5,999 bases of DNA from a virus. The notes beneath the pieces are model-generated. The model had not been told where the DNA came from. It did not search any database and worked only from the letters and a program-made list of their open reading frames with translations. Positions 1 to 5,999 of this stretch are shown piece by piece (within the stretch, counting starts at the first letter, position 1; each line of letters opens with the position of its first letter). The position numbers and the translations under genes were made by a program. The stretch is from IMG/VR virus record IMGVR_UViG_3300023493_000085. One strand, written 5' to 3'.

Positions 1-55
1 CCAAGCACCAGCGGAAGTAAGAACTTGCCAACCATCAAGAGGAGCAACCCAAGAC
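1..55. repeat. Terminal direct repeat, left copy (assembly overlap of a circular genome)
   Basis: 1-55 (ccaagcaccagcggaagtaagaacttgccaaccatcaagaggagcaacccaagac) is identical base for base to 5945-5999, giving a period of 5,944 nt. The VP1 reading frame runs seamlessly across the junction. Confidence 0.95.
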
Positions 56-1566
56 TGATAAGCAGCACCAGTACGGAATGCAGCATGAACCGTATCGATA
101 CTAGATTTCCACTGCCAATAGCGGAGATTATAACCAATGGATCCGGAAACAGAACGACCGGGGTTATTCTGTAAATTAAGAGCGGGGACAGCCTGCATAC
201 CAAGCTGATCGAACGCCGGCTGTGGAAAATCAGTAATAGCAGTTACAGTTAACTGAGGATTCTGACCTGTAAGATTCCAATCTAATAAAGGAACAGCATG
301 ATAAACGCACATGATAACCTGATGCTCGGCACCGCAATCATAAGTAATAGTATGTCCTGACTGACTAGAAATACCCTTACCGGCAATAGATGCTTGAGAA
401 GTATCAGTATCAAGATTAGTGTTAACTACCTCATTAATATTAATAACATTAGACCAACCACCAATATAATGAGCATGATTGCCCATGTATTCGGGTGCTT
501 TAATGCCAAACTGAGCAGCCATCTGATCTGAATAATCCTTACTACTAAATTGTACTACTTCTTTCCAACGCTGAAGATATTCAGTTGCACGAAGCGAGAG
601 GGCAGAAAGATTAGTATTAAGAGCAAGATATTCAGCCTTAGAAGACACTCCAGACAAAATTACATTATTACCAGAAGATTCACTCTGAGCATATAATTTC
701 TGAGAAGGCTGGAGAACGCGCTGAGACGGCTGTGAAGAATCATATAAAGACGGAAAAACAGCTACCGAACCATACTGAGAAGAAGGGAGAATACCCATAA
801 AATAATCTTTCGGATAATTCGCATAACGCATCTTAAGCATATCAGCGTATAATGAAACAAAACTAGTGCCTTGCCAATAATCCACATTATAAGCATAAGC
901 TAGATGCTTCTCCCATTGGGGATTACTGAAAAAATCGAAATAAATCTTCTGATAAGCAAGAATAGGAAGCATATTTACCGTCTGACTTACGGAATAAACC
1001 AAAGGGTTATCTCCATCAGAAAGATTTTCAAGGCCTAAATACTTCTTAGTAATTGCAGCCTTACCAACATTAGACACAGCAATCATAGAACCATAACCAA
1101 GTAAATCCAATAACTTACAAGCGCCATAAACATAAGGAAGACCAGCATCATCACGAGTATTAGTCTGATCTCCAGCATTTGCAGTAGATAATAGAGTATT
1201 AAACTGAGACATAGTAGTATAAGGAACAGAACTTAATGCAGTAGTATTCTTATCACCACTAGACGCGCTAGTCATATAATCCGTCATCTGGGTAAATGCC
1301 TGTGGAAGAGCACGAGAAATTAAGCGCAATGGTACAGCGTAGAAATCGTAATACTCCTTAATACGAGTATAAGCAGCCGTATTAACAGGAACAGTACGGG
1401 TAAACCAATCCGAAGAAATACGATACTTATTTCCCGGAATAGCAATTTGCCAATAGCATGGCAAAATTTCACCGACCTTAGCGGTGAATAGCTTTTTCGA
1501 ACTCAAGTCGAAAGACGAGCGATGAGTATTAATTTTCGCACGATCTAAAGGATTAAAATCACTCAT
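1..1566 (-). CDS. VP1: Major capsid protein VP1 (Microviridae F-like capsid protein), N-terminal 522 codons. The ORF leaves the window at base 1 and continues at 5944 on the circle.
   Basis: ATG at 1566-1564. Hand translation gives MSDFNPLDRAKINTHRSSFDLSSKKLFTAKVGEILPCYWQIAIPGNKYRISSDWFTRTVPVNTAAYTRIKEYYDFYAVPLRL... This carries the RSxFDLS, G-E-x-x-P, PG and Y-x-F-x-x-V-P-x-R N-terminal pattern I recognise from microvirus capsid proteins. I hand-checked the frame as open at 1321-1566 and 1-60. It is missing from the ORF track only because no stop lies inside the window on this side. Confidence 0.9.
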   Translation of the reverse strand, partial: MSDFNPLDRAKINTHRSSFDLSSKKLFTAKVGEILPCYWQIAIPGNKYRISSDWFTRTVPVNTAAYTRIKEYYDFYAVPLRLISRALPQAFTQMTDYMTSASSGDKNTTALSSVPYTTMSQFNTLLSTANAGDQTNTRDDAGLPYVYGACKLLDLLGYGSMIAVSNVGKAAITKKYLGLENLSDGDNPLVYSVSQTVNMLPILAYQKIYFDFFSNPQWEKHLAYAYNVDYWQGTSFVSLYADMLKMRYANYPKDYFMGILPSSQYGSVAVFPSLYDSSQPSQRVLQPSQKLYAQSESSGNNVILSGVSSKAEYLALNTNLSALSLRATEYLQRWKEVVQFSSKDYSDQMAAQFGIKAPEYMGNHAHYIGGWSNVININEVVNTNLDTDTSQASIAGKGISSQSGHTITYDCGAEHQVIMCVYHAVPLLDWNLTGQNPQLTVTAITDFPQPAFDQLGMQAVPALNLQNNPGRSVSGSIGYNLRYWQWKSSIDTVHAAFRTGAAYQSWVAPLDGWQVLTSAGAW

Positions 1567-1593
1567 AATGTAATAAATTAAAAATTATAGAAA

Positions 1594-3273
1594 TCAAACC
1601 TTACGGTTAATAATATTATTAGCATCATTCTGTTTCTTATGCTTAATCATATCACGACAGTATGTCGCACTACGATACCGGAGTTGCTCAAGAAGTTGAA
1701 CCGTTTCACTTGAAATATTCGACAAGACTTCCGACTCGCACCCGTTCTGAGGCAACGCAAACATACAATCCGATATGTTCGGGTTCGCGGAACGTACGAT
1801 GAACGAATCGCGTAAACTTTCATAATCTTTTTTCTTTTCATATTCTATGCCTGTTTTAATGATAAACATAATACGACCGGAATAAGCACTAATATCAGAA
1901 CCGAAGAGAGGCAAATGCCAGTTACGGAAGAATTTATAGACATATAAAAACAACCGATACAACCTATTAATATAAGATTCAATATCGACATCACTAGAAC
2001 AGTTGACAAACCTAGTAAGACACCGAGCAGCATGTAATATAATTTTATCATCATCAGATAGAATCAAATTAACCTTAAGATATTGATAATAAACACGAAC
2101 AAGACTCAAGATTGAACCTTGTTCATAGTCGATGAATCCGAACCTTGCAATTCTTGCTGGCGTCGAGTGCACAGCTCGAAGAATTCGAGCAATCGCAACA
2201 CTATCATCATTGCGAGCAGACGAGAATCGGGGCAATAAGGTACGGATATACGACATGGGTGGAGTCGAGCGAACACTGATTCCGTTGAAATTATAGATTT
2301 TTCCGTTAACGACAGAATCGATTCTTTGTTCAATTTGCGCATAAGGGTCTTCGTCTTCAAAGAAATCACAGCCTTTTTCAAAAAATCCGATAGATGCTCG
2401 CGATCGGGGTCTAAACGCGCGGCATGACCGATATAGTAAGGGAGCAGAACACAAGCTGTTAACGTAACTCGCAACGTACGAAGCAGCTCCACCAGCGGCA
2501 CGTTGGAAATCTGAACGACCGAGGTTCCAACTCTTATCGTGACAGTATCGTAAAACCTTGGCGACTTCATCCGAGTTCGTGAATAGTATGAGATGGAAAT
2601 GCGGGCGGAAGTGCACAGGGCCGTACTCGCCCACAGCGTAGAAATGTAACGTTTCATAAGAACCTAGCTTTTTGAATAAATGTTTACGTAAGCGTTTTAT
2701 ATAATTCTGAACGTCAACGTAGTTCAGGAAGGGTATAAGGTTATCAAGACCGTATTGTTCAGCAGCGGGATATGTCGAGTTATCCACGGACTGCGTTTTA
2801 CAGATAAAGCTACGAATAGCATCCATACTAAGAAACCAATTATCCTTAACAGGAACATATTCCTTAATTTCACGGTCAAACGGCACTGTGCCTTGAACCT
2901 GTTCGAAGAATATATGATGAAGCGCGGAGTTATCATTACACTGATATTCGGAAACAGGGATATACTGATGATGTTCATAACCAAAATGATTATCTCCCGA
3001 AATACCTACAACGTCCTCATAGTCACTACAGAGTACCTTACAACACATAAGGGGAAGATGTTCATTATCATACGTTAGAGTAACAAAAAAAGAATGCTTA
3101 AAAGCACTTCCAGCGGTCTTCACACGCATAGACGCTTTTTGAGCACGCTTATAGATACAGTAATCGCATTGACCACAATCTACGGCAATACGCGCACCAG
3201 TGTACTTATTTGTAATAAATGAACGATGTTGACAATGATCAACCGTTTTAAATAAATCGGGAGAAAACTTCAT
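1594..3273 (-). CDS. VP4: Rolling-circle replication initiation protein (HUH endonuclease; VP4 / phiX174 gene A-like)
   Basis: This is the 567-aa track ORF (1594..3297). The track start at 3297 is TTG, and the first ATG is at 3273 (MKFSPDLF..., 559 aa). Motif I FFVTLTYD is at 3070-3093. The HUH motif HFRPHFHLILF is at 2581-2613. The double catalytic Tyr motif YVASYVN is at 2458-2478 (phiX174 A has YVAKYVNK). An N-terminal Cys cluster CGQCDYC is at 3157-3177. The stop is TGA at 1596-1594. Confidence 0.93.
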   Translation of the reverse strand: MKFSPDLFKTVDHCQHRSFITNKYTGARIAVDCGQCDYCIYKRAQKASMRVKTAGSAFKHSFFVTLTYDNEHLPLMCCKVLCSDYEDVVGISGDNHFGYEHHQYIPVSEYQCNDNSALHHIFFEQVQGTVPFDREIKEYVPVKDNWFLSMDAIRSFICKTQSVDNSTYPAAEQYGLDNLIPFLNYVDVQNYIKRLRKHLFKKLGSYETLHFYAVGEYGPVHFRPHFHLILFTNSDEVAKVLRYCHDKSWNLGRSDFQRAAGGAASYVASYVNSLCSAPLLYRSCRAFRPRSRASIGFFEKGCDFFEDEDPYAQIEQRIDSVVNGKIYNFNGISVRSTPPMSYIRTLLPRFSSARNDDSVAIARILRAVHSTPARIARFGFIDYEQGSILSLVRVYYQYLKVNLILSDDDKIILHAARCLTRFVNCSSDVDIESYINRLYRLFLYVYKFFRNWHLPLFGSDISAYSGRIMFIIKTGIEYEKKKDYESLRDSFIVRSANPNISDCMFALPQNGCESEVLSNISSETVQLLEQLRYRSATYCRDMIKHKKQNDANNIINRKV

Positions 3274-3325
3274 ATAGCCAAGAGCCTGTAACGGCAATAA
3301 ATATAAAAATAAACAATAAAATCAA

Positions 3326-3409
3326 TCAAACGCCAATGGCACTAAGAATATAGCCTAGAGCAGCAGAAATAGCACCAATAACAATTTTCCAAATATAACT
3401 ACTTTTCAT
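3326..3409 (-). CDS. 27-aa single-pass membrane peptide (hypothetical)
   Basis: ATG at 3409-3407, TGA at 3328-3326. Hand translation: MKSSYIWKIVIGAISAALGYILSAIGV, a short polar N-terminus followed by a 19-residue Gly/Ala/Ser-rich hydrophobic helix. Codons mostly end in T (ATT GTT ATT GGT GCT ATT TCT GCT GCT), as in the other phage genes. The start overlaps the stop of the 64-aa gene by 11 nt. It corresponds to the last 27 codons of the otherwise unconvincing 106-aa track ORF. Confidence 0.45.
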   Translation of the reverse strand: MKSSYIWKIVIGAISAALGYILSAIGV

Positions 3410-3593
3410 TGTCTTGAGTTTTAAGTTCAACGAAATCATTTTCTTCCTTAATCGAGTCCACAATAACAATAAGACCCAGTCGAGAAACTCGTTCAGAATA
3501 ATATCCAAGACCCTCGAGAGAATTAACAACATAAGGCGGAATAACATCACGACCAGTAATTTTTTCCTTGACGGAAATAATAAATTTTTGCAT
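3399..3593 (-). CDS. Hypothetical 64-aa protein
   Basis: Track ORF with a true ATG (3593-3591) and TAG stop (3401-3399). It has a normal mixed amino-acid composition and T-ending codon bias like the neighbouring genes. It lies directly downstream of a Bacteroides-type promoter. Its N-terminal half has a diverged paralogue at 4041-4154. I recognise no family. Confidence 0.65.
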   Translation of the reverse strand: MQKFIISVKEKITGRDVIPPYVVNSLEGLGYYSERVSRLGLIVIVDSIKEENDFVELKTQDNEK

Positions 3594-3643
3594 AATTGTA
3601 AAATGTTTAAAATGTTAATAATAGTTGTAACTTCTACAGCGGA

Positions 3644-3675
3644 CAAAAGTATATTTTTTTTTCTGTATTTCCAAA
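3644..3675 (-). promoter_or_regulatory. Candidate Bacteroidota-type promoter (-33 TTTG, 20-nt spacer, -7 TAnnTTTG)
   Basis: The minus strand reads CTATTTGG AAATACAGAAAAAAAAATA TACTTTTG TCC. TTTG is at 3675-3672, the spacer is 20 nt (3671-3652), and TACTTTTG is at 3651-3644. This matches the published Bacteroides consensus TTTG / TAnnTTTG. It sits about 50 nt upstream of the 64-aa gene ATG. The spacer contains an A9 homopolymer (3662-3654). Confidence 0.45.
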
Positions 3676-3722
3676 TAGTTTTTTAAATATTATGGAGAAA
3701 GGGCCATTGGAGGTATGGTGTG

Positions 3723-3792
3723 AGTTGTGCGTTTATGGACGAGGATCGGGAGAAACCGAGATGATAACTCGGGTTTTGCTTCGCACACAACT
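3723..3792 (-). repeat. Inverted repeat: 7-bp closing helix around an inner 8-bp hairpin
   Basis: Plus strand agttgtg (3723-3729) pairs with cacaact (3786-3792). Inside, aaaccgag (3753-3760) pairs with ctcgggttt (3768-3776, one bulged g), with a 7-nt loop atgataa. Confidence 0.55.
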
Positions 3793-3815
3793 AGGGGCTT
3801 CGCTTAATTAACAAA

Positions 3816-3844
3816 TCCTGGATCCATTACTAATAGATCCAGGA
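3816..3844 (-). repeat. Perfect 9-bp stem with 11-nt AT-rich loop
   Basis: Plus strand tcctggatc (3816-3824) and gatccagga (3836-3844) are exact reverse complements. The loop is cattactaata (3825-3835), which reads TATTAGTAATG on the minus strand. Confidence 0.85.
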
Positions 3845-3856
3845 GAGAAGTGGATA

Positions 3857-3872
3857 TATACAAAGGTGTATA
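3857..3872 (-). repeat. Perfect 6-bp stem with 4-nt loop
   Basis: Plus strand tataca (3857-3862) pairs with tgtata (3867-3872). The loop is aagg (3863-3866). Confidence 0.5.
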
Positions 3873-3877
3873 GACAC

Positions 3878-3899
3878 GGCAGATCAGATAGAATCTGCC
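3878..3899 (-). repeat. Perfect 7-bp stem with 8-nt loop
   Basis: Plus strand ggcagat (3878-3884) pairs with atctgcc (3893-3899). The loop is cagataga (3885-3892). Confidence 0.8.
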
Positions 3900-3925
3900 T
3901 TTGCGCACCTTCGTGCTAAAATACC

Positions 3926-3962
3926 GAAGCGGAACGCTTCTCTAAGGAAGTCGCTCCGCTCC
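3926..3962 (-). repeat. 15-pair hairpin with one bulge and a 6-nt loop; folds better on the minus strand
   Basis: Minus strand 5'-GGAGCGGA GCGACTTC CTTAGA GAAGCGT TCCGCTTC-3'. It has 13 Watson-Crick pairs, 2 G-T(U) wobbles and one bulged A. On the plus strand the two wobble positions become A-C mismatches. Confidence 0.75.
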
Positions 3963-3975
3963 ATATTTCGATCAG

Positions 3976-4022
3976 GCCCTACGCGGGCGGCGGGTGTATA
4001 TCGCTCATACGCCGCGATGGGC
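3976..4022 (-). repeat. GC-rich irregular hairpin
   Basis: Plus strand gccc (3976-3979) pairs with gggc (4019-4022). The inner part can pair as cgcgg (3982-3986) with ccgcg (4012-4016), or alternatively as gcggcg (3987-3992) with cgccgc (4010-4015). There is an apical gtat/atac pairing at 3996-3999 and 4007-4010. Confidence 0.6.
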
Positions 4023-4040
4023 TTTTAGTCCTGAAGTATG

Positions 4041-4154
4041 CTACTGATTTCGGTATTTGGGAATTATATGATACGTCAAGGCATCATCCATAGAATTAAC
4101 AACTAAGGAAAATACAACCTTGCGACCATCTTTAATTCTTGCTTCGTAACACAT
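4041..4154 (-). CDS. 37-aa ORF: truncated, diverged paralogue of the N-terminal half of the 64-aa protein (may be a gene remnant rather than a functional gene)
   Basis: ATG at 4154-4152, TAG at 4043-4041. Hand translation: MCYEARIKDGRKVVFSLVVNSMDDALTYHIIPKYRNQ. The segment DGRKVVFSLVVNSMDDALTY aligns without gaps to TGRDVIPPYVVNSLEGLGYY of the 64-aa protein (8 of 20 identical). The alignment includes an identical 12-nt core GTTGTTAATTCT. The ORF is below the 60-aa track cutoff. Confidence 0.35.
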   Translation of the reverse strand: MCYEARIKDGRKVVFSLVVNSMDDALTYHIIPKYRNQ

Positions 4155-4214
4155 AATCTTAATTTTAATAGTTATTATTAGTTCTTTTCTGCATTACAAA
4201 GATACAAAATAGTT

Positions 4215-5330
4215 TTACTTACGGCCAATGCTATTGCCAACACCTTGAAATATACGAGTACCATAATCGAGAGCATTACGAAGCTCATAAGAATTAACAT
4301 CTTTCTGTTTCTGTTTAGAACTCCATTTATAGTAATCACGAACAGCCTTTTCTTTAGAATACTCCATATTCTTAAGAACATTCACATGCTTAGAATCCCA
4401 TAATGAACCTAAACCACGAGCACGATTAGACTGAATATTAGCATAGATAAGAGAATCAGCAGTCTGAGAAGCAATCTTATTATTAATACGAATACCATTG
4501 GTCTCAGCAGCAGTTTTTACAGCCTTAGCCATCTCAGTTTTATACTGAGCCTCTGTAAGAGAGCCTTGTGCATACAGATTAGCAAGCGTCTGACCTTTAA
4601 TAAACAGATCAGCTTGCTGTTGCTCATCAAGATACTTATTAAGTATCTGTTGAGATTCAGAATCAAGCAGAATCTGTGCCTCTTGAGCCGACGTAAGACG
4701 ACCAGCAAATTCCATATTTTTAAGCTCCTGATATTCCTTAGACTGATCCAATAATGCAGATCGGCGGCCAGTAGACGCATCCCAAAAACCTGACTGGCCA
4801 ACACCAATATTGCGATAATTAGTATCGCCAAGAATTTGTTGTATCTTATACGGAGTAAGAGCGGCATTCTGTTCGGCGTTAAGCATAGCAGCGCGAGCCT
4901 GAGCCATAGAAGCAAGAGCAGAGCCTACATCAGAAAAATCAGGGCGAAACGCTTGTAAACTAGGCATACCAGCAGAAGAAGCAACAGCACCACCTGAAGC
5001 AGGGGACTTAGAGCCAGCCAAAGCGGCAGAACCTTGAACAAACGGATTCAGGCCACGAGAAATCATAGCATTAGGGGAGTTATAGGAATTATTCATTCCC
5101 CACATTTTCTCTTGCCAATCACGCTGAATCTGAGCCTGATGAGCATTAAATGCATTATTCTCACGATTAATATCGATACTAGTCTGATTCGTCTTATGCT
5201 GAGAAAAAGATCCGATCGCATTGCCAGCAAGAGAAGCGCCGGCAGCAATAATACCACCAACAACAAGCGGAGCAATATGTTTTTCGGAGTGCCCCATTAA
5301 GGGGCTTTCTCCAATATCATAGAATCTCAT
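4215..5330 (-). CDS. VP2: Minor capsid / DNA pilot protein VP2 (phiX174 H-like)
   Basis: 371-aa track ORF with a true ATG at 5330, in an ATGA overlap with the stop of the upstream gene. It has an N-terminal Gly/Ala-rich hydrophobic segment (APLVVGGIIAAGASLAGNAIG). The block QRDWQEKMWGMNNSYNSPNAMISRGLNPF resembles the W..(R/K)M...(A/R)GLNP block I recall from microvirus VP2 proteins. The centre is long, Q/A/E-rich and probably coiled coil. Size and position are typical for VP2. Confidence 0.8.
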   Translation of the reverse strand: MRFYDIGESPLMGHSEKHIAPLVVGGIIAAGASLAGNAIGSFSQHKTNQTSIDINRENNAFNAHQAQIQRDWQEKMWGMNNSYNSPNAMISRGLNPFVQGSAALAGSKSPASGGAVASSAGMPSLQAFRPDFSDVGSALASMAQARAAMLNAEQNAALTPYKIQQILGDTNYRNIGVGQSGFWDASTGRRSALLDQSKEYQELKNMEFAGRLTSAQEAQILLDSESQQILNKYLDEQQQADLFIKGQTLANLYAQGSLTEAQYKTEMAKAVKTAAETNGIRINNKIASQTADSLIYANIQSNRARGLGSLWDSKHVNVLKNMEYSKEKAVRDYYKWSSKQKQKDVNSYELRNALDYGTRIFQGVGNSIGRK

Positions 5331-5770
5331 TGAGCAGAAGCGTCAGGGGCGGGCGACGGATCGGGCGCTGACTGTTGCTCTGCCAACATTGCTTCGGCAT
5401 AAGCCGTTAGCTCAGATTTTTCGCTAGCCAACTGTTGCAACACAGCTTGGCGTTCCGATATCGTCTGACAATGACGAGAAATAACACAAGCGAATCGCTC
5501 TTCATCAGTCATACCATCCATAACAGTAGACTGAGTAGGATGCATCTGAGCAAGAATGTTCTGAACACTCATATCACCAAGTAAACGACGATACTTCTCC
5601 TGATGCAATAAGATTTGTGTCATATCGACCTGAATTAAATCACCATCAGGGGATTCGTCATACATAACTGAATCATATACAGATTCCTGATAACATGGAT
5701 GGTTTTCAACCAACTCGGGAACAAAATCATCCTTAATAAAATCGGAATTTTTATAAGCAAAATCTCTCAT
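5327..5770 (-). CDS. Acidic protein of about 147 aa, putative internal scaffolding protein (VP3-like)
   Basis: The track ORF 5327..5779 begins at TTG (5779). The first ATG is at 5770 (MRDFAYKNSDF...). The protein is strongly acidic with a Pro/Ala/Ser-rich tail (SAPDPSPAPDASAQ). It lies between VP1 and VP2 and is translationally coupled to VP2 (ATGA at 5330-5327). The functional call rests on size, charge and position only. Confidence 0.6.
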   Translation of the reverse strand: MRDFAYKNSDFIKDDFVPELVENHPCYQESVYDSVMYDESPDGDLIQVDMTQILLHQEKYRRLLGDMSVQNILAQMHPTQSTVMDGMTDEERFACVISRHCQTISERQAVLQQLASEKSELTAYAEAMLAEQQSAPDPSPAPDASAQ

Positions 5771-5782
5771 AATAGACAAAAA

Positions 5783-5999
5783 TTAATAAGGTAAACCATT
5801 ACGATCCAAGTTCTGTACAGCATACACTTGGAAATTAACATTACACAATAATTGATCAAACGCAACAGAGCAATTAGCAGCATCAACCTGGGGAACAAAG
5901 ATAGAATTCAGCTGTTGAGGACGAACCTTCATGGACTGATAAGACCAAGCACCAGCGGAAGTAAGAACTTGCCAACCATCAAGAGGAGCAACCCAAGAC
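5783..5999 (-). CDS. VP1: Major capsid protein VP1, C-terminal part (joins 1..1566 across the circular junction)
   Basis: TAA stop at 5785-5783. Hand translation of 5999..5786 is stop-free and ends ...SYQSMKVRPQQLNSIFVPQVDAANCSVAFDQLLCNVNFQVYAVQNLDRNGLPY*. The frame is continuous with 1..1566 when base 5945 is equated with base 1. The joined ORF is 1,728 nt, or 575 aa. Confidence 0.88.
   Translation of the reverse strand, partial: SWVAPLDGWQVLTSAGAWSYQSMKVRPQQLNSIFVPQVDAANCSVAFDQLLCNVNFQVYAVQNLDRNGLPY
5945..5999. repeat. Terminal direct repeat, right copy (assembly overlap)
   Basis: Exact 55-nt copy of 1-55. Confidence 0.95.

Follow-up and report, generated by a model that had tools for sequence, protein, structure and literature searches.

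A conserved four-way junction on the packaged strand of gut microviruses as a candidate signal for complementary-strand priming

For microviruses outside the phiX174/G4 group we know of no established start of complementary-strand synthesis and of no located origin. Few phages of the mammalian gut are as common as the Bacteroidota-associated microviruses, and the large intergenic gap in one of them raises the question of whether such a signal is encoded there. The window, i.e. the whole stretch of DNA analysed (5,999 nt), is IMGVR_UViG_3300023493_000085, a microvirus genome that is circular, measures 5944 nt and has a terminal redundancy of 55 nt; its minus strand carries every gene. In the Microviridae, the packaged strand is the gene-sense strand. 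The gap extends over 621 nt from the stop codon of VP2 (4215) to the ATG of a 64-aa gene (3593), as re-measured here in agreement with the original prediction, which had described it as containing an ORF-free, GC-enriched chain of hairpins. Positions 3691-4040 have a G+C content of 48.9% (171/350) as opposed to 39.9% for the genome and 19.6% and 29.3% for the flanks, so that the enrichment between AT-rich flanks holds, while the hand count for the core of about 50% (164/330) is corrected to 161/330 (3711-4040).

The folding energy of the region was better than that of every dinucleotide shuffle on both strands and with both parameter sets (z-scores of -5.13 for RNA and -5.74 for DNA on the minus strand, -5.53 for RNA and -4.80 for DNA on the plus strand), and compensatory pairs are abundant in the relatives, so that neither of two findings named beforehand as fatal to a structured element, folding no better than shuffles and a lack of conserved pairings, was obtained. 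These z-scores separate neither the strands nor RNA from DNA. The structure had been expected to be better on the minus strand, which is true of the 5' part, where the helices contain 9.2% G·T versus 1.5% A·C cells in 110 homologues, but not of the folding energy, which favours neither strand; the choice of strand is made solely on the G·T/A·C asymmetry and the loop motifs. The predicted 15-pair hairpin with two G·T pairs (3962-3926), the stems 3899-3878 and 3872-3857 and the 7-bp helix around an 8-bp hairpin (3792-3723) were all found, the conserved unit around the last of these extending to 3811-3716. However, the “perfect 9-bp stem” at 3844-3816 is actually a perfect 13-bp hairpin, and the GC-rich irregular hairpin at 4022-3976 is an energy-minimum fold that lacks covariation. 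Instead of a single chain of hairpins there are two separable modules and one insertion: the region is a composite of a 3' module (3811-3716), a clade-specific 5' domain (4036-3857) and an inserted hairpin (3844-3816). Two pairings proposed by RNAalifold in the first alignment, a long-range one (14-18:211-215) and a hairpin TTGTT/AGCGA, were dropped, as neither shows covariation, the former is impossible in genomes with the 3' module only, and the latter clashes with minihairpin 1. The main features of the gap are as follows.

4041 to 4154, minus strand: ORF of 37 aa, within the gap and outside the structured element; homologues with M·YE·RIK·GRKVVFS conserved in three related genomes
3857 to 4036, minus strand: 5' domain (helices Ha, X, Y and H2-H5), clade-specific and dispensable; 96.4% paired versus 32-51% when slid
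3816 to 3844, minus strand: inserted hairpin, perfect 13 bp with a T-rich tail; terminator-like in the terminator scan
3716 to 3811, minus strand: 3' module, a 96-nt four-way junction and the core of the finding; candidate ssDNA origin or priming signal
3644 to 3675, minus strand: putative Bacteroidota-type promoter, read from the sequence; -33 TTTG (3675-3672), 20-nt spacer, -7 TACTTTTG (3651-3644)

The 3' module is recognised by the covariance model R1 with 107 bits at 3811-3716. Its fold is 96.5% paired in an independent MAFFT alignment, compared with 18-41% in slid controls, and 13 of the 23 pairs are changed on both sides; in the cross-clade alignment, the pairing amounts to 99.1% (slid controls 29-42%) and 21/23 pairs are compensatory. 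The module is made up of the following parts.

3797 to 3803, minus strand: minihairpin 1, GCGAAGC (C-GAA-G triloop); G-N-A loop in 97/98 cross-clade instances, compensatory GC to AT changes in the stem
3723 to 3792, minus strand: closing stem of 7 bp, AGTTGTG (3792-3786) with CACAACT (3729-3723), enclosing the junction; 6/7 pairs change on both sides across clades
3777 to 3785, minus strand: minihairpin 2, TGCGAAGCA, with C-GAA-G as triloop and in direct stacking contact with the closing stem; 3/3 pairs covary
3753 to 3775, minus strand: long hairpin with the 7-nt loop TTATCAT; consensus of 8 pairs, one C·U mismatch here, 8/8 pairs change on both sides across clades
3730 to 3752, minus strand: unpaired pyrimidine tract ending in CTCGTCC; clade-weighted consensus tCnnyCyyCyctygtCy
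3718 to 3722, minus strand: CACAC tail, adjoining the closing stem on its 3' side; the ACA is the same in all clades

The closing stem occurs in variants such as AGTTGCG/CGCAACT, AGTTCAA/TTGAACT and GAGTTTG/CAAACTC, and the loops of minihairpin 2 are GNA or G-initial tetraloops (such as GAAA, GAAC and GAAT, loops with high stability in DNA) in about 91 of 98 instances. The region of the pyrimidine tract (…CTYGTCY), in which three base pairs, among them a conserved T·G or C-G, also form a weak hairpin (pairs 102:121 etc.), is a candidate for initiation or nicking.

The helices of the 3' module swap between Watson-Crick pairs with less than 1% G·T and less than 1% A·C, compared with the 9.2% G·T of the neighbouring 5' domain. 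Only the minimum-energy fold with DNA parameters recovers the covariation structure, the RNA-parameter fold being different, and the module alone is thermodynamically unexceptional (z about -1.7). The melting temperature is 76.5°C for the oligonucleotides d(GCGAAGC) and d(GCGAAAGC), as opposed to 39°C for the RNA, and among DNA minihairpins only GNA triloops work, with GC/GC and CC/GG stems and GAAB loops tolerated (PMC13037366). Such GNA minihairpins bind SSB poorly and have been found at the primer site of the complementary-strand origins of G4, St-1 and alpha3 and in RSF1010 ssiA (PMC13037366). The scarcity of G·T in the 7-8-bp helices, together with the GNA loops, suggests, but does not prove, a role at the DNA level. 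The element might instead work as RNA at the end of the polycistronic transcript, where it could be a structured 3' UTR, give rise to a small RNA derived from this UTR or govern processing or stability, and the 3' module might in a variant of this be a tRNA-like processing site. Against this, as far as the 3' module is concerned, G·U hardly occurs although pairs switch often, the triloop type is weak in RNA and very stable in DNA, the RNA minimum-energy fold fails to give the supported structure, and the module lies upstream of the promoter and not in a 5' leader. Furthermore, a cmscan of the whole window against the 4227 families of Rfam gave no match in the gap at E<=10, in line with the failure to recognise a named RNA family by eye, and ARAGORN detected no tRNA- or tmRNA-like gene. 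We consider the RNA reading of the element unlikely. The 5' domain consists of the following helices.

3976 to 4018, minus strand: revised H1, hairpin ATCG/CGAT (4018-4015:4003-4000) and two interleaved helices
3918 to 3969, minus strand: H2, hairpin of 15+4 pairs followed by GGTATTTTAG; terminator-like in the terminator scan
3905 to 3916, minus strand: H3, hairpin GCAC-GAAG-GTGC with a G-initial loop closed by C-G; AT<->GC double change in 17/60 sequences, no G·T
3874 to 3904, minus strand: H4, hairpin containing the 7-bp stem 3899-3878; three pairs change on both sides, four by G·U steps
3857 to 3872, minus strand: H5, 6-bp hairpin TATACA/TGTATA; variable, missing in some relatives

The 5' domain is present in 133 loci, is 72-84% conserved in 34 GenBank phage records, and is missing from complete genomes with 77-84% identical Rep. 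The long H1 hairpin (4022-3976) was rejected, being 93.6% paired, with 35 of 500 shuffles as good and breaks exactly at the varying columns; the three short helices that replace it are 99.6-100% paired, and two of them interleave (CGC/GCG, 3992-3990:3984-3982; GCCC/GGGC, 3988-3985:3979-3976), which would correspond to a pseudoknot or to alternative folds. The loop GATATACACCC of the revised H1 is invariant. H2 varies in G-C<->G·U<->A-U steps and never via A·C, with z-scores on the minus strand of -5.4 with RNA parameters (the value for H2/H3) and -4.2 with DNA parameters. Its G+C-rich stem-loop (3940-3926) is followed on the transcribed strand by the U-run GGTATTTTAG, so that H2 is likely to be an intrinsic terminator of the capsid/pilot transcript. 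One locus, L117, retains only H2 and the T-run, and genomes with the 3' module only have a plain hairpin and T-run in the place of H2. The RNA reading is favoured by the mRNA sense of the folded strand, by the position of H1-H2 directly after the VP2 stop in relatives, by the terminator-like H2, which changes by G·U steps as RNA helices typically do, and by the z-score of H2/H3 with RNA parameters. A structured 3' UTR or RNA, one of the functions originally offered for the whole element, is thus plausible for the upstream hairpins and likely for the 5' domain, specifically H2, but not for the 3' module. In this window, two terminator-like hairpins precede the module, the second being the 13-bp hairpin, which is present in only about 12 of 135 related genomes and is an insertion. 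Across clades, however, such hairpins upstream of the module were found in 31/89 genomes, which is an enrichment of only about 2-fold, and the rule that the module always lies between a terminator and a promoter is therefore not established in its first half. As these terminators are not universal, a read-through RNA may contain the module.

The promoter half of that rule holds. A Bacteroidota promoter consensus follows within 200 nt downstream of the module in 75 of 89 genomes. There is an average of 1.29 such sites per genome, with 0.04 expected by position. This sharpens the original placement of a promoter downstream of the element in minus sense to positions 3675-3644. The module itself is located 25-50 nt upstream of the sole full-consensus promoter, outside the unit driven by it, and no promoter-like site was detected within 3716-4036.

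Covariance models found the 3' module in some ten microvirus lineages whose Rep proteins have diverged to identities as low as about 26%, in a fixed position on the gene strand, after the pilot gene and just upstream of the main Bacteroidota-type promoter. It is present in every locus of the element clade examined and in every sister clade, in 63 of 66 Dulem-257-like genomes, the three misses being partial contigs, in Tortoise microvirus 40, Dulem 256, mar47 and further loci (L141, L143-L146, L213-217), and in 12 Bacteroidota proviruses; all complete genomes examined, across very divergent clades, contain it. The capsid of the window as a single query found nothing in the genomes, and a capsid profile was needed. 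For the window's own clade, two motifs and the capsid gave 0 provirus matches in 185,579 genomes, and no metagenome contig longer than a concatemer was seen. A search of IMG/VR with the Rep of L144 and L141 returned no related loci. Weak nhmmer matches that suggested a recurrence of the 3' domain downstream of the element lay inside the 64-aa gene and were discarded as spurious. Full-text literature searches found no prior description of the module, and the main text of a survey of more than 10,000 virus motifs does not mention microviruses (PMC10690425); the module thus appears to be undescribed so far.

This distribution bears on the readings in which the region has no function for the phage as a nucleic acid, be it as a horizontally acquired or selfish module or as a cryptic protein-coding gene. 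The region is a hotspot in which modules are gained, lost and inserted, its G+C content is above that of the rest of the genome, and the GenBank records of Dulem viruses 242 and 257 carry annotated ORFs over the element. However, the 3' module occupies one fixed position in all these divergent clades, no copy of the element was found outside microvirus genomes or proviruses, and no donor was detected in 185,579 cellular genomes. Of the earlier suggestion of horizontal acquisition, the modular character stands, with a 5' domain that is gained, lost and replaced and with insertions, whereas a source does not. A coding gene was rejected: stops occur in all six frames, as predicted, the longest open stretch being 63 codons, only 2/125 genomes have a stop-free frame over at least 90% of the element, the annotated ORFs match no PHROG family, and the substitutions are base-pair compensatory. 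No protein homologue spanning the region was found, and the claim that the gap is ORF-free therefore holds for the structured element, with the exception of the 37-aa ORF at 4154-4041 on the minus strand in the rest of the gap. We regard both readings as scarcely credible.

In view of the structure, conservation, position, strand and DNA-like pairing and loop statistics described above, we favour the reading that the 3' module serves as a signal for ssDNA replication, most probably as a complementary-strand priming origin that is an analogue and not a homologue of the G4 origin; to this reading we assign a probability of roughly 45%. A complementary-strand origin or priming signal had been proposed for the entire chain; it is best supported mainly for 3811-3716, which is ancient, universal, G·T-poor and equipped with minihairpins. 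The region would then be a compact control region on the viral, i.e. packaged and gene-sense, strand, in which the 3' module acts as folded ssDNA, its two C-GNA-G minihairpins and two Watson-Crick helices making a junction that would resist coating by SSB and expose the unpaired pyrimidine tract (…CTYGTCY) and the 3' ACA. After injection of the ssDNA, a host priming enzyme would recognise the junction and start the complementary strand there; we infer that DnaG primase, in the manner known from the G4 origin, is the most likely enzyme, ahead of PriA and RNA polymerase. Priming would yield the double-stranded replicative form, from which the adjacent promoter could fire, while the 5' domain would be a clade-specific accessory whose 15-pair hairpin and U-run would end the capsid/pilot transcript.

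A close parallel is found in the origins (oric) of G4, St-1, alpha3 and phiK, which likewise consist of a cluster of stable hairpins in a non-coding intergenic part of the viral strand of a microvirus; here, the gap follows the pilot gene in all clades. A GCG(N)NAGC-type minihairpin, which in G4 lies in the primer-copied stretch, the structure being followed immediately 3' by a single-stranded site of initiation, is matched by the two minihairpins (97/98 and about 91/98), the location of the priming site being a prediction, and the proposed role, staying free of SSB and recruiting primase, would be the same. However, the three hairpins of G4 stand apart from each other between genes F and G, compared with a single four-way junction here that contains two minihairpins and follows the pilot gene, and CTG has been defined as the start triplet of G4 with E. 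coli DnaG, while the host here belongs to the Bacteroidota. Since neither of the covariance models R1 and R2 gave a significant match in G4 or phiX174, the comparison is one of analogy only. Similarly, ssiA and ssiB of RSF1010 and ssoA, ssoT, ssoU and ssoW of rolling-circle plasmids are strand- and orientation-specific folded ssDNAs of about 40-300 nt that start lagging-strand synthesis, and the ssiA minihairpin CCGAAGG has the same sequence as the commonest variant of minihairpin 2. In contrast, ssiA is a single hairpin read by the plasmid-encoded primase RepB', and no primase gene is evident in this 5.9-kb genome; sso elements use RNA polymerase on a promoter-like duplex, none of which was seen here, and the ssoA hallmark CS-6 (TAGCGT/A) is absent from the element, TAGCGW occurring once in the window at 5421-5426.

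The Ff phages (M13/f1/fd), which are comparably small and have ssDNA genomes, possess a single large non-coding stretch, the intergenic region, in the form of a chain of hairpins. Its minus origin, plus origin and packaging signal lie side by side, much as a terminator, the folded module, in temperate relatives an att site, and the main promoter lie close together here. There is no homology, however, and the M13 minus origin consists of two long hairpins that mimic a sigma-70 promoter; long promoter-like hairpins of this kind are lacking in the module, whose helices are just 3-8 bp, and no packaging signal is evident here. The sequence CTCTTGTCCATAAAC presumably resembles the f1 gene II binding region.

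The module might instead be the viral-strand (plus) origin, at which Rep (VP4) would nick and re-ligate the DNA at the CTYG|TCY tract or the ACA tail, with helices extruding from the supercoiled replicative form and re-forming on the displaced ssDNA for termination; one module could even serve both origins. Symmetric Watson-Crick helices, with both G·T and A·C below 1%, are what would be expected if both strands pair in a cruciform, the short single-stranded motifs are invariant across Rep clades, and a search for another sequence of at least 9 nt common to all clades, as a candidate nick site elsewhere in the genomes, found none. The location just upstream of the rep-operon promoter and beside the att site fits a plus origin equally well, and such a location is usual in many rolling-circle plasmids and CRESS viruses. 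Moreover, phiX174 belongs to the same virus family and also has an HUH-type Rep, and its origin combines a run of pyrimidines with CTTG and AT-rich DNA, a CCCCGAAGGGG minihairpin lying 24 nt downstream, an arrangement that loosely resembles …CTYGTCY and the AT-rich stretch here. However, the phiX174 18-mer origin core (CAACTTGATATTAATAAC…) has 0 matches in the window with up to 3 mismatches, and about 9 of 22 positions match by eye when the two are aligned at CTTG, which is near chance for AT-rich DNA. The phiX-family origin is situated within the rep gene (gene A), needs no hairpin and has a different order of motifs, and a four-helix junction exceeds the needs of known HUH nick sites. In addition, only the viral strand has the GNA loops and the conserved T·G pair, which would read TNC and A·C on the opposite strand. 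A plus origin is in our estimation improbable.

In Bacteroidales, related proviruses are integrated upstream of rep at dif-like sites (PMC3091885), and the fold could thus be part of a Xer/dif-type attachment site that is used single-stranded for integration, as in CTXphi. The proviral att repeats, preceded by ATGTTAAAT motifs, lie 42-64 nt downstream of the module, which brings the two close together, but this also places the crossover outside the module, which is intact inside the provirus. Neither a crossover with dif-like arms nor a 28-bp dif-like duplex was found in it, and the window's clade has the module, yet the 185,579 genomes contain no provirus of this clade. We take GGTGCGCAAAG / TGTTAATTAAG to resemble dif arms, against which the provirus junctions speak. 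By these junctions, the attachment-site reading is largely refuted, and we consider it very unlikely.

If the 3' module is a complementary-strand priming origin, the link between DNA minihairpins and ssDNA priming would be extended from enterobacterial systems to another phylum, and a minimal origin and promoter region would be a starting point for Bacteroides ssDNA vectors. The origin question becomes directly testable with a delimited candidate of about 96 nt for which a covariance model is available, along with compensatory variants from nature and genomes in which the accessory domain is naturally deleted. The module is also a marker for finding these phages and proviruses and flags mis-annotated “hypothetical proteins” in GenBank. 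A more far-reaching proposal, which we put forward tentatively and regard as doubtful, is that the 3' module represents a new class of folded ssDNA recognition element, a “DNA aptamer-like” origin with two GNA minihairpins that is read by the priming machinery of Bacteroidota and is common to a family-level lineage of abundant human-gut microviruses and their proviruses, with the 5' domain as a second, independent functional nucleic acid; the latter would be a novel 3'-UTR-derived non-coding RNA of the phage or a second ssDNA signal. The folded strand is at the same time the mRNA-sense strand, and a read-through RNA would include the module.

The 5999 bases of the window amount to a single circular microvirus genome, 5944 nt long, whose ends repeat over 55 nt; its minus strand carries every gene. 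In the Microviridae the packaged strand is the gene-sense strand, which makes the minus strand of the window virion DNA and mRNA-sense strand at once. The original prediction of a GC-enriched, ORF-free chain of hairpins in a large non-coding gap is borne out in its outline: the gap is present at 3594-4214, the individual hairpins were found where they had been placed, and the core (3691-4040) has 48.9% G+C as opposed to 39.9% in the genome and 19.6% and 29.3% in the flanks, with stops in six of six frames. The folding energy of the core gave z-scores of -4.8 to -5.7 against dinucleotide shuffles, none of 100 shuffles being equal; as this was obtained with DNA and RNA parameters and on both strands, the energy supports a structure without choosing a strand. 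The finding holds up and goes beyond a mere hairpin chain. The presumed single element is modular, with a conserved 96-nt four-way junction (3' module) and a clade-specific 5' domain of helices H1-H5. The features are as follows.

Features of the window, in plus-strand coordinates
wraps the window ends, minus strand, capsid protein VP1
1594-3297, minus strand, rolling-circle replication protein Rep/VP4 with REP_ORF2-G2P domain
3399-3593, minus strand, 64-aa gene
3675-3644, minus strand, Bacteroidota-type promoter, full consensus match
3811-3716, minus strand, 3' module
3816-3844, 13-bp perfect hairpin, an insertion (TCCTGGATC…GATCCAGGA, T-rich tail)
4036-3857, minus strand, 5' domain
4041-4154, minus strand, 37-aa ORF inside the gap (MCYEARIKDGRKVVFSLVVNSMDDALTYHIIPKYRNQ)
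4215-5330, minus strand, pilot protein VP2
minus strand, 150-aa gene, scaffold-like

The structure tested for the 3' module has two minihairpins (1 and 2), a closing stem of 7 bp, a hairpin of 8 bp around a 7-nt loop, and another, weak one of 3 bp. In a MAFFT alignment of 26 representatives it was 96.5% paired, as opposed to 18-41% in slid controls, in which the pairing partners are shifted along the alignment, and 13 of the 23 pairs showed both-sided change, which none of 500 shuffles matched. A covariance model built from this alignment (R1) matched sister genomes (L-numbers are handles for the loci compared) whose Rep is just 26-29% identical to that of the window, always on the gene strand and in the gap that follows the pilot gene: L142 with 70 bits, L141 with 36, L144 and L145 with 31, L146 with 18 and L143 with 12 (E 0.66; raised to 24 bits with a further model, R2). 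One more clade (L213-217) was matched by R1 as well, as were 63 of 66 Dulem-257-like IMG/VR genomes; the three that were missed are partial contigs. The cross-clade alignment, with 99.1% of cells paired versus 29-42% when slid and compensatory change in 21 of 23 pairs, was fitted to R1 and is thus biased towards it, so that the 26-sequence alignment serves as the independent check. Outside its training set, R2 detected the module in Tortoise microvirus 40 (58 bits), Dulem virus 256 (43) and Microvirus mar47 (26), as well as in 12 of 26 proviruses found by capsid profile in Prevotella, Xylanibacter, Bacteroides, Muribaculaceae and Paraprevotella genomes, with no match in phiX174, G4 or gokushovirus Chp2. 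In the cross-clade consensus both minihairpins remain C-GNA-G, the pyrimidine tract within the junction is unpaired and ends in CTYGTCY, and ACA stands immediately 3' of the closing stem. The 3' module, a junction of 96 nt, is ancient, sharply bounded and strongly covarying, and it is a marker of a large lineage of Bacteroidota microviruses together with their proviruses; no earlier description of it was found in the literature.

Neither Rfam nor ARAGORN gave a match, which excludes known RNA families and tRNA-like folds within the sensitivity of these two tools. A coding reading of the element was excluded as well, with stops in all frames, few relatives open and no PHROG match. GenBank 'hypothetical protein' CDSs lie over the element in Dulem virus 242 (L006 585-911, XCD03858) and Dulem virus 257 (L142 3581-3784, XCD03224); they match no PHROG family, nearly all relatives lack an open frame there, and they are probably annotation artefacts. 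The gap is not the wholly non-coding stretch that had been proposed, the exception being 4154-4041: Dulem viruses 254 and 255 and one IMG/VR genome have homologues of the 37-aa ORF, conserved as M·YE·RIK·GRKVVFS. The ORF has no PHROG family match and is probably a genuine small gene limited to some relatives.

Among GenBank microviruses, 34 sampled from dogs, humans and lemurs share the core at 72-84% identity (rest of the genomes ~70-74%). Exact-motif scans returned 99 and 113 IMG/VR contigs that carry it, as well as at least 120 metagenome contigs, human gut predominating. These contigs are all microvirus-sized or concatemers with ~6.1-kb copy spacing, and the same scans gave no match among 185,579 species-representative cellular genomes. 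In profile searches, L119, L126, L129 and L134 contained just the last ~100 nt of the element, L117 only the 15-pair hairpin and the last ~100 nt, and L112 an extra ~150 nt between the 5' and 3' parts. Terminal repeats show three of the four 3'-only contigs to be complete circles; their Rep is 77-84% identical to that of the window, nearer than that of Dulem viruses possessing the 5' part. Judging by these complete close relatives, the 5' domain is dispensable; a plain hairpin followed by a T-run occupies its place. The junction immediately upstream of the 3' module is an insertion hotspot. L112 (~3620-3760) and L129 (upstream of its 3' module) have in common the ~150-nt insertion (…CTGCATAGTCGAACCCAAAAAAGGAAGC…), which lies between the two domains or replaces the 5' domain. 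The stem originally read as 9 bp is the 13-bp hairpin, common to about 12 of 135 related genomes; it lies immediately before the 3' module and resembles an additional terminator.

Among 60 diverse sequences the 5' domain was 96.4% paired versus 32-51% when slid, with both-sided change in 12 pairs. Its long GC-rich irregular hairpin (H1) is not evolutionarily preserved, being 93.6% paired with 35 of 500 shuffles as good and the unpaired cells concentrated precisely at varying columns. It is replaced by three covariation-supported helices: a small ATCG/CGAT hairpin (G-C to A-T and to C-G), CGC/GCG (C-G to G-C to T-A) and GCCC/GGGC. The latter two (3976-3992) are interleaved, each with independent compensatory changes, and form either a very compact pseudoknot or alternative, mutually exclusive folds. 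In L112 the compensation occurs instead at an alternative partner GCCC (4022-4019), a hint of a switch. In H2 (3969-3918) nearly all changes are steps between G-C, G·U and A-U, never via A·C; it is followed by GGTATTTTAG, was flagged as terminator-like and most likely ends the capsid/pilot transcript. H3 is likewise a C-G-closed hairpin with a G-initial loop.

Pairing statistics, loop motifs, folding and position point to the 3' module working as folded ssDNA. In its three well-supported helices Watson-Crick pairs interchange freely, with G·T and A·C each below 1%, as opposed to 9.2% and 1.5% in the neighbouring 5' domain helices. Its minimum-energy fold is the covariation structure with DNA parameters and differs with RNA parameters. 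Both minihairpins conform to the published rules for mini-hairpin DNA, with GC/GC or CC/GG stems, a C-G closing pair and GNA triloop in 97 of 98 and in most of 98 instances, and GAAA, GAAC and GAAT as allowed tetraloops. Such DNAs melt at 65-76 °C, compared with 39 °C for r(GCGAAAGC), and bind SSB poorly. They are present where the primer is made in the complementary-strand origins of G4, St-1 and alpha3, in RSF1010 ssiA (CCGAAGG) and in N4 ssDNA promoters (PMC13037366). In the G4 record, GCGAAAGC lies in hairpin I, with the annotated primer at 3970-3997 and the origin at 3998, in CTG.

The Bacteroidota promoter consensus TTTG-N17-23-TAnnTTTG starts less than 200 nt downstream of the 3' module in 75 of 89 genomes, at a spacing that is constant within each clade. 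With essentially one full consensus site per genome (1.29; 0.04 expected by position), this suggests that one main promoter would drive transcription around the circle. The site is preceded by an A-run. The 3' module thus lies barely outside the start of the transcription unit, at the far end of any genome-length transcript. In the window two terminator-like hairpins lie upstream of it. These four lines fall short of proof: read-through RNA would include the module, and terminator-like hairpins upstream of it are enriched only ~2-fold across clades. An RNA role of the module is unlikely.

To a DNA-level replication origin, for either strand, we give a probability of roughly two in three. The best-supported mechanism for the 3' module is a complementary-strand priming signal that would work like the G4 origin or ssi/sso signals, a tentative proposal to which we give slightly less than even odds. 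Homology to the G4 origin, the CS-6 motif of sso and the promoter-like duplex of minus origins were all looked for in the element and not found, and it belongs to none of the G4-origin, ssi or sso families. A viral-strand origin with the Rep nick site is a less likely reading that also fits, in view of the symmetric Watson-Crick pairing, the invariant short single-stranded motifs and the adjoining rep-operon promoter, and no other conserved nick-site candidate was found anywhere else in the genomes compared. The phiX174 origin likewise has a pyrimidine run, CTTG, an AT-rich stretch and CCCCGAAGGGG close by, but the likeness is weak and the phiX origin core is absent. In phiX174 (L218 4292-4343) the viral-strand nick is at 4306, with CCCCGAAGGGG 24 nt downstream; in the sister clades the commonest variant of minihairpin 2 has this very sequence.

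In related proviruses, integration takes place at dif-like sites that lie upstream of rep (PMC3091885), so an Xer/dif attachment site was checked directly. The provirus gene order is Rep, capsid, pilot, 3' module. The att direct repeats, 13-22 nt long and with dif-like ATGTTAAAT motifs in front of them, follow an intact 3' module at a distance of 42-64 nt. The module adjoins the crossover site and is not identical with it, and the attachment-site reading is very unlikely. These proviruses (L346-L371; e.g. L347 13916-14100, L346 5966-6150) come from Prevotella, Xylanibacter, Bacteroides, Muribaculaceae, Paraprevotella and Hoylesella; a few loci binned to Firmicutes or other phyla (Oscillibacter, Lachnospiraceae, Flexilinea) may be binning errors. 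In the window, AAATGTTTAAAATGTTAATAA (3601-3625, plus strand), in the 5' leader of the 64-aa gene, resembles the dif-like motifs ATGTTAAAG/TTATGTTAAT, which stand on the gene strand beside provirus att sites; it is oppositely oriented, and the likeness may be a coincidence in AT-rich DNA.
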